NCBI GenBank assembly: GCA_022705905.1 | Contig: JAKJDO010000004.1 | Span: forward strand, 374 to 64,373 | DNA: 64,000 nt | Reading direction: 5' to 3' | Source of the DNA: Patescibacteria group bacterium | Lineage (GTDB): Bacteria > Patescibacteriota > Patescibacteriia > Patescibacteriales > UBA12075 | Part shown: in pieces, positions 1-64,000 of the stretch | Position numbering within the stretch: position 1 is the first letter of the stretch | Layout of the letters: each line of letters begins with the position of its first letter | Program-made: the position numbers and the translations under genes | The notes under the pieces: generated by a model | The model's database searches: none | Seen by the model: the letters and a program-made list of their open reading frames with translations, nothing else | Told to the model about the DNA's origin: nothing

Positions 1-921
1 GGCACAATTTTCTTTTTTGCCACCTTTACTCTTAATTCATTTTTAACCGCTCAGGGCAATACCGTAATATTTCGCAATTTATTAATTATTGGTTTTTTAC
101 TGAACATGATTTTAGATCCAGCTTTTATGTTCGGTTGGTGGGTGTTGCCGGAAATGGGTGTTGCCGGAGTAGCCTGGGCGACTGTTTTGATTCAATTTTT
201 GAGCGCTTTATTTTTAACCTATTACGTCGGACGCACCGGAATTTTTGCCCGTGAATGCTGGCATATGTTTAAACCGAATAAAGAGTGTTTTCTTCAGATT
301 GTTCGACAAGGTCTGCCGGGGAGTTTAAATATGATGATGACGGCTTTGGGGGTTTTTGTGATTACTTATTTTGTTACTCCTTTCGGTAAGGAAGCGGTAG
401 GAGCTTTTGGGATTGCCACGCGGATTGATCAAATAGCCATAATGCCGACTATTGGCTTAAACGTCGCTGTTTTAACTTTGGTCGGACAAAATAATGGCGC
501 TGGAAAATTAGATAGAGCTTTAGAAACAATCAAGGCATCTTTGCGTTATGGTTTGATCATCACATTTTTTAGCGGTTTATTGGTTTTTATTTTTGCTAAA
601 AAGTTAATGGCTATTTTTTCTAACGATACTAATGTTATAGATATGGGAATCACATATTTGCACATTTCTGTTTTTGTTTATTGGGCTTATGTAATTTTAT
701 TTATAATTGTGGCTTCGCTCCAAGGTTTTAAAAAGCCACAGTTTGCCGTTTGGATCGGTTTATACCGTCAAGTATTGGCTCCCTTAATTATTTTTACCGC
801 TTTTGTTAACTATCTAAACTTCGGCATAAACGGCATTTGGTGGGGGGTCCTATTAATAACTTGGTCAGCCGCATTTATCAGCTTAATTTATATTAAATTT
901 ACTATCCAAAAAAGGATGTGA
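1..921 (+). CDS. MATE-family efflux transporter, C-terminal portion (5' end lies upstream of the window)
   Basis: The frame of ORF 106..921 stays open back to nt 1 (GTIFFFATFTLNSF...). Polytopic all-helical membrane protein with a MATE-like helix pattern. Confidence 0.65.
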   Translation, partial: GTIFFFATFTLNSFLTAQGNTVIFRNLLIIGFLLNMILDPAFMFGWWVLPEMGVAGVAWATVLIQFLSALFLTYYVGRTGIFARECWHMFKPNKECFLQIVRQGLPGSLNMMMTALGVFVITYFVTPFGKEAVGAFGIATRIDQIAIMPTIGLNVAVLTLVGQNNGAGKLDRALETIKASLRYGLIITFFSGLLVFIFAKKLMAIFSNDTNVIDMGITYLHISVFVYWAYVILFIIVASLQGFKKPQFAVWIGLYRQVLAPLIIFTAFVNYLNFGINGIWWGVLLITWSAAFISLIYIKFTIQKRM

Positions 922-941
922 TTTAAAACAATCTTTAAAAA

Positions 942-950
942 TGTTATAAT
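942..950 (+). promoter_or_regulatory. Extended -10 promoter element TGTTATAAT
   Basis: TGnTATAAT match. The same ATGTTATAAT 10-mer recurs at 29671 and 50702 upstream of other transcription units. Confidence 0.4.
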
Positions 951-1062
951 ATTATAAATAATAAATTGATATATGTATAAGAAAAAGAGGGTAGCCAAGA
1001 AGAAGCATAATAAAAAACAGGGCAAAAAAATTGCTTCTTTGCGTTGGCGCTAAGATAATTTT

Positions 1063-2190
1063 ATGGAAAAAAAAGTTATTATTACATTATTGGGCGCGGT
1101 GGTTGTAATTTTAGCAGTTGTTGCCAGTTTTAGATTTTTTTACGGTGAAAACAAATGGGTTTGCGAAAACAACCAATGGGTAAAGCGCGGCAATCCCATT
1201 GCGGCTATGCCAAATGCCGGCTGCGGAGTTAGTTTAATCGGCGGGCAAAAAGACGAACACGGCTGTTTGACCGCCGCTGGTTTTAGTTGGTGTCCTTCTA
1301 CGCAAAGGTGCCAGAAAATGTGGGAAGAGTTTTGCGAGGAATATAAAGAACAATATCGCGGAACAAGCGCGTCTATAACTAATTTTGCTGAATGCGCGGC
1401 TGTCGGCAACCCGGTGAGAGAAAGTTATCCGCGCCAATGTTCAGTCAATGGCCAGATTTTTGTGGAAGAAATCGGTACTAATGCCGATATAAATTTAAAG
1501 ACACCATTGCTGAACGAAGTAATAACAAGTCCCTTGACTATTGCTGGCGAGGCAAAGGGCAGTTGGTTTTTTGAAGCCCAGTTTCCGATAAAATTGGAAG
1601 ACGAAGAGGGTAATGTTTTAGCGCAAACAATTGCTACCGCCCAAGCCGATTGGATGACTGAAAATATGGTGCCATTTGCAGCTAACTTAACTTTTAATCC
1701 AGTTGATAGAGAAAAAGGCTTTTTGATTTTAGAAAAAGATAATCCTTCCGGTTTGGCGGAAAATGCCGACAGTTTTAGAATCCCCGTATTATTTAAAGGT
1801 GAAAGCATAACGATTAAAGTGTTTTTTAACAATGATCGCCTAGATCCGGAAATTTCTTGCGATAAAGTTTTTTCGGTAGAAAGAACTATAACCAAAACGG
1901 ACGCTATTGGTCGAGCAGCTCTAGAACAGCTTTTAGCCGGACCAACCGAGGTTGAAGAAGTTAATGCTTATTCTACCGCTATTAACCCAGGAGTAAAAAT
2001 TAACAGCTTGCGAATTGATAACGGCACGGCTAAGGTTGATTTTAGTTCGGAGATAGAAAAAGGAGTCGGCGGCTCTTGCAAGGTTTCTGCTATCAGGGCG
2101 CAAATCTCGGAAACTTTGAAGCAATTCCCAACTGTAAAAGATGTGGTAATTTCTGTAGAAGGCCGGATTGACGATGTCCTACAGCCATAA
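1063..2190 (+). CDS. Membrane-anchored Gmad2 Ig-like / GerMN domain protein
   Basis: N-terminal TM segment. C-terminal GerMN-like block (GRAALEQLLAGPTE...INSLRIDNGTAKVDFSSEI...TLKQFPTVKDVVISVEG), preceded by a Gmad2-like beta domain. Confidence 0.65.
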   Translation: MEKKVIITLLGAVVVILAVVASFRFFYGENKWVCENNQWVKRGNPIAAMPNAGCGVSLIGGQKDEHGCLTAAGFSWCPSTQRCQKMWEEFCEEYKEQYRGTSASITNFAECAAVGNPVRESYPRQCSVNGQIFVEEIGTNADINLKTPLLNEVITSPLTIAGEAKGSWFFEAQFPIKLEDEEGNVLAQTIATAQADWMTENMVPFAANLTFNPVDREKGFLILEKDNPSGLAENADSFRIPVLFKGESITIKVFFNNDRLDPEISCDKVFSVERTITKTDAIGRAALEQLLAGPTEVEEVNAYSTAINPGVKINSLRIDNGTAKVDFSSEIEKGVGGSCKVSAIRAQISETLKQFPTVKDVVISVEGRIDDVLQP

Positions 2191-2236
2191 ATTCCCTTGC
2201 AACTTTTTTTAGAAAAATTTGCATAAAAAGCGCTCG

Positions 2237-2335
2237 CGGTGAAAAATTTCGGATCATTCGCCGTGAAAACTAGCAAAATCCCAAACTCCCCCGCCAAAGC
2301 GGGATCAGACAATGGAATTTTGCACGGTTTTCACG
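2237..2335. repeat. Intergenic repeat element with three CGTGAAAA copies and a central hairpin
   Basis: cggtgaaaa at 2237, ccgtgaaaa at 2261, and an inverted ttttcacg at 2328. Central hairpin CCCGCcaaaGCGGG at 2290-2303. Explains the spurious antisense ORF 1968..2312. Confidence 0.45.
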
Positions 2336-2373
2336 CCCATAATTTCTCCAAAATTTTTCAAGGCTCGCATTAA

Positions 2374-2850
2374 ATGTTTATGAAAAAATTTATCACGCTC
2401 TTTGTTTCTGTAGCCGTTTGCCAGTTAGCCGGTATCGTTGGTTCTTTGTTTACAGCACCGGCGATACCGACTTGGTACGCTGCCTTGAAGAAACCATCAT
2501 TTAATCCACCAAGCTGGTTATTCGGTCCTGTTTGGATAACTCTCTATACGATGATGGGCGTTTCTCTTTATTTAATCTGGCAAAAAAGGGGAGAAATAAA
2601 ATTGGCTTGGCCGGCGATTATTTTCTTTTTAATACATCTAGCTGTCAACGCTTCGTGGTCTATAATATTTTTTGGTCAAAAGAATATAATCGGCGCTTTG
2701 ATATTGATCGTTGCGCTTTGGTTTATGATTGTTGCTTCTATTTTTTTGTTTTATAAAATTAACAAGACAGCCGCTTACCTATTAGTTCCTTATTTGTTGT
2801 GGGTAAGCTTTGCTTCGATTTTAAATTATAGCCTTTGGCGTCTAAATTAA
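2374..2850 (+). CDS. tspO: TspO/MBR family tryptophan-rich sensory protein
   Basis: Five-TM 158-aa protein with TspO hallmarks (WYAALKKPSFNPPSWLFGPVWITLY..., Trp-rich). Confidence 0.85.
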   Translation: MFMKKFITLFVSVAVCQLAGIVGSLFTAPAIPTWYAALKKPSFNPPSWLFGPVWITLYTMMGVSLYLIWQKRGEIKLAWPAIIFFLIHLAVNASWSIIFFGQKNIIGALILIVALWFMIVASIFLFYKINKTAAYLLVPYLLWVSFASILNYSLWRLN

Positions 2851-2854
2851 AATT

Positions 2855-3901
2855 ATGGTTCAAAAAAAATATCGACAATCATTTTATTTAACCGCCCTTT
2901 TTTTACTGGTTTTGTTTCTTTTTTCAGGCTGCAATAGCCGTGAAGAGAAGTTTATTCCTGGCGATATAAAGGATGATTTTTGCGGAGCTTTTATTAATTT
3001 CCAATATTGTAAGTGCGCTTTTCATAATGAGTTTTGTGATGCAATTGGTCTAAAAAGATCGGAGGCTAAAAAGTATGTAGATGAACAATATAAAAAATGG
3101 GTAGAAAATGAAAGAGGAGAATTTGAAAAAAGTTGTTTTGATCAAGGCGGTTGGTTTGAAAGCAATAAATGCAAATATTGTGAGCAGGGTTATATTATGA
3201 AGGAGGGTAATTGCGAACAGCAGGAAGTTTCCGATGAAGAAGCGCAATCGGGAGAAGGAGCCGAGGCGTCAGTTTGCAAATATGACAGTGACTGCGCGCC
3301 TGTTTGCGAAGGCAGTGTTGCCTGGAAAAGGGGCTGTAATCCGCGAGAGAACGTTTGTGAAAAAACTTTTGAGACTGATTGCTCGGTTGATGTTGAAAAT
3401 TTTGGCGGCGTGAGTGTATCTAAAACTTGCGTCGACGGCCAGTGCGCCAGAGACGAGAGCGCTCTTGCTAATAAAAAAATAGATTTAGAGAATGAACAGA
3501 AAAAAATTTCCGATGAAGTCAAAGAAATAAACAAAGGGCGTGACGATATTCGCGACGCTATGATGGTAGCCAACAAAAACTGTATCAATGGAATTGCCGA
3601 TATGACCAACGTCGCCATTGTAGAATTTGCCACTCGGGTAGCTTCAATTATGGCCGGCGGCCTGCCGAAGATAGCTGACGTGTCTGTTGATTATGCCGGC
3701 GAGGCGTTAAATAGGCTTTATAATTATCAAAGCGGAGAACCGACAGAAAAAGACAAGAAGTTAAAGCCAGAAGAATATATAAAGTTAAATTGCGATCTAT
3801 ATAATTATTTTAAGAATGTTTTAGCCGCTAGCGATAAAGAACTGGATGACAGAATTAATTCGGCAAAGGCTATAGAAGAACAATTAAAGTTACTGCCTTA
3901 A
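2855..3901 (+). CDS. Cys-rich putative lipoprotein with C-terminal coiled coil, unknown function
   Basis: Signal peptide ending LFSGC (lipobox-like), many paired Cys, Lys/Glu-rich heptad region. No family recognised. Confidence 0.55.
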   Translation: MVQKKYRQSFYLTALFLLVLFLFSGCNSREEKFIPGDIKDDFCGAFINFQYCKCAFHNEFCDAIGLKRSEAKKYVDEQYKKWVENERGEFEKSCFDQGGWFESNKCKYCEQGYIMKEGNCEQQEVSDEEAQSGEGAEASVCKYDSDCAPVCEGSVAWKRGCNPRENVCEKTFETDCSVDVENFGGVSVSKTCVDGQCARDESALANKKIDLENEQKKISDEVKEINKGRDDIRDAMMVANKNCINGIADMTNVAIVEFATRVASIMAGGLPKIADVSVDYAGEALNRLYNYQSGEPTEKDKKLKPEEYIKLNCDLYNYFKNVLAASDKELDDRINSAKAIEEQLKLLP

Positions 3902-3924
3902 GTCGCATCAATTTATAAAACAAA

Positions 3925-3952
3925 AGAAGCCCCGTTTTGGGACTTCTTTTTT
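3925..3952 (+). terminator. Rho-independent terminator between convergent genes
   Basis: AGAAGCCCC-gtttt-GGGACTTCT hairpin followed by a T run. Confidence 0.7.
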
Positions 3953-3996
3953 CTTCGTCTATAGAAATATATTAAGCGAATAATATTTTCTTTTGA

Positions 3997-4170
3997 CTAA
4001 AAGCGCCTAGCAGGACGTCTGTCATTGCGCATTGCTCGATGGCAATCACGGCAATAAATCGGCCTGTCGCCATCTGGTTCAAAAGGTAATTCGGTGATAC
4101 TTGCACCGCATTTGGAGCAAGTCCATTCACCTTTTACCATTTGGCGTGGGCTAAAATCTTGGTTACCCAT
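3997..4170 (-). CDS. Small zinc-ribbon protein (CxxC-x17-CxxC), 57 aa, absent from the ORF track
   Basis: Hand translation gives MGNQDFSPRQMVKGEWTCSKCGASITELPFEPDGDRPIYCRDCHRAMRNDRRPARRF*. Intact ATG..TAG, length divisible by 3. Confidence 0.6.
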   Translation of the reverse strand: MGNQDFSPRQMVKGEWTCSKCGASITELPFEPDGDRPIYCRDCHRAMRNDRRPARRF

Positions 4171-4376
4171 TTTTTTGATTTTTGGCGTTTTATTTATCTA
4201 TTTTGTTTGGCGAACCGATTTTTAAAAGGCGCGCTAGTCAACAACGTTAAATAAAACGTTTTATGAATTATGAGCTAAGTATAGCATTTAATCTAAAATT
4301 AGTCAATATCTAGCACAAATTGATAATTTTTTGATAAAGGCGTAAGATAAGAATAGAAAAATAAGCTATAAAATTT

Positions 4377-4658
4377 ATGAAAAAAATAATTTTAACTCAA
4401 TTTTTTGTTTTATTGATCGGCACGGTTTTTGCTTGGTCAAATTTCACTCTAGAATTGTTCAATTGGCTGAACAATAAAGCTTGCACGACTGGGTGTTCTA
4501 TTTCTGGAGCTGGTAATGTCGCCAATCCATTTTTAACCCCCTGTTTTTACGGAGCTGTTTTTTTTGTCCTGGCTTTTGCGTTGAGTCTAGCGATGGTTTT
4601 AATAAATAAGACAAAAATAAAGGCAGAAGAAAAAAAAGTTGAGACAGATATTAAGTAG
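4377..4658 (+). CDS. Small two-TM membrane protein, unknown function
   Basis: 93-aa ORF with two hydrophobic segments and a Lys/Glu tail, followed directly by a terminator hairpin. Confidence 0.5.
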   Translation: MKKIILTQFFVLLIGTVFAWSNFTLELFNWLNNKACTTGCSISGAGNVANPFLTPCFYGAVFFVLAFALSLAMVLINKTKIKAEEKKVETDIK

Positions 4659-4671
4659 TTTTTTAAAAGAC

Positions 4672-4705
4672 AAAATAAAACATCCCGCGAGTACGGGATG
4701 TTTTG
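4672..4705 (+). terminator. Rho-independent terminator (bidirectional shape)
   Basis: CATCCCG-cgagta-CGGGATG hairpin flanked by an A run and a T run. Confidence 0.75.
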
Positions 4706-4742
4706 TATATCCAAAATTAAATAATGTTTTTTCTAGTTCCAG

Positions 4743-5134
4743 TAAAAAAGGTGATGGTTTTTAAAACCTTCACCTTTTGCGCTCTATAACTATGACGTGC
4801 TAGTTATCGTCAAATCCAGTCCATGATTGAAAATCGTTAAAATTTTAATCAGGATTTGCGTAACTAGGTCCGCCACACCTCCGGAAGTGCTAATCGAAGC
4901 ACTAGAATTATTAACAGCAGGCTAAGCGCCGATGAAATTGCTCTAATCATATATTTTTTGTTTATTTATGATTAGAAGGAAGGCAGCCTGGCCGACTACT
5001 CCAGTGCTTCGTCCCGATTTTTGGGACCCTTCCGCTGTCTGTTGGCGTTGGTCGTCAACAGGCCGAGGAAGGCATTTTTTTTAAGATCTTTTTTAGACCG
5101 CTTTTTAATTGTTTAGGAACTGTTTTGGGTAGCC
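4743..5134 (-). ncRNA. Structured transcript of unknown family (~390 nt); an alternative reading is the mRNA of a 28-codon hydrophobic sORF (4864..4950)
   Basis: Consensus promoter upstream and a hairpin plus U6 terminator at 4743-4776. GC-rich core with at least 5 local hairpins (CTGTTG/CAACAG, GTCCC/GGGAC, CTAATCATA/TATGATTAG, AGTGCT/AGCACT, AACTA/TAGTT). No ORF of 60 aa or more. Confidence 0.45.
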
Positions 5135-5138
5135 TTTT

Positions 5139-5167
5139 ATTATATATCATTTTTTAGATTTTGTCAA
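5139..5167 (-). promoter_or_regulatory. Consensus sigma70-type promoter TTGACA-17-TATAAT
   Basis: Minus strand reads TTGACAaaatctaaaaaatgataTATAAT. Points into the ORF-free structured region. Confidence 0.6.
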
Positions 5168-5357
5168 GTATTTGTACAGTTAACACCACAAAACGATGCT
5201 TGTTAAATGGATCTTTTCTCTGGCGTCATTTTTTTAATTTTTAAATAGCTTCTTTTCAAAATGCGGCTACGGGCTAATAAAAAATTTTACTATTTAGCAA
5301 AAATATAGTAAAATATAAATTGTTAAGCCTAGTATTAATTATTAGTCTTTATTTCTC

Positions 5358-6536
5358 ATGAGTTTTAAAAAAAGATTTTTTGTTATTAAATTATCCGATA
5401 AAATACTTTTGATTTTTTTTGTTTTTTCTACCGTCGCTTTATTTTTAGTAGCCACTATTTTGGGCGGTTCTTGGCAGCAGCTTTTTATTTTAATTACCAT
5501 AGTTTATGCCGCCACCTTTATTTTTACTTACGTGGTTAGCAGTAATTTTTCTAAGAGCTTAATTGACCTGGCCTTAAAAGTACAGGAAATGGGAGCGGGT
5601 AATTTATCAAAGAGATTGGTGACTAACAGGAAGGATGAGGTTGGGCAACTAATTAATTCCTTAAATGAACTAATGAGCAGGTTGCAAACGGGCGTGGCGG
5701 TTGATATTTCCAAACACCGGGAATTGTCTCGGGCTAAAACTGATTTCGTTTCTTTGGCCGCCCATCAGTTGCGCACGCCCCTGTCGATTGTTAAATGGTA
5801 TTCAGATTTTCTTTTGTCTGGGGATGCCGGTAAATTTAGCAAGGAGCAATTAAAGTATGTTGAAGAAATTTTTCGCAGCAACCAACGTTTAATTGATTTA
5901 GTTAATTCATTGCTTGATGCTTCCCGTATTGATCTTGGCACCTTTGTCATTGAACCAAAACCAACCGATGTTATTGAAAGAGCTGAAACCGCTTTATCAA
6001 AATTTTATCCCGAAATAGAAAGAAAAAAAATTAAGCTAGAAAAGCAGTATGACAAGTTTGATAAGCTTAATTTAGATCCTCGTTTGACACAAATCATTTT
6101 TGAAAATATAATTTCCAATGCGGTTGAATATACGCCAATCGGTGGCAAGATTAAATTTATTGTCAAAAAAACAGCAAAGGATGTTTTTATAAAGATATCT
6201 GATACGGGATTTGGCATTCCGCGCGAAGAACAGCCCAAGATATTTACCAAACTTTTTCGCGGCGACATAGCTAAAAAAATCCAAGAGGATGGTTCCGGGT
6301 TGGGGTTGTATGTTGTTAAGGCAATTGTTGAAAAATCTGGCGGCAGAATTTGGTTTGAATCGCCTAGTTTGGAGCTACTACTAGAAGAAAAACAGGACGC
6401 GGATAATTTGCCGTTAGACAAGAAAAACATGGGCACCACCTTTTTTATTACGATCCCTTTAAAGGGGATGATGCCGAAAGAGGGGACAAAAAAATTAGAA
6501 AATCTTAAAAATATTAAAAAATCTAAGCAAGCTTAA
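5358..6536 (+). CDS. Sensor histidine kinase (TM-HAMP-HisKA-HATPase_c)
   Basis: H-box LAAHQLRTPLS, N/G boxes (NAVEYTP, DTGFGIP, GSGLGL), N-terminal TM pair. Confidence 0.85.
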   Translation: MSFKKRFFVIKLSDKILLIFFVFSTVALFLVATILGGSWQQLFILITIVYAATFIFTYVVSSNFSKSLIDLALKVQEMGAGNLSKRLVTNRKDEVGQLINSLNELMSRLQTGVAVDISKHRELSRAKTDFVSLAAHQLRTPLSIVKWYSDFLLSGDAGKFSKEQLKYVEEIFRSNQRLIDLVNSLLDASRIDLGTFVIEPKPTDVIERAETALSKFYPEIERKKIKLEKQYDKFDKLNLDPRLTQIIFENIISNAVEYTPIGGKIKFIVKKTAKDVFIKISDTGFGIPREEQPKIFTKLFRGDIAKKIQEDGSGLGLYVVKAIVEKSGGRIWFESPSLELLLEEKQDADNLPLDKKNMGTTFFITIPLKGMMPKEGTKKLENLKNIKKSKQA

Positions 6537-6556
6537 GCTTGGTATTATTTAAATAT

Positions 6557-6949
6557 ATGAGTGAAAAAGCTAAAAAAATATTAATTGCCGAAGATGAGGA
6601 AGCAATGTTAGAAGCATTAGCCAGTAAGTTTGAAAAAAGAGGTTTTGCTGTAATTAGAGCTCATGACGGTGAGGAGGGGTATAGTTTGGCTATAAAAGAA
6701 AAGCCAGATTTATTGATTTTAGACATCTTAATGCCGAAAATGAATGGAATGGATTTGATGGAAAAAATTAGACAAGACGATCGTTGGGGCGCTGACGTGC
6801 CAATAGTTATGCTGACTAATATCAGCGATCCGGAGAATGTTTCGCGCGCAGCCATTTGCAAGGTCTATGATTTTTTAGTAAAAACCGATTGGCGCTTAGA
6901 TGATGTAGTGAAATTAGCCGAGGACAAATTAGCCTTCCCCGAAGCTTAA
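6557..6949 (+). CDS. Single-domain response regulator (receiver only)
   Basis: KILIAEDEE...LLILDILMPKMNGMD...PIVMLTN receiver motifs with no output domain. ATG at 6557 preferred over the TTG at 6539. Confidence 0.8.
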   Translation: MSEKAKKILIAEDEEAMLEALASKFEKRGFAVIRAHDGEEGYSLAIKEKPDLLILDILMPKMNGMDLMEKIRQDDRWGADVPIVMLTNISDPENVSRAAICKVYDFLVKTDWRLDDVVKLAEDKLAFPEA

Positions 6950-7118
6950 TTGATTTTTAATTTTTTAGAGCTAAAATATTAATTGAAGATAATTTTAAAT
7001 TTCTATTATGCTTGTTGATCCAGACAAAATGGGAACAACTTTTGTAAAGATATTCGCCTTAGAATTTTTTGCTATTGGCACGACCGGTTTTTTAATGTAC
7101 TATTTTTTTAAATAATTT

Positions 7119-7655
7119 ATGGAGGTGCAGAAGCTAATGGTGGGGCCTTTACGTACGAATTGCTATTTGGTTTTTTCCGGACAAGAAGCAATTGTCATTG
7201 ACCCAGGTGACGACGAAGAAATAATTTTAGCCGAGCTAGAGAAAAAGAAAGTAAAATTATCATACATCATCAACACTCATTATCATTTCGACCACACAAC
7301 TGCTAATGAAGATGTGCACCGGGCAACTGGCGCTAAAATTTTAATCCACGAAGGTGAAAAGGAATATGTCGATTTCCACGTTGATCGATGGCTGAGCGAT
7401 AATGATGAAATAGAATTTGGCAACGACAAACTTAAGGTTATTCATACCCCCGGCCATACCACTGGAGGCATTTGTTTATTAGGAGAAAATAATATTTTTA
7501 CTGGCGACACTTTGTTTAAGGGCGCTTATGGCCGCACCGATTTAGACGGTAGCTCGCCTGAAGCTATGCAGAAATCTTTAATCAGATTAAAAGAAATTAT
7601 AAAATCAGGTATGCACGTTTATCCGGGTCATGGGCATGATTATATTGCAGAATGA
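7119..7655 (+). CDS. MBL-fold metallo-hydrolase (glyoxalase II-like)
   Basis: THYHFDH metal motif plus downstream His/Asp ligands (HTPGHT, GDTLF). Start may be the ATG at 7137, which has GGAGGTG upstream. Confidence 0.8.
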   Translation: MEVQKLMVGPLRTNCYLVFSGQEAIVIDPGDDEEIILAELEKKKVKLSYIINTHYHFDHTTANEDVHRATGAKILIHEGEKEYVDFHVDRWLSDNDEIEFGNDKLKVIHTPGHTTGGICLLGENNIFTGDTLFKGAYGRTDLDGSSPEAMQKSLIRLKEIIKSGMHVYPGHGHDYIAE

Positions 7656-8419
7656 TTTTTGTGGATTTTAAAATATTTTTTTGCATTACCGCCCTGTTTA
7701 ATAATTTCTAAAAATCTACTTTTGCCAATACCGGAACTGCCAATAACGACGGCAGTTTTTTTGTCAGGCACATCTTTTAGCCGACGGTAAAATGGCAGGC
7801 GAGCAAATTTTTTGTTCAGTCTTTTTATTTTTTCTATTTCGTTTGCCAATAAAGTGGTTTTGCAATTGCCAAAGTTATCAATCCACCAAATTGTATTGGG
7901 CGCGTCGGCAATCTCTGATATTGAAAATTTTTCGGCCGGCATTTTTATTTTTTTAGCAAGCCAGAAAGCGACGCGAGGCAAAAAGTCAAAACTACGGAAT
8001 TGGGTAGCTAATATAGTATCAGCCTCATTTTTGCTAATCAGTCTTTTCTTTAAAGCTATGACTGCACATTTTTTGAGATCTAACACGTTAATATTTTTGG
8101 CAAGTTTTAATTTTTTTATTAGTGACAACGTTAAACCATCGATCGACGAGACAATTAAAATATTTTTAAATTTAAAATAGCCAAAGGGTGTGCCGTTGTG
8201 CCATTTTTTTGCCTCGCCGTGTCGGGGAGCGACATTGACTAAAATAACACCCTGAGCGTTACCGGCAGCATCTAAGACATCAATTAAATTACCAGCCGCT
8301 TCCAGATCGGAATTAACACCGATAAAATTGATCGGGCAATTGAACAAAGATGACAACCGAGTCAGTTGTCGGCCACGGGCATTGTGGTCCGCGCAATCGT
8401 TGATTACTGTGATAAACAT
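7640..8419 (-). CDS. Divergent SAM hydrolase/halogenase-like (DUF62) family protein
   Basis: Blocks resemble DUF62: VILVNVAPR, TQFRSFDFLPRVAFWLA, IWWIDNFGNCKTTL, AVVIGSSG...LEII. Start placed at M30 (8419), because the longer ORF runs through repeat hairpins. Confidence 0.5.
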   Translation of the reverse strand: MFITVINDCADHNARGRQLTRLSSLFNCPINFIGVNSDLEAAGNLIDVLDAAGNAQGVILVNVAPRHGEAKKWHNGTPFGYFKFKNILIVSSIDGLTLSLIKKLKLAKNINVLDLKKCAVIALKKRLISKNEADTILATQFRSFDFLPRVAFWLAKKIKMPAEKFSISEIADAPNTIWWIDNFGNCKTTLLANEIEKIKRLNKKFARLPFYRRLKDVPDKKTAVVIGSSGIGKSRFLEIIKQGGNAKKYFKIHKNHSAI

Positions 8420-8430
8420 ATTTTTTAGTT

Positions 8431-8516
8431 CCTCCCCTTTTTGAAAGGGGAGGACAGGAGGGGTTATTTTTTGACACAGAACCCACCCCAGCCCTCCCTT
8501 TCGCAAAGGGAGAGAG
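8431..8516. repeat. Pair of GGGAG/CTCCC hairpin repeats
   Basis: CCTCCCCTTTttgaAAGGGGAGG (8431-8453) and CTCCCTTTcgcAAAGGGAG (8494-8514). A related copy sits at 63595-63617. Confidence 0.6.
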
Positions 8517-8523
8517 TAAAAAC

Positions 8524-8554
8524 AAAAAGCCTTCCCATTCTGGGAAGGCTTTTT
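8524..8554. terminator. Bidirectional rho-independent terminator
   Basis: AGCCTTCCCAttcTGGGAAGGCT hairpin flanked by A5 and T5. Confidence 0.75.
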
Positions 8555-8671
8555 GTTGGTTTATTAGAAATTATTGTTAGATAAATTTAAAACCAGCCTT
8601 CCCGGGAAGCTTCATCATCATAGCCATCATTGTTAAGCTGGATTTTTGGAAATTAAAAACAAAAGACATAA

Positions 8672-8845
8672 TTATTTTGTCTTAGATAAAGTTTTAATGC
8701 ACTTAGTGCAAACTTTCATCTTTTTACCGTCAATTTTTTTAACCTGTAAATTGATGTATTGTCTTTGGATCGTTTTGATATTGGAATGGGAGCGGGAAAC
8801 GTCTTTCTGGGGACCGCGTCCGCAAATATCACATCTTCTTGCCAT
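8672..8845 (-). CDS. rpmB: 50S ribosomal protein L28 (57 aa, below the ORF-track cutoff)
   Basis: Hand translation gives MARRCDICGRGPQKDVSRSHSNIKTIQRQYINLQVKKIDGKKMKVCTKCIKTLSKTK*. L28 N-terminal signature with Cys pairs. Confidence 0.85.
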   Translation of the reverse strand: MARRCDICGRGPQKDVSRSHSNIKTIQRQYINLQVKKIDGKKMKVCTKCIKTLSKTK

Positions 8846-8956
8846 ATTATTTAAATAAAAAACTGCCTAATCGACAGAAATGGAAATTATTTATTAGCTG
8901 GAATTATATTAACACGCTTTTTGGAAAATAGCAAGTCCGTATTTAAATGTCTTGTT

Positions 8957-8992
8957 GACAAAAACATACGGTCAGCCTTACGACTGGCCGTA
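8957..8992 (-). terminator. Terminator closing the GC-rich receiver-like island
   Basis: Minus-strand TACGGCCAGTCgtaaGGCTGACCGTA hairpin followed by TGTTTTTGTC. Confidence 0.6.
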
Positions 8993-9027
8993 AATTACTA
9001 CATGAGTAATGGTTATTGCCGTTTGCC

Positions 9028-9396
9028 TCAGAAATGAGACAGCTCGAGAATCGCGCCGATGACGCTCGGCAGGTGGCTTTCGCCTAGGCATTGGTAGTTG
9101 CAGCCGGCCTGCACCAGCTCGTCAAGACGGCTGTGCCTTGCCACCGCAATGACAGGGATGGTCTGATTGACATCCCTGATTCGCCGTACTGTTTCTACGG
9201 CGCCGGGGTGGTCGCCGCACCCATCAATAACGATGATGGGGAAGCAATCGCTGGTCTTGGTAGCAGCGAGTTCGACTGCCGCTTTGACTGTTGTTTTGGA
9301 TACCGACAGATTACCGTCGGGCCAAACAACGCCCTGCTCGCAGATTGCACAGGTATCCGTCGTGCCGAGCACAAGAACTTTGATGCCCTTACTCAT
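9028..9396 (-). CDS. Orphan receiver-like (CheY/flavodoxin-fold-like) protein 1, degenerate
   Basis: SD AAGGAGGAG 6 nt upstream. Pattern IKVLVLG...PIIVIDGCGDHPGAVETVRRIR...IPVIAVARHSRLDELVQAGCNYQCLGE. Strongly GC-elevated. Confidence 0.5.
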   Translation of the reverse strand: MSKGIKVLVLGTTDTCAICEQGVVWPDGNLSVSKTTVKAAVELAATKTSDCFPIIVIDGCGDHPGAVETVRRIRDVNQTIPVIAVARHSRLDELVQAGCNYQCLGESHLPSVIGAILELSHF

Positions 9397-9452
9397 GTCC
9401 TACTCCTCCTTAGTTTTTTTTCCTAGCCAGTTAAGAACTAGAAAATTATATT

Positions 9453-9481
9453 AGTATATCAAAAATTGACAATAACGTCAA
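9453..9481 (-). promoter_or_regulatory. Promoter TTGACG-17-TATACT for receiver-like gene 1
   Basis: Minus strand reads TTGACGttattgtcaatttttgaTATACT, directly after the upstream terminator. Confidence 0.5.
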
Positions 9482-9487
9482 TAAGGC

Positions 9488-9528
9488 GAAAAATAGGAGG
9501 CCAGCTGATTATAAAAACTCAGCTGGCC
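9488..9528 (-). terminator. Terminator after receiver-like gene 2
   Basis: GGCCAGCTGA-10 nt-TCAGCTGGCC perfect hairpin followed by TCCTATTTTT on the minus strand. Confidence 0.75.
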
Positions 9529-9549
9529 GAAGTGATTGATCGTTGATTT

Positions 9550-9936
9550 TTAGGTTGGGGCCAGGATATTGCGGAAGAGGGTGCCGTCTTCGATTTTGCT
9601 TTTGATTACTTCATAGTCGTAACCGAGGACGCCAAGTTGTTGAAAAAGCTTATCGCGTTTTTCGATGGTGCCGCCGCCAGCGACAATGAGTCCCTGAAAA
9701 TTACGGGCCTCGAGATCATCCAAAATGGCTCGGTAGTCAAAACGCTGATCGCCCGGTGTTTGCTGGGTGTCAACATCCAGAATGATTACCGCAAACTCCC
9801 AGCAGTTAAGATAGTCAGAAGCCTGTTCATTGGAAAGAGCGGAAAAGATCAGCGCTCTTTTGAAAAGATCACCGCTCTTTATTCCAGAAGCAACGTTAAC
9901 TCGGTCGCAAACACACAGAATTTTTGGTCTCTTCAT
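9550..9936 (-). CDS. Orphan receiver-like protein 2, degenerate
   Basis: SD GGAGGAAG upstream. Pattern KILCVCD...FAVIILDVD...GLIVAGGG...GYDYEVIK. 18 nt downstream of gene 3, so probably co-transcribed. Confidence 0.45.
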   Translation of the reverse strand: MKRPKILCVCDRVNVASGIKSGDLFKRALIFSALSNEQASDYLNCWEFAVIILDVDTQQTPGDQRFDYRAILDDLEARNFQGLIVAGGGTIEKRDKLFQQLGVLGYDYEVIKSKIEDGTLFRNILAPT

Positions 9937-9954
9937 GAGCTATCTTCCTCCATG

Positions 9955-10318
9955 TCAGTTTTTTTCAGTAAAGATAATGATGACATCTGCCAGTTCGTCC
10001 CAGGGACAGGCGCAAGCGCAACAGTAGGCTTGTTCGTATTTAGCCCTGAGAGCTCGGTTGTCGGTGGCCGCAAGCAGGATCCTACCGCCATTACTTTTGG
10101 TAAGCTGCGCCCAATTATGCGTCTGAATGAGATTGTGCTTTTCGCAGGCGTCAACATCAAAAACCACCAAGCTGATGTCGGGAAAATTGGAAATGGTTTT
10201 TTTTTGCCCTTGCTTCATTGATGGTCCAAACGACTTCCACGCGGCCGGCTAAAGCAGTTTTTAGGTCAGCTACTCTCTGTCGGTCGTTACTGATAAAAAG
10301 TGCTCCCGGTATCCCCAT
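9955..10318 (-). pseudogene. Orphan receiver-like protein 3, interrupted by a 1-nt frameshift in an A9 tract
   Basis: ATG at 10318 (SD AAGGAGGAAgtt) opens a 53-codon frame, and ORF 9955..10218 continues in the +1 frame. The junction is the run 10197-10205. The span is 364 nt (3n+1). With A8 it would read one 120-aa protein. Confidence 0.6.
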
Positions 10319-10369
10319 AACTTCCTCCTTGTCATAATATACCCCAGTTTTTCAGCTGAGATTGTATAA

Positions 10370-10398
10370 AATGTAGCAAAAATTAAAATCAGTGTCAA
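10370..10398 (-). promoter_or_regulatory. Candidate promoter TTGACA-17-TACATT for receiver-like genes 3 and 2
   Basis: Minus strand reads TTGACActgattttaatttttgcTACATT, about 50 nt upstream of the 10318 start. Confidence 0.4.
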
Positions 10399-10467
10399 TT
10401 TAAAGAAATGATTTGCCATAAAGCTAATATGACTATATAATAAAAATTAACAATAATAATAAAATTT

Positions 10468-11085
10468 ATGGGTTTTGAATTGCAAATATTTCAAATAGTA
10501 GTGTTGGTTTTTTCAGCTATTATCCATGAGTATATGCATGGCTGGACAGCTAATCAAATGGGCGACAGCACCGCTAAAAATGCTGGTCGGCTGACTTTGA
10601 ATCCGATTCCTCATATTGACCCAATTGGCTCGGTATTGCTACCGTCTTTAATGATTTTGGGCAACGTCGGGTTTGTTTTTGGCTGGGCAAAGCCAGTGCC
10701 GTTTAATCCTTATAATTTGCGAGATCAAAAATGGGGATCGGCTAAAGTTGCGGCCGCTGGTCCGTTAAGCAATTTTATAGTCGCCCTATCCTTTGGTTTA
10801 ATCTTAAGATTCGCGCCGATTACTAATGATTTTTTTGCTTTAGCGCTAGGCATAATCGTTTATATCAATTTACTTTTGATGGTATTCAATTTGATACCAA
10901 TTCCGCCGCTTGATGGATCAAAAATTTTATTACCGCTCTTACCTTATCATTGGCAGGAAAAATTTTATAGGTTAGAACAGTATGGTTTTATAATTATTCT
11001 GGTTTTTGTTTATTTCGGTTTTAGTTTAATTTTGCCTATTATTGGCGGGCTTTTTAGCTTAATTACTGGTCAGCGTATTTTTTAA
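10468..11085 (+). CDS. Site-2 protease family (peptidase M50) membrane metalloprotease
   Basis: HEYMHG (HExxH) in TM1, multiple TMs, downstream LIPIPPLDG motif. Confidence 0.8.
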   Translation: MGFELQIFQIVVLVFSAIIHEYMHGWTANQMGDSTAKNAGRLTLNPIPHIDPIGSVLLPSLMILGNVGFVFGWAKPVPFNPYNLRDQKWGSAKVAAAGPLSNFIVALSFGLILRFAPITNDFFALALGIIVYINLLLMVFNLIPIPPLDGSKILLPLLPYHWQEKFYRLEQYGFIIILVFVYFGFSLILPIIGGLFSLITGQRIF

Positions 11086-11142
11086 TATCTTATTAATGGT
11101 TGGTGGTTAAATTAATAATAAAAAAGAAAAAGGAGGTTTGCC

Positions 11143-11484
11143 GTGAGCAAGAAAAAAAATTATTGGTTTATTGAGCCGTTGGATAGTCGTACTAACAAGA
11201 TTATCGTTGGGTATCTTGAACAGGTGGGATCTACCGACATGTTAGAAATTTATGTAAGAGATGAGATTGAGCCAATAAAGGCTTTTTATATCCAATATCA
11301 TCAGATAGTTTATCTGCGGGGCTGTATCGAGGACTATAATTTAAAGTTCCGTGTGATATTTAGCCATAATATGGACGGTCCTTTTTGGGTGTCAGATCTT
11401 TGGAAAATAAAAAAACCCAGGTTGGAAAAAAGAAAAGTGGAGGAGGGCTTGAAAAACATCAAGAAGAAAAAAGACAGCAAATAA
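11143..11484 (+). CDS. Hypothetical protein with Lys-rich tail
   Basis: GTG start preceded by AAGGAGG; 113 aa; followed by a terminator. No family recognised. Confidence 0.55.
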   Translation: MSKKKNYWFIEPLDSRTNKIIVGYLEQVGSTDMLEIYVRDEIEPIKAFYIQYHQIVYLRGCIEDYNLKFRVIFSHNMDGPFWVSDLWKIKKPRLEKRKVEEGLKNIKKKKDSK

Positions 11485-11501
11485 TAGAAACGGTATTACA
11501 A

Positions 11502-11534
11502 GGACGCTCTTTGTCACAGGGCGTCGCTTTTTTT
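11502..11534 (+). terminator. Rho-independent terminator
   Basis: GACGC...GCGTC hairpin followed by a T7 run. Confidence 0.6.
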
Positions 11535-11551
11535 AGATCGTTAGATAATAC

Positions 11552-11580
11552 TTGACTTATTTTAGATATTTTGATAAATT
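11552..11580 (+). promoter_or_regulatory. Candidate str-cluster promoter TTGACT-17-TAAATT
   Basis: Lies ~175 nt upstream of rpsL. The leader holds palindromes at 11596-11612 and 11703-11741. Confidence 0.4.
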
Positions 11581-11756
11581 AAAATAGCAAAAGAATAAAA
11601 ATGTATCCCGAATATTCGGGGTTATTTTATTAAAAAAATAAGGCGAATAAGAGCGATGAGTTGCTATTGTATAAAAATCGCTAATATTCGTTAATTTTTG
11701 TTTACCCCGCAATTTATATTCTAATTTCGTGAAATGCGGGACAAGTTCTAATAAAT

Positions 11757-12176
11757 ATGCCAACAATAAATCAACTAGTAAAAAAAGGAAGAAAAAGCGC
11801 TACTAGTAAAAGTAAAATGCCAGCGCTACAAACTACTTTAGACACTCTACATCGTAAAAGAACAGAGTTGCGTAGAGGTGCGCCTTTTAAAAGAGGAGTA
11901 TGCTTAAAGGTAACTACAACTACCCCTAAAAAACCTAACTCAGCTTTACGTAAAATTTGTCGTGTCCGCTTATCAAACGGTATGGAAGTAACTGCTTATA
12001 TTCCAGGTATTGGACACAATTTGCAAGAGCATTCAATCGTTATGCTAAAAGGTGGCAGGACTAAAGACCTGCCGGGTGTACGTTATAAAGTTGTACGCGG
12101 CGTTTATGATTCTCAAGGTGTACAAAATAGAAAACAATCACGCAGTTTATACGGCGCTAAACGAGCTAAAAAATAA
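11757..12176 (+). CDS. rpsL: 30S ribosomal protein S12
   Basis: [13 protein letters not shown]...[10 protein letters not shown]...[13 protein letters not shown] signature. Confidence 0.97.
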
Positions 12177-12190
12177 TTTAAACATTTTTC

Positions 12191-12273
12191 TGTCATACTG
12201 AGCTGCAGGCGAAGGATCACGTAGATTTATAGCTCGAGATTCTTCACTCCGCCTCGCTCCGTTCAGAATGACA
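12191..12273. repeat. Palindromic TGTCAT..CTGAG / CTCAG..ATGACA element (short form)
   Basis: Arms TGTCATACTGAGC and GTTCAGAATGACA, inner arms GAAGGATC / GAGATTCTTC. Sits between rpsL and rpsG. Confidence 0.7.
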
Positions 12274-12283
12274 ATAATATATT

Positions 12284-12751
12284 ATGAGAGGTAAACCAGC
12301 ACCAAAAAGAAAAATTGAAGGTGATGCAAAATACAGCGATGTTGATATCGCAAAATTTATTAATTATATAATGGAAAGAGGCAAAAAGGCTACTGCCCAA
12401 AAGGTAGTGTATGATGCTTTTGAAGTTATTAAAGATAAAACAAAACAAGACCCTCGACACGTTTTTAATAAAGCGCTAAAAAAAGTCTCCCCGCTTTTAG
12501 AAGTGCGCGGACGCAGAATCGGCGGCGCTAACTACCAAATCCCTTTTCAGGTTAGAGGCGAAAGACGTTTTAACTTAGGTTGCCGTTGGATTATTGAAGC
12601 CGCTCACGAACGAAAAGGTAAAAAAATGGCGGAAAAGTTAGCCGATGAAATTTTAGCAGCAGCGAATGGCGAGGGCGCGGCTATGAGAAAAAGAGAAACC
12701 ATGCACAAAATGGCTGAATCAAATAAGGCTTTTGCACACTTCGCGCGCTAG
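12284..12751 (+). CDS. rpsG: 30S ribosomal protein S7
   Basis: S7 blocks (KKATAQKVVYDAF, EVRGRRIGGANYQIPFQV, AHFAR terminus) in the conserved position after rpsL. Confidence 0.95.
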   Translation: MRGKPAPKRKIEGDAKYSDVDIAKFINYIMERGKKATAQKVVYDAFEVIKDKTKQDPRHVFNKALKKVSPLLEVRGRRIGGANYQIPFQVRGERRFNLGCRWIIEAAHERKGKKMAEKLADEILAAANGEGAAMRKRETMHKMAESNKAFAHFAR

Positions 12752-12817
12752 GTTACAGGTTGGATTTCTTGTGTTTTAGGTTTTGGGTTTTAAAGTATTT
12801 AAATTTATTGAACATTG

Positions 12818-13172
12818 AAATATTATCGGGGAAGAAAATAATATAAGGAGGTGGCAGTTATGATAATTTTAAGGAATGGGAGACAGGGGACAAACGTACA
12901 GAAGATTCGTTTGAGAGAGCAGTTGCGGATGAAGCGTATTAACCGCAGATACAACACACCGCTTCCGGCAATGCAGATCATGCTTTCGACACCGAAAAAG
13001 AAGATACAGAAATTCGGGTGGTCGGTCTTCATGCAGATGATCACCGTATTCCTTGCCCTTCTCTTTGGCCACAATCGGAAAGGGGCTGTTGCTTAGGAGA
13101 TTCTATGCTTGCACAACTACGATAAAGCGCGAGATTGTTTTTTGCGTCTCGCGTTCTTCCCCGATAATATTT
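12818..13172. repeat. 355-bp cassette bounded by a perfect 19-bp inverted repeat, inserted between rpsG and fusA
   Basis: AAATATTATCGGGGAAGAA at 12818-12836 is the exact reverse complement of 13154-13172. The interior is GC-elevated and carries one SD-led ORF. Confidence 0.7.
12860..13096 (+). CDS. Small basic tail-anchored protein (78 aa), orphan
   Basis: AAGGAGGTG SD 8 nt before the ATG. Arg/Lys-rich N-terminal half and C-terminal TM (WSVFMQMITVFLALLFG). Confidence 0.45.
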   Translation: MIILRNGRQGTNVQKIRLREQLRMKRINRRYNTPLPAMQIMLSTPKKKIQKFGWSVFMQMITVFLALLFGHNRKGAVA

Positions 13173-13180
13173 TACATCTT

Positions 13181-13298
13181 TGTCATCCCCGCGAAGGCGG
13201 GGATCCATGGTAAATTCGCTCAACTTTGGTAAAACCTAAGACGTATTTTAAAGGCCTGTCTTCTTTTTCTGGATCCCGGGTTGCGGCCTGGGATGACA
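13181..13298. repeat. Palindromic TGTCAT...ATGACA element (long form with CTTTGGTAAAA core)
   Basis: TGTCATCCCCGCGAAGGCGGGGATCCA ... TGGATCCCGGGTTGCGGCCTGGGATGACA. Shares the core CTTTGGTAAAA..TAAG with 57577-57716. Confidence 0.7.
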
Positions 13299-13308
13299 AT
13301 AAAAAAAT

Positions 13309-13572
13309 ATGAATCAAAAAGGGGCGGGATTATTAGGATTGTTGATTGTAGCGGCAATCGTTGGATTGCTGGCTTACGGCGGTTATTCTTTTTGGAATAA
13401 AGATAAAAAGACAGATATCAATAATTTGCAACAAGTTGAAGACAACATAAATGAAACCAGGCAGAATCCAGTTGAACTGCATAATATAAAAATGAAGGCA
13501 ACTGAAGAGATTAATAAGATTAATCAAACGATTAAAGAACAAGCAAGTTCAACTGATAATTATTTAGAATAA
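13309..13572 (+). CDS. Small membrane-anchored protein with degenerate pilin-like N-terminus
   Basis: MNQKGAGLLGLLIVAAIVGLLAYGG resembles a class III signal / pilin helix but lacks F+1 and E+5. Polar coiled C-terminus. Confidence 0.5.
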   Translation: MNQKGAGLLGLLIVAAIVGLLAYGGYSFWNKDKKTDINNLQQVEDNINETRQNPVELHNIKMKATEEINKINQTIKEQASSTDNYLE

Positions 13573-13608
13573 AATAAAATATAAATTTTCAATTTTTAAT
13601 TTTCAATT

Positions 13609-13628
13609 CCTGCCTGCCGGCAGGCAGG
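13609..13628. repeat. Perfect 20-nt palindrome CCTGCCTGCCGGCAGGCAGG within an AT-rich symmetric spacer
   Basis: Exact palindrome. A related CCTGCCTGCCGACAAGCAGGCG sits at 57589-57610. Flanked by AATTTTCAA / TTGAAAATT arms. Confidence 0.7.
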
Positions 13629-13720
13629 TTCAAACAATTTTTAATATATCAATTTTGAAAATTTAAAAATTATATAATTGTTTTAAAATTAAAAATTGGA
13701 AATTAGAAATTAATAAGTAT

Positions 13721-15805
13721 ATGGCACGAGATTTTTCATTAGAAAAAACAAGAAATATAGGCATTATGGCGCACATTGACGCTGGCAAAACTACTTTTAC
13801 CGAGCGTGTTTTATTTTACACTGGTAAGAAGCATAAAATCGGTGAGGTTCATGAAGGTGCTGCCGAAATGGACTGGATGGAGCAGGAAAAAGAAAGAGGT
13901 ATTACCATTACTTCTGCTGCTACTACCTGTTTTTGGAAAGACAATAAAATTAATATCATCGATACTCCAGGACACGTTGATTTCACCGTTGAAGTCGAAC
14001 GTTCTTTGCGCGTGCTTGATGGAGCAGTGGCAGTGTTTGATGGGCAAGCTGGCGTTGAACCGCAATCAGAAACTGTTTGGCGACAGGCAGACAAATACAA
14101 CGTGCCACGTTTATGTTTTGTAAATAAAATGGATAAAATGGGCGCAGATTTTTACATGAGCTTAAATTCCATTCGCACTCGTTTGAATAAAAAAGCCGTG
14201 GCGGTCCAGTTGCCGATTGGCGCTGAAGAAAATATACGCGGCGTTATTGATTTGTTAACTAGAAAAGCTTATGAATTCAAAGGCGATAACGGCGAACAAA
14301 TTAATGAAATAGAAATTCCTGCTGATTTAAAAGATAAAGTAGAGGAATTCAGAGGCGATTTAGTAGAGCGAGCAGTTGAATGTGACGATGCGGTGACTGA
14401 AAAATATTTAAATGGCGAGGAAATTAGTGTTGAAGAATTGAAAAAAGCGATTCGCAAAGGCACAATTACTAGTCAGCTATTTCCTGTTTTCTGCGGCACT
14501 GCTCTAAAAAATATTGGTGTGCAATTAGTTTTAGATGGCGTTATTGAATATTTGCCGTCACCGTTGGAATTACCGGCTTTAGAAGGGATGGATCCGGATG
14601 ATGAAAATAAAAAAATAGAAATAAAACCGCAGGACAGCGAACCATTTGTTGGTTTAGCTTTTAAAATTGCTACCGATCCTTTTGTCGGTAGATTATGCTT
14701 CGTTAGAGTCTATAGTGGTATTTTGCAGTCAGGCTCCTATATTTTAAATTCAACTTCTGGCGAGAAGGAGAGAGTTGGGCGTTTAGTCAGAATGCACGCC
14801 AATCATCGTGAAGAAATAAAAGAAGTGGGCGCCGGTGATATCGCCGCTATTGTTGGTCTAAAGAATACTATCACGGGTAATACTTTGTGCGATGAATCAA
14901 GACCAGTACGCCTAGAAACAATTCATTTCCCTGAGCCGGTCATTAAAATTGCTGTTGAACCAAAGACTAAAGCAGACCAAGAAAAGATGGGCGTTGCCTT
15001 GCAGAAACTAGCCGAAGAAGACCCGACTTTCCGCGTGGAAACCGACGAAGAATCCAACCAAACTTTAATTTCCGGAATGGGAGAGTTGCACTTAGATATC
15101 ATCGTTGACCGTATGAAAAGAGAGTTTAAGGTCGAAGCCAATATCGGCAAGCCGCAGGTGTCTTATAGAGAAACTATCAAAACCAACGCCGACGCTGAAG
15201 GTAAATATATCAAACAATCAGGTGGGCGCGGTCAATACGGACATTGTTGGATTAAAGTTGAACCAAAAGAGGCTGGTGCCGGTAATGAATTCGTTGACGA
15301 AATTAAAGGCGGTGTTATTCCCCGTGAATATATTCCGGCTATTGAAAAGGGCGTTAAGGAAGCTAATGAAAACGGTGTTTTGGCTGGCTACCCAATGGTT
15401 GATATTAAAGCCACTGTTTATGATGGTAGCTATCATGAAGTTGACTCTTCGGAAGCCGCCTTTAAGATGGCTGCCATTTTTGGTTATAAAGATGCTTGTC
15501 GTAAAGCCAACCCGATTTTGCTAGAGCCAATTATGAAGGTTGAAGTAACTACCCCAGAAGAATATATGGGCAATATCGTTGGTGACTTAAGCTCAAAAAG
15601 AGGTCAAATTGGCCAGATGTCAGAAAGAGTTAATATTAAAGTAATTGATGCTAAAGTGCCTTTGGCCGAGATGTTTGGTTATGCCACCTCTTTAAGATCT
15701 TTAAGTCAGGGTAGAGCCAACTATACTATGGAGTTCTTGGAATATGCCGAGGTTCCTAAAAATATTGCTGAAAATTTAATTGGGGAAAAGTCGGGGAAAA
15801 AGTAA
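13721..15805 (+). CDS. fusA: Elongation factor G
   Basis: [21 protein letters not shown] GTPase motifs. Full-length 694 aa. Confidence 0.97.
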
Positions 15806-15892
15806 GCCATAAAATAGCTATTTTTAGAGTAAAAGCTATTGACTGCGGTTAATTAATAATATAAAATAGTTTTATATAAATAAACTATAATT

Positions 15893-16420
15893 ATGCAGGA
15901 GCAATTGCAAAAAGCAATAAAATTAGCCAAAAAAACTGGAGATAGGTTAATCGTTTTTGATCCTAACAACGCTGATTTGGCCTATGTAGTTATGACACTG
16001 GAGGATTATGAAAGATTGATGGTAAAAAAGAGTGAAGTTAAGGGCTTGACAGAGGACGAATTGCTTGATAAAATAAATCGCGATATTGCTATATGGAAAA
16101 GCGAGCAAGATTTTAGTGATGAGATTGATACTGGATATGTAAAAACAGCCATCAAAGAGCAGTTTGCCAATATTATTGATAACAGAGGAAAAACGGTAAA
16201 CAAACCACAGGGAGGATACTTTAGTGGCGTGACTAATCTAGACCTAGATAAAGAGGCGCCTTTTTCAGTTATAGCAGATATAGCAGAAGAAAGAGTGAAT
16301 AATTTAAGACCAGAAGGCTCAAGGAATAAGTGGACAATTCCATCAAACCGTAAACGCAATGCCGAGGAAATCGTTGACGAAGACGAAAATACCCAATATT
16401 TAGAAGAAATTACATTTTAA
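15893..16420 (+). CDS. Acidic hypothetical protein inserted between fusA and tuf (weak Phd/YefM-like N-terminus)
   Basis: 175 aa. N-terminal GDRLIVFDPNNADLAYVVMTLEDYERLM resembles an antitoxin-type fold, but no partner toxin is adjacent. Confidence 0.5.
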   Translation: MQEQLQKAIKLAKKTGDRLIVFDPNNADLAYVVMTLEDYERLMVKKSEVKGLTEDELLDKINRDIAIWKSEQDFSDEIDTGYVKTAIKEQFANIIDNRGKTVNKPQGGYFSGVTNLDLDKEAPFSVIADIAEERVNNLRPEGSRNKWTIPSNRKRNAEEIVDEDENTQYLEEITF

Positions 16421-16511
16421 AAATTAAAAAGTTATAATAATTAAACTAAATTACTACGGCTGGTTCCTAAAAGGAGATAACCCGATTTAAGGGGCCGTAA
16501 AGTATAAAAAC

Positions 16512-17699
16512 ATGGCAGAAAAATTTGAACGCACAAAGCCGCATGTTAACGTAGGCACCATCGGTCACGTCGATCACGGTAAAACTACTTTAACTGCCGC
16601 GATTTTAAAAGTGTTAAATGCTAAAGGTTTTAAGGCATCTAACAAAAATGTTGATCAAATTGACGCAGCTCCTGAAGAAAAAGAGCGCGGTATTACTATT
16701 GCTACCGCTCACGTTGAATATGAATCAGAAAAAAGGCACTACGCGCACGTTGATTGTCCGGGTCATGCTGATTACGTAAAGAACATGATTACCGGCGCTG
16801 CGCAGATGGACGGTTCAATTTTGGTAGTAGCTGCTACTGACGGCCCGATGCCTCAAACCAGAGAGCATATTTTGTTAGCTCATCAGGTTGGCGTGCCTCA
16901 TATCGTTGTTTTCTTAAACAAATGTGATATGGTGGAAGATAAAGAATTGATCGATTTAGTTGAGGAAGAAATCAGAGATCTATTAAAGAAGTGGGAATAT
17001 GACGGCGATAATGCTAAAATTATTCGTGGTTCAGCTTTGAAGGCCTTAGAAAACCCAACCGGTGAGGATGCTCAGCCAATTTTAGATTTAATAACTGCCT
17101 TAGACGAAGCTATCCCGGAACCAGTTCGAGACACCGATCATCCCTTCTTAATGCCGGTAGAAGACGTCTTCTCAATTGAAGGTCGTGGCACCGTAGTTAC
17201 TGGCAGAATCGAAAGAGGCGTTATTAAGGTTAATGAAGAAGTTGAATTGATCGGCTTAAGAGATACTCAAAAGACAGTTGTGACTGGTATTGAAATGTTC
17301 AACAAGTCTTTAGACGAAGGCAGGGCTGGTGATAATGCCGGTTTACTGCTTCGCGGTATTAAGAAAGACGAAGTTGAAAGAGGCCAGGTTTTAGCCAAAC
17401 CAGGAACCGTGACTCCTCACACTGAATTCGAAAGTGAAGTTTACATTTTAAATAAAGAAGAGGGTGGCAGACACAAGCCTTTCTTTAAAGGTTATAAGCC
17501 ACAATTTTATATTCGCACTACTGATGTTACTGGTGAAGTTGAATTACCGGAAGGCACTGAAATGGTTATGCCTGGCGATACTGTTAGCTTAAAAGTAAAA
17601 TTAATTGCCCCTATCGCTTTGGAAGAAAAACAAAGATTCGCTATTCGCGAAGGCGGCAGAACGGTCGGCGCTGGTGTTATTACCAAGATCATAAAATAA
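16512..17699 (+). CDS. tuf: Elongation factor Tu
   Basis: [21 protein letters not shown] motifs; 395 aa. Confidence 0.98.
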
Positions 17700-17711
17700 A
17701 GTATGTATTTT

Positions 17712-17743
17712 GTCCCGCTCTTGTCTAAAAAGGGCGGGACTTT
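17712..17743 (+). terminator. Hairpin after tuf
   Basis: GTCCCGC...GCGGGAC stem followed by TTTAAT, a weak U tract. Confidence 0.45.
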
Positions 17744-17794
17744 AATGCTTATTTTAAGCAGTTAATTAAAAGTAAATTTTAATCAGTCAATTAA

Positions 17795-18196
17795 ATGAAA
17801 GCAGATAAATTGCACAAAGATGATTCTGCCAAATCCGCTCATAAAGCAGTAAAGGCGGTCAAGAAAGGCGAAAATCAGGAGAACGAAGAATTTAAGCAAA
17901 AGATTCGCATTAAGATCAAAGCGTTTGATCACAAGATTATTGACCAATCAACCAAGACAATCATTGAAACAGCTCAACGCAGTGGTTCGCAAGTATTTGG
18001 ACCTGTGCCGTTGCCGACGGAAATTAAGAAATATACAGTTAATCGCTCCACCTTTGTTCATAAAGGCGCTCGCGATCAATATGAGATGCGAATTCATAAG
18101 AGAATGATAGACATTGTCGACCCCTCCCAAAAAACGATTGAAGATTTGACTAATTTGAGCTTGCCGGCTGGAGTAGATGTAGAAATAAAGATGTAA
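17795..18196 (+). CDS. rpsJ: 30S ribosomal protein S10 with ~30-aa N-terminal extension
   Basis: Core [18 protein letters not shown]...[20 protein letters not shown], preceded by a Lys/Ala-rich extension. Confidence 0.93.
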
Positions 18197-18210
18197 TTTA
18201 CAATTAATAA

Positions 18211-18387
18211 ATATTCGTAAAAAGTTGCTTGGTTAATTTAGTAACTCCCTTGAGGGAAAGTGTTAAAAATAACTAGACAACTTACTAGTGAGGCTAAATT
18301 CAAAAACAACAACCGCAAAATTTTCTTAATAGAAATCACGGCTGGTTGTGTTTACGCAAAGACCAGTTTTTTCTTTTTTACGAATAT
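18211..18387. repeat. Inverted-repeat-bounded structured spacer between rpsJ and rplC
   Basis: ATATTCGTAAAAAG (18211-18224) pairs with CTTTTTTACGAATAT (18373-18387) with a 1-nt bulge. Inner hairpins such as TCCCTtgAGGGA. Confidence 0.55.
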
Positions 18388-18406
18388 AGAGTGAAGTTTT
18401 AAAATT

Positions 18407-19246
18407 ATGAAATTTATTATAGGTAAAAAATTAGGCATGACCCAAGTTTGGCAAGGCGACAAAGTTCTGGCAGTAACAAAAGTACAAGCCGGCCCCTGCT
18501 TTGTAGCCCAGGTAAAAGATGCGGCTCGAGACGGTTACGAAGCCGTGCAGATCGGCTATGGCGAAAAAAAAGCTAAAAAGACGGCTAAACCGCAAAAAGG
18601 ACATTTACAAGGCCTGAATAATTTTAGATATTTAAAAGAATTTAGAACCGTCGGCGCTGATTTAAAGCGTGGTGATAAAATTGATGTCAATACTTTTGCT
18701 GTTGGTGATATAGTAGACGTTGTCGGCACTTCTAAGGGCAAGGGTTTTCAAGGTGTTGTTAAACGGCATGGCTTTCATGGCCACCCTACCACTCATGGCA
18801 CTAAGGATGCTGTTCGTATGCCGGGTTCTATCGGTGCTACCGGACCAGCTCACGTTTTTAAAGGCACTCGCATGGGCGGTCATATGGGTGACGAGAGAGT
18901 GACGGTTAAAAATTTAGAAGTAGTTCAGGTTGATGCGGTCAATAATTTGTTGTTTATAAAAGGCGCAGTACCAGGAGCAGTAAATGGTTTATTATTGATT
19001 GCTGGGAATGGCGACTTAGTTATTGCCCAAGAAAAAAGCGAACCGGAAGTTACTGAAGAGAAAAATAAGGAAATCAACCTAGAAGAAAATATTGAAAAAG
19101 TTGTAATTGAAGCCGAAGAAAAAAGAGAATCCTCCGTCGCCTCTACTAGCGTTGAAAATATGGCAGACAAAAACACTACGGAAGACAAGGAAAAGATGCA
19201 GGCAGTTGAGGAGGAGAAGCCCAGGGATAAAGAAAAAAATAATTAA
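18407..19246 (+). CDS. rplC: 50S ribosomal protein L3 with ~70-aa Glu/Lys-rich C-terminal tail
   Basis: L3 core (KLGMTQVW...GKGFQGVVKRHGF...) followed by an acidic low-complexity tail. Confidence 0.95.
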   Translation: MKFIIGKKLGMTQVWQGDKVLAVTKVQAGPCFVAQVKDAARDGYEAVQIGYGEKKAKKTAKPQKGHLQGLNNFRYLKEFRTVGADLKRGDKIDVNTFAVGDIVDVVGTSKGKGFQGVVKRHGFHGHPTTHGTKDAVRMPGSIGATGPAHVFKGTRMGGHMGDERVTVKNLEVVQVDAVNNLLFIKGAVPGAVNGLLLIAGNGDLVIAQEKSEPEVTEEKNKEINLEENIEKVVIEAEEKRESSVASTSVENMADKNTTEDKEKMQAVEEEKPRDKEKNN

Positions 19247-19257
19247 AATTTTAAGAT

Positions 19258-19932
19258 ATGGGAATTAAGTTGAATGTATACAACCAAGCAGCATCAAAAG
19301 CAGGAACCGTAGAGTTATCTGAAAAAGTTTTTGGTTTGAAAGTAAACGAATCATTAGTTCATCAGGCAATGGTAACACAAATGGGTAACGAAAGACAGGT
19401 TTTGGCTCATACTAAAGATAGAAGCGAAGTCAGAGGCGGCGGCAGGAAACCATGGAGACAAAAAGGCACTGGCCGCGCTCGAGTTGGTTCTAGTCGATCA
19501 CCTTTATGGATTGGCGGCGGTGTTACTTTTGGTCCGACTAAAGACCGTAATTTTAAAAAGAAAATTAACCGTAAAATGAAGCAGCAAGCCATTTGCATGG
19601 TGTTGTCTGATAGAGTCAGTAATGATAGCTTGGTGATTTTAGACAAGCTTGATGTCAAAGAATATAAGACAAAAACTATTAATGAAATTTTTAAAAATAT
19701 TGAGAGCAAAGTTCTAAGTAAACAAAATGACAAAAAGGCCAAGCGCAGTATTTTAATAATAAATGATGACAAGGGTGAAGAATTTAAATATTCAGTGCGC
19801 AATTTAGCTGGTATCAAAAATATTAATTTGGAAAATATTAACATCATTGACTTGTTAAATCATCAAAATTTGATTGTTACAGAAAACGTGGTCAAGAAAT
19901 TAGAGGCGTTATATGGAGGCAAGACTAAATAA
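19258..19932 (+). CDS. rplD: 50S ribosomal protein L4
   Basis: RGGGRKPWRQKGTGRARVGS signature in the conserved position. Confidence 0.95.
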   Translation: MGIKLNVYNQAASKAGTVELSEKVFGLKVNESLVHQAMVTQMGNERQVLAHTKDRSEVRGGGRKPWRQKGTGRARVGSSRSPLWIGGGVTFGPTKDRNFKKKINRKMKQQAICMVLSDRVSNDSLVILDKLDVKEYKTKTINEIFKNIESKVLSKQNDKKAKRSILIINDDKGEEFKYSVRNLAGIKNINLENINIIDLLNHQNLIVTENVVKKLEALYGGKTK

Positions 19933-19938
19933 AAAACT

Positions 19939-20451
19939 ATGGGTTTATTCGATAAATTAAAAAAAGAAACCGCAGCTGCTAGTTCTAAAAACGCAGTAAA
20001 CCGGGAAAGCAAAAAAAGTTCTGTTAAGCAAGCTAAGACTAGTGTTGTAAAAAAGCAAGCAGACGGTTCTTCTGCCGAAACGGTCAGCATGAAAGATTTA
20101 TATGACGGCGTAGAGACGACTGCCGTTAAAACTGTGAGTGGCAAAGAGAAGCAGGAAAGAAAATTTGGCAATGCTTTCCGTGTTTTAGTGAAACCAGTCA
20201 TTACCGAAAAAGCGGCGCACTTAGGAAATAAAAATCAATATGTTTTTGCCGTAGCTTCTGGTTCTAATAAAATTGAAATAGCCAAGGCAATCAACGAAGT
20301 TTATGGCATCAAACCGATAGCTGTGAATATTGTCAAGATGCGCGGCAAAAAAGTCAGAAGCGGTCGTGTGCGCGGCATGAGAAAAGATTGGAAAAAAGCG
20401 GTCGTCACTTTACCAGCCGGCAAAACCATCAAGATTTACGAAGGAGTATAA
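19939..20451 (+). CDS. rplW: 50S ribosomal protein L23 with ~75-aa N-terminal extension
   Basis: L23 core starts near VLVKPVITEKA...; the preceding region is Lys/Ser/Ala-rich. Confidence 0.9.
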   Translation: MGLFDKLKKETAAASSKNAVNRESKKSSVKQAKTSVVKKQADGSSAETVSMKDLYDGVETTAVKTVSGKEKQERKFGNAFRVLVKPVITEKAAHLGNKNQYVFAVASGSNKIEIAKAINEVYGIKPIAVNIVKMRGKKVRSGRVRGMRKDWKKAVVTLPAGKTIKIYEGV

Positions 20452-20540
20452 CGGTTTTAGATTTGCGCTTTAAGATTCATTACCTTTAAAATTATTTGTC
20501 TTTAATCCGAAATTATAAATTTAAAACTATAAATTAATAT

Positions 20541-21386
20541 ATGGGAGTTAAAAAAGTAAAACCGATTACACCGGGTTTGCGTCAAGCCAGTTTTGATGAT
20601 TTTTTAGATATTACAAAAAACAAACCAGAAAAAAATTTGGTTGTTATTAAAAAAAGAACCGGCGGCAGAAACAGCCAGGGTAAAATTACCGTTAGACATA
20701 GAGGTGGCGGTGCCAAAAGATACGTTCGTTTAGTTGATTTTAATCGAGATAAATTTGACATTCCAGCTAAGGTAGCCGCGATTGAGTACGATCCTAATCG
20801 TGGAGCTCGTATTGCTTTGTTAGTTTATGCTGATGGCGAGAAGCGTTATATCGTCGCTCCGATTGGTTTAAAAATCGGCGAGATAATTTTAAGCTCGCGA
20901 AAACAAATTGAAATTAAACGCGGCAACTCTATGCCAATTCAATATATTCCAGCTGGTATTGAAGTTTATAACGTTGAATTAGATCCGGGCAAAGGCGGCA
21001 GGATAGCCAGAGGAGCCGGCAACGCCGTCTATGTCATGGGCGTTGAAGGCAAGTTTGCCCAGGTAAAGATGCCATCAGGCGAAATTAGATTAGTAAAAAA
21101 AGAATGTTTGTGCACTGTTGGCCAAGCTAGCAATCCAGATAAACGTTTAATAAAATTAGGTAACGCCGGTCGCACTAGATATTTAGGTTTTCGTCCGACT
21201 GTCCGTGGCACAGCCATGAATCCAGTTGATCATCCTCATGGTGGTGGTGAAGGCAATCAGCCAATCGGTTTAAAACATCCTAAAACTCCTTGGGGCAAAC
21301 CAGCCTTGGGCGTCAAGACCAGAAATGCCGATAAACCTTCCAGCCGATTAATAATTCAGAGGCGAAAAAACAAAAACAGAAAATAA
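20541..21386 (+). CDS. rplB: 50S ribosomal protein L2
   Basis: GRNSQGKITVRHRGGG...MNPVDHPHGGGEG signature. Confidence 0.97.
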   Translation: MGVKKVKPITPGLRQASFDDFLDITKNKPEKNLVVIKKRTGGRNSQGKITVRHRGGGAKRYVRLVDFNRDKFDIPAKVAAIEYDPNRGARIALLVYADGEKRYIVAPIGLKIGEIILSSRKQIEIKRGNSMPIQYIPAGIEVYNVELDPGKGGRIARGAGNAVYVMGVEGKFAQVKMPSGEIRLVKKECLCTVGQASNPDKRLIKLGNAGRTRYLGFRPTVRGTAMNPVDHPHGGGEGNQPIGLKHPKTPWGKPALGVKTRNADKPSSRLIIQRRKNKNRK

Positions 21387-21408
21387 ATTATTAGATAGTT
21401 GAAATATT

Positions 21409-21702
21409 ATGTCAAGAAGTTTAAAAAAAGGACCATACATTAACGAAAGATTGCTCAAAAAAATTATGAGCTTAAAACCAAGCGATAAAACCAACATAAA
21501 AACTTGGGATCGTTCTTGCACAATAACTCCGGAAATGGTAGGCTTTACTATCGGCGTTCACAATGGCAAGCAACATGTGCCCGTCTATATTGTCGAAAAT
21601 ATGGTAGGTCATAAGCTAGGTGAGTTTGCTCCAACCAGAAAATTTATCAGCCATGGTGGCAGAGCGGCCAAGGAGCAGGCCAAAGTGGCTAAAAAAGTGT
21701 AA
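21409..21702 (+). CDS. rpsS: 30S ribosomal protein S19
   Basis: [11 protein letters not shown]...[13 protein letters not shown]...[11 protein letters not shown]. Confidence 0.96.
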
Positions 21703-21741
21703 TTAAATCAAATTTGTCAGATATAAAATAAATAGTTTTAT

Positions 21742-22323
21742 ATGGAAGTTAAAGCAAAAGCAAAACATATCAGAATATCACCGCGCAAAGTACGTTTGGT
21801 AGCTAGCTTGATTCGTGGCATGGAAGTTGTTAGGGCTTCGGATCAATTAAAATTTATCAATAAACAAGCCGCTGCTCCGATTGCTAAACTATTGAATTCA
21901 GTGGTCGCTAACGCCACCAATAATTTTGAACTAGAAAAAAGTAATTTGTATATTAAAGAAATTAGAGTTGACGAAGGTGCGACTTTAAAGCGCTGGATGC
22001 CGAAGGCTCGTGGCCGCGCCACGCCTATCAGAAAAAGAACCAGTCACATCTCCGTTGTATTAGACGAATTGGTGGCCAGCGGTAAAGTTAAAGCCAAGAA
22101 GCAAAAACTAGAAGCACCCATTAAATTGGACAGTAAGCTCAAAGAAGATGAAGGCGTTAAAATAAAGGAAGAAAAGGGAAAAACTTTAACTAATGAAGAA
22201 AAGGAAGAAAAGGGAAAAACAATTCACGATCCTAGAATGGAAGGGAAAAGTCACCATGCTAAAATAGAAGGCAAAAGTAGCGCCGGTATTGTTAGAAAAA
22301 TGTTCCAGAGAAAATCGGGATAG
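21742..22323 (+). CDS. rplV: 50S ribosomal protein L22 with ~80-aa Lys/Glu-rich C-terminal tail
   Basis: L22 core (RISPRKVRLVASLIRG...RWMPKARGRATPIRKRTSHI). The tail contains a perfect 20-nt direct repeat at 22165-22184 and 22201-22220. Confidence 0.93.
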   Translation: MEVKAKAKHIRISPRKVRLVASLIRGMEVVRASDQLKFINKQAAAPIAKLLNSVVANATNNFELEKSNLYIKEIRVDEGATLKRWMPKARGRATPIRKRTSHISVVLDELVASGKVKAKKQKLEAPIKLDSKLKEDEGVKIKEEKGKTLTNEEKEEKGKTIHDPRMEGKSHHAKIEGKSSAGIVRKMFQRKSG

Positions 22324-22460
22324 ATGGTAGGTTCTAGGTATTAGTTTTTAGATTTTAGAAAGAGATCAAAAATTAAAACCTGATAACCTTTTATTATAGT
22401 AATGTAGGCAGTAAATAAATTAAGATAATAAAATAAACAAAATAGAATTAAGCAATTGAC

Positions 22461-23144
22461 ATGGGAAAGAAGATAAATCCAAAAATATTCCGCATAACCA
22501 CAACCAAGAATTGGCCTTCAAAATGGTTCGCTCTTGGCAAGGATTATTATAAAAATGCCGAACAAGATGTTAAGGTCAGAAAATTTTTATTACGCGAATT
22601 ACGTGAAGCTGGTGTTGATCGAATAGAAATTGAACGTGGTGCCGACAAAATTAATGTTAGCATCCACACCGCTAAGCCGGGTATTATTATCGGTAGAGGC
22701 GGCGCTGGCGCCGAAGAGTTGAAGAAAAAAATTCATAGTAAATTTTTAAAGAATTATAAATCAGGCGCTATTAGTTTAAATATTTTTGAAGTTGATCGTC
22801 CAAGCCTGAGCGCTCAAATTATTGTTCAAGCAATGATTTTAGATTTGGAAAAAAGAATGCCTTTTCGCCGTGTAATGAAGCAGGCGATAAATCGCGTAGA
22901 AAGAGCAGGCGCCTTAGGCGTTAAAGTGATTGTTAGCGGTCGTTTAAATGGAGCTGAAATTGCTCGCGAAGAAATGTTGAGCTCAGGCAAAGTTCCATTG
23001 CAGACTCTGCGGGCCGACATTGATTATGCCCGCGGTTTCGCTCGCACCACTTACGGCACTATTGGCGTTAAGGTTTGGATTTATCGTGGTGAAAAATTCT
23101 CCAAGGGAGAAGAAAAAAGAGGAGAAATTTTAGGTAAAAAATAA
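22461..23144 (+). CDS. rpsC: 30S ribosomal protein S3
   Basis: MGKKINPKIFR...KH domain...GRLNGAEIAR signature. Confidence 0.96.
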   Translation: MGKKINPKIFRITTTKNWPSKWFALGKDYYKNAEQDVKVRKFLLRELREAGVDRIEIERGADKINVSIHTAKPGIIIGRGGAGAEELKKKIHSKFLKNYKSGAISLNIFEVDRPSLSAQIIVQAMILDLEKRMPFRRVMKQAINRVERAGALGVKVIVSGRLNGAEIAREEMLSSGKVPLQTLRADIDYARGFARTTYGTIGVKVWIYRGEKFSKGEEKRGEILGKK

Positions 23145-23172
23145 AATTATAAAAATAATAGAAAATTGAGAT

Positions 23173-23589
23173 ATGTTAATGCCAAAAAAAACCAAACACC
23201 GAAAATCACATAAGGGCCGACGTGGCGGCAAGGCTAGTCGCATGGTTAAGCTTGGTTTCGGCAACTTTGGTTTAAAGAGCGTGGAAGCGCGCTGGGTAAC
23301 TTCAAGACAGATTGAAGCCGCTAGACGCGTTATGACTAGGTATATAAAGCGTGGCGGTAAAGTTTGGATTAGAATTTTTCCAGACAAGCCGGTAACGCAA
23401 AAGGGCGGCGAGATTCCTATGGGCAAAGGCAAGGGCGCAGTTGATCACTACGTCGCTGTAGTTAAGCCGGGCATGATTTTGTTTGAAATGGATGGCGTTA
23501 GCGAAATTGTAGCTAAAGAAGCCATGATATTGGCTTCTCATAAGTTGCCGGTTAAATGTAAATTTGTTAGCAAGATAAGCAATGATTAA
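23173..23589 (+). CDS. rplP: 50S ribosomal protein L16
   Basis: [16 protein letters not shown]...[29 protein letters not shown]. Confidence 0.96.
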
Positions 23590-23603
23590 TAGCATAAAAT
23601 AAT

Positions 23604-23837
23604 ATGGATTTTAAAGAGATAAAAAAGAAAAGTCAGACAGAACTGCACAAAATGTTAGCCGAGTCTCGGGATAAATTAAGAGAGTTGAAATTTAAAGACG
23701 CTAATAAACAGTTGAAAGATGTGCGCTCTATTCGTAAATTAAGAGCGATAATTGCTCAAACCTTGACTGTTATAAATCAACAACGGAGTGAAGGTAGCAA
23801 AAAAAACAACGACAACAGCCAAGCTGTTAATAAATAA
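23604..23837 (+). CDS. rpmC: 50S ribosomal protein L29
   Basis: ELHKMLAESRDKLRELKFK pattern; position between rplP and rpsQ. Confidence 0.88.
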   Translation: MDFKEIKKKSQTELHKMLAESRDKLRELKFKDANKQLKDVRSIRKLRAIIAQTLTVINQQRSEGSKKNNDNSQAVNK

Positions 23838-23849
23838 AAATTTTGTAAT

Positions 23850-24113
23850 ATGTCAGAAAAAAAAGAAAAAGCTAAAGGTCTGATGCGCCGAAAGTTGGAT
23901 GGCATTGTAGTCAGCAACAAGATGACAAAGACAATTGTTGTCAGAGTTGACAGTGTGTCAGTACATCCCAAGTATAAAAAAAGATACACAGTCAGTAAAA
24001 AATACAAAGTTCATGATGAAAAAGGTCAGTTTCAGGAAGGTGATAAAGTTAGTTTTGTTGAATGCCGGCCGATATCAAAAGATAAACGTTGGCGAGTAAT
24101 TTATAGTAAATAA
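23850..24113 (+). CDS. rpsQ: 30S ribosomal protein S17
   Basis: [16 protein letters not shown]...HPKYKKR...KYKVHDE...RPISKDKRW. Confidence 0.95.
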
Positions 24114-24212
24114 GATTTTTGAGAGCTTTGGGACGTTGAGGATTTTTAAGGCAAGATGATTAAACATTCCTAAAAATCCCGAATATCGTAAAAATCATAA
24201 AGATCACATAGT

Positions 24213-24584
24213 ATGATACAAGTATTGTCAAAAATAAAAGTAGCTGATAATTCAGGCGCCAAGGTTGTGCAATGTATTAGAGTTTTGGGCGGTTATAAGA
24301 AGAGATACGCTCGTATTGGCGATATAGTTACGGCTTCAGTTAAAGAAGCTATCCCGCATACAGCCATTAAAAAAGGCGACGTTGTTTTTGCCGTGATTGT
24401 GCGCACTAAAAAAGAAATCAGAAGAAAAGACGGCACTTATGTTCGCTTTGATGATAATGCTTGTGTTGTCTTAGATAAAGAAAAAAAAGAACCACGTGGT
24501 ACTCGTATTTTTGGGCCAGTGGCTCGTGAAATCAGACAGGCTGGTTTTGTAAAAATTACCTCTCTGGCTCCTGAAGTTTTGTAA
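24213..24584 (+). CDS. rplN: 50S ribosomal protein L14
   Basis: [17 protein letters not shown]...[11 protein letters not shown]...GPVAREI. Confidence 0.97.
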
Positions 24585-24597
24585 AATAAACGATTAT

Positions 24598-24936
24598 ATG
24601 AAAATAAAGAAAAATGATAAAGTTTCAATCATCGCCGGTAAGGACAGGGGCAAGACTGGAAAAGTATTGCAAATTTTTACTAATCGCAATCGTGCCAGTG
24701 TTGAAGGCTTGAATTTGCTAATTAAGCATATGCGTCCGAGACGTCAGGGAGAAAAAGGACAGCGCATTGAATTCCCGGCTCCGATTGATATGTCGAATTT
24801 GGCATTAGTTTGTCCACATTGCGGACGCGCTACTCGCGTTGGCTATAAATACACCACCATTGAAGGGAGCGATAAAAAAGAAAAACAGAAAAAAAAGAAT
24901 CGTGTCTGTCAAAAATGCAAAGAATTGATTGACTAG
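24598..24936 (+). CDS. rplX: 50S ribosomal protein L24 (with CxxC...CxxC zinc-ribbon-like C-terminus)
   Basis: [23 protein letters not shown] motif, with CPHCG...CQKC in the C-terminal part. Confidence 0.93.
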
Positions 24937-24963
24937 CAGATTTTATTTTTGAACAATTAAAAT

Positions 24964-25503
24964 ATGAAGTTACAAGAAAAATATAAAAAAGAAATAGGCC
25001 CAAAATTGAAAGAAAAATTCGGTTATAAGAATATTATGGCTACGCCCAAATTAGATAAAATTGTGGTTAATGTTGGTTTCGGTCGGCACGTCAAAGAAAA
25101 GGCGCACATTGATAGTGTGATTGCTGGGTTGACCCGTATTACCGGGCAAAAGCCAATCCAAACTAAGGCTAAAAAAGCTATTTCCGCTTTTAAGATTAAA
25201 GACGGTATGATTATTGGCGCCTGTGTAACTTTGCGCGGCGCCAGAATGTATGATTTTGTAAACAAACTAATTAACGTTACTTTTCCGCGCGTTCGCGATT
25301 TTCGTGGTATTTCTGATAAAGGAGTTGATCGTAAAGGCAATTTGACCATTGGTTTTCGTGAGCACTTGCCTTTTCCGGAAATTAAAGCTGACGAGGTTGA
25401 GAATATTTTTGGCTTAGAAATTTGTTTAGCCACTACCGCCAAAACCAGAGAAGAAGGCTTAGAGTTTTTTAGATTATTAGGCATACCATTTAAAACTAAC
25501 TAG
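24964..25503 (+). CDS. rplE: 50S ribosomal protein L5
   Basis: PKLDKIVVNVGFG...AISAFKIKDGMIIGACVTLRG...RGNLTIGFREH. Confidence 0.96.
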   Translation: MKLQEKYKKEIGPKLKEKFGYKNIMATPKLDKIVVNVGFGRHVKEKAHIDSVIAGLTRITGQKPIQTKAKKAISAFKIKDGMIIGACVTLRGARMYDFVNKLINVTFPRVRDFRGISDKGVDRKGNLTIGFREHLPFPEIKADEVENIFGLEICLATTAKTREEGLEFFRLLGIPFKTN

Positions 25504-25513
25504 ATATTTCTAT

Positions 25514-25699
25514 ATGGCAAGAACAGCATTAATTGTAAAATCAAAAAGAACACCAAAGTTTCCGACAAGAAAAATACGTCGTTGCTGGCGTTGTGGACGA
25601 AACCACGGGTATATGCGCGACTTCAATCTTTGTCGTATTTGCTTTCGTGAATTGGCTGAGAATGGCGACTTGCCAGGCATAACCAGATCTAGCTGGTAA
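25514..25699 (+). CDS. rpsN: 30S ribosomal protein S14, zinc-binding type Z (61 aa)
   Basis: RCWRCGRNHGYMRDFNLCRICFRE two Cys pairs; short form; spc position. Confidence 0.95.
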   Translation: MARTALIVKSKRTPKFPTRKIRRCWRCGRNHGYMRDFNLCRICFRELAENGDLPGITRSSW

Positions 25700-25745
25700 A
25701 GTGCAAACTTAAATTTTAATCATATAAAATATTAAATAGATAACT

Positions 25746-26159
25746 ATGACAGATCCTATTGCAGACATGCTTACAAGAATAAGAAATGCTTCAGCTGTTA
25801 AAAAGTATGAGGTGGTTTTGCCGATGAGTAAAATGAAATATGAAATAGCCCAAATTTTAAAAAATGAAAACTGGGTTAACGATGTCTCGGTTATTGATGC
25901 AAGCAGCGGCAAGAATAAAGCGGCTAAATTTAATCAATTGAAAATAATTTTGAAATATAAAAAGAGCGGACGTCCGGCCATTGCTAATATCAAGCGCATT
26001 AGCAAGCCTGGTTTACGTATTTATGTCGGCAAAGACGAGTTACCGACAGTTTTAAATAATTTAGGAATAGCAATTATTTCCACCTCCAAGGGATTGATGA
26101 CCAACAAGGAAGCAAAGCAGTCTGGTTTGGGAGGAGAGGTAATTTGCGAAATATACTAA
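25746..26159 (+). CDS. rpsH: 30S ribosomal protein S8
   Basis: MTDPIADMLTRIRNA... signature; C-terminal GGEVICEIY. Confidence 0.96.
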   Translation: MTDPIADMLTRIRNASAVKKYEVVLPMSKMKYEIAQILKNENWVNDVSVIDASSGKNKAAKFNQLKIILKYKKSGRPAIANIKRISKPGLRIYVGKDELPTVLNNLGIAIISTSKGLMTNKEAKQSGLGGEVICEIY

Positions 26160-26160
26160 A

Positions 26161-26700
26161 ATGTCACGTTTAGGAAAATTACCAATTAAATTAGCTGATG
26201 GCATGGAGGCAAAAATTGCCGATGGTTTTATTATTATTAAAAACGCCAAAGGAGAATTAAAACAGCGATTACATCCCTCGGTTAAGATTGATATTAAAGA
26301 GGGAAGTGTAAAAGTTAATGTTAATAATCCAGAAGACAAAAAAGAAAAAGCTCTTTGGGGTTTGTATTTTAGCTTGATTAGGAACATGGTCCAAGGTTTG
26401 GCCGAAGGCTTTACCAAAAAGTTAGAAGTTATTGGCGTTGGCTATAGGGTTGGTTTGTCAGGGAAAAAAATAACTTTGAATGTTGGTTATTCACATCCGG
26501 TAATTTTTGACATACCGTCCGGCGTTGAAGCTCAAGTAGAAGCTAATGTCATAACTTTGACCAGCGCTGATAAACAATTAGTCGGTGAGACAGCCGCTTT
26601 AATTAGAAAAATTAGAAAACCAGAACCATACAAAGGTAAGGGCATAAAATATTCAGACGAAATTATCAGAAGAAAAGAGGGTAAGGCGGCCGCTAAGTAA
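26161..26700 (+). CDS. rplF: 50S ribosomal protein L6
   Basis: MSRLGKLPIKL...GVGYRV...PEPYKGKGIKY. Confidence 0.96.
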   Translation: MSRLGKLPIKLADGMEAKIADGFIIIKNAKGELKQRLHPSVKIDIKEGSVKVNVNNPEDKKEKALWGLYFSLIRNMVQGLAEGFTKKLEVIGVGYRVGLSGKKITLNVGYSHPVIFDIPSGVEAQVEANVITLTSADKQLVGETAALIRKIRKPEPYKGKGIKYSDEIIRRKEGKAAAK

Positions 26701-26757
26701 AATAAGGAAAAAAATAAAAAGAATTTTATAAAATAATACAAGATAAAAAATTTAGAT

Positions 26758-27135
26758 ATGAACAAAGAGAAAAGTAAATTGCAAAAAAGAACAAGACGAC
26801 AACTAAAAATTAGAGCGAAAATTTCAGGCACAGCCAAATGTCCACGTTTAAGCGTGTTCAAATCTAATACCGGAATGTATTTGCAATTAATAGATGATAC
26901 TATCGGCAAAACTTTAGTTAGCGCACATAGTCGCGAAGTGAAACTCGGCAAAAATAGCAATAAGGAAAATATGGGCAGAAAAGTATCTATTGGCTTTGAG
27001 TTGGGAAAAATAATAGCTGAAAGAGCTAAAAATAAGAAGATAGCTAAAATCGTTTTTGATCGCGGCGGGCATCGTTATCATGGTCGGGTTAAATCAGCTG
27101 CTGACGGCGCGCGAGCAGGCGGTTTAGAATTTTAA
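26758..27135 (+). CDS. rplR: 50S ribosomal protein L18
   Basis: RRQLKIRAKISGTAKCPRLSVFKSN...FDRGGHRYHGRVKSAADGARAGGLEF. Confidence 0.95.
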   Translation: MNKEKSKLQKRTRRQLKIRAKISGTAKCPRLSVFKSNTGMYLQLIDDTIGKTLVSAHSREVKLGKNSNKENMGRKVSIGFELGKIIAERAKNKKIAKIVFDRGGHRYHGRVKSAADGARAGGLEF

Positions 27136-27158
27136 ATATATAAAATATTAATATAAAT

Positions 27159-27827
27159 ATGACAGAAAAAAAGGAAAAGCAAGACAATTTAAAGACAGAA
27201 ACGGCTGTTGGCAACCAACCAGCAGTTGGCAACGAATTAACAGATAATTTAGCGTCTAGTAAATCAGTTTATTCAGAAAAGAAAAAAATAGAAAGAACTA
27301 AGAAAAGAATAGTCGGCAGAAGCGAAGTAAAAGACGAATATGAACAGAAAATTATTGATATAGCCAGAGTTACTCGTGTTATGGCTGGCGGTAAAAGAAT
27401 GCGCTTCCGGGCTTGTGTGGCCGTGGGCAACAAAAGCGGCAAGGTTGGAGTTGGAATTGCTAAGGGCGCTGATGTTACTTTAGCAGTGACCAAGGCAGTT
27501 AATGATGCTAAGAAAAAAATTGTTGATGTGTCAATTATTAACACCACCATTCCTCACGAAGTATATAACAAAACTGGAGCAGCTAAGGTTTTATTAAAAC
27601 CAGCCCGAAAGGGAAACGGCGTTATCGCTGGCGGAGCCGTCCGTATGGTTTTGGAATTAGCCGGCATCCAAAATATTACCAGCAAGAATTTGGGCACCAA
27701 TAATAAAGTCAATATAGCTAAATGCACAGTCGAGGCTTTACGCAGTTTGAAAAAAATTGAAAAGAATAAAAAGAATAATAATGACGCAAAGAACGAAGAA
27801 GTAAAAACAGAAAACTATAAAAAATAA
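27159..27827 (+). CDS. rpsE: 30S ribosomal protein S5 with N- and C-terminal extensions
   Basis: Core IIDIARVTRVMAGGKRMRFRACVAVGN...GAGVIAGGAVR, flanked by ~55-aa N-terminal and ~30-aa Lys/Asn-rich C-terminal regions. Confidence 0.94.
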   Translation: MTEKKEKQDNLKTETAVGNQPAVGNELTDNLASSKSVYSEKKKIERTKKRIVGRSEVKDEYEQKIIDIARVTRVMAGGKRMRFRACVAVGNKSGKVGVGIAKGADVTLAVTKAVNDAKKKIVDVSIINTTIPHEVYNKTGAAKVLLKPARKGNGVIAGGAVRMVLELAGIQNITSKNLGTNNKVNIAKCTVEALRSLKKIEKNKKNNNDAKNEEVKTENYKK

Positions 27828-27852
27828 ACAACAGTTAAATCGATAAAAATAT

Positions 27853-28296
27853 ATGGTCCTGAGAGCGCATCAATTAAAACCAGCCAATGGCGCGGTTAAA
27901 AAGAAAAAAAGAGTGGGCAGAGGTAATTCTTCTGGTCATGGTACTTATAGTACCCGTGGTTTGAAGGGACAAAAATCTCGTTCGGGCGTAAGCGGCCTAA
28001 AAAGATTAGGTATGCGCCAAGTGCTATTACGTACGCCCAAGCAAAGGGGCTTTAAATCAGCTTATATTAAAAGTCAGATAGTTAACTTGTCTTTACTTAA
28101 TGGATACTTTAAAGATAATGATAGCATTACTCCCGAAACTTTGTTATCTAAAAAGTTAGTTAAGACTACTAAGAATAACATAAAAATTTTAGCCGACGGA
28201 CAGCTTAAACTTAAAAATTTACGTTTTAAAGGCGTAAAATTCAGCGCTAGCGCTTGGGATAAAATAAAAGACAGCGGAGCAGTTTTAGAAAAATAA
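27853..28296 (+). CDS. rplO: 50S ribosomal protein L15
   Basis: KKKKRVGRGNSSGHGTYSTRGLKGQKSRSG signature. Follows rpsE directly, with no rpmD between them. Confidence 0.95.
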   Translation: MVLRAHQLKPANGAVKKKKRVGRGNSSGHGTYSTRGLKGQKSRSGVSGLKRLGMRQVLLRTPKQRGFKSAYIKSQIVNLSLLNGYFKDNDSITPETLLSKKLVKTTKNNIKILADGQLKLKNLRFKGVKFSASAWDKIKDSGAVLEK

Positions 28297-28330
28297 TTTT
28301 TTATAATTGGTAGTCTAATATTTATAAAAT

Positions 28331-29602
28331 ATGATGGGGAAAATTATCCAAATTTGGAAAGCCAGAGACTTAAGGAATAAGATTCTTTTTGTCTTGAGCA
28401 TGCTAGTTATTTTCCGTTTTGCTGCGCACATTCCCGTTCCCGGTGTTAACGCCGAAGCTTTAAAAGAGCTATTTGCATCTAATCAAGTATTAGGATTACT
28501 TAATATATTTTCCGGCGGCAGTATGGAAAATTTTTCGATTGTCATGATGGGTGTCGGACCATATATTACCGCTTCTATTATTTTTCAACTTTTGGCCATG
28601 ATCGTCCCCAAGCTAGAGGAGATGCAGAAAGAAGAGCAAGGCAGGCAGAAGATAAATATGTGGACTCGCTGGCTAACAGTGCCGTTGGGGGCATTGCAAG
28701 CATTCGGCATGATTACTTTGTTAAAAAGATCTTCGGCTGGAATTGTTAGCGATGATACTTTGTTCAATCTAGTATGCATGATTATAACCATAACCGCTGG
28801 TACTATTTTTTTGATGTGGATCGGCGAACTTATTACAGAAAAGAAAGTCGGCAATGGTATATCTTTAATAATTTTTGCCGGCATCGTAGCCAGTTTGCCC
28901 CAGTCAATTTATGAAGTTTTGATTTCCTACGATCCTTCCAAATTATTTATGATAATCGGTTTTTTGATAATCGCCGTTATTACAGTTATAGGTGTAGTAA
29001 TAATAACCGAAGCACAACGAAATATTCCGGTACAATACGCTAAACAAATAAGAGGCAATCGTATGTTTGGCGGCACCAGCACGCACTTGCCTTTACGCGT
29101 AAATATGGCAGGTGTTATCCCGATTATTTTTGCCATCTCCGTTATTTTATTTCCTTCAATGATCGCTCAATTTTTTATCCATGCTCGCACAGCCTTTATA
29201 GCTAACGCGGCCGAATGGACAATTGAAGTTTTCAACAACCAATTAGTTTACGGTATTTTTTATTTTTTGCTGGTTTTTGCTTTTACTTATTTTTATACCG
29301 AAGTTATTTTTCATCCCAACCAAATCGCTGAAAATCTGCAAAAACAAGGCGGCTTTATTCCGGGCATTAGACCGGGTCGGCATACTAGCGAATATTTAGC
29401 CAACACCACACATAAAATTATATTAGTCGGCGCTTTATTTCTAGGTATAATCGCAATTTTACCTTTAATTTTACGTTATTTCACCGGCATTCAGTCTTTA
29501 GCCATTGGCGGCACCAGCTTGTTAATCGTTGTGTCGGTTGTAATTGAAACTATGAAACAAATTGAAGCGCAGTTGACCATGAGAGAATATGAAGGCATGT
29601 AG
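28331..29602 (+). CDS. secY: Preprotein translocase subunit SecY
   Basis: 10-TM protein; GVGPYITASIIFQLL, GISLIIFAGI, IPGIRPG motifs. Confidence 0.96.
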   Translation: MMGKIIQIWKARDLRNKILFVLSMLVIFRFAAHIPVPGVNAEALKELFASNQVLGLLNIFSGGSMENFSIVMMGVGPYITASIIFQLLAMIVPKLEEMQKEEQGRQKINMWTRWLTVPLGALQAFGMITLLKRSSAGIVSDDTLFNLVCMIITITAGTIFLMWIGELITEKKVGNGISLIIFAGIVASLPQSIYEVLISYDPSKLFMIIGFLIIAVITVIGVVIITEAQRNIPVQYAKQIRGNRMFGGTSTHLPLRVNMAGVIPIIFAISVILFPSMIAQFFIHARTAFIANAAEWTIEVFNNQLVYGIFYFLLVFAFTYFYTEVIFHPNQIAENLQKQGGFIPGIRPGRHTSEYLANTTHKIILVGALFLGIIAILPLILRYFTGIQSLAIGGTSLLIVVSVVIETMKQIEAQLTMREYEGM

Positions 29603-29626
29603 TAAAAAAATTTTTATACAGAAAAT

Positions 29627-29653
29627 AAAAAACCGGTTTAAAACCGGTTTTTT
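29627..29653 (+). terminator. Terminator after secY
   Basis: AAACCGG...CCGGTTT palindromic hairpin followed by a T run. Confidence 0.6.
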
Positions 29654-29671
29654 GGTTTTTGGTTTTAATTA

Positions 29672-29680
29672 TGTTATAAT
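29672..29680 (+). promoter_or_regulatory. Extended -10 element TGTTATAAT upstream of the ABC transporter genes
   Basis: Same ATGTTATAAT as at 941 and 50702; lies 57 nt before the ATG at 29737. Confidence 0.4.
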
Positions 29681-29736
29681 AAGTAAGGATTACTTAAAAT
29701 ATCAACAGCTATTTTTGTTGATTTTTTAGCTATTTT

Positions 29737-31527
29737 ATGGAGTCGATTATTAGAACTAAAAATTTAAATTTTGTTTATAATAAAGGCAAGGACAACGAGT
29801 TTCATGCTCTGGTTAATATTAATATGGAAATATACCCAGAAGAGTTTATTATGTTTTTTGGTCCTTCTGGTTGCGGTAAGTCAACCTTGCTTAACGTTGT
29901 AGCTGGCCTAGAAACGCCTGACGAAGGTAGTGAGGTAACGGTTTTAGGAAGAGATATGATGAAATTAACCAGCAAACAATTTGCCGAATATCACCGCAAT
30001 GATTTAGGTATGGTATTTCAGGCCTATAATTTAATTACTAGTTTATCGGTTTTGGACAACGTGGCTTTACCACAGATGTTTTTAAACGTGGGCAAGCGAA
30101 GAAGAGAAAAATGGGCCATGCAGCTATTAGAGCGGTTTGGCATTGATAAACAGTCAAAAAAAATTCCGACCGAGCTGTCTGGCGGTCAACAGCAGCGTAT
30201 CGGCATAGCTAGGGCTATTGTCAATAATCCTAAAATAGTTTTAGCTGATGAGCCGGTCGGTAACCTTGATTCAGTGTCAGCTAAAAATGTATTAGAAATA
30301 TTAGGTCAGCTGAATGAGATTGAAAAAAAGACTATTATAATGGTTACGCATAATCCGGAAAATTTAGTTTATGCTGACCGTATCTTTTATTTGAAGGACG
30401 GAACTATTATCCGTGAAGTGGTTAATAAAGATAAACATAAAGAGATAATGAAGCAGGAACAGAAAACGGCTGCCGCTGAAATTACCGATTTAATGCGCGC
30501 TTATCACGGTTTGACTCCGGAGCAAATCAATATTCTTATCATGCCCTATAAATCCAGAATTTTTGCCCATCATTTTATTACCTCGCGCAGTATGGAGGAG
30601 ACCAAGGTTTTTGAAGATATTATTCAACGCCGCTTAATGGGAACTGCCTCCGGTCAAGAAATGTTTGAAACATTACATCGTCCGTCTGTCGATGGCGGCG
30701 TTGGTTTTAATATTCATACAGCTGAAAAAATAATGGCTAGAATAAACAGGGCTTTGGAGATGTCTTATTTTGTTTACCAGACTCATCATCAAAAAAAGAA
30801 TGTTGACGGCAGCCATGAAAAAGTTACCGACGATGAAAAGGTTGAAAAGCTCACTACCTATTTGCTGCACACCTGTTATGATGAGCATGCTAAGAATTTA
30901 AAGCCGGAGCAAATAGTTCGTTTGAAAAAGGCTGTTAAAGATAGGATAACAAATGCTATACAGAAAAATGGTTTTTATACAGCTCTTGACCAGCCATTTA
31001 AAGAAGAGGGGGTTGGCTTAAATAGTGTCACAGCTAAAGACGTTACCGAAGAAATAGAGCTGATTTTGATTTTGGGTTTCGGTATCGTTAAAATAAATCC
31101 ACAAGATATCGAGGGACTTGATAGCGAAGACGATGATCAGGTGAAGCAAGCGGGAGATAAGACCGCTGACAAAGAGAATGCTCTAAATAGTTTGCAAGCA
31201 GACAGTAATATTGATCAAACAGAGAAGAAAGACGGTGAAGTAAAAGAGGGCATCATTTTAACAGTTGATAATTATCAGAGCGGTAATACAAAACATAACT
31301 TTTTGGACGGGATGAAAGAAGGGGGAGATAAGGGCAAAAAAGACACCATACAAGAAGAAAATAAAAATATAGTTGATGAGCAAGTAATTGACTCTAAAAA
31401 TGATAAGACCGAAGTAATCTTTGAGGAAGACACTTCTTTGCAGGATGCGATTATTGCGGCCCAAGAAAGAGAAAAACAACTAAAAGAAGCCGACAAAACG
31501 AATAAGGATAATAATCAATATTTTTAA
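29737..31527 (+). CDS. ABC transporter ATP-binding protein (MacB/LolD/FtsE-like) with ~370-aa C-terminal extension of unknown function
   Basis: Walker A GPSGCGKST, signature LSGGQQQR, Walker B VLADEP within the first ~225 aa. The remainder is helical then acidic and low-complexity. Confidence 0.85.
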   Translation: MESIIRTKNLNFVYNKGKDNEFHALVNINMEIYPEEFIMFFGPSGCGKSTLLNVVAGLETPDEGSEVTVLGRDMMKLTSKQFAEYHRNDLGMVFQAYNLITSLSVLDNVALPQMFLNVGKRRREKWAMQLLERFGIDKQSKKIPTELSGGQQQRIGIARAIVNNPKIVLADEPVGNLDSVSAKNVLEILGQLNEIEKKTIIMVTHNPENLVYADRIFYLKDGTIIREVVNKDKHKEIMKQEQKTAAAEITDLMRAYHGLTPEQINILIMPYKSRIFAHHFITSRSMEETKVFEDIIQRRLMGTASGQEMFETLHRPSVDGGVGFNIHTAEKIMARINRALEMSYFVYQTHHQKKNVDGSHEKVTDDEKVEKLTTYLLHTCYDEHAKNLKPEQIVRLKKAVKDRITNAIQKNGFYTALDQPFKEEGVGLNSVTAKDVTEEIELILILGFGIVKINPQDIEGLDSEDDDQVKQAGDKTADKENALNSLQADSNIDQTEKKDGEVKEGIILTVDNYQSGNTKHNFLDGMKEGGDKGKKDTIQEENKNIVDEQVIDSKNDKTEVIFEEDTSLQDAIIAAQEREKQLKEADKTNKDNNQYF

Positions 31528-31537
31528 ATAATTTTTT

Positions 31538-32737
31538 ATGTTAGTTACTGACATTTTCCGTTTAGCGACCAGAATGTTTCGCACCAACACATCTCGTACT
31601 CTGCTTACAATTTTAGGCATCAGCGTCGGTATTGGCGCTATTTTATTTTTACTTTCACTCGGTTATGGCTTGCAAAATTTGATTTTAAATCAGATTACTA
31701 CTTCTGACGCCCTATTGAGTTTAGATGTTACCGCCGGAGAAATTGAAAACTTAAAATTAAACGATGATTCTTTAAAGCAAATTAAAGAAACAATCGGCGT
31801 CGAAAAGGTTAGCCAGCTTATTTCCGCGCAAGGCCAAATGAAAGTTGGCGATATTTCAACCGAGCTGTTGGTGAATTTTGCCAATCAGGATTTTTTTAAA
31901 TTGGATGGCACGACTATTAAAAAAGGTGATTTTTATACCGACGAAGAAGGCGATAATAGTAAAATCATTATCTCTTCTTCGGCTTTGCAACTTTTTAATT
32001 TAAGTGAAGAAGATGCTTTTGAGAAAACAATTAAGTTTACTATATTAGTTCCGATTTTAGAAAATAGCAATGAAACCAAATCAGTCGAGCTTGACAATGA
32101 ATTTAAAATTGTTGGCATTATTCAAGAAGAAGGTTCTAACTACGCCTATATGCCGTTGTCTTGGGGCAATCAGCTAGGCATTAAAGATTATAATAAAATT
32201 AAAGTTAAAGTCAGATCGGAGGGCGACTTAACTATTGCTCGTAGCGCTATAATGGAAAAGGGTTATTCGGTCAGCGCTTTATCTGATATCATTGAGCAAG
32301 CCAAGCAGGTATTTAATATAGTTCAGATAGTTTTAGCTTCTTTTGGAGTTGTCGCCCTAATCGTCAGCGCCATTGGCATGTTTAACACTATGACTATTGC
32401 CCTTTTGGAAAGAACGCAGGAAATCGGTATTATGAAAGCTTTAGGGGCAACCAGCGGCGATGTTTGGCAGATGTTTCTAGCAGAAGCAGTAATTATCGGT
32501 TTTTTAGGCGGCTTGGGCGGTATTATTATCGGTTGGGCAGGCGGACAAGGATTTAATTATGGCATCAATTTGCTCGCCGGCGCTTTTGGCGGTGATAAAA
32601 TCGATATTTTTTATACGCCGTTTTGGTTTGTAACTTTAATTATTAGTTTTTCTACTATCGTTGGTTTGCTTACCGGTTTTTATCCAGCACGGCGAGCTGC
32701 TAAGATCAGTCCGTTAGTGGCGTTGAGATATAAATAA
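31538..32737 (+). CDS. ABC transporter permease, FtsX/MacB family
   Basis: N-terminal TM, ~230-aa extracytoplasmic domain, then 3 C-terminal TMs with the FtsX-type motif (IGIMKALGAT...). Confidence 0.85.
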   Translation: MLVTDIFRLATRMFRTNTSRTLLTILGISVGIGAILFLLSLGYGLQNLILNQITTSDALLSLDVTAGEIENLKLNDDSLKQIKETIGVEKVSQLISAQGQMKVGDISTELLVNFANQDFFKLDGTTIKKGDFYTDEEGDNSKIIISSSALQLFNLSEEDAFEKTIKFTILVPILENSNETKSVELDNEFKIVGIIQEEGSNYAYMPLSWGNQLGIKDYNKIKVKVRSEGDLTIARSAIMEKGYSVSALSDIIEQAKQVFNIVQIVLASFGVVALIVSAIGMFNTMTIALLERTQEIGIMKALGATSGDVWQMFLAEAVIIGFLGGLGGIIIGWAGGQGFNYGINLLAGAFGGDKIDIFYTPFWFVTLIISFSTIVGLLTGFYPARRAAKISPLVALRYK

Positions 32738-32791
32738 TGTAAAGTTGAAAAATCAAAATGAGTAATAAAAATATAAATTAATTTTTAAATT

Positions 32792-33073
32792 ATGAAATTG
32801 AATTATAGAGCATATTCGGAAGGATTGAAAAAAATATCAGGAGAAGAAATGAAAAAAAAGGTTGGCGTTGTAAGAATGAAAGATGCTTCTGGTAAATTTG
32901 AAAGATTAGAAGGAGCGGCTTTAAGATATAAAGTGGTCGACTTGGTTAGGGGAGGAAAATCTAGAATGCAAATAGTCGAGGAGCTAAAAAAAAGCGGAGT
33001 TAATATGGATCAGTTTGAAAAAAGAAATAAAATTATGGCCCTAATTGACTCTCTATATAGCAAGGAAAAATAA
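32792..33073 (+). CDS. Small basic hypothetical protein (paralogous to the N-terminal region of the next gene)
   Basis: 93 aa. Shares LKKIS...V(R/K)MK..GK...K(V/I)..L...G...L.K pattern with 33140..34138. Confidence 0.55.
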   Translation: MKLNYRAYSEGLKKISGEEMKKKVGVVRMKDASGKFERLEGAALRYKVVDLVRGGKSRMQIVEELKKSGVNMDQFEKRNKIMALIDSLYSKEK

Positions 33074-33139
33074 TAAATGATTTTCTATTTTACATTGTCA
33101 TTTTGCATTTTGATTTTTTAATTTTAAATTTTAGATATA

Positions 33140-34138
33140 ATGTCTCTTTTATTTCCATCTCCAAGTAGTAATTCTAAACCGTCGCTCTCTAAGAATTTCA
33201 AAGTTAGCAGTCAAACACAGCTAAAGAAAATTAGCCAAACTTATTGGCGCAACCAATTGCCAAAAAAGGGTATAAAAATGAAAGGCGAGGACGGAAAATT
33301 GTCTTACTTTAAACACCCAGCAGTACAGGCAAAGATTTTTCAGTTGTTAAAGAAAAGAGGCCATGTTACCGAAACAACTTTGGGGGAAGACTTGATGAAA
33401 GAGAGGGTAAAATCTCTTGATCGTGCTAAAGTAATCAATGCTTTGCGCGGTAAATTTGCTAAAAAGGAGGACGGCGCTTTAACTTCTGAGGAAATTTTAG
33501 CTAACGTTAAACGATCGCGGGCAGTTAGCCGTTTAATGAGCACTAAAGGGATGTCAAAAGCCCAGGAGATTGCCAGGGGCAGGCACACAGAGAACATAAA
33601 AGAAAAATTTAAAGAAGAAACCTACGCTCGTTTGAATGTTCATGGTGAGAGCCATGCTGTTAGCGCTCTTGGCGGTCAGATGGTTAACCCTGACGATGCG
33701 CGTTATAAGGAACAGCAAGGCGGGAATAATGGGCCTGCGACTAGCGCTGTTAACCGCGGTCCAATTAAATCTGTCACTGTTGGCAGTAAAGATATATCGA
33801 GTGGCAAGGAGAAAGAATCGTCTCTGGCCCCCGGACTTGGTTTGAAAAAAACAGAGAAAAATAAGGGAGGAGCTGATCCTAATAATCAAAAAAAAGAAAG
33901 TGGAGTTTTTGGCAACATTGTTTCTTTGGCCGAAAAAAAGAATAGAATTTTAGGAGAGGAAAACGTCCAGCCAAATGATGACGAGGTTTTAAGACCCCAT
34001 ATTTTAGGCAGAGGACCAGTTTTTGATTCAGAATGGCAGGGCGGTGTTGTTCTCAGAAAAGGTAGAAAAACAATGCATTTTCCTGAGGATAAAAAAGACA
34101 ATAGCGAGGAAGATTTTCAATATAAAAAAGCTGCATAA
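33140..34138 (+). CDS. Basic hypothetical protein, 332 aa
   Basis: Long ORF immediately upstream of adk; Lys-rich; no recognised domain. Confidence 0.6.
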   Translation: MSLLFPSPSSNSKPSLSKNFKVSSQTQLKKISQTYWRNQLPKKGIKMKGEDGKLSYFKHPAVQAKIFQLLKKRGHVTETTLGEDLMKERVKSLDRAKVINALRGKFAKKEDGALTSEEILANVKRSRAVSRLMSTKGMSKAQEIARGRHTENIKEKFKEETYARLNVHGESHAVSALGGQMVNPDDARYKEQQGGNNGPATSAVNRGPIKSVTVGSKDISSGKEKESSLAPGLGLKKTEKNKGGADPNNQKKESGVFGNIVSLAEKKNRILGEENVQPNDDEVLRPHILGRGPVFDSEWQGGVVLRKGRKTMHFPEDKKDNSEEDFQYKKAA

Positions 34139-34146
34139 TTAAAAAA

Positions 34147-34809
34147 ATGAAAAAAACTATTATATTATTTTTTGGACCGCCCGGTTCGGGCAAGGGAACG
34201 CAAAGTGATGCGCTTGGGCAGAAACTGAATCTGCCCGTTATTTCTCCAGGCGAATTATTACGCCACGAAGAAGAAAAAAGAACAAAATTAGGCTTGTTGG
34301 TGTCAAAAAATTTGGCTAACGGCAAGTTGGTTTCCGACAGTATTATTGACAAGATTCTTAGCGCTAGATTAGTACGACCAGATGCTAGGCGCGGTTTTAT
34401 TCTTGACGGTTATCCTCGCAACAAGTCTCAGTTGGAATGGTTAAAGAAAAAAATAAAAAGAATCTCAAAAATTGAAGATAAAATAATAGCTATTCATATT
34501 AATGTTAGCGACAGAGAAGTTAAGTCACGTATCGGCGGTCGTCGCGTTTGCGATTGTGGCGCCGCTTATCACCTAAAACATAATCCGCCAATTCACATTG
34601 GTCTTTGTGATTTGTGCGGTAAAAAATTAAAACAAAGAGAAGATGACAAGCCGAAGATTGTTAAAGAGAGACTGTCTCATTTTCGTAAATCAATTAAATC
34701 AATTGTTGGTTATTTTAAGAAAAATTATACATTCATTAATGTGGACGGTGAACAAAGTATAAAAGCTATTGAATTAGAAATTACTAAAAAAATAAATGAA
34801 TTGAAATGA
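34147..34809 (+). CDS. adk: Adenylate kinase (zinc-lid type)
   Basis: GPPGSGKGTQ P-loop; lid CDCG...CDLCG. Confidence 0.95.
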   Translation: MKKTIILFFGPPGSGKGTQSDALGQKLNLPVISPGELLRHEEEKRTKLGLLVSKNLANGKLVSDSIIDKILSARLVRPDARRGFILDGYPRNKSQLEWLKKKIKRISKIEDKIIAIHINVSDREVKSRIGGRRVCDCGAAYHLKHNPPIHIGLCDLCGKKLKQREDDKPKIVKERLSHFRKSIKSIVGYFKKNYTFINVDGEQSIKAIELEITKKINELK

Positions 34810-35634
34810 ATGATTAGAATAAAAACAGAGGCAGAAATAAATATTTTAAGGCAGGGAGGCAAAATTTTAGCCGGAGTTCTTAATGAAGTGGCTAAAGTTG
34901 TTAAGCCTGGAGTAACGACAGCTGACCTAGAAAACTTAGCTTTAAAGCTTATCAGCGAGGCTGGAGGCCGTCCAGCTTTTAAGGGTTTAAAAATGTATAA
35001 TCGTAAACATTTCCCTACCGCCCTATGCACTTCTATTAATGACGAAATAGTTCATGCTCCGGCTTTGCCGGCGCGCGAATTTAAAGCAGGCGACATTGTC
35101 GGCATTGATATCGGCATGGAGTATCCCCTAAATAGCAAAAAAAGTAAAGACGTTTATAATCGATTCTCAAAAAAAGGCGGCTATTATACCGATATGGCTA
35201 TTACGGTGCCAGTCGGCGCTATAAATAAAGACATAAAGAAGCTAGTAGATGTAACAAGGCAGTCTTTATATGAGGGAATAAAAGAAGCAAAGGCTGGAGT
35301 TCGTTTAAATAATATTGGACGCGCTATACAAAAATATGTCGAGAGTCAAGGTTTTTCAGTAGTACGGGAGCTGGTCGGGCATGGCGTCGGACATGAGATT
35401 CATGAAGATCCTCAGGTTTTAAATTATGCCATGAAAAACAGCAGAGAAGATAATATTGAATTAAAGCCAGGAATGGTTTTGGCAATCGAGCCGATGGTTA
35501 ATCTTGGTAAATGGCATGCTCGCGAAGCACCTGATGGTTTTACCATCGTTACCCATGACGGCAGTTTAAGCGCTCATTTTGAGCATACAGTCGCCATTAC
35601 GAATGATGGTCCAGTAGTACTTACAGCATTGTAA
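34810..35634 (+). CDS. map: Methionine aminopeptidase type I
   Basis: HGVGHEIHEDP, AIEPM metal-ligand blocks. The ATG abuts the adk TGA. Confidence 0.95.
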   Translation: MIRIKTEAEINILRQGGKILAGVLNEVAKVVKPGVTTADLENLALKLISEAGGRPAFKGLKMYNRKHFPTALCTSINDEIVHAPALPAREFKAGDIVGIDIGMEYPLNSKKSKDVYNRFSKKGGYYTDMAITVPVGAINKDIKKLVDVTRQSLYEGIKEAKAGVRLNNIGRAIQKYVESQGFSVVRELVGHGVGHEIHEDPQVLNYAMKNSREDNIELKPGMVLAIEPMVNLGKWHAREAPDGFTIVTHDGSLSAHFEHTVAITNDGPVVLTAL

Positions 35635-35765
35635 TAAACTAAGATTGCGTATGGGCGCGAACTTCATGTTTTCCAAATTTACTAATTTTCAATTTTTAAA
35701 AAATTTTTGGATAACGAAACTTTAAGCCAAATTATTTTGAAAATTAGAAAAATTTTTATTAATTT

Positions 35766-36155
35766 ATGTCTGACAAAATAGTAAAATATCTTGGAATTGA
35801 TTGGGGCGAAAAAAGGATAGGGCTTTCTTTGGGGGATAGTGAAAATAAAATCGCTATACCATTTAAGGTTGTTATTGAAATTGATGAAATATTATCAGCA
35901 GTAAAAGAAGAAGACATTGATGAAATAATTATTGGCGAGCCATTGGCAATGAACGGTGACTTGACAAATAAAGATAAATATTTATTTTTTTTAGAAGAGT
36001 TAAGAGCTGAAGTTGATTTGCCCGTTAAAGCATTTGATGAAAGATTGTCCAGTAAGGCAGCTGACGCTTTGTCGGGAGATAAAAAAACCAAAGCGTCGCG
36101 TGATGCAGTGGCGGCCATGTTAATACTTCAAAGTTTTTTTGATAGAAATCTTTAA
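35766..36155 (+). CDS. ruvX: Holliday junction resolvase-like YqgF/RuvX
   Basis: YLGIDWGEKRIGLSLGD N-terminal motif; 129 aa. Confidence 0.85.
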   Translation: MSDKIVKYLGIDWGEKRIGLSLGDSENKIAIPFKVVIEIDEILSAVKEEDIDEIIIGEPLAMNGDLTNKDKYLFFLEELRAEVDLPVKAFDERLSSKAADALSGDKKTKASRDAVAAMLILQSFFDRNL

Positions 36156-36157
36156 TT

Positions 36158-36868
36158 ATGGAAGAAACTTTTTATACCGGGGCGATAATTTTAAAGCGTT
36201 CGCCCTGGCGAGAAAACGACAGTAAGGTGATTGTTTATAGTTTGGAAAAAGGTAAATTAGAATTAGTAGCACGTGGTACAAAAAAGATTTTATCAAAATT
36301 AGCCAGTCATCTTGAACCAATAACTTTATCAGATCTGATGGTAATAAAAGGACGGCAAGTGAATTATGTCGGTACGGCTATAAGCGAAGAAAGTTTTCAA
36401 TCGATCAAAGGTAGTCTAGAAAAAATATTTTTAGTCGGTGAGACCATAAATTTGTTTAACTCTTTAGTAAAAGAGCAGGAACCGGATCCGCAACTTTTTT
36501 ACCTGTTGCGGGATTTTTTATTTTTAGTAAATGACAACGAAGAAGCGGAGTTGTTTGATGTTGCTTTTAAAATTAAACTAATTGAGATTTTGGGATACTC
36601 TCCTAATTTTAATAGCTGTATTATCTGCGGACAGAATAATGCTAAGCAAAGTTTTATTTTTGATTTTGTTAAAGGCGGAATAGTGTGCGAACAGTGCAAG
36701 GCGCATATTAGTAAAAATATTCAAACTTTAAATCTTGCTTTAGTCGATAATTACAAAAAAATTTCCAGCTTAGAGATAAAAAATATTGCCAGTCCACATT
36801 TACCAGAAACAGACAGAGAAAAGTTGAAAAAGTTTTTAAGTAATTATATTTTGGCTAATATTAAATAA
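36158..36868 (+). CDS. recO: DNA repair protein RecO
   Basis: OB-fold N-terminus (AIILKRSPWRENDSKVIVYSLEKGKLELVARG) and Cys4 zinc motif (CIICG...CEQCK). Confidence 0.85.
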   Translation: MEETFYTGAIILKRSPWRENDSKVIVYSLEKGKLELVARGTKKILSKLASHLEPITLSDLMVIKGRQVNYVGTAISEESFQSIKGSLEKIFLVGETINLFNSLVKEQEPDPQLFYLLRDFLFLVNDNEEAELFDVAFKIKLIEILGYSPNFNSCIICGQNNAKQSFIFDFVKGGIVCEQCKAHISKNIQTLNLALVDNYKKISSLEIKNIASPHLPETDREKLKKFLSNYILANIK

Positions 36869-36871
36869 TAA

Positions 36872-36900
36872 TTGACTTTTAATTAGAAATGGATTAAGAT
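36872..36900 (+). promoter_or_regulatory. Candidate promoter TTGACT-17-TAAGAT for the 914-aa gene
   Basis: Spacing is exactly 17 nt; ~90 nt upstream of the SD-led ATG at 36992. Confidence 0.45.
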
Positions 36901-36991
36901 AAAATGAATAAAAAAGGTGGGAAAACAACTTAGAATGTTTTTTGATCTTTGACACCAAAAAAACAATCCCTTTGATGAGGAGGAGATAGAA

Positions 36992-39736
36992 ATGACAATA
37001 CTTGATAGGTATGACTTTAATATAGGACTAATAATAAGCGGCTTGGTTTGTTCGTGCTGTGCCAAGAGAGATAAAGATCGCAGTTCGTCAATGGAAAAAA
37101 TGATTGAGATCATTTTCCCGAGAATCATTCGATCAGGCGGCGTTGAAATAGCCAGGGGAGATCTGCGCGTATCTACTAGTGATCTTCGCCACTCTAACTG
37201 TATTTTTTTTGAGGACTGCTGTTATTTTGCAGCCGAGGAAGTCCACACAGACGTTTTTATATGCCTTGGTTGTCCTTTTCAGAGAATAAAAGTAGTCGAT
37301 AAGGACGTCGACAAGGCGAGAAGGCTATATTGGAATAGAAGGGCGGATCGTAGCATGAAGGCGTTTACTTCCGAGGTAATGCAGATAATCGAAAACGGCA
37401 AAATAATTAGCGTGGATCAAAAAGATTCTCGCATCAAGACCATTAGAGAGTGCATCAAAGTCAATCTAGAGAAGTTTTTGATCGCAGACGGCGACCTGAG
37501 AAAAATTGAAGGTTCTGGATTAATAATTGATATGGTTCGCGCCAAGAATCAAAAAGGGGAAAAAGCAGCAATCTTCAGAATTCAAAACAAGAGGTTGCTG
37601 TCTATTCCTATCGACGATGGTACAAGCACAGATGCTCAAGAACGAGATACGAGCATCTTGGCAACTGCCATCAGATCAATCCTGAGAACTAAGCAGGAAG
37701 ATTGTTGCTCCAGTAAAAAAAGCGAAAGATTTGCTTTTGTCTTGGGAGGATTACTTATCCCCGGACTAGAGACCCCTCAAGACATCGCCGGGAAAGTGTG
37801 CGCCGATTTAATGAGTCTGTGCCCTGATTTAGACATTGACATTTTGAGCGATAAAGAACTAGCGGAAGAGCTGGTACGAAGAGAACAAGCTCAATCCGAC
37901 ATAGTCATTGACGAAGCTAGTGAAGATGGAGATGAAGCAGAGCCAGAAACAGCGCCAGAAACAGATGAACAAATTGTATCCCAAGATCAAGGACGCGATC
38001 TACCGCCAAAACAGGATGAATGCCCCCGAGAGCTTCCTTCTCCAAAGTTAGATGAAGTCGTTCAAGAGATCATACAACCAGGAGATGAAAAAGCATCCTC
38101 GTTTGTTATCCCGTCAAGATTCAAGATCGTTCCTATTGAAGATGAAAGTTTGCTTACTGACGCCTGGATTTCTTCAAAGGCTAAGTATGACGACCTTTCC
38201 TTGGCGTCCGGCAACAAGAGAAGTAACTTTGTTATATTCATTGGAAACAGCAATGATGACATTGAGTTGTCTCTCACAGAGAGGCATATGGATTGCCTGG
38301 CTACAGAATTCTCGTGGCTTACCGGAGTCGAGCTACGAGTTGACATTGTAGTAGACAATGTTTTTGGCGAAAGAGAAATGTGGAAGATCTATAGAAACGT
38401 AACCTTAGAACAGCTCTCCAAAATCATGGCCGACTCTTATCAGAAGACCGAACGGCAGGTGTCGTGGTGCTCTTTGCATCCAAAGACGAAGAAGTCGAAA
38501 GTGGCAAAGGAGCGGAGGAGTCGAAAGAAGTCTACTCCAACTTTTTCGCCTGCAGATCCAGCCATTTGGGAGAAGCTCGATTCTACTATCAGCTATTTCA
38601 TCCAAAGATTTTCAGGAAAGAAGAAAGGCCGGCAAGACTTTGTTCTCATCATCAACGGTGCCAGGTACGACCTTCAAAGCATTGATCGGCGGACAGCCAG
38701 ATGTATTGACATGGCAAGCCAAGAGATTCTGGGAGAAAAAATTCAGCTGCTTAGTGTCAACCATAACGGCAAGCTAGTACCTATCGCAACCAAGGAAGGC
38801 GGCATAGTCGGCCGTGAAGTCAACTGCTACCTGTATCCAAAAACGAAGAAGCCAAAAGCAGTAAAGGAGCCAGTCAGCAGAAAAAGGTCTGTCCCTACTT
38901 TCTTATCTGCAGATCCAGCTATCCAGGAAAGGCTTAACCCTGTTATCAACTATTTTACTCGGAGATTTTCTGGAAAAGAGAAAAACAAGCAGGATTTCAC
39001 TCTCGTCATCAACGGTACCGGGTATGAACTTCAGAATGTCGATATGCGAACAGCTAGATGTATTAAGATGGCCGTTGAGTTAAAGCTAGAATCTGACGTT
39101 AGGCTGTTTAGCATCAATAAAATCGGCAAACTGGCGGCGATTAAAGTTAGCGGTTATAGCGTCCGGCGTGAAGTAGAGAAATACTTGCATCCGGAGGAGA
39201 AGAAACTGAAGATCGTGAAGGGGCGAGTAGACAGAAAAAAGTTCGTTTCAACCTTTTTGCCCGCAGACCCCACTGTTCAGGAGCAGCTCAGTCCCATCAT
39301 CTTTTACTTCACCCAGAATACCTTTGGTAAAGAAAGCGGTAAACGTGACTTTGTCCTTGTCATCAACTGCGCCAGGTATGATCTGAAGGACACCAACAGA
39401 AAAGTAGCCAGATGCATTAAGTTAGCCGTCGAGGCAAAACTAGCAACTGACATCAAGTTGTTTAGTGTCAATAAGACAAGCAAACTAGTGTCGATCGAAG
39501 CTAAGGGCAACGGTGTCCAACGGGAGGTGGAGCGCTACCTGCATCCGAAGCCGAGGAAGTCGAAGGAAAAAAAACAAGGTCGACTTAAGACCGAGTTTAT
39601 CATTGTTTCTGGAGGGGTCAGGTCAAGCTATTTCAGTTTGAGTGAAATGACCAAGGTGCTGCGCGCAGTATGCAAGGCGAGGGAAATCAGCCAGGTCATA
39701 GTGGCTATTAAACCTATGGCAAAACCTGTAATTTGA
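36992..39736 (+). CDS. Large orphan protein (914 aa) built from tandem ~118-aa modules, unknown function
   Basis: SD GAGGAGGAG. Three full in-frame repeats at 38477-38833, 38834-39187 and 39188-39541, plus degenerate copies on both sides. GC-elevated. No recognised domain. Confidence 0.8.
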   Translation: MTILDRYDFNIGLIISGLVCSCCAKRDKDRSSSMEKMIEIIFPRIIRSGGVEIARGDLRVSTSDLRHSNCIFFEDCCYFAAEEVHTDVFICLGCPFQRIKVVDKDVDKARRLYWNRRADRSMKAFTSEVMQIIENGKIISVDQKDSRIKTIRECIKVNLEKFLIADGDLRKIEGSGLIIDMVRAKNQKGEKAAIFRIQNKRLLSIPIDDGTSTDAQERDTSILATAIRSILRTKQEDCCSSKKSERFAFVLGGLLIPGLETPQDIAGKVCADLMSLCPDLDIDILSDKELAEELVRREQAQSDIVIDEASEDGDEAEPETAPETDEQIVSQDQGRDLPPKQDECPRELPSPKLDEVVQEIIQPGDEKASSFVIPSRFKIVPIEDESLLTDAWISSKAKYDDLSLASGNKRSNFVIFIGNSNDDIELSLTERHMDCLATEFSWLTGVELRVDIVVDNVFGEREMWKIYRNVTLEQLSKIMADSYQKTERQVSWCSLHPKTKKSKVAKERRSRKKSTPTFSPADPAIWEKLDSTISYFIQRFSGKKKGRQDFVLIINGARYDLQSIDRRTARCIDMASQEILGEKIQLLSVNHNGKLVPIATKEGGIVGREVNCYLYPKTKKPKAVKEPVSRKRSVPTFLSADPAIQERLNPVINYFTRRFSGKEKNKQDFTLVINGTGYELQNVDMRTARCIKMAVELKLESDVRLFSINKIGKLAAIKVSGYSVRREVEKYLHPEEKKLKIVKGRVDRKKFVSTFLPADPTVQEQLSPIIFYFTQNTFGKESGKRDFVLVINCARYDLKDTNRKVARCIKLAVEAKLATDIKLFSVNKTSKLVSIEAKGNGVQREVERYLHPKPRKSKEKKQGRLKTEFIIVSGGVRSSYFSLSEMTKVLRAVCKAREISQVIVAIKPMAKPVI

Positions 39737-39759
39737 ATAAAATTGTTATAAGTTGCATT

Positions 39760-39790
39760 GAGACGGACAATATTTGCCCGTCTTTTTTTA
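39760..39790 (+). terminator. Rho-independent terminator of the 914-aa gene
   Basis: AGACGG...CCGTCT hairpin followed by T7. Confidence 0.7.
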
Positions 39791-40046
39791 TTGACTGAAT
39801 ATTTATTTTGTATTATTATTAAAAATAACAGCCAACAAAGCCGTTTGATCTCAGTAGACACTGAGAGAGGCACAGGAAGAAATCTCTAATATTAGGGAAA
39901 TTAGAACCTGTCGGGTTAGCCCGTTACAGCTTTTTAAAAGAAGAGTCTCGTTCTAACGGGGAACAAGGGTGGCACCGCGGATGTATAACAACGTTCGTCC
40001 CTATGCATTACTATATTTAGTAGTGTTTAGAGATGAACGTTTTTTA
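39791..40046 (+). promoter_or_regulatory. T-box leader (promoter TTGACT-17-TATTAT, Stem I elements, F-box, T-box sequence, terminator) controlling aspS-asnS
   Basis: AGTA and GAGAGA boxes at 39853-39868, CCGTTA F-box near 39921, T-box AACAAGGGTGGCACCGCG at 39962-39979, and a 14-bp terminator stem plus T6 at 39990-40046. Confidence 0.8.
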
Positions 40047-40063
40047 TTATTTAATCTAAAAAT

Positions 40064-41413
40064 ATGTATTTAACTTCTTTTGAAGCAACAAGCCAAATTG
40101 GCAAAGAAATAACTCTAAAAGGATGGGTTAACGCACGACGTGATATGGGTAAGGTTGTCTTTTTTGATTTGCGTGATCGAGCTGGTATCATCCAAGTTGT
40201 GGGCGTACCTTCAGAGTTGGATGAAGGTTCGCAAGTTAACATGAAAGAAGCTCGACCGGAATGGGTTTTAGAAATTAAAGGAGTTGTGCAAGAGCGCGGT
40301 GCTAAACAAAGAAATCCCAACATGCCAACAGGTGATATTGAAGTATTGGCAAAAGAGATTAAAGTTCTAGCTAAAGCCGAACCGTTGCCATTAGATTTAG
40401 AAGATGAAAAAATGGGGCTCGATGTTTATCTTGATCATTTACCAATTACTTTACGTACCGCTAAAGCCCGGGCTTTATTTAAGACACAGGCGGAAATTGC
40501 TGAGGCCTTCCGTGCTTTTATGCGCTCCAAAGGTTTTACAGAAATTCAGGCACCAAAAATTGTCGGCGAATCAACCGAAGGCGGTGCTAATGTTTTTACG
40601 ATTGATTATTTTGGCACCAAAGCTTTTTTAGGTCAGAGTCCACAGTTTTACAAACAAATTATGGTTGGAGTTTTTGAGCGTGTTTTTTCTGTCGGCAATG
40701 TTTATCGTGCCGAAGAACATTCAACCAGCCGTCATATCAATGAATATACCAGTCTGGATATGGAAATGGGTATGATTAGAAACCATACGGATATTATGGA
40801 AATAGAAACAGAATTATTAAAATATATTGTCGAGCATTTAAAGAAGACTGTGCCTGACGAATTAAAAGTTTTAAATTTTGTCGAGCCATTGCTTCCAGAA
40901 AAAATTCCGGCTCTGAAACTTAGAGAGGTTCAAGAAATCATTAAAAAAGAAACTGGCGCTGATCACACCAATGAGCCAGATTTAGAACCAAGCGAAGAGC
41001 GTTGGATTTGCGAATATGTAAAAGAGAAATTCGATTCCGATTTTATTTTCGTAACCCATTATCCGACTTCAAAAAGACCAATGTATACTTATCCAGACGA
41101 AACCGATCCAGAATTTACTAAAAGTTTTGACTTATTATTCCGCGGCATTGAAATTACAACTGGCGGCCAACGTATTAATGATTACGAACAGTTAGTCGGC
41201 AATATTAAAAAGTGGGGAATGAATCCGGACGATTTTAAGTTCTATCTAGAAGCATTTAAATATGGTATGCCGCCAGAAGGAGGGCTGGGTATGGGCCTAG
41301 AAAGATTGACTGCCAAACTATTTAATATAGACAATGTTAAAGAGGCAACACTTTTCCCGCGCGACTTAAATCGTATTGATTTACAAATTTCCTTGCCTGA
41401 CGATAAAAAATAA
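40064..41413 (+). CDS. aspS: Aspartate--tRNA ligase, short (archaeal/eukaryal-like, no GAD insertion) form
   Basis: OB-fold N-terminus ([24 protein letters not shown]), class II motifs ([21 protein letters not shown]); 449 aa. Confidence 0.9.
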
Positions 41414-41417
41414 TAAT

Positions 41418-42809
41418 ATGAAAAAAATAACAGTAAAACAAATCTTTAAAGAAAAAGAAAAATATATCGATCAAGAAGTTGTTATTAATGGTTGGGTGCG
41501 GACATTGCGCTCATCCAAGAATTTTGGTTTTATAGAACTGAACGACGGTACATTTTTCAAAAGCATACAGGTTGTCTTTGCAGATAAACTAAAGAACTTT
41601 GATGATATAGCTAAAACAACTATCGGTTCGTCTTTAGTAGTTGAAGGTAAACTCATAAAATCTCCGGCTGAGGGTCAAGAATTTGAAATTCAAGCTAGTA
41701 AAATTGAAGTGGTTGGTTTAGCTGATGCAGATTATCCCTTGCAAAAGAAAAAACATTCTTTTGAATTTTTGCGTACCATTGCTCATTTACGCAGTCGTAG
41801 TAATACTTTTTCTGCTGTCTTTCGCGTGTCGTCGAAATTAGAATATGCTATCCACAAGTTTTTTCAGGAGCGTGACTTTGTCTACATCCATTCACCGATT
41901 ATAACAGCCAGCGATTGTGAAGGTGCTGGTGAGATGTTTCAGATTACGACTTTAGATCTAAATAAATTACCCAAAAATGATAAAGGCGAAGTAGATTTAA
42001 AAGAAGATTTTTTCGGTAAACGAGCTGGTCTAACAGTTAGCGGTCAATTAAATGCAGAGACGATGGCTATGGCTTTTCAAAAAGTTTATACATTTGGGCC
42101 GACTTTCCGCGCTGAAAATTCAAATACCACCAGGCATGTGGCTGAATTTTGGATGTTGGAGCCAGAAATGGCTTTTGCCGATTTGGAAGATGATATGCAT
42201 CTGGCCGAAGAAATGATAAAATATTTAGTAGATTATATCCTGACCGAATGTCCGGAAGAGATGGAGTTTTTTAATAAATTTATCGAGCCGACATTATTGG
42301 AGCGTTTACATAATTTGCGCACAGCTGAATTTAAAAAGATGACTTACACTGAAGCGATTAATATTTTAGAAAAAGCTGATGTAAAATTTGAAGTGCCGGT
42401 TAAGTGGGGAATTGATTTACAGACTGAACACGAACGTTATTTGACTGATAAAGTAGTGAAAGGACCGGTGTTTGTGACGGATTATCCAAAAGAATTTAAA
42501 GCTTTTTATATGCGCCTGAACGATGACAAAAAAACAGTAGCTGCAGTTGATTTACTTGTCCCGGGCGTTGGTGAAATTATTGGTGGTAGTCAAAGAGAAG
42601 AAAGACTAGATGTTCTAAAAGCTAGAATGAAGGAATGCGGAATTAAAGAGGAGGATTTAGAGTGGTATTTAGACACACGTCGTTTTGGTGGAGCGCCACA
42701 CGCTGGTTTCGGTCTCGGTTTTGAACGAGCATTAATGTATTTAACCGGTATGGCGAATATCCGCGACGTTATTCCTTTTCCGCGGACACCGAAGAATGTT
42801 GATTTCTAA
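41418..42809 (+). CDS. asnS: Asparagine--tRNA ligase
   Basis: [52 protein letters not shown] motifs. ATG at 41418 preferred over the overlapping 41376 start. Confidence 0.9.
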
Positions 42810-42860
42810 CTTGTTTTTAAGGAAATTAAGATAAAATTAATTAATAATTAAATAAAAAAT

Positions 42861-43799
42861 ATGGAAAAAAATAGTTCGGCAAAGTTTTCGTTTTACTACC
42901 TATTGTCGTTGGTGGCATTGCTGTTTACCTCAATTTCTGTCGGCATTGTCATTTTTCAAACGATCAATAAATACGTCACTGATGTACTAAATCAATACAG
43001 CGGCACTTTTTCTCAAGACGCTTTAAAGTTCGCGATCTCGGCTTTAATTATTGCTGCCCCAATCTTTTTCGTTACTACTCGATTAATTTATAAAAGTTTA
43101 GTTAACGGCAACCTAGACAAAGATTCAGCTGTACGTCGCTGGCTAACCTATTTTGTTTTACTAGTGTCAGCCGTAGTAATGATTGTTTGGTTGATTACTA
43201 CTATTAATAGTTACCTGAACGGAGAATTAACCCTTAAAGCTATTTTAAAAACTATTACTGTTCTCGCTATTGCTGCTAGTATTTTTAGTTATTATTTGTA
43301 TGATATAAAAAGAGAGGTTGTGACAGACAAAAAAGATAAGATTGTGTTATCTTATTTCTATGCTACTTTAGTCGTCGTGATTGGCGTCTTTATTTGGTCT
43401 CTGTTTATTGTTGAATCGCCAACTGCCACGAGAAATAGGATAATGGATAATAATGTTCTCAATAATTTTGACACCATCAACAATGCCATAAATGATTATT
43501 ATTATAAATATAAAAAATTACCCGACGATTTAGAAATGTTAAAAGATACTCAGGCATATTTGACCAATAGCAACCTCCAAGATCCGGCAACAAAAGTTCG
43601 ATTTGATTATAAAATAAAGAGTGGTAATGAATACGAGCTTTGCGCGACTTTTAAAGCTTCAAATAAAAATCAGACAGATATGTCTTATGTTTATTTGAAA
43701 GACCGTTGGCCGCATGACGCCGGTTATCAATGTTTAAGCCAGAAAGTTACAGATATAAAAGGTGCAGTGGAAAATAAAGCAGTTAACCCTATTCAATAA
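42861..43799 (+). CDS. Multi-TM membrane protein with pseudopilin-like C-terminal globule (DUF5671-like)
   Basis: 5-6 TMs followed by ...INDYYYKYKKLPDDL...YELCATF..., typical of CPR membrane ORFans. Confidence 0.5.
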   Translation: MEKNSSAKFSFYYLLSLVALLFTSISVGIVIFQTINKYVTDVLNQYSGTFSQDALKFAISALIIAAPIFFVTTRLIYKSLVNGNLDKDSAVRRWLTYFVLLVSAVVMIVWLITTINSYLNGELTLKAILKTITVLAIAASIFSYYLYDIKREVVTDKKDKIVLSYFYATLVVVIGVFIWSLFIVESPTATRNRIMDNNVLNNFDTINNAINDYYYKYKKLPDDLEMLKDTQAYLTNSNLQDPATKVRFDYKIKSGNEYELCATFKASNKNQTDMSYVYLKDRWPHDAGYQCLSQKVTDIKGAVENKAVNPIQ

Positions 43800-43933
43800 A
43801 AATAGATTCTTGACTAAAGTTAGCATTAAGTGTTAAGCTAGTTTTTATAGTTTTTGCTCTTTGTTTTTTTAGTGGGTAATAACGGCCATCTTTATTTGGC
43901 CGAAAATATTATAGCAGAAGGAGGGTTCACGGA

Positions 43934-44272
43934 ATGGCGGACGGTTTGTCATTGGCTGGAGCGGGGAGGAATGTTCTCAAAGGACGGTATCCTAATGATG
44001 TACAGCGGGGGATAATAGCTAAGCTTGTAAGCGCATGTCCCGACATTAAGTGTCCGGGGACTGTTCCGTTTGATAGCTTGTTGGCCATTAAGGCCCTGGA
44101 TAGACTGCGCGATGGTCAGAGGAGAAACGTGCTGATCTCTGAATTGCGCGATCTGGTTTCAAAAGGCAAGGCCAGACAGAAAGGTGCTGCAGTCGGACTG
44201 ACGACAGTTGAAGCAGCAGCGCTTTTCAAGACGTCTCTGGGGTCTACCAGCGGCAATGGCGGCGGTCAGTAA
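43934..44272 (+). CDS. GC-rich orphan protein, 112 aa
   Basis: SD GAAGGAGGG 8 nt upstream and its own terminator. Gly/Ala/Arg-rich. No family recognised. Confidence 0.55.
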   Translation: MADGLSLAGAGRNVLKGRYPNDVQRGIIAKLVSACPDIKCPGTVPFDSLLAIKALDRLRDGQRRNVLISELRDLVSKGKARQKGAAVGLTTVEAAALFKTSLGSTSGNGGGQ

Positions 44273-44318
44273 AACGCTGCATCGGACAAGACGAATCTTG
44301 ACTCTAAGTAGACACAAT

Positions 44319-44345
44319 GCCGGTTCAGAGAAGAACCGGCTTTTA
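44319..44345 (+). terminator. Rho-independent terminator of the 112-aa orphan
   Basis: GCCGGTTCagagaaGAACCGGC followed by TTTT. Confidence 0.8.
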
Positions 44346-44425
44346 ATTTTGCGTATAAGTTTAAATTAAGTTATAATATGTGTATAATAATAACAATAAT
44401 TATTTAATTTTTAACAATAAAATTT

Positions 44426-44995
44426 ATGGCTAAAAAGACAAAATTACCGCCAAAATTAGTTAAATATTTAGAGGAAGCAGGGATTAAGCATGAAATACTA
44501 GAGCATAGAACTGTTTATACGGCGCTTGATGTGGCTGCTACTATGAGGCGCAAGCTAAACGAGATTGCTAAGTCGCTTTTAGTAAAAGCTGACCAGGATT
44601 ATTATTTAGTGCTTCTGCCCGCCGATCATAATTTAGATTTTGAAAAATTAAAGAAGACTATCGGCAAAGCGCGTGGCAAAAAAGTGAAGGCTTTAAAAAT
44701 TCCTGGAGAAAAAATTGTAGAAAATGCTTTGAAGGCAAAAGTATTAGCTATTACTGCTTTTGGCAAATTGCACAAGTTGGCAGTAGTAATGGAAAGGAAA
44801 ATGGAGAAGGGCAAGAAAGCGATTTTTTCTGCTGGTAGCGCTAATCATTCGATTGAAATGGCAGTCAAAGATTTCATAAGGTTAGAAACCCCGATTTTAG
44901 GTAGCTTCGGTGTCAAAAGAAAAATAATAAAATCTAGTAAAAATAATATGGCCAAGAAGAAAGCCAAAAAAGCCAAAAAAGGTTGCAAAAAATAA
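44426..44995 (+). CDS. YbaK/EbsC/ProX-type aminoacyl-tRNA deacylase domain protein with Lys-rich tail
   Basis: YbaK-like core (HEILEHRTVYTALDVA...KSLLVK...) plus a C-terminal KKKAKKAKKG tail. Confidence 0.65.
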   Translation: MAKKTKLPPKLVKYLEEAGIKHEILEHRTVYTALDVAATMRRKLNEIAKSLLVKADQDYYLVLLPADHNLDFEKLKKTIGKARGKKVKALKIPGEKIVENALKAKVLAITAFGKLHKLAVVMERKMEKGKKAIFSAGSANHSIEMAVKDFIRLETPILGSFGVKRKIIKSSKNNMAKKKAKKAKKGCKK

Positions 44996-44998
44996 ACT

Positions 44999-45736
44999 AT
45001 GCTTAATTTTAAGCTGGAAAAGTTCGAAGGACCTTTGAGCTTACTTTTAAAATTGATTGAAAAAGAGGAGCTGGATATCACCCAAATTAGTTTGGCAAAA
45101 ATTGCCGATCAATATATTGATTATATCCGCACCTCACCCAATATTACGCCGGACAACATGGCTGATTTTTTATTAGTGGCTTCACGACTATTGCTGATTA
45201 AATCACGCGCTTTATTACCATATTTATATCCGGAAGAAGAAAAGGAGATCGAGGAACTAGAGGAACAGTTGCGTATGTATAAAGAATATGTAGAGGCCAT
45301 GAAAAAAATAAACGTGATGATCGGCAAAAAGAAATTTATGTTTGCGCGCGAGTTTAACCGCAAAGTGATCTTGGCTGAAGCTAATTTATTTTCACCGCCA
45401 AAAAATATAAAAGCCGAAGATTTAGCAATGATATTTGTTGATTTATTGACGCGCTTGCAACCGCCAGAAAAATTGGAGGAAGGAACGATTGACGATTTAA
45501 TAAAAATTGAAGATAAAATTTTATCTATCCAGAGAATGCTGGCCGACCGCATAATGTTAAGCTTTAATCAAATATTAGTTGAAGCTAAATCTAAGACTGA
45601 AATTATTGTCAGTTTTTTGGCGATGCTAGAATTAATGCGGCAAAAGGAAGTAAATTTGGTCCAGGAAGAATTATTTAGTGAGATTTTAATTAGTAAATAC
45701 GAAGAGACTTTGCGCGACGAAGGTGCAAATGTTTAG
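44999..45736 (+). CDS. scpA: Segregation and condensation protein A
   Basis: FEGPLSLLLKLIEKEELDITQISLAKIADQY N-terminal signature. Confidence 0.88.
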   Translation: MLNFKLEKFEGPLSLLLKLIEKEELDITQISLAKIADQYIDYIRTSPNITPDNMADFLLVASRLLLIKSRALLPYLYPEEEKEIEELEEQLRMYKEYVEAMKKINVMIGKKKFMFAREFNRKVILAEANLFSPPKNIKAEDLAMIFVDLLTRLQPPEKLEEGTIDDLIKIEDKILSIQRMLADRIMLSFNQILVEAKSKTEIIVSFLAMLELMRQKEVNLVQEELFSEILISKYEETLRDEGANV

Positions 45737-45765
45737 TTTTAAATTATAAATCAAAATTATTCAAT

Positions 45766-46362
45766 ATGTCGATCAAAGATAAAATAGAATCGTTGTTATT
45801 TATCGCCGCCAAACCAATGTCAATCAAGCAGTTAGCCGACTTAATTAATCAACCGGAAAGCGAGATAAAAAAGGCGGGTGACGAGCTAGAAGAAGAATAT
45901 AAAAGTAATAAACGAGGAGTTCAAATAATAAAAAATGGCAGTAAATACCAGATGGTTAGCTCGCCAGATAACGCTAGGCTTGTTCAAGAATTTATAAAAG
46001 ACGAAACTACCGGCGAGCTATCTCGACCCAGTTTAGAAACATTAACGATCATTGCTTATCGCGGTCCGATTACTAAAAGCGATCTAGACCATATTCGCGG
46101 TGTCAACTGTTCTTTGATTCTGCGCAATTTATTGATCCGCGGTTTGATTGAAGCTAAGTCTGATAAAAAGGGGGAAACTTATTATAACGTGACCTTTGAT
46201 TTTATTCGCTTTTTAGGAATCAACGATATTAACGAGTTGCCGGATTATGAAAAATTGAATAACGTTGAATCGATTAGCATAGCGCTGTCATCTGGGAACG
46301 AAATCGAAAAAAACAAGAGAAATTTATTTGGCGACGCAATAGATGGCGAAGGCAATAATTAA
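45766..46362 (+). CDS. scpB: Segregation and condensation protein B
   Basis: IESLLFIAAKPMSIKQLA...LSRPSLETLTIIAYRGPITKSDLDHIRGV winged-helix pair. Confidence 0.88.
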   Translation: MSIKDKIESLLFIAAKPMSIKQLADLINQPESEIKKAGDELEEEYKSNKRGVQIIKNGSKYQMVSSPDNARLVQEFIKDETTGELSRPSLETLTIIAYRGPITKSDLDHIRGVNCSLILRNLLIRGLIEAKSDKKGETYYNVTFDFIRFLGINDINELPDYEKLNNVESISIALSSGNEIEKNKRNLFGDAIDGEGNN

Positions 46363-46367
46363 TTATA

Positions 46368-47375
46368 ATGATAATGAAATCTTCTATTTTAACCATTTTT
46401 ATAATTTTAACTGTTGCAATTGCTTTTTGCTCCCTTTTTATTTTTACGTCCGGAGAAAATAACAACTCGGCGGTTTTAGCGAGCAATGGCAACGGGGTGG
46501 TTTTAGGAATTGCTGATAATAACATTACGGTTTCAGCTGGCTCAAGCTTCAATTATATCGGCAGTCTCCCGCAAAACAGCGACAAAAAAAACGTCCCTCC
46601 CCAATTAAAAGACGGCTCCTTTCCGCCTGATTTGAGTAATTTGACTTATTTGGTGATGGATAAAGCTAGTGGAGCAATACTTTTGCAAAATAATGAAAAT
46701 AAAAAAACAGCCATAGCTAGCATTACAAAGTTAATTACTGCCTTGGTTTTTTTAGAACAGAATTTAGACTGGGAAGCTTCTTATAAAATAAAAAGCGGCG
46801 ATATCGTCGGCGGCGGTAAAAGTAATATTGCGCCGGGCGATGAAATAAAATTGAAAGATTTATTTTTTTTAAGCTTGGTTGGTTCAGATAATTCTGCCGC
46901 TGTTGCTTTGGCGCGAGCTACCGGTTTAAGCGATGAACAATTCGTGGAAAAATTAAATAGTAGGGCAAAAAATTTGGGCTTGTCTAATACTAATTTTTCT
47001 GACCCGACCGGCTTAAGCGATTCCAACACTTCTACGGCTTTTGATGTGGCTAAATTATCTCAAGTGGCTTTGGACAGAAAAGAAGTGCGTGAAGCAACTT
47101 TGACTAAAAATTATTATTTAATAACGACTGCTGGAATAAAAAAGAGCGTTCGTAATACTGACATTTTGTTAGATATTTTTCCGCAAAATGGCATAAAAAT
47201 TGTCGGTGGTAAAACGGGCTACACCACTAACGCTGGTTATTGCTTCGTCGGACAGTTTACGGACGGCAACGGACATGAAATTGTTTCGGTAGTTTTGGGT
47301 GAATCAGATATTAAAGCTCGTTTTGAAACAACAAAATTTTTAGTCCACTGGACTTATGATAATTTTGTGTGGTAA
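46368..47375 (+). CDS. D-alanyl-D-alanine carboxypeptidase (peptidase S11)
   Basis: SxxK (SITK), SDN and KTGYT motifs; N-terminal TM/signal. Confidence 0.85.
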   Translation: MIMKSSILTIFIILTVAIAFCSLFIFTSGENNNSAVLASNGNGVVLGIADNNITVSAGSSFNYIGSLPQNSDKKNVPPQLKDGSFPPDLSNLTYLVMDKASGAILLQNNENKKTAIASITKLITALVFLEQNLDWEASYKIKSGDIVGGGKSNIAPGDEIKLKDLFFLSLVGSDNSAAVALARATGLSDEQFVEKLNSRAKNLGLSNTNFSDPTGLSDSNTSTAFDVAKLSQVALDRKEVREATLTKNYYLITTAGIKKSVRNTDILLDIFPQNGIKIVGGKTGYTTNAGYCFVGQFTDGNGHEIVSVVLGESDIKARFETTKFLVHWTYDNFVW

Positions 47376-47418
47376 AATATTGTTGGCTAACATAAAATAA
47401 AAATTTAATTTTAAAAAT

Positions 47419-48195
47419 GTGAAAAACGGAAAAGAAAAGGTAATATTAGCTAATTGGAAAATGCGCCTTAACTTAAAAGAGACACAAGAACTAGCGCAAG
47501 AAATGGTTAAAAAATTCAAAGATTTTAATGGTGGTACCGTCGGTCTCTGTCCTAATTTTATTTCATTGCCTAGCGTTAAGAAAATTTTAGATGGTAGCCA
47601 GATCAAACTAGGAGCCCAAGATGTTTTTTGGGAGGAGGTGGGCGCTTATACTGGAGAAATTTCCGCCAAAATTTTGTCCGAGGTTGGTTGCGATTACGTT
47701 TTAATCGGCCATTCTGAAAGGCGCGAGTTGTTAATGGAAAATTACGAGATGATTCATAAAAAGTTGAAGGTAGTTTTAAGCTCAACGAAGTTAACGCCGG
47801 TTGTTTGCATCGGTGAAAATTGGGATGAACGAAAAACCGATCGCCGCAATTTTGTTTTATACGAACAAATGCACCAAGCCTTGAGTGGCATTGACTTAAA
47901 AGAGAGCAGAGATATTATTATCGCTTATGAACCGATTTGGGCAATTGGTTCGGGAACAGCCATTGAGCCTGAGGAAGCGCAATATGCGCATAAGATTATC
48001 AAAATGACCTTGAGCGATATGTTTGGTGAAAAAACAGTAGAAAGGAATTTTAAAATTATTTATGGTGGCAGTGTTAATAAAGACAATGCAAAAGATTTCG
48101 TTGGATTAGAAAATCTAGATGGCTTGTTGGTCGGTGGAGCTAGTTTAAAAGCAGACGAATTTTATGCAGTAGCTAAAACGATTACTAACTTTTAG
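47419..48195 (+). CDS. tpiA: Triosephosphate isomerase
   Basis: ANWKM, GHSERR, YEPIWAIGSG motifs; GTG start. Confidence 0.92.
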   Translation: MKNGKEKVILANWKMRLNLKETQELAQEMVKKFKDFNGGTVGLCPNFISLPSVKKILDGSQIKLGAQDVFWEEVGAYTGEISAKILSEVGCDYVLIGHSERRELLMENYEMIHKKLKVVLSSTKLTPVVCIGENWDERKTDRRNFVLYEQMHQALSGIDLKESRDIIIAYEPIWAIGSGTAIEPEEAQYAHKIIKMTLSDMFGEKTVERNFKIIYGGSVNKDNAKDFVGLENLDGLLVGGASLKADEFYAVAKTITNF

Positions 48196-48203
48196 TTTTT
48201 ACT

Positions 48204-49079
48204 ATGTTGGCTCACATTAAAGACATTGCTAAAGAAGCAGGGAAAGGCGGCTACGCTGTTGGCGCTTTTAACGTCCATAATTTAGAAACAGTTTTAGGCG
48301 TAGCGCACGCCGCTTTAAAAGCTAAATCGCCAGCAATTATTCAGGTGTCTGAAGGCGCCATAAAGTATATGGGCCTGAAGCCGGTGACGCATATTGTTTC
48401 CACTGTCGCAAAAAACGTAGCTGCGTCAGTGCCGATTGCCCTACATCTAGATCACGGAAAAACTTTTGATTCTGTTTTTGAATGTATTAGTGCCGGCTTT
48501 ACGTCCGTTCATATTGACGCCTCTCATTTGCCGTTGGATGAAAATATTAAATTAACGCAGCAAGTCGTTGAATTAGCGCGTTCAAAAAATGTTTGGGTGC
48601 AAGGTGAGGTTGGCGCTATGGTTGGCGGACACGGCGAGGTCGGCAAAAAAAAGATCGAAATACCGAAAGCTAAGCTAGTCGAAGTTGTCAATTTTGCCAA
48701 ACAGACAAAGGTTGATGCTATTGCCGCCGCTATCGGCACCGCTCATGGCGTTTTTGCTAATGAAGATATTGACCTAGAGCTTCTTTATGAAATAAAAAAA
48801 GCTCTTAAAATTCCTTTTGTTTTGCACGGTGGTTCGGGGATTCCTGATGTTAAAATAAAAAAAGCCATCAAGCAGGGCGTTAATATTATCAATATTGGTA
48901 CTGACATAAAGGTTGCCTTTTCGCATACTTTAATAAATACTTGCATAAAAAATAAAAAAGAAACGGATCCTCGCATTTTATTGACGCCCAGTATTCAGGC
49001 GGTAGAAGAAGTTGTAATTAAAAAAATGGAATTATTCGGTAGCGCTGGGCAGGTCGATCTCAAAGACATAAAGACTTAA
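48204..49079 (+). CDS. fba: Class II fructose-bisphosphate aldolase
   Basis: HLDHG, GTAHG, LHGGSG metal/substrate motifs. Confidence 0.9.
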   Translation: MLAHIKDIAKEAGKGGYAVGAFNVHNLETVLGVAHAALKAKSPAIIQVSEGAIKYMGLKPVTHIVSTVAKNVAASVPIALHLDHGKTFDSVFECISAGFTSVHIDASHLPLDENIKLTQQVVELARSKNVWVQGEVGAMVGGHGEVGKKKIEIPKAKLVEVVNFAKQTKVDAIAAAIGTAHGVFANEDIDLELLYEIKKALKIPFVLHGGSGIPDVKIKKAIKQGVNIINIGTDIKVAFSHTLINTCIKNKKETDPRILLTPSIQAVEEVVIKKMELFGSAGQVDLKDIKT

Positions 49080-49098
49080 TTTATTATTTTTTTTAAAA

Positions 49099-49929
49099 GT
49101 GATGTTTAATATCATTCCTCTAATTTTAATTATTATCAGTTTAATTTTGATTATTAATATTGTGGTAAAGAAATTTTCAGCTTTAGCTAGTCTTGACGTT
49201 GCCAGCATTCCAGCGGAAAAAGAAGCCGTCTTCAAAGAAAGGATTATGGGCAATAGATTGAAGAGAGAATTTTTTAAATATTATTCTAAGTTGTTAAAAT
49301 TTTTACGTCCGTTTTTTTCGACTATCGGCAGATTGCTAAAAACTCTTTACGGAAAATTGATTGATTTTAAAGAAAACTACAATCGAGAAAGTAGCTTGGT
49401 GCTAAACACAGAAGATCATATCAGTAAGCTTTTAGCAGAGGCTGAGGATTTAGTTAAAAAAGATGAATACGACGAAGCGGAAAAAAGATATATTGAAATC
49501 ATAAGCTTAGACAGTAAAAATCTTAAAGCTTTTCGTTCCTTAGGACGATTGTATGCTGAAGAGAAGAAATATCAGGAAGCGGAACAAACGTTGATGCACG
49601 TTCTAAGATTGATTGACAAGGAAGTTAATCAATCTGGTGGTGAGGTCTCAGACAGTGATAGGGAAGAAATTAACTCACAGCTGGCAGAAACCCACTTTGA
49701 TTTAGTTGAGGTGAATAAGGGTAAAAATAATCTTAGTGAAGCGATCAGCTGTATTAACGAGGCTTTGGCAATTATACCCAATAACCCACGTTATCTTGAC
49801 ACAAAACTCGAAATCAGTATAATGAATAAAGACAAAAGTTCAGCGCTAGAAGCTTATGATAAGATGGCAGAGGTCAATCCAGACAATCAAAAATTGGGCG
49901 AATTTAAGAAAAAAATAGAAGAACTATAA
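49099..49929 (+). CDS. Membrane-anchored TPR-repeat protein
   Basis: N-terminal TM followed by TPR-like helices (YDEAEKRYIEIISLD...GRLYAEEKKYQEAEQ). Confidence 0.65.
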   Translation: MMFNIIPLILIIISLILIINIVVKKFSALASLDVASIPAEKEAVFKERIMGNRLKREFFKYYSKLLKFLRPFFSTIGRLLKTLYGKLIDFKENYNRESSLVLNTEDHISKLLAEAEDLVKKDEYDEAEKRYIEIISLDSKNLKAFRSLGRLYAEEKKYQEAEQTLMHVLRLIDKEVNQSGGEVSDSDREEINSQLAETHFDLVEVNKGKNNLSEAISCINEALAIIPNNPRYLDTKLEISIMNKDKSSALEAYDKMAEVNPDNQKLGEFKKKIEEL

Positions 49930-49936
49930 TCTCCGG

Positions 49937-50000
49937 CACATAGCACGTAACACATAACAAAATTTGTTGTTCAGAATTGTTGTGTGTTGCGTGTTATGTG
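49937..50000. repeat. Imperfect 24-bp inverted repeat of the AACACATAACA family (terminator-like)
   Basis: CACATAGCACGTAACACATAACAA ... TTGTTGTGTGTTGCGTGTTATGTG, 21/24 complementary. Family copies at 56436-56450 and 61600-61665. Confidence 0.6.
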
Positions 50001-50012
50001 TTTTATAAAAAT

Positions 50013-50085
50013 GCCGTTGTAGCTCAGCTGGTAGAGCACTTCCATGGTAAGGAAGTGGTCCGCGGTTCAAGCCCGCGCAACGGCT
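50013..50085 (+). tRNA. tRNA-Thr (anticodon GGU)
   Basis: Cloverleaf folded by hand: acceptor GCCGTTG/CAACGGC, anticodon stem CTTCC/GGAAG with loop ATGGTAA, T arm CGCGG-TTCAAGC-CCGCG. Confidence 0.9.
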
Positions 50086-50131
50086 CAGTGATAACAGTTA
50101 ATTAGTAACATTTAACAATTAACGATTGTGA

Positions 50132-50488
50132 ATGGAAACGTTTCGTTTTTTAAAATTTAAAGTTTATCAAGACGCTAAAAGTTATTTTAAGTTAATACTA
50201 ATTATTTCTGAAAGAATCAATAGCTATTCTTTCAAAGATCAAATCAGAAGAGCTGTTTTATCAATTGTTCTAAATATCGCTGAAGGCTCAGCGAAAAAAT
50301 CTGATGCTGAATTTGCTAGATTTTTAGAAATATCTTTGGGTTCAATAAACGAAGTAGTCGCTTGTTTAGATATAATGAAGGAATTAAATAAGATAAATAA
50401 AAAAGAATATGAAGACTTGCTTAATAGTTCAGAAGAATTAGCAAAGCAATTAGGTGGTTTTATAAAAAAGTTAAGAAATAAAAGCTAA
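50132..50488 (+). CDS. Four-helix-bundle protein (23S rRNA intervening-sequence protein family)
   Basis: FKVYQDAKSYF...IRRAVLSIVLNIAEGSAKKSDAEFARFLEISLGS...E signature of the family. Confidence 0.8.
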   Translation: METFRFLKFKVYQDAKSYFKLILIISERINSYSFKDQIRRAVLSIVLNIAEGSAKKSDAEFARFLEISLGSINEVVACLDIMKELNKINKKEYEDLLNSSEELAKQLGGFIKKLRNKS

Positions 50489-50521
50489 AAGTTTATTGTT
50501 AATAGTTAAGTGTTAATATAT

Positions 50522-50604
50522 GGGTCGGTACCAAAGCGGTCAACTGGGGCAGACTGTAAATCTGCTGGCTTACGCCTTCGAAGGTTCGATCCCTTCCCGG
50601 CCCA
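50522..50604 (+). tRNA. tRNA-Tyr (anticodon GUA), long variable arm
   Basis: Acceptor GGGTCGG/CCGGCCC, anticodon stem GCAGA/TCTGC with loop CTGTAAA, T arm GAAGG-TTCGATC-CCTTC. Terminator hairpin follows at 50616-50640. Confidence 0.9.
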
Positions 50605-50702
50605 CTAAAAAATTTAAGGCTAAATTTAGCCTTATTTTTTTATTTTTGTCAATGTAATTTTCTCTGCATAAATATTTTCATTTTAGAATATTATAAAAAA
50701 TA

Positions 50703-50711
50703 TGTTATAAT
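50703..50711 (+). promoter_or_regulatory. Extended -10 element TGTTATAAT upstream of the P-type ATPase
   Basis: Third copy of ATGTTATAAT; 64 nt before the ATG at 50775. Confidence 0.4.
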
Positions 50712-50774
50712 ATTATAGTAAAAGAAAAATTGACAATCTCACAAGGGTTGCCATTTTAATAATTTTTAACTTGA

Positions 50775-53411
50775 ATGAAATATACAGGATTAACCAAAAA
50801 ACAAGCGAAAGAATTGCTTGATAGCTATGGATATAATGAATTAAAGGAGTCGGGGAAAAAAACTGTTTTTAATATACTGTGGCGTCAAATACAAAGCAAT
50901 TTTATAGTCTACCTACTGTTAGCGGCTATGATCATATCATTTATTGTTGGCAAAGATATTACCGCCTATACGATTTTAGCAGTTATAACCATTGTTATTT
51001 TTTCCGGTTTTTTCCAGGAATATAAAGCAGAGGAGGCGGTTGAAAATTTAAAAAAAATGGTAATGCCGGTATCACTGGTTATTAGAGAGGGCAGGGAGCT
51101 AGAAATAGAAACAAAAGAAATCGTGCCTGGAGACATAGTTGTTTTACGAACCGGCGAAAAGATTCCAGCTGATTGCGTTATTTTGGAATGCAGAGAACTG
51201 GAAGTTAATGAATCGGTGCTGACCGGAGAATCAAAGGAAGTCGCTAAGATCGCCGCTGTCAATTCCGAAAATTACGATGACTCAAATTCTTTGTTTGCCG
51301 GTTCTTTTATTGTGAACGGTAAAGGGATCGCTAAAGTCGTTCATACGGGCATGAACACCCGTTTTGGCAAAATTGCCGGCCTGATTTCTTCTACAGACAA
51401 GGAGTTGCCTTTGCAAAAAAAGGTTAACCGCATCGCTAAGTTCATGGCTTTAGTCGGCGTGATTATGGCTTCGGCTACCGGCTTAACAATGTTATTTAGC
51501 CAAGAGATAACTCCCGAATTGTTAGTAGAGGTTTTAATATTAACAATAGCTATATCAGTTTCCGCTTTTCCTGAGGGCTTTCCCGTTGTATTGATAACCA
51601 CTTTATCGGTAGGCGCTTTTAAAATGGCGAAAAAGAACGCTATAGTGAACAGAATGTCAATTATTGAGACGTTGGGGGAGACAACAGTTATATGTTCAGA
51701 CAAAACAGGCACTATTACAAAAGGAGAAATGACTGTAAAAAAAATATATGCAGCTGGAAAAAGATACGAATTATCAGGCGTGGGTTATGACGAAAAAGGC
51801 GACTTCCACGTTAAGGGCAAAAAAATTGAAGCTAAATCCGAAGACGTTTTAAGTCTACTATTGAAGGTCGCAGTATTATGCAACGATGCTGTTATTATGC
51901 GGGCTGATGATGGCCTAGGGTATACAGCCAGCGGATCTCCGACAGAAGCCGCTTTATTAGTAATGGCGGCTAAAGGTGGATTTTTTAGGGAAGATTTTTT
52001 CGGAGAAAGACAGGAGGAAATAACTTTTAACTCCGAAAGAAAAATGATGTCAGTATTATTTGCCGGCGACAACGAAACGCTAGTTTGCGCCAAAGGCGCT
52101 CCCGAGACTATTATTAAAAAGTGCAGAAGCGTGCAAAAAGGTGTTGGTGTTAGGCAGTTGAGCACCAAAGATCGATTAACTATTTTAGCCGAGCATAGAA
52201 AGATGACAGAAGAGGCCTGCCGCACGATTGCCTTTGCTTATCGAAAAGCAGAGAACTCCGATAAAAAAAGTTTAGATGAGGAATTGGTGTTTTTAGGCTT
52301 AGCGGCTATGGAAGATCCGCCTCGAGAAGAGGTTGCCGAATCGTTGCGTATTTGCGAGAACGCAGGCATAACAGTCAAGATGATTACCGGAGACAATAAA
52401 GAAACAGCCATGTCTATAGCCGGGCAGATAGGTCTTGACAAGGGTCGGGTAGTAGAAGGGGAAGAGCTGGATGAATTGACTGACGATGAGCTAACAGCGA
52501 TTGTGGGCGAAATCAGTATTTTTGCCCGCGTTCGGCCAGTTCATAAAATTAGAATAGTAAAGGCTCTTAAAGAAAGAGGCGAGATCGTGACTATGACTGG
52601 CGACGGAGTCAATGATTCCCCTGCCCTTAAAGAAGCCCATATAGGGGTGGCTATGGGTAGAACTGGCACGGATGTTTCTCGCAGTGTGGCTGACTTGATT
52701 CTTAAAGATGATAATTTTGCCACTATCGTAGCGGCTATTCGTGAAGGACGCGCTATTTTTAATAATATACGGAAATTTACCTCCTACCAGCTTTCTTGCA
52801 ATTACGCTGAATTATTTATTTTATTTATTGGAGCTCTGCTATATCCTTATTTCGGCTGGCCGGTACCCATACTTTTAGCTCTGCATATACTTTTTATGAA
52901 TTTAATAACGGATAATTTGCCGGCAATTACCCTGGGATTTAATAATTCATCTCAGGATATTATGGAAGAAAAACCTAGGCGAAACGCTAAAATATTAGTA
53001 AAGAGCACAGTTATTCCGCTTATTATTTCCGGTATTATTATGGCTGCGTTTTCGCTGGTTGCTTTTTGGGTGTCATATAATATCATGGGCATGACAGTGA
53101 GCGAATCAAGAACGATAACTTTAGTGATTTTAATACTTTTGGAAATTGCCGGCGCTTTTAGTTTCCGTAGCTTCCGCAAGCCGGTTTTCGGTCGGTCACT
53201 GCTAGTTAATAAATATTTAGTTTATGCTTCAGGCGCTTCTCTGCTCGCTACTTTAGTCATAGTTTACTCTCCTTTGAATAAAATTTTTGAAACATCCCCA
53301 CTATTGATTGGCGAATGGCTGGCCGCTTTAGCCGTAGCCTTAGCTGCTGTATTGATAATGGATTTATTAAAAACGATAAATAATAAGAAAAAATATTTAG
53401 TTTTTGATTAA
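50775..53411 (+). CDS. P-type cation-transporting ATPase (P2, Ca2+-ATPase-like)
   Basis: DKTGTIT phosphorylation site, TGES, MITGDNKETA, MTGDGVNDSPALK, 10 TMs. Confidence 0.9.
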   Translation: MKYTGLTKKQAKELLDSYGYNELKESGKKTVFNILWRQIQSNFIVYLLLAAMIISFIVGKDITAYTILAVITIVIFSGFFQEYKAEEAVENLKKMVMPVSLVIREGRELEIETKEIVPGDIVVLRTGEKIPADCVILECRELEVNESVLTGESKEVAKIAAVNSENYDDSNSLFAGSFIVNGKGIAKVVHTGMNTRFGKIAGLISSTDKELPLQKKVNRIAKFMALVGVIMASATGLTMLFSQEITPELLVEVLILTIAISVSAFPEGFPVVLITTLSVGAFKMAKKNAIVNRMSIIETLGETTVICSDKTGTITKGEMTVKKIYAAGKRYELSGVGYDEKGDFHVKGKKIEAKSEDVLSLLLKVAVLCNDAVIMRADDGLGYTASGSPTEAALLVMAAKGGFFREDFFGERQEEITFNSERKMMSVLFAGDNETLVCAKGAPETIIKKCRSVQKGVGVRQLSTKDRLTILAEHRKMTEEACRTIAFAYRKAENSDKKSLDEELVFLGLAAMEDPPREEVAESLRICENAGITVKMITGDNKETAMSIAGQIGLDKGRVVEGEELDELTDDELTAIVGEISIFARVRPVHKIRIVKALKERGEIVTMTGDGVNDSPALKEAHIGVAMGRTGTDVSRSVADLILKDDNFATIVAAIREGRAIFNNIRKFTSYQLSCNYAELFILFIGALLYPYFGWPVPILLALHILFMNLITDNLPAITLGFNNSSQDIMEEKPRRNAKILVKSTVIPLIISGIIMAAFSLVAFWVSYNIMGMTVSESRTITLVILILLEIAGAFSFRSFRKPVFGRSLLVNKYLVYASGASLLATLVIVYSPLNKIFETSPLLIGEWLAALAVALAAVLIMDLLKTINNKKKYLVFD

Positions 53412-53545
53412 TCAATTGGATGTTCGGGGCCAGTAGCTTTTTTTATTTTTTAAAATTTTTATTAAGAAAATAGGATTTTGCCAGTCGCCATAGCTGCGGT
53501 GATTTGTTATTAATATTATTCTAATTTTTTTGTAATAAAATTAAT

Positions 53546-54106
53546 ATGAATAAAAAAATAGTCGTATTGTTAGTTTTGGTTGCGATAATAATTTTTTTTA
53601 GCGTTTTGGTTTTTCAAACCAGCATATTAAAGACAAAAAAAATTGGGTTGAAATTTAATTTGCCCAGAATTATGCAGCTACAAAGTGAAGCCTTCGGCAA
53701 CAACCAAAAAATACCTGACAAGTATACTTGTAATGGCGCCAACGTTAATCCGCCTTTGCTGATTTTTGACGCTCCGCAGGGAGCCAAGACATTAGCCCTG
53801 GTAGTTGATGATCCCGACTCTTTACCTAGTAATTGGTCTCATTGGTTAGTTTGGAATATAGATCCGACTACTAAATCAATCATTGAAGACTCAGTGCCCC
53901 TTGGCGCAACTGAGGGCATGACTGACTTCGGCCGGGCAGGCTATGGCGGACCCTGCCCACCCAGCGGCACCCATCGTTATTTTTTTAAACTTTATGCTTT
54001 AGACAATATTTTAAATTTATCATCCGACGCTGATAAGAAGGATTTAGAAACCGCAATAGACGGCCATATCTTAGACCAAGCAATTTTAATTGGCTTGTAT
54101 AGATAA
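53546..54106 (+). CDS. YbhB/YbcL family PEBP (Raf kinase inhibitor-like) protein
   Basis: DDPD...HWLVWNI...GYGGPCPPSGTHRYFFKLYALD signature; N-terminal TM. Confidence 0.85.
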   Translation: MNKKIVVLLVLVAIIIFFSVLVFQTSILKTKKIGLKFNLPRIMQLQSEAFGNNQKIPDKYTCNGANVNPPLLIFDAPQGAKTLALVVDDPDSLPSNWSHWLVWNIDPTTKSIIEDSVPLGATEGMTDFGRAGYGGPCPPSGTHRYFFKLYALDNILNLSSDADKKDLETAIDGHILDQAILIGLYR

Positions 54107-54110
54107 AGAT

Positions 54111-54575
54111 ATGCTTGATGTCACAATTTTAGCCGTAGGAAAAATTAAGGAAAAATATTTTGCCGAAGCAATCAGTGAATACGCCAAAAGATTAAAACCT
54201 TACGCGAGTTTGAAATTCGTCGAGCTCGGCTCAATCGCTTTTAAGGAGTTTAGTCGGGAAAAAGCCAAAAACGATGAAGGTAAAAAAATAACAAGCTATT
54301 TAGATAGAAATGGCGATAAATACGCCATTATTCTAGACGAGCGCGGGATTAACTTTTCTTCTCAAAAATTCTCTAAATATTTACAGGAGTTAAACAAGCC
54401 GATCGTGTTTGTTGTTGGCGGCGCTGTAGGATTGTCAAAAGAGGTGCTGGAGCGGGCTGATTATATAATGACGTTGTCATCTTTTACTTTGCCGCATGAG
54501 TTAGCTAGATTGGTTTTAGTCGAGCAAATATACAGGGCGGTAGCTATTGCCAGTAACAAGACTTATCATTATTGA
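54111..54575 (+). CDS. rlmH: 23S rRNA (pseudouridine1915-N3)-methyltransferase RlmH
   Basis: SPOUT family pattern (ILAVGKIKEKYF...FVVGGAVGLS...LSSFTLPHELAR). ATG at 54111 preferred. Confidence 0.85.
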   Translation: MLDVTILAVGKIKEKYFAEAISEYAKRLKPYASLKFVELGSIAFKEFSREKAKNDEGKKITSYLDRNGDKYAIILDERGINFSSQKFSKYLQELNKPIVFVVGGAVGLSKEVLERADYIMTLSSFTLPHELARLVLVEQIYRAVAIASNKTYHY

Positions 54576-54589
54576 TTCAATTTTTTTTC

Positions 54590-54619
54590 AAAAAAGCCCC
54601 GAAATTCAGGGCTTTTTTA
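54590..54619. terminator. Bidirectional terminator shared by convergent rlmH and the SIMPL gene
   Basis: GCCCCGAAattTTCAGGGC-type hairpin flanked by A6 and T6. Confidence 0.75.
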
Positions 54620-54634
54620 TCTTCTGATGACTTT

Positions 54635-55408
54635 TTATTTTATCTTATAATTGACGTTTACTTCGACAACAAGCTCTCTGGAGCCGGTTGGTATTGAGGG
54701 CTCAGTCATAGCTCCGCCGCCGCCCATTCCGCCTTTGCCGTAGTATTGATCTATCGTGCTCTCTGGATAGATATAATTTTCCCACCAGCCGACAATCTTA
54801 CCCAATTTTACACCCAAGGCATTGCCGATGTTTTTAGCTTTTGTCCTAGCGTCTAATATAGCCTTTATCCTGGCTTCCTGTTTTAAGTCATTTAAATTTG
54901 AAGCCTCGAAAGACACCCCATTAATTTTATTGGTTCCGGCTTTACCGGCCGCCGCAATTATTTCCGCCACCTTGTTGGCATTTTTGTTGATTTCGTTAAT
55001 TTTAACGCTAATGCTTTGGTTGGCGTTATAGCCGTTTATTTTTGAAATTCCGTCAACAATATCGTATTGCGGATTCAGAGTGTAATTTTGAGTTTGGATA
55101 TTTTCTTTGGGTATGCCTGATTTTTCTATAGCCGCGATAACCTGTTTCATCTTTTCGTTTAATTGGTTTAAAGCGTCTTCCGGTTTAGCTACTTTACTAA
55201 TTTCCACTTCCAGATTGACGCGGGCGACGTCTGGATCGTATGCGATCCTGCCTTGTCCGGCCACGCTGATTTGCCATTGAGGTTCATTGACTAAACGTTC
55301 TCGCAAAATCGAGACGATAATAATTGATCCTAAAACTAAGATAGCAATCAAGGCTATAATAATTTTAGGACTGCGCCAGGTAGCGCAACTTGAATTATTT
55401 TGGTCCAT
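54635..55408 (-). CDS. SIMPL (DUF541) domain protein, membrane-anchored
   Basis: N-terminal TM, then a SIMPL-like pattern (ISVAGQGRIAYDPDVARVNLEV..., NGYNANQSISVKI...). Confidence 0.6.
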   Translation of the reverse strand: MDQNNSSCATWRSPKIIIALIAILVLGSIIIVSILRERLVNEPQWQISVAGQGRIAYDPDVARVNLEVEISKVAKPEDALNQLNEKMKQVIAAIEKSGIPKENIQTQNYTLNPQYDIVDGISKINGYNANQSISVKINEINKNANKVAEIIAAAGKAGTNKINGVSFEASNLNDLKQEARIKAILDARTKAKNIGNALGVKLGKIVGWWENYIYPESTIDQYYGKGGMGGGGAMTEPSIPTGSRELVVEVNVNYKIK

Positions 55409-55536
55409 AAATTTAATTAAAGTTTATATAAAATATTTTACTAAAAACAAATTAGAATATTATTAATTATATTTATTATATTACAATTTGACCAGCTTGT
55501 AAAAAGACTATACTATATAATTGCTAATATTTTTTT

Positions 55537-56397
55537 ATGCCTGAGTTACCAGAAGTCGAAACAATCAAAAACGATTTAAAGAGCAATGTTATTCGCAAAA
55601 AGATAGTGAGCGTAGACTTAGGGAAGCCAAGAATTGTTAAAAACAGAGGCAGTGAATTTAAAAAGCAATTGGTTGGTAATGAATTTATAGATATCAGCCG
55701 AATCGGTAAATTGTTAATAATATCTTTAAAAAGGGGTGGTTTATTGTTGTTAGTTCATCTAAAAATGACTGGTCAGCTAATTTATTGCCATCAGGGTAAA
55801 TATGTCGCTGGCGGCCACAGCCTGCCCAAGCTAGGCAGCTCTTTGCCCAATAAATATTCCCATGTTATTTTTAAATTTACCGATAATTCAAAATTGTTTT
55901 TTAATGACCTACGGCAATTCGGTTACCTCCAATTAATTAAACGGGGAGATTTAAAAAAGGTAACAAACAATTACGGCATAGAACCTTTACAGTTTAATTT
56001 TAAGCCAGAGAGGCTGGCTGAGATTTTTAAAAAAAGAACGGCACCGGTGAAATCCTTACTTTTAAATCAGAAATTAATCGCCGGGATAGGCAATATTTAC
56101 GCCGATGAAGTTTTGTTTGCCGCTGGGGTTCTTCCGGATAGGCAGGCTAAGAGCCTGAGCAATAAGGAGGTAAAAAAAATTTTTGTTGCTAGCCAAAAAA
56201 TTATTGCTCTAGCGATTAAACATCGCGGCACGACCTTTAACGATTATGTTGATGCCGATGGTAATGTTGGCAGCTTTGTTAAATTTTTAAAAGTTTATGG
56301 CCGCCAAGGAAAGACATGTTTTCGTTGTGGCGCAACGGTTAAAAAAACAAAAGTCGCTGGTCGGGGTACACATTTTTGTCCCGAATGTCAAAAGTAA
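55537..56397 (+). CDS. mutM: Formamidopyrimidine-DNA glycosylase
   Basis: MPELPEVETI N-terminus, H2TH region, C-terminal zinc finger CFRCG...CPECQ. Confidence 0.92.
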   Translation: MPELPEVETIKNDLKSNVIRKKIVSVDLGKPRIVKNRGSEFKKQLVGNEFIDISRIGKLLIISLKRGGLLLLVHLKMTGQLIYCHQGKYVAGGHSLPKLGSSLPNKYSHVIFKFTDNSKLFFNDLRQFGYLQLIKRGDLKKVTNNYGIEPLQFNFKPERLAEIFKKRTAPVKSLLLNQKLIAGIGNIYADEVLFAAGVLPDRQAKSLSNKEVKKIFVASQKIIALAIKHRGTTFNDYVDADGNVGSFVKFLKVYGRQGKTCFRCGATVKKTKVAGRGTHFCPECQK

Positions 56398-56474
56398 TTA
56401 ATGATTTTTTAATTTATTTTTTATATAATAGAATTACATAACACATAACAATCCCCACAAGGGAATAAAAAATT

Positions 56475-57059
56475 ATGAAAGAAACTATCAAGAATTTAAC
56501 CAAGGCTTTTATTGGCGAGTCGCAAGCCAGAAATCGTTACACCTATTATGCTAAAATCGCCCAAAAAGAAGGCTATGAACAAATCGGCGCTATTTTTTTA
56601 ATGACCGCCGAGCAAGAAAAGACTCATGCCAAAAGATTATTTGAGCACATTGCTGAAATAAAAAAACAAAGTGGCGAGGATTTAAACGAGATTGTTGTTG
56701 AAGTAGCTGCGCCCACTACCTACGGAACAACGATCGAAAATTTAAAAGCTGCTATCGCGGGCGAAAATCATGAATATACTCAAATGTATCCAGAGTTTGC
56801 CGATCAAGCTGAAGCTGACGGTTTTTCAGAAATCGCTATTAGACTTAGAGCGATAGCTAAAGCCGAAGAACATCATGAAGAAAGGTATAAAAAATTGTTA
56901 GAGCAATTAGAAAAGGGGACAATTTTTAATAAAGACAAAGAAGTTTGGTGGGTTTGCCGGGAATGCGGTTATGTCCATTTTGGTGTTAATCCGCCTGAGA
57001 AGTGTCCGTCTTGCGATCATCCCACTGCATTTTATGAAGTGAAGTGCGAGGAATATTAA
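56475..57059 (+). CDS. rbr: Rubrerythrin
   Basis: Ferritin-like ExxH pairs plus C-terminal rubredoxin CRECG...CPSC. Confidence 0.9.
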
Positions 57060-57064
57060 CTCTA

Positions 57065-57142
57065 TGTCATGCCGAGCTCTTAAGTGAAGCATCTTGAGCA
57101 AGTTGCGAGATCCTTCGGCTTTTAGCCTCAGGATGACTGACA
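57065..57142. repeat. Palindromic TGTCAT..GAG / CTCAGGATGAC..ACA element (short form)
   Basis: TGTCATGCCGAGC ... CCTCAGGATGACTGACA between rbr and the desulfoferrodoxin gene. Confidence 0.65.
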
Positions 57143-57149
57143 TAATTAT

Positions 57150-57554
57150 ATGATCGAAGTTAAACAAATTTATAAATGCCAGATTTGCGGCAATATCGTT
57201 GAGGTAGTTCACATCGGCGCTGGCGAATTAGTCTGTTGCGGCCAACCAATGACTTTACAAAAAGCCAATACTGTTGATGTGGCTCAAGAAAAATCCGTCG
57301 ACGCTAAAGCTATGGCGGACAAGCATGTGCCGGTTATCGAAAAAACCGATGATGGCTATAAGGTAAAAATTGGTTCCATCCCGCATCCGATGGAAGAGAG
57401 TCATTACATTGAATGGATTGAGTTAATTGTTGACGGTAAATCATGTCGCCATTTTTTAAAGCCAGGTGAAGCTCCGGAAGCCAAATTTTGCATCAAGGCA
57501 GGCGAGGTGAGCGCCAGAGAATACTGTAATTTGCATGGTTTGTGGCAGACATAA
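57150..57554 (+). CDS. dfx: Desulfoferrodoxin (superoxide reductase)
   Basis: N-terminal desulforedoxin CQICG...CCG and a neelaredoxin domain ([21 protein letters not shown]). Confidence 0.88.
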
Positions 57555-57576
57555 AACCTAACCCCACCTTCATTTT

Positions 57577-57716
57577 TGTCATTATCGCCTGCCTGCCGAC
57601 AAGCAGGCGAAGGCGTGGATTCAGAATTAAACCGCGTATCTTTGGTAAAAATTAAGAAGGTATATTATTAGCTGGATATTTTTTTAGATCTCGGGTCGTG
57701 GTTCGGGATGATTGTC
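57577..57716. repeat. Palindromic TGTCAT...ATGA..TGTCA element (long form)
   Basis: Carries CCTGCCTGCCGACAAGCAGGCG and the CTTTGGTAAAA..TAAG core shared with 13181-13298. Confidence 0.65.
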
Positions 57717-57717
57717 A

Positions 57718-57746
57718 TTGACTTTTTTTTAGATTTGTATTATATT
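57718..57746 (+). promoter_or_regulatory. Candidate rpmG promoter TTGACT-17-TATATT
   Basis: Exact 17-nt spacing, ~60 nt upstream of rpmG. A small CAGAC/GTCTG hairpin lies in the leader at 57776-57791. Confidence 0.45.
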
Positions 57747-57807
57747 AATTAAGTAATAATTAGTAAAACAAAAAGCAGACATTTTAGTCTGTTTTCTATT
57801 ATTTTTT

Positions 57808-57963
57808 ATGTCGCAGGACAACATGATAAAAATGGAGTGTACGGAATGTAAAAGAGTAAATTATTTCTCTAAGAAAAATAAGAAGACTCTAAAGAATAGA
57901 CTGGAAATGAAAAAATATTGCCGCCATTGCAAAAAGCATACTCCTCACAAAGAGACTAAATAA
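57808..57963 (+). CDS. rpmG: 50S ribosomal protein L33 (51 aa, below the ORF-track cutoff)
   Basis: Hand translation gives [52 protein letters not shown]33 CxxC..CxxC form. Confidence 0.88.
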
Positions 57964-57973
57964 TATTTAGTCT

Positions 57974-58372
57974 ATGTTTAAATATTTTAAATTCAGCGTA
58001 GTTTTGTTAATGGGCGCGTTTTTGCTCTCAGGTTGCTCCATGTCTGAAAAATTACGGTGGCTCGACGATCAAGCCGGCAGACTGTTTGACGACGCCCAGT
58101 CTGGCGAGCAAAAAATTTTTATTGCCACTAGCAGTCAAGAATGGATTGATTTAGTTAAAAATAAAGCTGTCAGCTTGACCATTGACCAAAAAGATTATAT
58201 AGATAAATTTTTAGCTGAAAATAATCTTAATCGTTTCGGCGATGCTACTAGCACAGTTTATGCCAGCGGCACGCCTTTGTTTGATAAAGTAACAGGAGAG
58301 AGCGTTGACAGATTTGAGTATATTTTAAAAAATCATCCGGAAATTTTAGAAAAAATAAAAAATGGTTTTTAA
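57974..58372 (+). CDS. Putative lipoprotein, unknown function
   Basis: Signal peptide with lipobox LLSGC; 132 aa. Confidence 0.6.
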   Translation: MFKYFKFSVVLLMGAFLLSGCSMSEKLRWLDDQAGRLFDDAQSGEQKIFIATSSQEWIDLVKNKAVSLTIDQKDYIDKFLAENNLNRFGDATSTVYASGTPLFDKVTGESVDRFEYILKNHPEILEKIKNGF

Positions 58373-58413
58373 ATTGGTTCTGCCTATAAGGCCCTATTTA
58401 AAAGACTAAAATT

Positions 58414-58486
58414 GGGAGCTTAGTTAAATGGTATAACATCGGTCTCCAAAACCGAGGTCGTGGGTTCGATTCCTACAGCTCCTGCA
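58414..58486 (+). tRNA. tRNA-Trp (anticodon CCA)
   Basis: Acceptor GGGAGCT/AGCTCCT (G1-U72), anticodon stem TCGGT/ACCGA with loop CTCCAAA, T arm GTGGG-TTCGATT-CCTAC. Confidence 0.88.
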
Positions 58487-58491
58487 AAATA

Positions 58492-58557
58492 ACGGCGTGG
58501 TTTCACCCGCCAGCCAAGTATAGCGATGCAGGTGGTAATTCCTACCACCCGCGCGGA
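58492..58557 (+). other. GC-rich structured element of unknown identity between tRNA-Trp and a terminator
   Basis: Hairpins GGCG(T)GG-tttca-CCCGCC and GGTGGTA-attcc-TACCACC. Much more GC-rich than its surroundings, with no ORF. Confidence 0.35.
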
Positions 58558-58560
58558 TTG

Positions 58561-58589
58561 AATCACAGCTAAAGTTAGCTGTGATTTTT
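58561..58589 (+). terminator. Rho-independent terminator
   Basis: AATCACAGCTAaagtTAGCTGTGATT followed by TTTT. Confidence 0.8.
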
Positions 58590-58681
58590 AGTGAAGAGGG
58601 TCAAAAGTTCGAATTTATGCGATAAATTTGCTATAATAGACTTATAGGTGTTTATTTAATATTTAATAATAAATAAAATGT

Positions 58682-58885
58682 ATGAACTTATTTAAATCTT
58701 ACATTTATAACTGGTGGCAGATGGCCATATTAAAGACAGCATTAATAGCGGCTGGCGTAGCCATAGGATCATATTGGCATGAATTTTTCCGGCCTTATTT
58801 GATGGGGGTAATAATTATCTGGCTGGTCGCTGCAGCTTATTCTTTGTATATATCTTTTAAAAGGCAAGAGATCCCTAAGAGCTAA
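58682..58885 (+). CDS. Small two-TM membrane protein
   Basis: 67 aa with two hydrophobic helices. TGCTATAAT extended -10 at 58629-58637. Confidence 0.5.
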   Translation: MNLFKSYIYNWWQMAILKTALIAAGVAIGSYWHEFFRPYLMGVIIIWLVAAAYSLYISFKRQEIPKS

Positions 58886-58936
58886 ATATTAAACCCTATA
58901 ACAGAAATTTTACTCAACTAATTAATAAATATAAAT

Positions 58937-59755
58937 ATGGAAAAAATATTTGACCCTGAAAAAACAGAGATTTTTAAAAAAGCAAAAAGAAATTTTTCTT
59001 TTTTAACAATCGTAATAATATTGATATCATTTTTTTTCGGTGCCGTCGGCACTATTGGCGCTGGTGAAAGAGGAATTTTATTACAGTTTGGCGCGGTAAA
59101 AGAAAAAGTTTTTGATGAAGGCCTATATTTTAAAATTCCGGTCGTTCAGCAGGTAGTAAAAATGGATGTAAAAATACAAAAGGATGAGGTGCCGGCTAGC
59201 GCTTCGTCTAAGGATTTGCAGATTGTTACCTCTAAAATTGCCATTAATTATCATTTAGCGCCTGAAAAAGTTAACAATATATGGCAGGAGGTAGGTAGGG
59301 AATACAATTCCCGCATTATTGCCCCATCTATCCAGGAGGCGGTCAAATCAGTCACGGCCAGATTTACAGCCGAGGAACTGATTATCAAGAGAGAAGATGT
59401 AAAGGATCAAATAAAGAGCAACCTGGCCGAAAGACTGATAAAAAATAATATTATTGTTGATGAAATAAATATTACTTCTTTTGACTTTTCAGATGCATTT
59501 AATCAGGCGATTGAGGCGAAAGTGACGGCTGAACAGTTGAAATTAAAAGCCGTTAGAGATTTGGAAAGAATAAAGATTGAAGCTGAACAAAAAGTAGTCG
59601 AGGCAGAAGGCAAGGCTAAAGCTATTAGAACTGAAGCCCAAGCCTTAACTTCCAATCCTCAAGTAGTTGAATTGCGCTGGATTGAGAAATGGGACGGGAA
59701 AGTACCGACATATTGGGGTTCAGCTAGCCCATTTATCGGTTTAAATAATAAATAA
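58937..59755 (+). CDS. SPFH/Band 7 (prohibitin-like) protein
   Basis: N-terminal TM, SPFH core (GERGILLQFGAV...), C-terminal Ala/Glu coiled coil. Confidence 0.82.
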   Translation: MEKIFDPEKTEIFKKAKRNFSFLTIVIILISFFFGAVGTIGAGERGILLQFGAVKEKVFDEGLYFKIPVVQQVVKMDVKIQKDEVPASASSKDLQIVTSKIAINYHLAPEKVNNIWQEVGREYNSRIIAPSIQEAVKSVTARFTAEELIIKREDVKDQIKSNLAERLIKNNIIVDEINITSFDFSDAFNQAIEAKVTAEQLKLKAVRDLERIKIEAEQKVVEAEGKAKAIRTEAQALTSNPQVVELRWIEKWDGKVPTYWGSASPFIGLNNK

Positions 59756-59771
59756 AAAATTTTTCCAGTAA

Positions 59772-59832
59772 ATCGGTCTCTAATTCCACTCTTCGTGAAG
59801 AGCATGGGGCGCTACCCACAACTCCTGCAAAA
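59772..59832 (+). other. Degenerate copy of the 3' two-thirds of tRNA-Trp
   Basis: ATCGGTCTC (anticodon-stem start) and ACAaCTCCTGCAAAA (acceptor 3' end plus trailer) match tRNA-Trp 58437-58445 and 58475-58490. The middle has diverged. Confidence 0.5.
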
Positions 59833-59867
59833 AACGTTCTGCCTACAATTGACAGAACGTTTTTTTC
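59829..59867. terminator. Bidirectional terminator
   Basis: AACGTTCTG-11 nt-CAGAACGTT hairpin flanked by A6 and T7. Confidence 0.75.
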
Positions 59868-59884
59868 GGATGAGCTTTTGTTAT

Positions 59885-60136
59885 TCATGATTTGCCATTC
59901 GCTTGGCTGGCGATTTTTTTTATTTCGTCAAAACCTTCTCTTAATGTATGAAGATTTTCTCCTATATAGCAGAATATGGAATTTAAGCGTTCAAGCGGGT
60001 CAAACGTTGTTTCGCGGATGCGATCAATTTCTGCCTGTAAAACCGCTAGTTCCGGATGCTCTGCAATAAGATTTTGTATTTCTGCCTTTAACCTCTCTAT
60101 TTCGGGACTCTCTTCGGTTATTGTTTTGATAGCCAT
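59885..60136 (-). CDS. GC-shifted orphan helical/coiled-coil protein, 83 aa
   Basis: SD AAGGAGG 7 nt upstream; heptad-like PEIERLKAEIQNLIAEHPELAVLQAEIDRIRE. No family recognised. Confidence 0.55.
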   Translation of the reverse strand: MAIKTITEESPEIERLKAEIQNLIAEHPELAVLQAEIDRIRETTFDPLERLNSIFCYIGENLHTLREGFDEIKKIASQANGKS

Positions 60137-60300
60137 GGATCATGCCTCCTTGTTTTTTTATTATATTTTCACAATACTTTTAAAATGTCAATGTTAAACA
60201 TGCGATATTTTAAAGAATTTTTAATTTTTTTAATTTATTGTAAATATTGGAAGCTTTATGATAAGATAAAATAATAGTAATAAATAAAAAAGTAAAAATT

Positions 60301-60624
60301 ATGACAAAACATTTTACTGATGAAAACTTCGCCAAGGAGGTTGTAGAAGTTTCTAAGACCAAGCCAGTGCTAGTTGATTTTTTTGCCGAATGGTGCGGGC
60401 CATGCAAATTACAAGGATCGATTATTGATCAGCTGGCTGATGAGATGGGGGAGGCGGCAGCTATTGGCAAAATGAATGTTGAAGAATCGTCTAAAACAGC
60501 CGAGGAGTATGGGGTTATGACCATTCCCACCTTAATCGTTTTTAAAGACGGAAAATCAGTCGCTAATTTTACCGGTCTGCAAAACAAAGATAGTTTGATG
60601 ACTCAAATAAAAAAATACCTATAA
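60301..60624 (+). CDS. trxA: Thioredoxin
   Basis: WCGPC active site; 107 aa. Confidence 0.93.
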   Translation: MTKHFTDENFAKEVVEVSKTKPVLVDFFAEWCGPCKLQGSIIDQLADEMGEAAAIGKMNVEESSKTAEEYGVMTIPTLIVFKDGKSVANFTGLQNKDSLMTQIKKYL

Positions 60625-60719
60625 TTTATTGGTGTTTTTTTATACTTTGCTGTATAATATACATAGTTTATTCACAAATTAACGCAAATTAATAAATAAT
60701 TATTAAGCAGTAAAAATTT

Positions 60720-61004
60720 ATGGCAAAAATGACCAAGTCCCAATTGCTAACCGTTTTGTCTGAAGCCCAGGGCTTAAGCAAAAAACAAGTTGTTGGCTTA
60801 TTGGATGGTTTAGCTTCTTTGGCTTATAAAGAAGTAAAAAAGGGTGGAGAATTCGTTTTGCCCGGCTTTGGTAAGCTGGTAAAAGTAAATAGAAAGGCCA
60901 GGATGGGCAGAAATCCCGCTACTGGTGCTCAAATCAAGATCCCGGCAAAAGTTGTGGTTAAATTTCGCCTAGCAAAAGCTGTAAAAGACGCAGTACTAAA
61001 ATAG
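60720..61004 (+). CDS. hup: HU family DNA-binding protein
   Basis: MTKSQLL...GFGKL...RMGRNPATGAQIKIPAK arm motif. Confidence 0.92.
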   Translation: MAKMTKSQLLTVLSEAQGLSKKQVVGLLDGLASLAYKEVKKGGEFVLPGFGKLVKVNRKARMGRNPATGAQIKIPAKVVVKFRLAKAVKDAVLK

Positions 61005-61016
61005 TAGAATATTTTA

Positions 61017-61054
61017 ATAAAACACCGTCCTGATCATTCGGGACGGTGTTTTAT
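61017..61054 (+). terminator. Rho-independent terminator after hup
   Basis: AACACCGTCC-10 nt-GGACGGTGTT followed by TTATTGTTT. Confidence 0.75.
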
Positions 61055-61084
61055 TGTTTATTTAAAGAAATTTTTTTGAAAGAT

Positions 61085-61366
61085 TTATTCTTTCCATTTA
61101 TCTATGTATTGACCGATACCGTGTTGATTTAATTTATTTTTTAATTTAGTTTTTTCAAGCAAAAAGTGGATAACTGATGAAAAATCTATTAGATAACGGT
61201 TTTTAACGATTTTATAGCGTAAAATACCCCCCTGGATAGCTCGGCGAATAGTTTTAGTTTTTACACCGCCAAATTTAGCAGCTTCAGAAACAGACAGCCA
61301 AATAGGATTGGTTATGTTCGAGGTTGTTAAGAAAAGATTGTTTTTATCTTTTTTTTGCTCTGTCAT
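61085..61366 (-). CDS. Helix-turn-helix DNA-binding protein (excisionase/MerR-like HTH)
   Basis: WLSVSEAAKFGGVKTKTIRRAIQGGILRYKIVKNRYLI matches the excisionase-type HTH pattern. Confidence 0.7.
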   Translation of the reverse strand: MTEQKKDKNNLFLTTSNITNPIWLSVSEAAKFGGVKTKTIRRAIQGGILRYKIVKNRYLIDFSSVIHFLLEKTKLKNKLNQHGIGQYIDKWKE

Positions 61367-61374
61367 CGTATTTT

Positions 61375-61395
61375 TAGTCTAATATTTTTTAGACT
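61375..61395. promoter_or_regulatory. Palindromic operator-like site 1 (AGTCTAA-N6-TTAGACT)
   Basis: Perfect 7-bp arms starting 10 nt upstream of the HTH gene start codon. Confidence 0.5.
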
Positions 61396-61437
61396 TAAAT
61401 TACAATTTATTTTATATTAGAGAAAATTGCTTATTAT

Positions 61438-61457
61438 AGTCTAATTTAATGTAGACT
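61438..61457. promoter_or_regulatory. Palindromic operator-like site 2 (AGTCTA-N8-TAGACT)
   Basis: 6-bp arms with the same half-site as site 1. Confidence 0.45.
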
Positions 61458-61521
61458 TTAATGCTATATTATTAGAATAAATTAATGTTTTAGCTCGGCA
61501 ATGAATAACAAAAAATATTTT

Positions 61522-61540
61522 AGTCTATCTTATTATAGAC
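61522..61540. promoter_or_regulatory. Palindromic operator-like site 3 (AGTCTA-N8-TAGAC)
   Basis: 5-6-bp arms with the same half-site. Confidence 0.4.
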
Positions 61541-61887
61541 AAAAGATTATAATGTTTATATATTTTTTCACATTTATAAAAAAAAATCAAGAGCATTATC
61601 ACGCAACACAAAACACATAACAAATAACATTTTTTACATTATTTTTTTTATGTGTTTTTGCACCCTATGTTAAGTTGTATTATTTGCTTTTTTTGAGTAA
61701 TTATGATATTCTCGGTATTAACGGCTTAGAGAAAAAGACGCAAATAAAATTATTCGTTTTCCCAATATTTTAGCTAAAATTAATCAATTTTCTTCTACAA
61801 TGAATTAATATAAAGAGATCGGGCAAAAATAGGTTTAATCCTGTGTTTTTTTGTTCTCTTTTTAGTTTATTTTTAGCGACAAAAAAG

Positions 61888-61913
61888 TGTAACATTTTGC
61901 CATTTTAAACGTA
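61888..61913 (+). promoter_or_regulatory. ECF-type promoter TGTAAC-N16-CGTA directly upstream of the ECF sigma gene
   Basis: TGTAACattttgccattttaaaCGTA. The -10 ends 7 nt before the ATG at 61921, which implies a leaderless or near-leaderless mRNA. Confidence 0.55.
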
Positions 61914-61920
61914 TAATTAA

Positions 61921-62493
61921 ATGAAGATAAGTGCATTTAGCGATAAAATTTTATATTTACGCCTGCAAGACAAGGACAAAGAAGCTTTTATTAAGGCTTA
62001 TGATTTGTATTTAGACAGCATTTATCGCTTCATTTTCTTCAAAGTAGGCAACAGGGAAGAGGCCGAAGACTTAACTTCATCGGTGTTTTTAAAAGCCTGG
62101 GATTATATCCAAACTAATAAAATAAAAGAATTTAAGACTTTAAAATCGCTTTTATATAAAATAGCTAGAAACGCAGTCATTGATCACTACCGCAAGCAAA
62201 GTAAAAGGCAGGAAATCAGCCTGGACCAAGTCGAAGAAGCGGTTGATATAATTGATGAAAAATTTGATTTGATCGGCGAGCTAGAATTAGCTGCCGAGTG
62301 GCGTGAGCTAGAAAAAAAGCTGTGTGAATTAAAAGACGAATATCGGGAAATAATTTTACTTAAATATGTTGACGAGCTGTCAATTGCCGAGATAGCTAAA
62401 GTTCTTAACAAAAGCCAGGGCAATGTCAGAGTTTTGATTTTTCGGGCCGTCAGCGCTTTAAAAAAAATCGCGGAAGTCGAAGAAAAAAAATGA
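61921..62493 (+). CDS. ECF-type RNA polymerase sigma-70 family factor
   Basis: Region 2 (IYRFIFFKVGNREEAEDLTSSVFLKAW) and region 4 HTH (LSIAEIAKVLNKSQGNVRVLIFRA). Confidence 0.88.
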   Translation: MKISAFSDKILYLRLQDKDKEAFIKAYDLYLDSIYRFIFFKVGNREEAEDLTSSVFLKAWDYIQTNKIKEFKTLKSLLYKIARNAVIDHYRKQSKRQEISLDQVEEAVDIIDEKFDLIGELELAAEWRELEKKLCELKDEYREIILLKYVDELSIAEIAKVLNKSQGNVRVLIFRAVSALKKIAEVEEKK

Positions 62494-63404
62494 AGGAGCA
62501 AAACATAATAAAACAATTAAATAGCTTAAAGGAAATTAAAGCCGATGCCGGTTGGAAAGCCAGAAATCGGGAGATTTTGATTAATCAAATCGGCGGCTAT
62601 AAAATAGAGGTTGAAGCTTCTAAGAATGATTGGATTTTTTATTTTAAGTTGCCAGCAATGATGGCCAGAGAGATCTCTCAGCCGACTTTGGTGGCTTTTT
62701 TGATATTTATTTTTTTGGCTGGCGGTACTGTAGCTAGCGTTCGCGTAGCCGAGAATACGAAGCCGGGAGATTCTTTGTATGTTGCTAAAATCGCCAGCGA
62801 GAAGGCGCAATTCGCTTTTACTTTTGATCAAAAAGAAAAAGCTAAGCTAGGAATTGTTTTTGCCAATAACCGAGTTAAGGAAATCGGCCAGGTTCTAGCC
62901 GAACCCAACGGCAGTCAAAATGGTAGTCAAAATGAAAGGGTGGGCGTTCTATTGAATGATTTAAAACAGCAAATTAGCGACGTAAAAACAAGAATAGCTA
63001 AAATTAACCCCGACAAAGCGGTGGTAACAGAAAAAGAAAAAATGGAAGATGGCAGCGAGATTTTTAGCGCCGCTTTTGATAAAGAAAGCCAGGGGGTGCA
63101 AATTAGTCCTAGCGGCGCAACCGATAATTCAGTTGCACCTGTTAGCGTGGCGACAAAAACAGAAAGCAGGATTTCCACATCCACTGAAACTCCGGCTACT
63201 GTTTCAACAACTACAGACGGCAACCTCCAAGCCAAAAATATCAGCAACACCGCCACTATTTTAAAAGAAGCTGAGCAATTATTAAAAGAAGAAAAGTATG
63301 TTGATACTTTAATAAAATTGAACGAAGCGGATAAGGCAGTGTCGCAAGTTGATCAGGGAGAAGTGAAGGGAGCGAGCGAAGTAGCAACTTCAACAACCAA
63401 ATAA
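62490..63404 (+). CDS. Putative anti-sigma / DUF5667-like single-pass membrane protein
   Basis: 4-nt overlap (ATGA) with the sigma gene, one TM (PTLVAFLIFIFLAGGTVA), extracytoplasmic low-complexity C-terminus. Confidence 0.5.
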   Translation: MKEQNIIKQLNSLKEIKADAGWKARNREILINQIGGYKIEVEASKNDWIFYFKLPAMMAREISQPTLVAFLIFIFLAGGTVASVRVAENTKPGDSLYVAKIASEKAQFAFTFDQKEKAKLGIVFANNRVKEIGQVLAEPNGSQNGSQNERVGVLLNDLKQQISDVKTRIAKINPDKAVVTEKEKMEDGSEIFSAAFDKESQGVQISPSGATDNSVAPVSVATKTESRISTSTETPATVSTTTDGNLQAKNISNTATILKEAEQLLKEEKYVDTLIKLNEADKAVSQVDQGEVKGASEVATSTTK

Positions 63405-63422
63405 AGATTAAATAAAACACAT

Positions 63423-63515
63423 TGTCATCCTGAGTCCGCTGGGCGAAGAATCTCGTATCTGATACGTTTTTCCCCAGGATTCTTCGCTGCCTGAAGACAG
63501 GCGCTCAGAATGACA
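63423..63515. repeat. Palindromic TGTCATCCTGAG...CTCAGAATGACA element (short form)
   Basis: Outer arms TGTCATCCTGAG / CTCAGAATGACA; inner arms GCGAAGAATC / GGATTCTTCGC. Confidence 0.75.
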
Positions 63516-63539
63516 AATAAAAAATAGTGCGTGTTTATT

Positions 63540-64000
63540 AACTCACGTCTACGACGCGTGTTAGCAAATCCGCATTAAATCCGACCTCACCCAACCCTCT
63601 CCTTCGTAAGGAGAGGGGAGAAGACGGGTTTAAACGGATGAACAAAACGACTAAAGGTCGGCCGTGCAAACGGGTTTTGTTCCTAAAAATTAAAAATAAA
63701 GAAGCTTTTTAAACAATAATTGCTAGGTCGTGCCCCGCCGAGGCGGGGTTCTAAAAAGAAATAAATCAGCAAAGCTTTTTCCCCGCACCTTTGTTAATCA
63801 ACAAGGTACGGGAGGCGAAATTCCCCCCATGGATTTCCCCTTTAACCTTTTATCACGAGATCCCGGCTCGGAGGCCGGGATGACAAAGATAATTAATAAA
63901 GGTGCGGGGAGTAGCGGGATTCCGGCTGATTTGTTTTTTTCCGCTTATAGCGGGATAAACAAGCAAATGTTTAAAAGGCTCGAAAGGATCATAAATTATT
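63540..64000. repeat. Repeat-dense non-coding tract (nested hairpin elements of several families)
   Basis: CCCTCTCCTTcgtAAGGAGAGGG at 63595. GAACAAAAC...GTTTTGTTC near 63640-63685. CCCCGCACCTTT...AAAGGTGCGGGG near 63783-63912 enclosing ATCCCGGCtcggagGCCGGGATGACA. No ORF of 60 aa or more. Confidence 0.6.

Follow-up and report, generated by a model that had tools for sequence, protein, structure and literature searches.

Among the closest described counterparts of the locus considered here are mRNAs whose leaders restrict the use of their own start codons. The toxin mRNAs of the type I toxin–antitoxin systems hok/sok, tisB/istR-1, zorO/orzO and aapA1/isoA1 carry self-locking leaders, and the cspA mRNA of E. 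coli is a thermosensor with a long 5′UTR that pairs with its own coding region. The present locus, found on the minus strand of a 64,000-nt stretch of DNA from a Patescibacteria group bacterium (the whole stretch analysed, hereafter the window), shares with hok, tisB, zorO and aapA1 a monocistronic organisation, a predicted hydrophobic membrane peptide of less than 60 residues and a long structured 5′UTR, as well as predicted local and long-range sequestration of the start and mutually exclusive, possibly metastable helices; unlike them, it involves no Shine–Dalgarno (SD) sequence, its product has no similarity to known toxins, and it has no detectable or conserved antisense or antitoxin RNA. 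The likeness to cspA consists of a strong promoter, a leader whose length is near 160 nt, the small size of the protein and alternative folds of the leader and the early coding region, which would set the accessibility of the start, but the encoded protein is unrelated, without a cold-shock domain, and neither a cold-box nor any other known motif occurs in the RNA. Translational riboswitches such as add (adenine) and thiM (TPP) are similar to the locus in having a conserved 5′ domain, covarying helices, invariant loop or junction nucleotides and a helix that competes with pairing of the start region; in contrast to them, the locus has no ligand or Rfam family assigned, its anti-start pairing reaches codons 10–19 and not an SD, and the fold that would act as its sensor differs from the ground state predicted for the RNA. 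RNAIII/hld, SgrS/SgrT and SR1/SR1P resemble it as structured, strongly transcribed RNAs some 400 nt long, in which a small ORF is embedded, whereas the locus shows no evidence of trans targets, and its conserved motifs are located in stems rather than in exposed loops.

Comparison with homologous units suggests that the locus is probably a single-gene mRNA of about 390 nt, which codes for a small, conserved membrane protein (about 53 residues) and would limit its own translation by its fold. The features of the locus, from the promoter to the terminators, are the following:

5139–5167, minus strand: sigma-70 type promoter, TTGACA (5162–5167), 17-nt spacer and TATAAT (5139–5144), matching the consensus at 12/12 positions; transcription start predicted near 5132
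5073–5132, minus strand: A-rich 5′ leader upstream of P1, with a window-specific small hairpin insertion and an A8 run
5028–5072, minus strand: P1, long imperfect hairpin (CCUUCC...GGAAGG), −17.7 kcal/mol, z = −3.7
5011–5027, minus strand: P2, short hairpin (GUCCC/GGGAC) immediately after P1, −6.7 kcal/mol
4998–5010, minus strand: 5′ arm of LR1 (GAAGCACUGGAGU), predicted to pair with ORF codons 15–19
4988–5004, minus strand: P3, weak 4-bp hairpin CUGG-AGUAGUCGG-CCAG, whose loop carries the conserved motif UAGUC(G)
4985–4990, minus strand: 5′ arm of LR2 (CAGGCU), predicted to pair with codons 10–12 (AGCCUG)
4976–4984, minus strand: pyrimidine tract c (GCCUUCCUU), adjoining the AUG hairpin on its 5′ side and complementary to GGAAGGG of P1
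4941–4977, minus strand: P4, start-codon hairpin, 10 bp, −8.6 kcal/mol, z = −7.05
4918–4923, minus strand: 3′ arm of LR2 (AGCCUG), codons 10–12
4896–4908, minus strand: 3′ arm of LR1 (AUUCUAGUGCUUC), codons 15–19
4864–4950, minus strand: ORF part 1, 28 codons and TAG, reading MIRAISSALSLLLIILVLRLALPEVWRT
4874–4877, minus strand: site of the 2-nt (TG) insertion shifting the frame, GAGGTG[TG]GCGG (alignment A3)
4790–4876, minus strand: ORF part 2, GTG...TAG, 28 codons, reading MADLVTQILIKILTIFNHGLDLTITSTS
4744–4778, minus strand: intrinsic mRNA terminator, hairpin and U6, −14.6 kcal/mol, z = −4.3
4677–4704, both strands: second, bidirectional terminator-like hairpin, 12-bp stem and T-run on the minus strand, palindromic CATCCCG...CGGGATG

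The first-pass annotation of this DNA, made from the sequence letters, had proposed a consensus minus-strand promoter, a folded transcript region of about 390 nt and a terminating hairpin followed by U6, and all three were borne out. Perfect matches to TTGACA-17-TATAAT occur only twice in the 64 kb, the promoter of the locus being one of them, with a chance expectation of 0; in 10/10 relatives the same place is occupied by TTGACA, a 17-nt spacer and a −10-like hexamer. The predicted fold of the 390-nt minus-strand stretch has an energy of −124.6 kcal/mol (z = −7.4; the plus strand has a z-score of −5.35). About 18–21 nt of the window leader upstream of P1 are extra in alignments A1 and A3, being missing from the relatives L011, L015 and L012 and replaced by a non-homologous stretch in L024, and the sequence of this segment is variable among the relatives. 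The mRNA terminator begins 12 nt past the family stop codon, and a hairpin with a T-run is present at the same place in every relative, with different stem sequences; the second hairpin would terminate the convergent gene encoding a 93-aa protein (4377–4658, plus strand) and back up the minus-strand terminator. The core of the element, described earlier as GC-rich, is indeed richer than the flanking spacers (0.38–0.49 versus 0.17–0.34), but no richer than the neighbouring coding DNA (0.40–0.52).

Ten distinct relatives possess the complete unit, composed of the promoter, a structured 5′UTR of 120–190 nt, an unbroken ORF of 52–54 codons and the terminator. The frame and length of the ORF are kept in all ten, and the frame is broken in the window by the 2-nt insertion; thus, the earlier statement that the region of about 390 nt contains no long ORF holds for this genome, but not for its relatives. 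The 28-codon ORF at 4950–4864 that the same annotation had pointed out is present with the reading given above, and the alignments indicate that it is the front half of a frameshifted gene of 52–54 codons. Its part 1 corresponds to family codons 1–25 (helix 1), followed by three out-of-frame codons, and part 2 corresponds to family codons 26–52 (helix 2), now in a different frame. The insertion site reads GAGGTGTGGCGG in the window and GAGGTGGCGG in L024, the closest intact relative (alignment A3), and the insertion is identical in all nine other same-species contigs spanning the site (L001–L005 and L007–L010). A comparison of ORF part 2 with L024 downstream of the frameshift gave a pS of 0.42 and a pN of 0.058. 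The consequence of the insertion in this genome would be a protein that is truncated, produced as two pieces or lost, with every RNA element intact. The frameshift may simply be of recent origin.

The substitution pattern among the relatives is that of a protein-coding gene. The dN/dS ratio of the ORF ranges from 0.06 to 0.34, with pS values of up to 0.88, synonymous sites near saturation and many pairs saturated; the variable alignment columns at codon positions 1, 2 and 3 number 37, 24 and 49 of 51, respectively, and the amino-acid identity across the relatives found is 42–72%. By these measures the ORF is under purifying selection at the amino-acid level, and the conserved coding ORF of the relatives implies that the locus is an mRNA and not a non-coding RNA.

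The product is predicted to be a small membrane protein of about 53 residues, consisting of a hydrophobic helix, an invariant proline and an amphipathic helix; AlphaFold2 modelling yielded two helices comprising residues 2–21 and 23–52 (mean pLDDT 79), and the PDB fold search with this model found no match. Neither Pfam nor NCBIfam searches with three family sequences revealed a meaningful match at E ≤ 10, the sole hits being those of the repaired window sequence to a plant-virus movement protein (weak, E = 0.27) and to TatA (E = 3.8), and Pfam/NCBIfam gave no sequence membership in the described toxin families (Hok/Gef, Ldr, TisB, Fst, Ibs, TxpA and others). A word-indexed single-sequence search with the L011 protein gave one match, and profile and exhaustive searches were required to find the family: they retrieved 24 library representatives at E ≤ 0.001, including 22 small family members (50–131 aa as called) and two giant repetitive proteins. 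The profile search found at least 64 clusters, all named only "hypothetical protein" and all from Falkowbacteria or Parcubacteria; this two-helix family has no annotation, and its members known to date come solely from Candidatus Falkowbacteria and Parcubacteria related to them. A literature search on Falkowbacteria small proteins found no paper on such a protein. There is one gene per stretch examined, and the upstream flanks vary by locus, including a histidine kinase, DUF5661, tRNA and others. Synteny with the histidine kinase was rejected as a general rule, since it is limited to relatives that are close by kinase identity (79% or more); the element is absent from the fetched stretches of L014, L019 and L020 (kinase identity 61–64%) and from that of L018 (79%), which includes only 934 nt of upstream sequence. 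A small ORF of L020 (304–471, minus strand) has a similar promoter, but its protein is unrelated and its SD normal, and it was discarded as a homologue. Scans of genome and viral contigs with the DNA patterns CAGACAGCGGAAGG...TAGTCG(RCC) produced only chance matches in high-GC DNA (L021, 69% GC; L022 and L023, 54–55% GC), and the same pattern did not find the element in GTDB representative genomes, the element being too variable for exact patterns.

The 5′ domain of the leader is conserved in structure as well as in sequence. P1 is predicted independently in each homolog, and 12 of its 14 pairs have changes on both sides with the pairing kept (10 sequences compared); its 3′ strand contains the near-invariant GGAAGGG, present in 9/11 sequences. 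In 10/10 homologs with this type of leader, the position of P2 is taken by a perfect hairpin, with unrelated stems, e.g., UGAUGC/GCAUCA and GUGGUAUAA/UUAUACCAC. P1 and P2 represent a conserved upstream structured domain with covariation, as in cis-regulatory RNAs, and this domain is always linked to the same ORF; the 5′ domain of L029 is built differently. The segment CAGACAGCGGAAGG is invariant in five sequences, and the leader is conserved while synonymous sites are saturated. A helix in which the 5′ end would be closed by pairing with the CUGGAGUAG segment was also considered and was inconsistent between homologs. P3 alone has a predicted energy of −2.4 kcal/mol, no better than that of shuffled sequence; its loop motif UAGUC is found in 10/11 sequences, and one stem pair, as read from the alignments, covaries (U-A, C-G, G-U). 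P3 is mutually exclusive with LR1 and LR2, as it shares nucleotides with the 5′ arm of each.

Downstream of P2, the leader is predicted to pair with the coding region. LR1 is seen in the minimum free energy folds of each homolog, in the RNAalifold consensus and in pair counts on alignment A7. An anchor-based, alignment-free test of the register found 13/13 LR1 pairs in register, compared to a background of about 5.5; the four closest sequences had 13, 12, 13 and 13 of 13 pairs, four distant sequences had 9–10, and L012 had 11 at a 2-nt offset. In LR2, 80.9% of cells are paired and three of the six pairs show changes on both sides; LR2 of L011 is AGACUU/AAGUCU through a synonymous AGC -> AGT change, and a number of other compensatory changes leave the encoded amino acid unaltered, for instance, GTG -> GTA and CTT -> CTG in L015. 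P4, which contains the AUG (4948–4950) within its 3′ arm and has an A-rich loop of 15 nt, is paired in 92.8% of cells, with two pairs changed on both sides; the start codon had already been placed in the 3′ arm of a stem by the first-pass annotation, and the ten base pairs of P4 agree with this. For LR1, LR2 and P4 taken together, 87.9% of cells are paired versus 35–44% with slid partners, both-side changes occur in 11 pairs versus 1–6 with slid partners, and the observed values were unreached in 500 shuffles; these counts rest on a model-fitted alignment, and the comparison as a whole covers 11 distinct sequences. In the 3′ half of the ORF a single weak helix was seen, for which codon conservation accounts. 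Across the relatives, covariation favours the leader hairpins P1 and P2, the AUG hairpin P4 and the long-range helices LR1 and LR2, by which the leader would reach codons 10–19.

Folding predictions indicate that the AUG of the window has an unpaired probability of 0.004, the minimum among 48 other genes of the window being 0.015. The AUG is paired with a probability above 0.97 in seven of the 11 sequences (unpaired 0.002–0.026) and only weakly paired in four distant family members (unpaired 0.38–0.89), so the occlusion is a property of a sub-clade and not of the whole family. Taken over positions −12 to +13, accessibility does not stand out (0.535, the mean for the genome being 0.50), since the A-rich loop of P4 is open. 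The absence of an SD from the 28-codon ORF was noted correctly in the first-pass annotation, but it is uninformative, since 47 of the 49 long ORFs in the window are alike and an SD is present in only two. The anti-SD motif is missing in a Parcubacteria subgroup (PMC9297842).

The mechanism that would follow from this architecture can be outlined as follows. The near-consensus promoter would drive the transcript, the leader of 120–190 nt would fold into P1 and P2, the segment past P2 would pair with codons 10–19 through LR1 and LR2, and P4 would hold the AUG; where initiation proceeds without an SD on open A-rich starts, such a fold should limit ribosome loading, and high transcription combined with low or conditional translation would be the outcome. 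More speculatively, the fold may switch, with GGAAGGG of P1 (strand b) pairing instead with the CCUUCC tract (c) beside the AUG hairpin, and the resulting three-way junction would free the coding-region strands. The b × c duplex has a predicted energy of −11 to −15 kcal/mol in 11/11 sequences, with a compensatory pair, GGGCAU/AUGCCC, in L030; it competes with P1, and enforcing it in the prediction yields a junction with P2 and P3. The alternative fold is 7–18 kcal/mol less stable, and P4 remains in it. Activation by 5′ truncation was also modelled, and in the sub-clade of the window the removal of the 5′ arm of P1 leaves the AUG locked in silico. Perhaps the leader even represents a class of translational RNA switches that is new and confined to SD-free CPR bacteria, where a P1/P2/P3 sensor with GGAAGGG and UAGUCG would toggle between the three-way junction and pairing with codons 10–19 in response to a signal, gating a small membrane protein, but this generalisation is tentative and rather improbable.

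A related possibility, which appears doubtful on the present predictions, is a switch responding to a ligand or another factor in the manner of a riboswitch, where the P1-P2-P3 or b × c/P2/P3 junction is the sensor and the bound state would keep the LR1 and LR2 strands off the coding region, turning translation on. The conservation of CAGACAGCGGAAGG, GGAAGGG and UAGUC despite saturated synonymous sites, the covariation of P1 and P2, the exclusivity of P3 and LR1/LR2 through shared nucleotides, the b × c complementarity in all 11 sequences with its compensatory variant and the constant association of the element with one gene are consistent with such a switch, but the energetic cost of the alternative fold, the persistence of P4, the weakness of P3 and the divergent 5′ domain of L029 speak against it; in addition, the protein has no known function from which a ligand could be inferred, and Rfam gave no match in the element of the window (E ≤ 10) or in six homologous loci (E ≤ 5). 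Equally doubtful, on balance, is a type I toxin–antitoxin system, in which the small hydrophobic protein would be a membrane toxin, the leader fold would keep its mRNA inert, neutralisation would fall to an antisense or trans RNA that escaped detection, and the frameshift in this genome would represent toxin inactivation. A two-helix hydrophobic protein of 52–54 residues, below 60 and with a hydrophobic first helix, a monocistronic unit with a long structured 5′UTR, predicted long-range pairing burying the start codon and a loss-of-function frameshift shared by the nine same-species contigs agree with this explanation, and an antisense promoter-like TTGAC[AG]-17-[AG]ATGAT occurs at the same coding-region position in L015 and L012; however, these sites are missing from the other six of the eight sequences scanned, and no plus-strand promoter with at least 9/12 matches is present within the element (4743–5132). 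The first-pass annotation had compared the layout with type I modules and proposed an antisense RNA terminated by a plus-strand hairpin and T8. The hairpin with T8 does exist, being the complement of P1 (5028–5072) followed by that of the A8 run, but the run is species-specific: the A-run before P1 on the mRNA strand, and with it the T-run after the P1 complement, has 8 bases here and 0–5 in the relatives (alignments and upstream sequences), and with neither a plus-strand promoter nor a conserved terminator the proposed antisense RNA is not borne out by the sequence. What stands of the type I layout is the small hydrophobic protein and the predicted locked, structured mRNA. The differing upstream flanks provide no conserved divergent sRNA, there is no Pfam toxin family match, and the single copy per stretch examined and the purifying selection distinguish the locus from hok, tisB, zorO and aapA1; single copy, varied genomic contexts and purifying selection, as read from the sequences, are unlike typical type I toxins. 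A literature search found no paper linking type I toxin–antitoxin systems to Patescibacteria.

The readings that place the function in the RNA itself are less probable. A non-coding housekeeping RNA (RNase P, tmRNA, SRP, 6S or a new equivalent) with an incidental ORF, which the first-pass annotation had offered as an alternative in the form of an unclassified housekeeping or regulatory RNA, might be suggested by the size of about 390 nt, the strong promoter, the strong fold and the lack of RNase P, tmRNA, SRP or 6S elsewhere in the window, but it is contradicted by the conserved coding mRNA, whose ORF is kept in frame and length in ten relatives with the low dN/dS given above and the most variable third codon position, and it can be considered extremely improbable. 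The recommended Rfam check (RNase P, tmRNA, SRP, 6S and type I toxin–antitoxin families) gave no family matches: Rfam 15 at gathering thresholds found only three tRNAs in the whole window, 4227 families at 4600–5300 gave only terminator-type chance matches at E ≤ 10, the six homologous loci showed nothing in the leader or ORF at E ≤ 5, and ARAGORN found no tmRNA. When the element was compared by hand with P4 of RNase P, domain IV of SRP and the 5′ end of tmRNA, only short chance resemblances emerged, and this line was abandoned. An abundant transcript acting also in trans, by base-pairing or protein binding, is a remote but somewhat better alternative, since with such a function the RNA could stay useful here despite the frameshift; the consensus-strength promoter, rare in this genome, the invariant leader motifs, which exceed the needs of pairing, and the intact RNA elements beside a broken ORF fit it, whereas no candidate targets came to light, most of the conserved pyrimidine and purine motifs lie in helices and not in loops, protein-level selection accounts for the retention of the gene, and the frameshift may be recent.

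With the locus read as a self-limiting mRNA for a small membrane protein, an apparent orphan RNA gene becomes two previously unannotated items, a protein family and a self-pairing leader. The former is a small membrane-protein family of Falkowbacteria and Parcubacteria, usually missed or mis-started by gene callers, and the latter is a conserved leader, whose predicted pairing with its own coding region is backed by compensatory synonymous changes. Since these bacteria mostly lack SD-guided initiation, their main control of translation may lie in how the mRNA folds around the start codon, and the locus would be a compact, testable example of such control.

Minus-strand transcription of the locus at 4743–5167 would start from a promoter that matches TTGACA-17-TATAAT perfectly, a match occurring twice in 64 kb against zero expected by chance. 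The first-pass annotation had proposed this promoter, a structured transcript, a terminator and a 28-codon ORF with an occluded AUG, and all were recovered; the 390 nt 3' of the promoter fold at -124.6 kcal/mol (z = -7.4), and the plus strand over the same stretch gives z = -5.35. The core (GC 0.38–0.49), described as GC-rich, does exceed the spacers, but it equals the adjoining coding DNA. The parts of the locus are:

5167..5139, minus: perfect promoter
5089–5105, minus: window-only extra leader stretch (~18–21 nt) forming a small hairpin (GGUCUAAAAAAGAUC)
5028–5072, minus: leader hairpin P1
5011–5027, minus: leader hairpin P2
4988–5004, minus: leader hairpin P3
4941–4977, minus: hairpin P4 (-8.6 kcal/mol, z = -7.05), with the AUG within its 3' arm
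4950..4864, minus: 28-codon ORF
4876..4790, minus: second ORF, starting with GTG
4744–4778, minus: terminator, hairpin plus U6 (-14.6 kcal/mol)

In the alignment, L011, L015 and L012 lack the extra leader stretch, and L024 carries a sequence without homology to it at that place; just downstream comes the A8 run, which gives rise to the terminator look-alike of the plus strand. The second perfect promoter match (6084–6112, plus) falls within the histidine-kinase gene, towards its 3' end, ~430 nt upstream of a response-regulator gene (6539–6949), and may be an internal promoter.

The histidine kinase (5358–6536) flanks the element, and its orthologues are named Candidatus Falkowbacteria or Parcubacteria. 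Ten same-species contigs from independent assemblies were available; the spacer 4659–5357 is 100% identical in the nine that cover all of it, and the tenth, L006, includes no more than its final 258 nt, which lie upstream of the promoter. Homologous elements were found in relatives' contigs fetched via kinase orthologues (L011, L012/L013, L015), by a protein-pattern scan of metagenomes (L024, L025/L026, L027/L028, L029) and, later, in the divergent members L030, L031 and L033. All relatives share TTGACA, a 17-nt spacer, a -10-like hexamer, a 120–190 nt leader, the ORF and, ~6–15 nt past the stop codon, a terminator hairpin with a T-run, whose stem sequences differ. A conserved gene for a 57-residue CxxC...CxxC zinc-ribbon protein (3997–4170, minus; Pfam zf_Tbcl_2 in the contig annotation) adjoins the element in several relatives too. 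A convergent gene (4377–4658, plus), for a predicted membrane protein of 93 residues that has a CTTGC motif and gives no Pfam match, shares the bidirectional terminator 4677–4704 with the element; several relatives lack this gene at the corresponding position. In L025/L026 (L026 1–100), the element comes directly after a tRNA gene with its terminator, an illustration of how this self-contained cassette moves from one genomic context to another.

The suggestion of an unclassified housekeeping or regulatory RNA was right in that no known family matches: Rfam at gathering thresholds gave only three tRNAs in the whole window, a search at E ≤ 10 over 4600–5300 gave no relevant match, ARAGORN found no tmRNA, and the element had no Rfam match in six homologous loci. 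A non-coding role is contradicted by the relatives, in every one of which the ORF is unbroken across 52–54 codons, with pairwise dN/dS of 0.06–0.34, pS as high as 0.88 (synonymous sites close to saturation) and variability greatest at the third codon position. An exhaustive HMMER search (E ≤ 0.001) yielded 24 representatives (22 small family members and two giant repetitive proteins), and a profile search yielded 64 clusters, each named 'hypothetical protein' and assigned to Falkowbacteria or Parcubacteria; Pfam and NCBIfam gave no match. The family consensus is MxKAFSGALSLxLTILVLRLALPEV..LL.EII.K.L.I....LD. AlphaFold2 modelling predicts helices 2–21 and 23–52, broken at an invariant proline (mean pLDDT 79), and a PDB fold search with the model found no match. 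Gene calls for the family often start too far 5', within the structured leader, and the products then have 59–131 residues (P0125, P0130, P0131, P0132, P0137–P0139, P0141, P0166); in the window species, gene callers predict no gene there. Annotations thus systematically misstate the family or overlook it.

A frameshift interrupts the window copy at ~4874–4877, where L024, the closest intact relative, reads GAGGTGGCGG and the window GAGGTGTGGCGG; the shift divides the gene into the two ORFs. Since pS is 0.42 and pN 0.058 against L024 in the corrected frame 3' of it, either the shift would be recent or the second half would still be translated.

The ORF indeed lacks a Shine-Dalgarno sequence, but this is not distinctive: of the 49 window ORFs with 150 aa or more, only 2 carry GGAG, GAGG or AGGA within 20 nt upstream, which fits a report that a Parcubacteria subgroup lacks the anti-SD motif (PMC9297842). 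Start regions in the window are A/T-rich and predicted to be unpaired; among the genes tested, none has its AUG paired as tightly as the element gene (unpaired probability 0.004 vs a minimum of 0.015 in 48 others), and the A-rich loop just 5' of it is predicted to be open. In four distant family members, pairing of the AUG is not strong (unpaired probability 0.38–0.89). L020 (304–560, minus) encodes an unrelated 55-residue membrane protein whose strong promoter (TTGACA-17-TATATT) resembles that of the element; its leader is short and its SD, GGAGG, canonical. In this more distant relative at least, an SD thus serves that gene.

Independent MFE folds of each mRNA predict P1 and P2 in the 10 homologs with this leader type; 12 of 14 P1 pairs are maintained despite changes on both sides, and P2 stem sequences are unrelated among homologs. 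Long-range pairing of the leader with the coding sequence (helices LR1 and LR2, with codons 15–19 and 10–12) is predicted in 9/11 sequences; it is absent from the folds of L031 and L033, both of which nevertheless have the complementary segments. In a model-fitted alignment of eight sequences, LR1, LR2 and P4 together have 87.9% of cells paired vs 35–44% with slid partners and 11 pairs changed on both sides vs 1–6, values attained by 0 of 500 shuffles; several of the compensating changes exchange one synonymous codon for another. An alignment-free register test of LR1, with the UAGUC motif and the AUG as its sole anchors, gave 13, 12, 13 and 13 pairs out of 13 for the close set (background ~5.5), 9–10 in distant members and 11 at a 2-nt offset in L012.

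The likeness to a type I toxin-antitoxin module had rested in part on an antisense RNA ending at a plus-strand hairpin plus T8. This 'terminator' is P1 read on the opposite strand, with a T8 run that is unique to the window species (0–5 bases in relatives), and the window element has no plus-strand promoter with at least 9/12 matches, promoter-like sites being found only in L015 and L012 among the eight sequences scanned; the antisense RNA is not supported by these sequences. As, moreover, upstream flanks vary from locus to locus, the element is single in the window and in each fetched locus, and the protein is under purifying selection, a classical type I module becomes less likely.

The leader may also act as a switch. 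P3, whose loop UAGUC(G) is kept in 10/11 sequences, shares nucleotides with LR1 and LR2, and the pyrimidine tract beside P4 (4976–4984) has its complement in the GGAAGGG strand of P1 in 11/11 sequences (-11 to -15 kcal/mol), with a compensatory variant, GGGCAU/AUGCCC, in L030. Enforcing this duplex in silico gave a P2 + P3 junction and freed the coding strands. Because the enforced fold costs 7–18 kcal/mol, P4 stays and deletion of the P1 5' arm did not open the lock in silico, an RNA switch is put forward as a hypothesis, and the chance of a genuinely new one is modest. Taken together, the comparisons and predicted folds indicate that the locus is probably a strongly transcribed, self-folding mRNA of a conserved, unannotated small membrane protein, its gene frameshifted here; in kind, it is a cis-structured small-protein mRNA, a kind already known.

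Follow-up and report, generated by a model that had tools for sequence, protein, structure and literature searches.

The window analyzed here, a stretch of 64,000 nucleotides from a Patescibacteria group bacterium (GCA_022705905.1, contig JAKJDO010000004.1), carries on its minus strand a cluster of three small genes, the first of which (gene 1) is split at a homopolymeric run of nine A's. The features of the cluster are as follows.

10370..10398, minus strand, promoter-like site of the gene cluster, TTGACA-17-TACATT with a TG extension (a consensus match only)
10321..10330, minus strand, strong Shine-Dalgarno sequence AAGGAGGAAG, read directly, 2 nt before the ATG at 10318
9955..10318, minus strand, gene 1, frameshifted in the window; 364 nt (3n+1); its A8 version is the 120-amino-acid protein P0003
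10157..10318, minus strand, upstream open reading frame of the A9 allele, 53 amino acids; stop codon TGA at 10159..10157
9955..10218, minus strand, downstream open reading frame, 87 amino acids, +1 frame; contains the native C-terminal 80 residues
10197..10205, minus strand, A9 homopolymer (T9 on the plus strand), polymorphic between A8 and A9 among near-identical assemblies
10159..10163, minus strand, T5 run on the coding strand, in the Val-Phe codons immediately before the conserved Asp54
9959..9965, minus strand, A7 run directly before the stop codon; A6 in one assembly (L013), taken as noise
9550..9936, minus strand, gene 2, 128 amino acids, beginning 18 nt past the gene 1 stop codon, with its own Shine-Dalgarno sequence GGAGGAAG
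9476..9481, minus strand, -35-like hexamer TTGACG upstream of gene 3, containing the single-nucleotide polymorphism (SNP) at 9479 (C/T on the plus strand)
9028..9396, minus strand, gene 3, 122 amino acids, containing SNP 9246, a haplotype marker

On the coding strand, the run lies in the context GGGC-AAAAAAAAA-CC (10205..10197), where it supplies the last base of the codon for Ala38, the codons for Lys39 and Lys40, and the first two bases of the codon that follows. The initial annotation had placed an A9 run at this site and had proposed that the frame opened by the ATG at 10318 shifts by +1 into the downstream open reading frame over a span of 3n+1 nucleotides. Direct reading of the minus strand confirmed the run and its context, and the shift and the span were confirmed as well. 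When the length of the tract was changed in silico, A8 gave a single protein of 120 amino acids and A11 gave one of 121, and A7 or A10 led into the third frame, which is open up to the end of the gene.

How the A9 allele alters the product of gene 1 follows from its two reading frames. The upstream frame encodes 40 native residues, MGIPGALFISNDRQRVADLKTALAGRVEVVWTINEARAKK, and then 13 that are out of frame, and the peptide at the junction is AKKTISNFPDISLVVFDVDACEK in the full-length product versus AKKNHFQFSR in the truncated one. Translation from the ATG at 10318 would stop after 53 codons, at 10157. The native C-terminal 80 residues, which hold all of the conserved acidic and Cys motifs, probably are not made, because the ATG at 10218 lacks a good Shine-Dalgarno sequence and is preceded at most by a GGA 7 to 9 nt upstream. 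Moreover, about 200 nt before gene 2 would no longer be translated in A9 genomes.

Homologues of gene 1 are few. Searched exhaustively with HMMER, 1.84 billion cluster representatives yielded only two genuine homologues: P0006, with 122 amino acids and 42% identity over its full length, and P0007, with 265 amino acids, the N-terminal half of which is 39% identical to the gene 1 protein. The alignment with P0006 and P0007 runs from end to end, invariant residues flank the tract on both sides, and P0006 has Ala-Lys-Lys at the position of the tract. The family shares a conserved C-terminal motif, CxCxCxCPWD. As the homologues are uninterrupted and invariant residues surround the tract, we conclude that the in-frame form of about 120 amino acids is ancestral and selected and that A9 is derived. 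Both homologues, on contigs of JGI 3300075153, adjoin a gene for an M50 peptidase, and the contig of P0007 also carries S12, as does the window. Four giant repeat proteins (P0005, P0009, P0010, and P0011) were matched by HMMER spuriously, through many short repeated stretches.

The gene 1 product had been called receiver-like, and we find that the resemblance lies in the predicted fold. Searches of Pfam, NCBIfam, and PDB-chain sequences gave nothing significant for gene 1 (all NCBIfam matches were subthreshold), and PADLOC gave zero hits. PF00072, the CheY-like family, did not match gene 1, and gene 3 scored 12 bits against a cutoff of 30.2 bits. An AlphaFold2 model built on the three-sequence alignment was of low confidence (pLDDT 59.6, pTM 0.55); it had the order β-α-β-α-β-α-β-α-β and placed Lys39-Lys40, encoded by the tract, in helix 2. 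When the model was compared to the PDB with Foldseek, the top matches were mostly receiver domains, all of them weak, with E values no better than 1.7e-3 and TM scores of 0.35 to 0.55. By eye, on the three-sequence alignment and the low-confidence model, Asn11, Asp54, Asp56, and Thr85 are invariant, position 12 holds Asp in all but one of the three sequences, which has Asn, and the strand 5 position is Cys104-Pro105 instead of Lys-Pro. Thus, like members of PF00072, the gene 1 product has a predicted (βα)5 order, acidic residues at the end of strand 3 (Asp54 and Asp56), and a Thr at the end of strand 4; unlike them, it has no family match, and the strand 5 Lys is apparently replaced by the Cys-rich CxCxCxCPWD. 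"Receiver-like" thus plausibly describes the fold of the gene 1 product but does not place it in the family; the fold resemblance is weak, and the sequence matches are only subthreshold.

Genes 2 and 3 had been proposed as two paralogues of gene 1, similar to it in size. Paralogy of the three genes was rejected at the sequence level, with MAFFT identities of 18 to 25% and an hhalign probability below 1%, and neither neighbor has significant similarity to gene 1. Genes 1 and 2 are fused in the relative P0007, as gene 2 corresponds to the C-terminal half of that protein (BLASTP E = 5e-14). In gene 3, SNP 9246 changes the protein: on the plus strand, A gives Cys51, the state of the A9 lineage, and G gives Arg51, the state of the A8 lineage. 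SNP 9479, in the -35-like hexamer, is the marker that reveals A9 on two distinct backgrounds (see below).

Long A/T runs are rare in this genome. The window has a GC content of 0.378 and contains 215 A/T runs of 6 nt, 111 of 7, 39 of 8, and 2 of 9, with 9 as the maximum; besides the gene 1 tract, the other run of 9 is at 61578-61586, in an AT-rich stretch that belongs to no open reading frame of 150 amino acids or more. Under an order-5 Markov model fitted to the window, about 21 runs of at least 9 would be expected, against the 2 observed, and all 200 simulations gave more than 2. A/T runs thus appear to be capped at 8 nt, and A8, with its 39 runs, is the commonest maximum length. So sharp a ceiling in a reduced, AT-rich genome is compatible with counterselection of runs that reach the length of the RNA:DNA hybrid. 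The gene 1 tract is the sole coding run above the ceiling, and it is the same tract that breaks a gene.

The locus has been assembled many times. A search with the repaired 120-amino-acid protein returned a single cluster at 90% identity with four members. P0003, found on 12 contigs, is identical to the A8 prediction; P0002 is the 87-amino-acid open reading frame and bears the NCBI name "Parcubacteria group bacterium ADurb.Bin316," for which a literature search found nothing. P0001 (121 amino acids) is the A8 form with one extra in-frame Phe, because the T5 run is T8 in one JGI contig (L001), and P0004 (127 amino acids) is the A8 form with a change from A7 to A6 at its 3' end. We compared more than 60 loci from NCBI, JGI, ENA, and Logan, comprising the encoding contigs and their neighbors. 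Over stretches of up to 20 kb, all shared 99.7 to 100% identity with the window; more than 20 public assemblies matched it at 99.9 to 100%, and GCA_035388145.1 (L009) and the window were identical across 20,218 nt. The comparison therefore lies inside one near-clonal population that has been sampled repeatedly. Protein-pattern and DNA-pattern scans of genome contigs gave no match, and a DNA-pattern scan of metagenome contigs gave one locus only (L014), which is A9.

Comparison of the tract across related assemblies, as the initial annotation had suggested, showed either A8 or A9, both common, among near-identical loci. A9 was found in about 13 assemblies: GCA_035388145.1, GCA_002069505.1, GCA_029573295.1, SRR6476074, SRR5007219, five ENA assemblies (ERZ795056, ERZ795059, ERZ795063, ERZ27257483, and ERZ27257442), and three JGI assemblies (3300010351, 3300025882, and 3300026153). 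A8 was found in at least 9: GCA_020047475.1, ERR14964768, ERZ22666056, SRR11235434, SRR29782965, and four from JGI (3300027914, 3300026155, 3300026158, and 3300026159). The protein that A8 was predicted to encode therefore exists, exactly as proposed, as P0003 in at least nine other assemblies. Neither A7 nor A10 was seen at the tract among the compared assemblies. One A8 assembly, SRR27560946 (L013), was left out as evidence because, relative to the other A8 assemblies, it contains four additional 1-nt deletions within 2.2 kb, three of them in or beside A/T runs; such deletions are typical of noisy reads.

The state of the tract follows the sequence around it. A9 was present in 8 of 8 assemblies with 9246A and in 1 of 9 with 9246G, the other eight being A8, such that the tract and a SNP 951 bp away were concordant in 16 of 17 assemblies (Fisher p = 4e-4, a value that may be inflated as assemblies may share reads). 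The assemblies are not necessarily independent, as Logan, ENA, and third-party sets may reuse reads, and the independent samples are fewer than the assemblies. Moreover, the A9 lineage has later SNPs of its own, each in at least two assemblies: 9558A (JGI 3300010351, ERZ795063, and others) and 9562T (ERZ795056 and ERZ27257483). As the A9 lineage has acquired SNPs of its own, A9 has been inherited stably over time.

As a control, we compared 365 A/T runs of at least 6 nt, each covered by at least two loci (median 5); all 39 runs of 8 were among them. Changes in length were confined to two runs, the gene 1 tract and an intergenic T7/T8 run at 61846-61852. Homopolymer lengths in the assemblies can thus be trusted, and the variability belongs to this tract in particular. 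The SNP linkage and the stability of the control runs together reject assembly error, which the initial annotation had listed among its explanations, and we conclude that A9 is a real, inherited, tract-specific variant. The annotation also held that reads uniformly showing A8 would reduce A9 to a simple assembly error, and that outcome is unlikely.

How A9 arose and what it does are best accounted for by a stable null or hypomorphic allele confined to one lineage, a reading that we consider probable. Slipped-strand mispairing during DNA replication would have expanded A8 to A9 in the tract that encodes Lys39-Lys40 of what is predicted to be a small, lineage-restricted α/β protein. A9 is most likely fixed in one widespread sublineage of a near-clonal, ADurb.Bin316-like Parcubacteria population, a sublineage that includes the window, and the sister sublineage retains A8 and the intact 120-amino-acid gene. 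The tract stands at the 8-nt ceiling, and one step above it would be the most mutable state. Standing one step over the ceiling would explain why the tract is the sole variable coding homopolymer and why A9 recurs on an A8-type haplotype. Rare slippage by RNA polymerase or the ribosome might restore the frame, which would make A9 a weak hypomorph at most. Loss of function, an origin in replication slippage, and slow switching are all three inferred.

Decay had been one of the explanations first offered, and a lineage-specific null allele is the form of it that fits best, but further lesions are absent: the A9 and A8 genes are identical outside the tract and differ by one frameshift. The absence of secondary decay is uninformative here because divergence is too low, 0.02 to 0.05% overall and about 0.03% between the lineages. 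The abundance and wide geography of the A9 lineage fit dispensability of gene 1 and fit leaky or regulated expression equally well. In biological terms the finding is modest, one slipped-strand frameshift allele of a hypothetical gene. Nonetheless, it would be wrong to "correct" the frameshift as if the assembly were at fault, as A9 marks a real sublineage of a Parcubacteria that recurs worldwide in digesters and wastewater. The two alleles also form a natural knockout-versus-intact pair for an uncharacterized three-gene module that is conserved beside an M50 peptidase gene in relatives.

Patescibacteria (CPR) are ultrasmall and episymbiotic. In other bacteria, the contingency genes of Neisseria, Haemophilus, Campylobacter, and Helicobacter carry homopolymeric tracts and are phase variable. 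Gene 1 might likewise be a contingency locus in which frequent switching between A8 and A9 turns the gene reversibly on and off, with possible polar effects on genes 2 and 3 and with each assembly reporting the majority state of its sample. Like contingency genes, gene 1 has a mononucleotide run inside its reading frame, at which a slipped-strand change in length toggles between an intact and a truncated product, and both lengths occur naturally. A8 and A9 are both common, the tract is the lone variable coding homopolymer among 365 runs, and gene 1 contains a second variable run, from T5 to T8 in L001. Finally, A9 occurs on two SNP backgrounds, and 9479T contigs differ in tract length within one JGI series (3300026153 and 3300026158).

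The two backgrounds deserve a closer description. The 9246G/9479T subhaplotype is A8 in SRR29782965 and A9 in JGI 3300026153, the latter on a contig of 10.8 kb in which other indels are absent; the 9479T contig of JGI 3300026158 is A8 and ends short of 9246. All four combinations of the tract and site 9479 are therefore present, a failure of the four-gamete test that implies one of three things: a second event from A8 to A9, a recombination event in the intervening 718 bp, or a single error in a consensus. On sequence comparison, the one A8-type haplotype that carries A9 suggests that the expansion recurred or that recombination took place. The tract may thus be called a mutational hot spot, but only in a weak sense.

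Fast switching, however, would wipe out linkage to SNPs, and the tract follows SNP 9246 in 16 of 17 assemblies within a lineage that has SNPs of its own. Moreover, only two lengths were seen, without A7 or A10, and A8 and A9 are short next to a classical contingency tract. Unlike the contingency genes, gene 1 has a tract state that is stably linked to flanking SNPs, a short poly(A) at the run-length ceiling instead of an expanded repeat, and a product that looks like a cytoplasmic α/β protein and not a surface or restriction-modification protein. Phase variation of gene 1 is therefore unlikely in our judgment. Of the slippage-prone switch put forward in the initial annotation, the hot spot survives, as both lengths are common and A9 occurs on an A8-type haplotype, and rapid switching is opposed by the stable linkage. 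The accompanying proposal, that digester populations with A8/A9 mixtures toggle a small, CheY-fold-like, Cys-rich protein together with its fused or cotranscribed partners, is equally doubtful. Were it true, Cys51/Arg51 and SNP 9479 in the -35-like hexamer would be markers of coadapted states of the three-gene module, and, going by a literature search, it would be the first documented homopolymer phase variation in Patescibacteria.

In contrast to a stable null or weakly functional allele, A9 genomes could still yield the 120-amino-acid protein through recoding, either by slippage of RNA polymerase from A9 to A8 or A11 or by +1 slippage of tRNA-Lys on AAA-AAA-A. The length of the run, nine A's, equals that of the RNA:DNA hybrid, slippage becomes exponentially more frequent as runs lengthen (PMC5574713), the A9 lineage is an ecological success, and +1 re-pairing of tRNA-Lys would, from the sequence, produce exactly the A8 protein. 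Known programmed sites of transcriptional slippage include Thermus thermophilus dnaX, Shigella spa13, and Citrobacter rodentium tssM (PMC5009743; PMC4256274). Like these, gene 1 has a run of A's on the coding strand where RNA polymerase can realign; unlike these, in which the slippery arrangement is conserved and functional, the gene 1 frameshift is a derived allele, and its homologues are single open reading frames. Thus, gene 1 has a run of at least 9 in its A9 form but no conserved out-of-frame state. The existence of an in-frame A8 allele and of uninterrupted homologues means that the shifted state is not a conserved design, and programmed recoding is disfavored accordingly.

The direction of slippage also counts against recoding. 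Slippage at A/T runs is mostly a +1 insertion, with in-run deletions much rarer (PMC5574713); a +1 insertion in A9 gives A10 and the wrong, though open, third frame, and the change needed is -1 or +2. RNA folding beside the run was unremarkable, with z-scores of +1.35 upstream, +0.37 downstream, and +1.0 across it. Slippage has been documented in T. thermophilus dnaX and in endosymbionts (PMC5009743), and partial rescue by transcriptional slippage has been reported for poly(A) frameshifts in Buchnera and Blochmannia (cited in PMC5009743; reexamined in PMC5574713), but in Buchnera restoration of the reading frame was not detected in any case (PMC5574713). Gene 1 resembles the Buchnera and Blochmannia genes in that a small, AT-rich genome has a frameshift exactly at a poly(A) of at least 9 in a gene that is otherwise intact; it differs from them in that the species also has an in-frame allele and in that the correction needed is -1 or +2, where +1 insertions dominate. 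We regard recoding as a decidedly poor candidate, less probable than phase variation.

The remaining explanation, that every genome truly has A8 and that A9 results from miscalling of the homopolymer, draws on the reputation of homopolymers as classic sites of error, on the noise displayed by the excluded Logan assembly, and on the low coverage of several A9 contigs (about 4x according to the contig names of ERZ795056), but it is close to refuted and very improbable, as A9 recurs across different assemblers and archives, is linked to a distant SNP, and stands in a 64-kb region whose other coding homopolymers all agree.

Two observations concern how the locus has been annotated. An apparent pair of strain backgrounds between the genes for EF-G and S7, with calls of 87 amino acids in one and of 77 and 78 in the other, proved to be a difference between gene callers, as the DNA was identical. 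Finally, the 1.06-Mb contig of GCA_040772285.1 (JAXGYM010000001.1) contains gene 2 and a gene 3 with Cys51 (9246A), and both P0003 and P0002 are absent from it; this gene content is compatible with an A9 allele that was annotated as a pseudogene.

A/T run length in the window is tightly bounded. A/T runs of 6, 7, 8, and 9 nucleotides number 215, 111, 39, and 2, respectively, and none is longer in the whole 64 kb. An order-5 Markov model predicts approximately 21 runs of at least 9 nucleotides, yet only those 2 are observed. Thus, A/T run length has a sharp ceiling, and its departure from the Markov expectation suggests strong selection against runs that match the length of the RNA:DNA hybrid.

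Gene 1 (9955..10318, minus strand), which is broken or intact depending on whether its coding-strand A run at 10197..10205 is nine or eight long, also varies at a second tract. One contig (L001; JGI 3300026155) has T8 in place of the coding-strand T5 at 10159-10163, directly before the codon for conserved Asp54, and the extra in-frame Phe gives a protein of 121 amino acids (P0001). The same contig carries two private SNPs. A homologue of 265 amino acids from a relative (P0007; JGI 3300075153) contains gene-1-like and gene-2-like halves in one polypeptide, the C-terminal half matching gene 2 of the window (9550..9936) by BLASTP with an E value of 5e-14. The fusion implies joint action of genes 1 and 2.

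The cluster of genes 1 to 3 (9028-10318) has a GC content of 0.45 to 0.56 versus 0.378 for the window, and despite that difference its neighborhood is kept in relatives. Population SNPs are few, and several of them (9246, 9479, 9558, 9562, and 9870) lie within or between the three genes, although enrichment is not established because sampling depth was uneven. Three features of the cluster are as follows.

9246: SNP in gene 3, Cys51/Arg51
9479: SNP within the -35-like hexamer that precedes gene 3
9637..10221, plus strand: antisense ORF of 194 amino acids spanning genes 1 and 2

Some gene callers, when given A9 assemblies, place an antisense ORF of 89 amino acids where the broken gene 1 sits. 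The antisense ORF over genes 1 and 2 is probably an artifact of locally GC-rich sequence.

Elsewhere, two segments diverge among near-identical public loci, one of them as follows.

42545-43890: divergent segment covering the DUF5671 gene (42861..43799) together with the 3' end of ORF 41376..42809

Here, L025 and L030 are just 76 to 91% identical to the window, with flanks at 99.9%, and the segment appears to be an allele of a membrane protein gene that is either hypervariable or the product of recombination. At 20465-23982, 15 SNPs, all in the L2-S19-L22-S3 ribosomal protein genes and found only in L015 (JGI 3300027914), resemble the trace of a short recombination event within DNA that is otherwise clonal. 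Finally, positions 1-9078 of L026, a 1.06-Mb contig (GCA_040772285.1), carry DruA, DUF87/ResIII-like, and phage integrase genes upstream of a 23S-rRNA-IVP-like gene; the same place in the window holds housekeeping genes (44-50 kb). L026 1-9078 is a putative strain-specific defense or mobile island.

Besides the A8/A9 tract, a second homopolymer length polymorphism was observed.

61846-61852: intergenic T7/T8 run, approximately 70 nucleotides upstream of ORF 61921..62493, which encodes an ECF-type sigma factor

The run is T7 in the window and T8 in L025 (JGI 3300027914), L026 (GCA_040772285.1), and L029 (SRR27558879). Given its position, the change could alter promoter spacing for the sigma factor ORF.

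Follow-up and report, generated by a model that had tools for sequence, protein, structure and literature searches.

Few gene arrays in bacteria are as conserved as the str operon. We analysed its rpsG-fusA junction in a 64,000-nucleotide stretch of DNA (hereafter the window) from an uncultured species of Candidatus Falkowbacteria (Patescibacteria/CPR), which has a genome of ~1 Mb. Here, the rpsG stop (position 12751) and the fusA start (13721) are separated by a gap of 969 nt. As an earlier note on this DNA had described, this junction of roughly 970 bp harbors a second palindrome (13182-13298) and an 87-aa gene (13309-13572) in addition to a small gene bracketed by inverted repeats, which is designated orf78 in the following. 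The features of the locus are:

12284..12751, plus strand: rpsG, encoding S7 (155 aa), according to the ORF list and Pfam PF00177 on identical genes
12816..12836, plus strand: left arm of the inverted repeat, comprising the perfect 19-mer 12818-12836, to which the RNA helix adds G12817 and U12816
12845..12853, plus strand: Shine-Dalgarno (SD) sequence AAGGAGGTG, its GGAGG core located 8 nt ahead of the ATG
12860..13096, plus strand: orf78, 78 aa, with its ATG at 12860 and its stop at 13094-13096
13128..13153, plus strand: 3' hairpin, formed by CGCGAGA (13128-13134) and TCTCGCG (13147-13153) around a 12-nt loop and abutting the right arm
13154..13174, plus strand: right arm, comprising the perfect 19-mer 13154-13172, to which the RNA helix adds U13173 and A13174
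13182..13298, no strand assigned: GTCAT...ATGAC palindrome of 117 bp, MITE-like and without cargo, 9 nt past the right arm
13309..13572, plus strand: orf87, a small pilin-like membrane protein of 87 aa according to weak N_methyl/prepilin-type matches
13584..13704, no strand assigned: AT-rich palindrome with CCTGCCTGCCGGCAGGCAGG core upstream of fusA, with 23-nt arms that are 91% complementary
13721..15805, plus strand: fusA, encoding EF-G (694 aa), according to the ORF list and Pfam domains on the identical gene

The left arm, AAATATTATCGGGGAAGAA with the core ATCGGGGAAGAA, is the exact reverse complement of the right arm (19/19), which confirms the perfect 19-bp repeat reported initially. Together, the arms delimit an element of 355 bp within the rpsG-fusA spacer and enclose a strong SD, the 78-aa ORF and a small hairpin in an interior of 317 bp; the CGCGAGA/TCTCGCG hairpin following the ORF had likewise been recognized correctly. 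The left arm starts 66 nt past the rpsG stop and ends 8 nt ahead of the SD, while a U-rich stretch is located directly 3' of the right arm. At the RNA level, the helix is predicted to extend to 21 bp through the pairs G12817.U13173 and U12816-A13174; when the terminal repeat is read as 21-bp ends (TG...TA), 20 of 21 positions agree and one is mismatched. Among exact inverted repeats of at least 15 nt with arms spaced 20-1000 nt apart, this pair is the only one in the 64-kb window. In first-order Markov simulations (n = 100), a 19-mer pair was obtained in none and a 17-mer pair in two. The 19-bp repeat is beyond chance.

No further copies of the 19-mer were detected in the window when up to 3 mismatches were allowed, and a second arm was found neither in ~18 kb of flanking sequence from the same species (≤4 mismatches) nor in the loci of 80 relatives. 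Window and flanks together correspond to about 8% of the 1.06-Mb genome. A metagenome scan with the 17-mer ATATTATCGGGGAAGAA yielded no partner arm among the matches listed (at least 119 loci), which represent single chance matches in unrelated coding DNA (...DIIGEE...). The 19-mer had no match in viral contigs, and a search of phage and plasmid collections with the whole element produced matches only within the neighboring GTCAT palindrome.

Within the species, the whole element is spanned by 27 loci on 18 distinct contigs (NCBI, JGI, ENA, Logan), which are collinear at 99.9-100% identity; it is no assembly artefact. The organism occurs in sewage and digester-type samples. All 18 distinct contigs carry the element in one orientation and with 0 SNPs, and no empty site is present among them. 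Empty sites do occur in ~77 related Falkowbacteria species, from whose rpsG-fusA junctions the orf78 element is absent. The premise that both genes are usually adjacent applies only loosely to this clade, as the rpsG-fusA gap in 77 related genomes spans 3-1250 nt (median 86 nt). Two properties that the earlier note had jointly associated with a fixed regulatory structure thereby came apart: the 19-mer is unique across the sequence searched, but the insert, although fixed in the species, is missing from all other species examined. Judged from these assemblies, the element is lineage-specific and fixed within the species.

The only convincing ORF inside the element is orf78, which matches neither a transposase nor any other family. 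As described originally, orf78 is preceded by an SD and encodes a basic, C-terminally anchored protein. Its N-terminal 50 residues are helical and carry a net charge of +12, its best hydrophobic 19-mer (residues 52-70) is predicted to form a C-terminal transmembrane anchor, and a PxPAMQ motif is present. The AlphaFold2 model is all-helical, but its confidence (pLDDT 64, pTM 0.26) is too low for a fold search. GC contents at codon positions 1/2/3 amount to 0.44/0.35/0.62, and this order (GC3 > GC1 > GC2) is a coding pattern. The elevated GC content ascribed to the interior proved to be modest overall (0.46-0.49 versus 0.39 in host coding sequence, with the 3' half of rpsG being equal), but is clear at third codon positions, where orf78 reaches 0.62 compared to 0.36 in the host. 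The synonymous-codon score of orf78 is -0.28, whereas 47 host genes span -0.14 to 0.34. Moreover, 60 of the 66 genes in the window lack an SD motif, while the SD of orf78 is perfect and optimally spaced. By its GC3, its codon usage and its SD in an SD-poor genome, orf78 looks foreign. It is probably a real gene, albeit one that gene callers skipped in many assemblies.

To search for homologues, every protein of a library comprising 1.84 billion proteins was scored. This library contains one true relative of orf78, the 77-aa protein P0003 (library-wide E = 7e-4), which in pairwise comparison (E = 9e-8) exhibits 56% identity over residues 1-39 and agrees at 11 of the first 12 residues. Both proteins have the PxPAMQ motif, a C-terminal transmembrane segment and a final A[IV]A in common. 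The P0003 gene is likewise located downstream of an S7 gene (rpsG) in another organism, on a contig of 1,449 bp (JGI sample 3300075153) that carries the S7 gene, a 124-aa gene and the 77-aa gene. Conservation of length, N-terminal motif, PxPAMQ and anchor at ~40% identity implies purifying selection on the protein. The location of P0003 beside rpsG is equally compatible with horizontal acquisition and with a long-established resident that has been passed on vertically. Pfam, NCBIfam, PHROGs and PADLOC provided no credible match for orf78 or P0003; hits to Pfam UPF0697 (17.8 bits versus a cut-off of 27) and to PADLOC MTase_II (11.4 bits) were rejected as noise. No match was obtained when viral contigs were searched with the protein profile, or phage and plasmid collections with the protein. 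The two proteins, the only members found among billions, define a new family whose products are small, basic and tail-anchored and whose genes are linked to rpsG; gene callers often miss them.

Next to the protein, the RNA was considered. The predicted fold of the element including the arms amounts to -112.9 kcal/mol and that of the interior alone to -82.9 kcal/mol; the arms, whose duplex accounts for -27 kcal/mol, add approximately -30 kcal/mol. A stable stem, i.e. the 21-bp helix, is thus predicted to close the element. The leader (12810-12870) is unstructured when folded alone (-2.5 kcal/mol), SD and AUG lie outside the long helix, and no anti-SD pairing is prominent in the predicted fold. 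The predicted stem loops orf78 out and does not mask its SD. Of the earlier idea that a long RNA stem sequesters the ORF, the stem is therefore upheld by the predictions (about -27 to -30 kcal/mol) but the sequestration is not. Compensatory changes are absent from the arms, as these are perfectly complementary. Neither strand of the interior shows unusual structure (z = -0.29 and -1.14), and Rfam searches with the element returned nothing, neither at the gathering threshold nor at E-values up to 10. On these grounds a structured non-coding RNA was rejected; the z-score of -0.29 and the absence of an Rfam family are what would be expected of an mRNA.

Between rpsG and fusA, no terminator-like sites were detected except for one weak match inside orf87. 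Promoter-like sites at consensus level overlap the left arm, their frequency being no higher than in shuffled sequence. Possibly, orf78 possesses a promoter of its own at this position, in which case its transcript would be devoid of the left arm. Promoter-like hexamers are also present on the minus strand opposite the SD/start region (11 found versus 7.9 expected from shuffles), a number rated as no excess over the expectation. A signature of RNase III (rnc) was not seen in ~100 kb of sequence from the species, corresponding to <10% of the genome.

The remainder of the spacer is occupied by sequences that recur in relatives, whose S7 proteins share 70-82% identity with S7 of the window. The GTCAT palindrome, which folds by itself (-40.6 kcal/mol, z = -2.2), has further copies in the window at 12192-12272 and 63424-63514, and its arm family is also found in the junctions of relatives and on plasmids of Legionella, Azospirillum and Novosphingobium. 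A weak match of this palindrome to Rfam FtrB (E = 0.003) is below the gathering score. Pilin-like ORFs that are homologous or analogous to orf87 occupy the same junction in eight relatives (L049, L068, L046, L057, L064, L032, L035 and L047), and by this comparison orf87 appears to be a resident gene of the rpsG-fusA junction in the lineage. AT-rich palindromes resembling the one at 13584-13704 fill the junction in L055, L022, L066 and L080, and in L076 one such palindrome encloses an ORF. Cargo-free short hairpins or palindromes occupy the junction in other relatives.

Enclosure of junction inserts by long inverted repeats is a recurrent architecture in this clade, and this is the main new finding of the analysis. 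Five relatives carry other genes at the rpsG-fusA junction that are enclosed in this manner:

L076: 43-nt arms, 100% complementary, enclosing a 144-aa ORF
L057: 40-nt arms, 88% complementary, enclosing a 349-aa pilin-like gene
L051: 38-nt arms, 87% complementary, enclosing a GxxExxY gene
L046: 28-nt arms, 100% complementary
L067: 17-nt arms, 94% complementary, enclosing a CsaA-like gene

In three of them (L076, L057 and L051), the arms frame the whole spacer, adjoining the stop of the S7 gene on one side and the start of the EF-G gene on the other. Taken alone, the right spacer of L076 does not fold, nor do the spacers flanking the insert in L051, which identifies them as truly split palindromes. 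Outside the junction, enclosure is uncommon: a ranking of 677 genes by their enclosing repeat was headed by three junction inserts, and only 6 genes reached a score of 16. This strong enrichment of enclosure among junction inserts suggests selection for the architecture. Some of the enclosing arms in relatives belong to the MITE-like palindrome family, which is widespread and also occurs without cargo. The cargo genes of the relatives are native-looking, with GC3 values of 0.18-0.28 and no SD; they may be old residents, and their analogy to orf78 may be architectural only.

The closest structural precedent is the intervening sequence (IVS) in the 23S rRNA of Coxiella burnetii, an element of 428-444 nt whose terminal repeats form a 28-bp stem, whose loop contains an ORF and which RNase III excises (PMC4990558). 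The orf78 element resembles it in size (355 nt), in its near-perfect terminal stem (19-21 bp), in carrying a small ORF in the loop and in residing in a very highly transcribed operon of the translation apparatus. Both occur sporadically when related taxa are compared, but are fixed within a species and hardly vary there. Unlike an rRNA IVS, however, the orf78 element resides in an mRNA operon spacer and not at the tip of an rRNA helix, and the protein it encodes, which is basic, anchored in the membrane and preceded by a strong SD, is unrelated. Owing to its position in the rpsG-fusA mRNA spacer, we regard it as IVS-like rather than as a member of the IVSs. Excision by RNase III, which has been demonstrated for the Coxiella IVS, would have to be assumed for the orf78 element.

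Other known systems share part of these features. Mobile insertion cassettes (MICs) and cargo MITEs such as MIC231 of Bacillus cereus (PMC4337579, PMC5444012) are also small, intergenic and composed of inverted repeats around one or more passenger genes without a transposase, and the enclosing arms in some relatives are members of a repeated palindromic family. In contrast to MICs, no second copy, clear target duplication, within-species polymorphism or transposase was found for the orf78 element in the 64-kb window, its flanks and the 18 contigs, and its arms match no repeat family found here. The Correia repeat-enclosed elements of Neisseria are intergenic inverted repeats that are co-transcribed with their neighbors and whose hairpins bind RNase III and are cleaved or protected, which alters expression of adjacent genes (PMC2649163). 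They are 100-155 bp in size, non-coding and present in hundreds of copies, whereas the orf78 element is single-copy and encloses a gene. Finally, hok/aapA-like type I toxin mRNAs (PMC8594479, PMC6733600) are likewise short units in which a strong SD and a 3' stem-loop are combined with pairing of the two ends and a product with one hydrophobic helix. The orf78 element differs from them in its unmasked SD and in the greater length of its protein, which has a large basic domain; an antitoxin RNA was not identified.

We consider it about an even bet (probability roughly 0.5) that the element is a horizontally acquired cassette, enclosed by inverted repeats and resembling an rRNA IVS, which is looped out by the 21-bp helix and possibly cut by RNase III. 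According to this reading, the element would be transcribed within the str operon, and its arms would pair in vivo with about -27 to -30 kcal/mol, thereby looping the gene out and bringing the operon flanks close to each other. The 21-bp helix has the size of an RNase III site, and RNase III would for this reason probably release the insert as an mRNA of its own with an accessible SD, so that rpsL-rpsG and orf87-fusA remain as separate RNAs. The enclosing repeat would be what makes an insertion in an essential operon tolerable. By origin, the element may derive from horizontal transfer, either as a cassette already bounded by inverted repeats or by insertion into the center of a pre-existing spacer hairpin.

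Several alternatives have to be weighed against this. It seems unlikely, though clearly worth considering, that the element is an active non-autonomous transposon, i.e. a mobile insertion cassette or cargo MITE that relies on a transposase in trans and in which the RNA stem is incidental. Perfect terminal repeats surround a passenger gene without a transposase inside, the composition is foreign-like and the element is absent from related species; in addition, a MITE-like palindrome is located 9 nt away, the spacer collects such elements across the clade, and members of the palindrome family to which the enclosing repeats of several relatives belong occur on plasmids of unrelated bacteria too. 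The mobile, MITE-like cassette proposed initially is thus supported as far as repeat-bounded cargo, foreign composition, absence in relatives and recurrence of the enclosure are concerned. Mobility itself is made less likely by the single copy in the window and ~18 kb of flanks (≤4 mismatches), by the presence of an invariant element in 18/18 contigs without an empty site and by the lack of an evident transposase or recombinase among the window genes, whose translations were read by eye. The search for a target-site duplication gave no convincing result. The imperfect 21-bp ends with their one mismatch are flanked on both sides by CAT, a possible 3-bp duplication, but this match is weak and was found after several registers had been tried, and the 19-bp arms themselves lack a flanking duplication. 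As the AATATT within the arms is palindromic, a palindromic duplication (TA, AATATT) would be indistinguishable from the arms. Neither phage nor plasmid collections contained a match, and P0003 as the sole homologue is encoded just downstream of rpsG as well, which is not expected of a freely transposing element. A perfect inverted repeat of 19 bp around ~300 bp is the typical geometry of fimS-type switches, and recombination from arm to arm would keep the arms identical, so that a site-specific recombinase might flip the 317-bp interior to place orf78 in sense or antisense orientation relative to the operon. However, 0 of the 27 loci (18 distinct contigs from many samples) are inverted and no invertase is evident in the window, which makes such an inverton highly improbable. 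A 55-aa gene called on the minus strand at the contig end of L214 was rejected as a flipped copy, its DNA being collinear with the window.

The remaining alternatives concern the ORF and its transcript. In a type I toxin-antitoxin-like system, orf78 would be a membrane toxin whose mRNA is kept inactive by long-distance 5'-3' pairing and which is controlled by an antisense RNA antitoxin. SD strength, a 3' stem-loop and long-distance pairing of the 5' and 3' ends are key determinants of type I toxin mRNAs (PMC8594479). Indeed, the 355 nt of the element fall into the 150-400 nt typical for these mRNAs, a strong SD, a 3' stem-loop and, provided that the transcript spans both arms, 5'-3' pairing are present, orf78 has one hydrophobic helix, and promoter-like hexamers face the SD/start region on the minus strand. 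Nonetheless, SD and AUG are free, with a helix that stops 8 nt short of the SD and an unstructured leader, and the fold shows no prominent anti-SD pairing. With 78 aa and a strongly basic N-terminal part of 50 residues, the protein is both longer than known toxins (20-60 aa) and unlike them; matches to promoters in antisense direction are consensus-level (11 versus 7.9 expected), an antisense terminator was not found, and there was no match to a toxin family or to an Rfam antitoxin family. We therefore rate this explanation as very improbable. Somewhat less far-fetched, but still improbable, is the view that the element lacks a function, the repeat having arisen as a by-product of insertion (e.g. 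where a spacer hairpin broke at its tip) and orf78 being a passenger that is not expressed or is decaying. Hairpins with stems of at least 14-15 bp are common right after rpsG in relatives, which makes it plausible that the repeat originated from a split hairpin; in many assemblies orf78 is passed over by gene callers, the family has only two members among billions of proteins, and the ORF of the Coxiella IVS has been reported to be decaying and probably untranslated (PMC4990558). This contrasts with an ORF that is intact and identical in every assembly, with its optimal SD and spacing, with a homologue that keeps length, N-terminal motif, PxPAMQ and anchor at ~40% identity, and with the strong enrichment of enclosure among junction inserts.

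Returning to the IVS-like cassette, a more far-reaching generalization can be formulated, which is speculative and in our opinion doubtful. The Falkowbacteria clade might use 'messenger-RNA intervening sequences', in which a palindrome loops accessory genes out of essential translation operons. The helix would serve as a site for excision by RNase III or bring the stop codon of the upstream gene into apposition with the start codon of the downstream gene, so that operon expression is preserved across an insert of 0.35-1.2 kb. The orf78 protein, basic, tail-anchored and encountered twice, each time beside rpsG, would then act as a membrane factor associated with translation that is supplied by this route. 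If true, insulation or excision by a helix would explain how insertions are tolerated in essential operons of streamlined ~1-Mb genomes, and the concept of intervening sequences would extend from rRNA to mRNA operons. The geometry of enclosure was known before from rRNA intervening sequences and MITE-type elements; what the present comparison adds is that in one CPR class the rpsG-fusA spacer is a recurrent landing site, at which extra genes are unusually often enclosed by inverted repeats.

As a separate observation, a gene of the window that is located between two tRNA genes codes for a protein of the four-helix-bundle family typical of rRNA IVSs that carry an ORF.

The 19-mer AAATATTATCGGGGAAGAA (12818-12836), which constitutes the left arm of the 355-bp element in the rpsG-fusA junction (12818-13172), has its exact reverse complement at 13154-13172, confirming the perfect inverted repeat (IR) reported in the earlier note. 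The ORF led by a Shine-Dalgarno (SD) motif and the 3' hairpin, which the note had also placed between the arms, are likewise present:

12845-12853, SD AAGGAGGTG, between the arms
12860-13096, orf78, ATG start, 78 codons, between the arms
13128-13134 / 13147-13153, 7-bp hairpin, directly adjoining the right arm

Throughout the window, this arm pair represents the sole exact IR of at least 15 nt whose arms are separated by 20-1000 nt; first-order Markov simulations yielded 19-mer pairs in 0/100 and 17-mer pairs in 2/100 cases. At the RNA level the helix formed by the arms comprises 21 bp, being lengthened by one G.U and one U-A pair. An assembly artefact is ruled out by 27 fetched loci, corresponding to 18 distinct contigs from NCBI, JGI, ENA and Logan assemblies, which span the element collinearly with 99.9-100% identity and without a single SNP inside. 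Strains of the species differ by a 1-bp indel at position 10197, within a GC-elevated region (9955-10317). It alters the gene calls: part of the strains receive a 120-aa minus-strand gene, whereas in others the called genes are shorter or lie on the opposite strand.

Several observations indicate that orf78 is probably a gene. GC contents at codon positions 1, 2 and 3 (0.44, 0.35 and 0.62) follow a coding pattern. A word-indexed search of 5.8 billion proteins matched orf78 itself alone, as a truncated 55-aa call, and HMMER applied to all 1.84 billion cluster representatives retrieved one true relative, the 77-aa protein P0003 (library-wide E-value 7e-4; pairwise E-value 9e-8). Residues 1-39 are 56% identical, including 11 of the first 12 (M[IV]ILRNGRQGTN), the amino-acid replacements are conservative, and both proteins share a basic stretch, the motif PxPAMQ, a C-terminal hydrophobic helix and a terminal A[IV]A. 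On the 1,449-bp contig encoding P0003 the gene for S7 is followed by a 124-aa gene and then by the 77-aa gene; therefore, both known family members are located just downstream of rpsG. No family match for orf78 was obtained in Pfam, NCBIfam, PHROGs or PADLOC, and the AlphaFold2 model is all-helical with low confidence. In many assemblies with identical DNA, gene callers either miss orf78 or call it only from Met24 onwards (55 aa). The family is therefore probably under-counted, and small genes of this kind are under-represented in protein databases.

The composition of orf78 looks foreign as judged from codon statistics. Its GC content at third codon positions is 0.62 versus 0.36 in host genes, and its synonymous codons score -0.28, whereas 47 host genes span -0.14 to 0.34 and thus do not include this value. 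An SD motif is absent in 60 of the 66 window genes (about 90%) and the full AAGGAGG occurs in a handful, while that of orf78 is perfect and optimally spaced. Two GC-rich orphan genes carry the full AAGGAGG as well:

9028-9396, minus strand, 122 aa, GC 0.57, atypical codon usage
43934-44272, 112 aa, GC 0.54, atypical codon usage

Since neither has a family match and both use codons atypically, they look like members of a foreign-gene class.

The S7 and EF-G sequences place the window within Candidatus Falkowbacteria (Patescibacteria/CPR). One same-species genome is on record (GCA_040772285.1, 1.06 Mb), and S7 identity to the closest species-level genomes is 70-82%. In 77 relatives the gap between rpsG and fusA ranges from 3 to 1250 nt (median 86) and exceeds 400 nt in nine; here it measures 969 nt. 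The insert is absent from the junction in these 77 related genomes: tblastn detected no orf78-like sequence, even at relaxed thresholds, and the arms are absent from these loci when up to 3 mismatches are allowed. Within the species, all 18 distinct contigs carry the element, so that none provides the empty site that the earlier note envisaged. The second palindromic element and the 87-aa membrane protein gene that the note had described in the ~970-bp junction were both located, at 13182-13298 and 13309-13572, respectively. The latter gene, orf87, is a resident of the lineage. Its product is a small membrane protein of pilin-like type, in which a coiled, charged tail follows the prepilin-type N-terminal motif. 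Pilin-like genes of 69 to 349 aa with the same N-terminal motif recur at the junction in part of the clade (loci L049, L068, L046, L057, L064, L032, L035 and L047).

In relatives with long junctions, the genes added between rpsG and fusA also lie within long IRs (17-43 nt, up to 100% complementary):

L076, 5475-6065, arms of 43 nt, 100% complementary, enclosing a 144-aa ORF
L057, 5465-6692, arms of 40 nt, 88% complementary, enclosing a 349-aa pilin-like gene
L051, 1192-1679, arms of 38 nt, 87% complementary, enclosing a GxxExxY gene (TIGR04256, E = 2e-33)
L046, 5757-6312, arms of 28 nt, 100% complementary, enclosing a 144-aa ORF
L067, 3030-3615, arms of 17 nt, 94% complementary, enclosing a gene for a CsaA-like tRNA-binding protein

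The kinds of cargo (144-aa protein of unknown function, pilin-like, GxxExxY, CsaA-like) are mutually unrelated. The arms of L076, L057 and L051 start few nt from the S7 stop codon and finish few nt from the EF-G start codon. Neither the L051 spacers nor the right spacer of L076 fold in isolation, so that L051 and L076 each represent one palindrome split in two and not a pair of independent hairpins. When 677 genes of 60-400 aa from the window and the relatives' loci were scored for enclosing repeats, junction inserts took the top three places, and no more than six genes scored as high as 16; orf78 would score 19. In this CPR class, long palindromes thus characteristically enclose the genes inserted between rpsG and fusA. 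This wider pattern is the most useful outcome of the analysis. A weaker case of the same architecture surrounds a 93-aa orphan gene (32792-33073; region 32728-33138), whose 53-nt AT-rich arms are 75% complementary and touch both neighbours, one of them an ABC-permease-like gene.

The arms of L057, L046 and L067 are members of a GTCAT...ATGAC palindrome family, of which the window carries three MITE-like copies without cargo:

12192-12272, flanking rpsG
13182-13298, flanking rpsG
63424-63514

Further members of the family reside on plasmids from unrelated bacteria (Legionella, Azospirillum, Novosphingobium, Photobacterium). An Rfam match to FtrB at 13161-13268 is weak (E = 0.003, below the gathering score). 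In many other relatives, AT-rich and hairpin-type palindromes occupy the junction. Just upstream of fusA, an AT-rich palindrome (13584-13704) embeds the GC-rich perfect palindrome CCTGCCTGCCGGCAGGCAGG, and the same core is found in the L080 junction. The junction palindromes of L060, L078 and L019 consist of tandem short repeats, e.g. CGTAACC/CGTAACT or ACATGTAGC units (-30 to -50 kcal/mol), and in L060 one such type flanks both sides of rpsG. Immediately 3' of rpsG, about ten relatives (L037, L011, L044, L015, L039, L043, L007, L071, L009, L021) carry a conserved palindrome of ~100 nt, which is imperfect and has GCCGTATGTTAATACGGC at its centre; it is a further repeated hairpin element or, possibly, a conserved RNA structure.

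How may the element be interpreted? The note's MITE-like cassette with cargo is partly supported as regards architecture. Mobility found no backing: neither the window nor ~18 kb of additional flanking sequence contains a second arm copy, and no transposase is evident among the window genes as judged from their translations only. A metagenome scan employed too short an arm pattern, and the matches listed comprised chance matches alone. A candidate 3-bp CAT duplication appears at the element ends only if these are taken as 21-bp repeats. An active mobile insertion cassette, which fits the architecture but comes without further copies, empty sites, a clear duplication or a transposase as far as searched, is unlikely. 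We consider it still less probable that the element is a neutral by-product with a decaying passenger, given that the ORF is intact and conserved and the architecture enriched.

The note's alternative, an RNA stem sequestering the ORF, finds no support in that form: the helix stops 8 nt short of the SD, and the leader on its own folds with -2.5 kcal/mol, so that the ribosome-binding site is not masked. A structured RNA was rejected as well (interior z-score -0.29, Rfam without match). Type I toxin-antitoxin modules share the unit size, the SD, the 3' hairpin and end-to-end pairing with the element (PMC8594479), but an SD left unsequestered, a protein longer than known toxins and the lack of an identified antitoxin count against this reading, which is very improbable. 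An inverton is hardly credible, as it is contradicted by the uniform orientation (flipped in 0/27 spanning loci).

Among described structures, the element comes closest to the intervening sequence (IVS) of 23S rRNA that bears an ORF. There, the ORF resides within the loop, and the sequence is excised by RNase III without ligation (PMC4990558); the element also has its ORF in a predicted loop closed by the arms. IVSs take the place of a helix tip that existed before, and CPR rRNA genes are thought to have them too (PMC11270868). Based on this likeness, we propose that the 355-nt unit would be transcribed within the str operon, and that the arms would pair in the transcript (predicted -27 to -30 kcal/mol). 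The 21-bp helix would thereby loop the gene out, bring the operon flanks together and provide a plausible RNase III site. No terminator-like site was found between rpsG and fusA, bar a weak match inside orf87. A motif scan for the RNase III gene (rnc) detected none in roughly 100 kb of the species, under 10% of its genome. The DNA may have been acquired as a cassette already bounded by IRs, or it may have been inserted in the middle of a spacer hairpin, a type common in relatives. Elsewhere in the window, a four-helix-bundle gene (50132-50488; TIGR02436, E = 2e-27) with a very low GC content of 0.27 lies between tRNA genes (50013-50085 and 50522-50604). Its flanks are complementary over only ~13 nt, imperfectly; the TIGR02436 family was first described within 23S rRNA IVSs and is typical of them.
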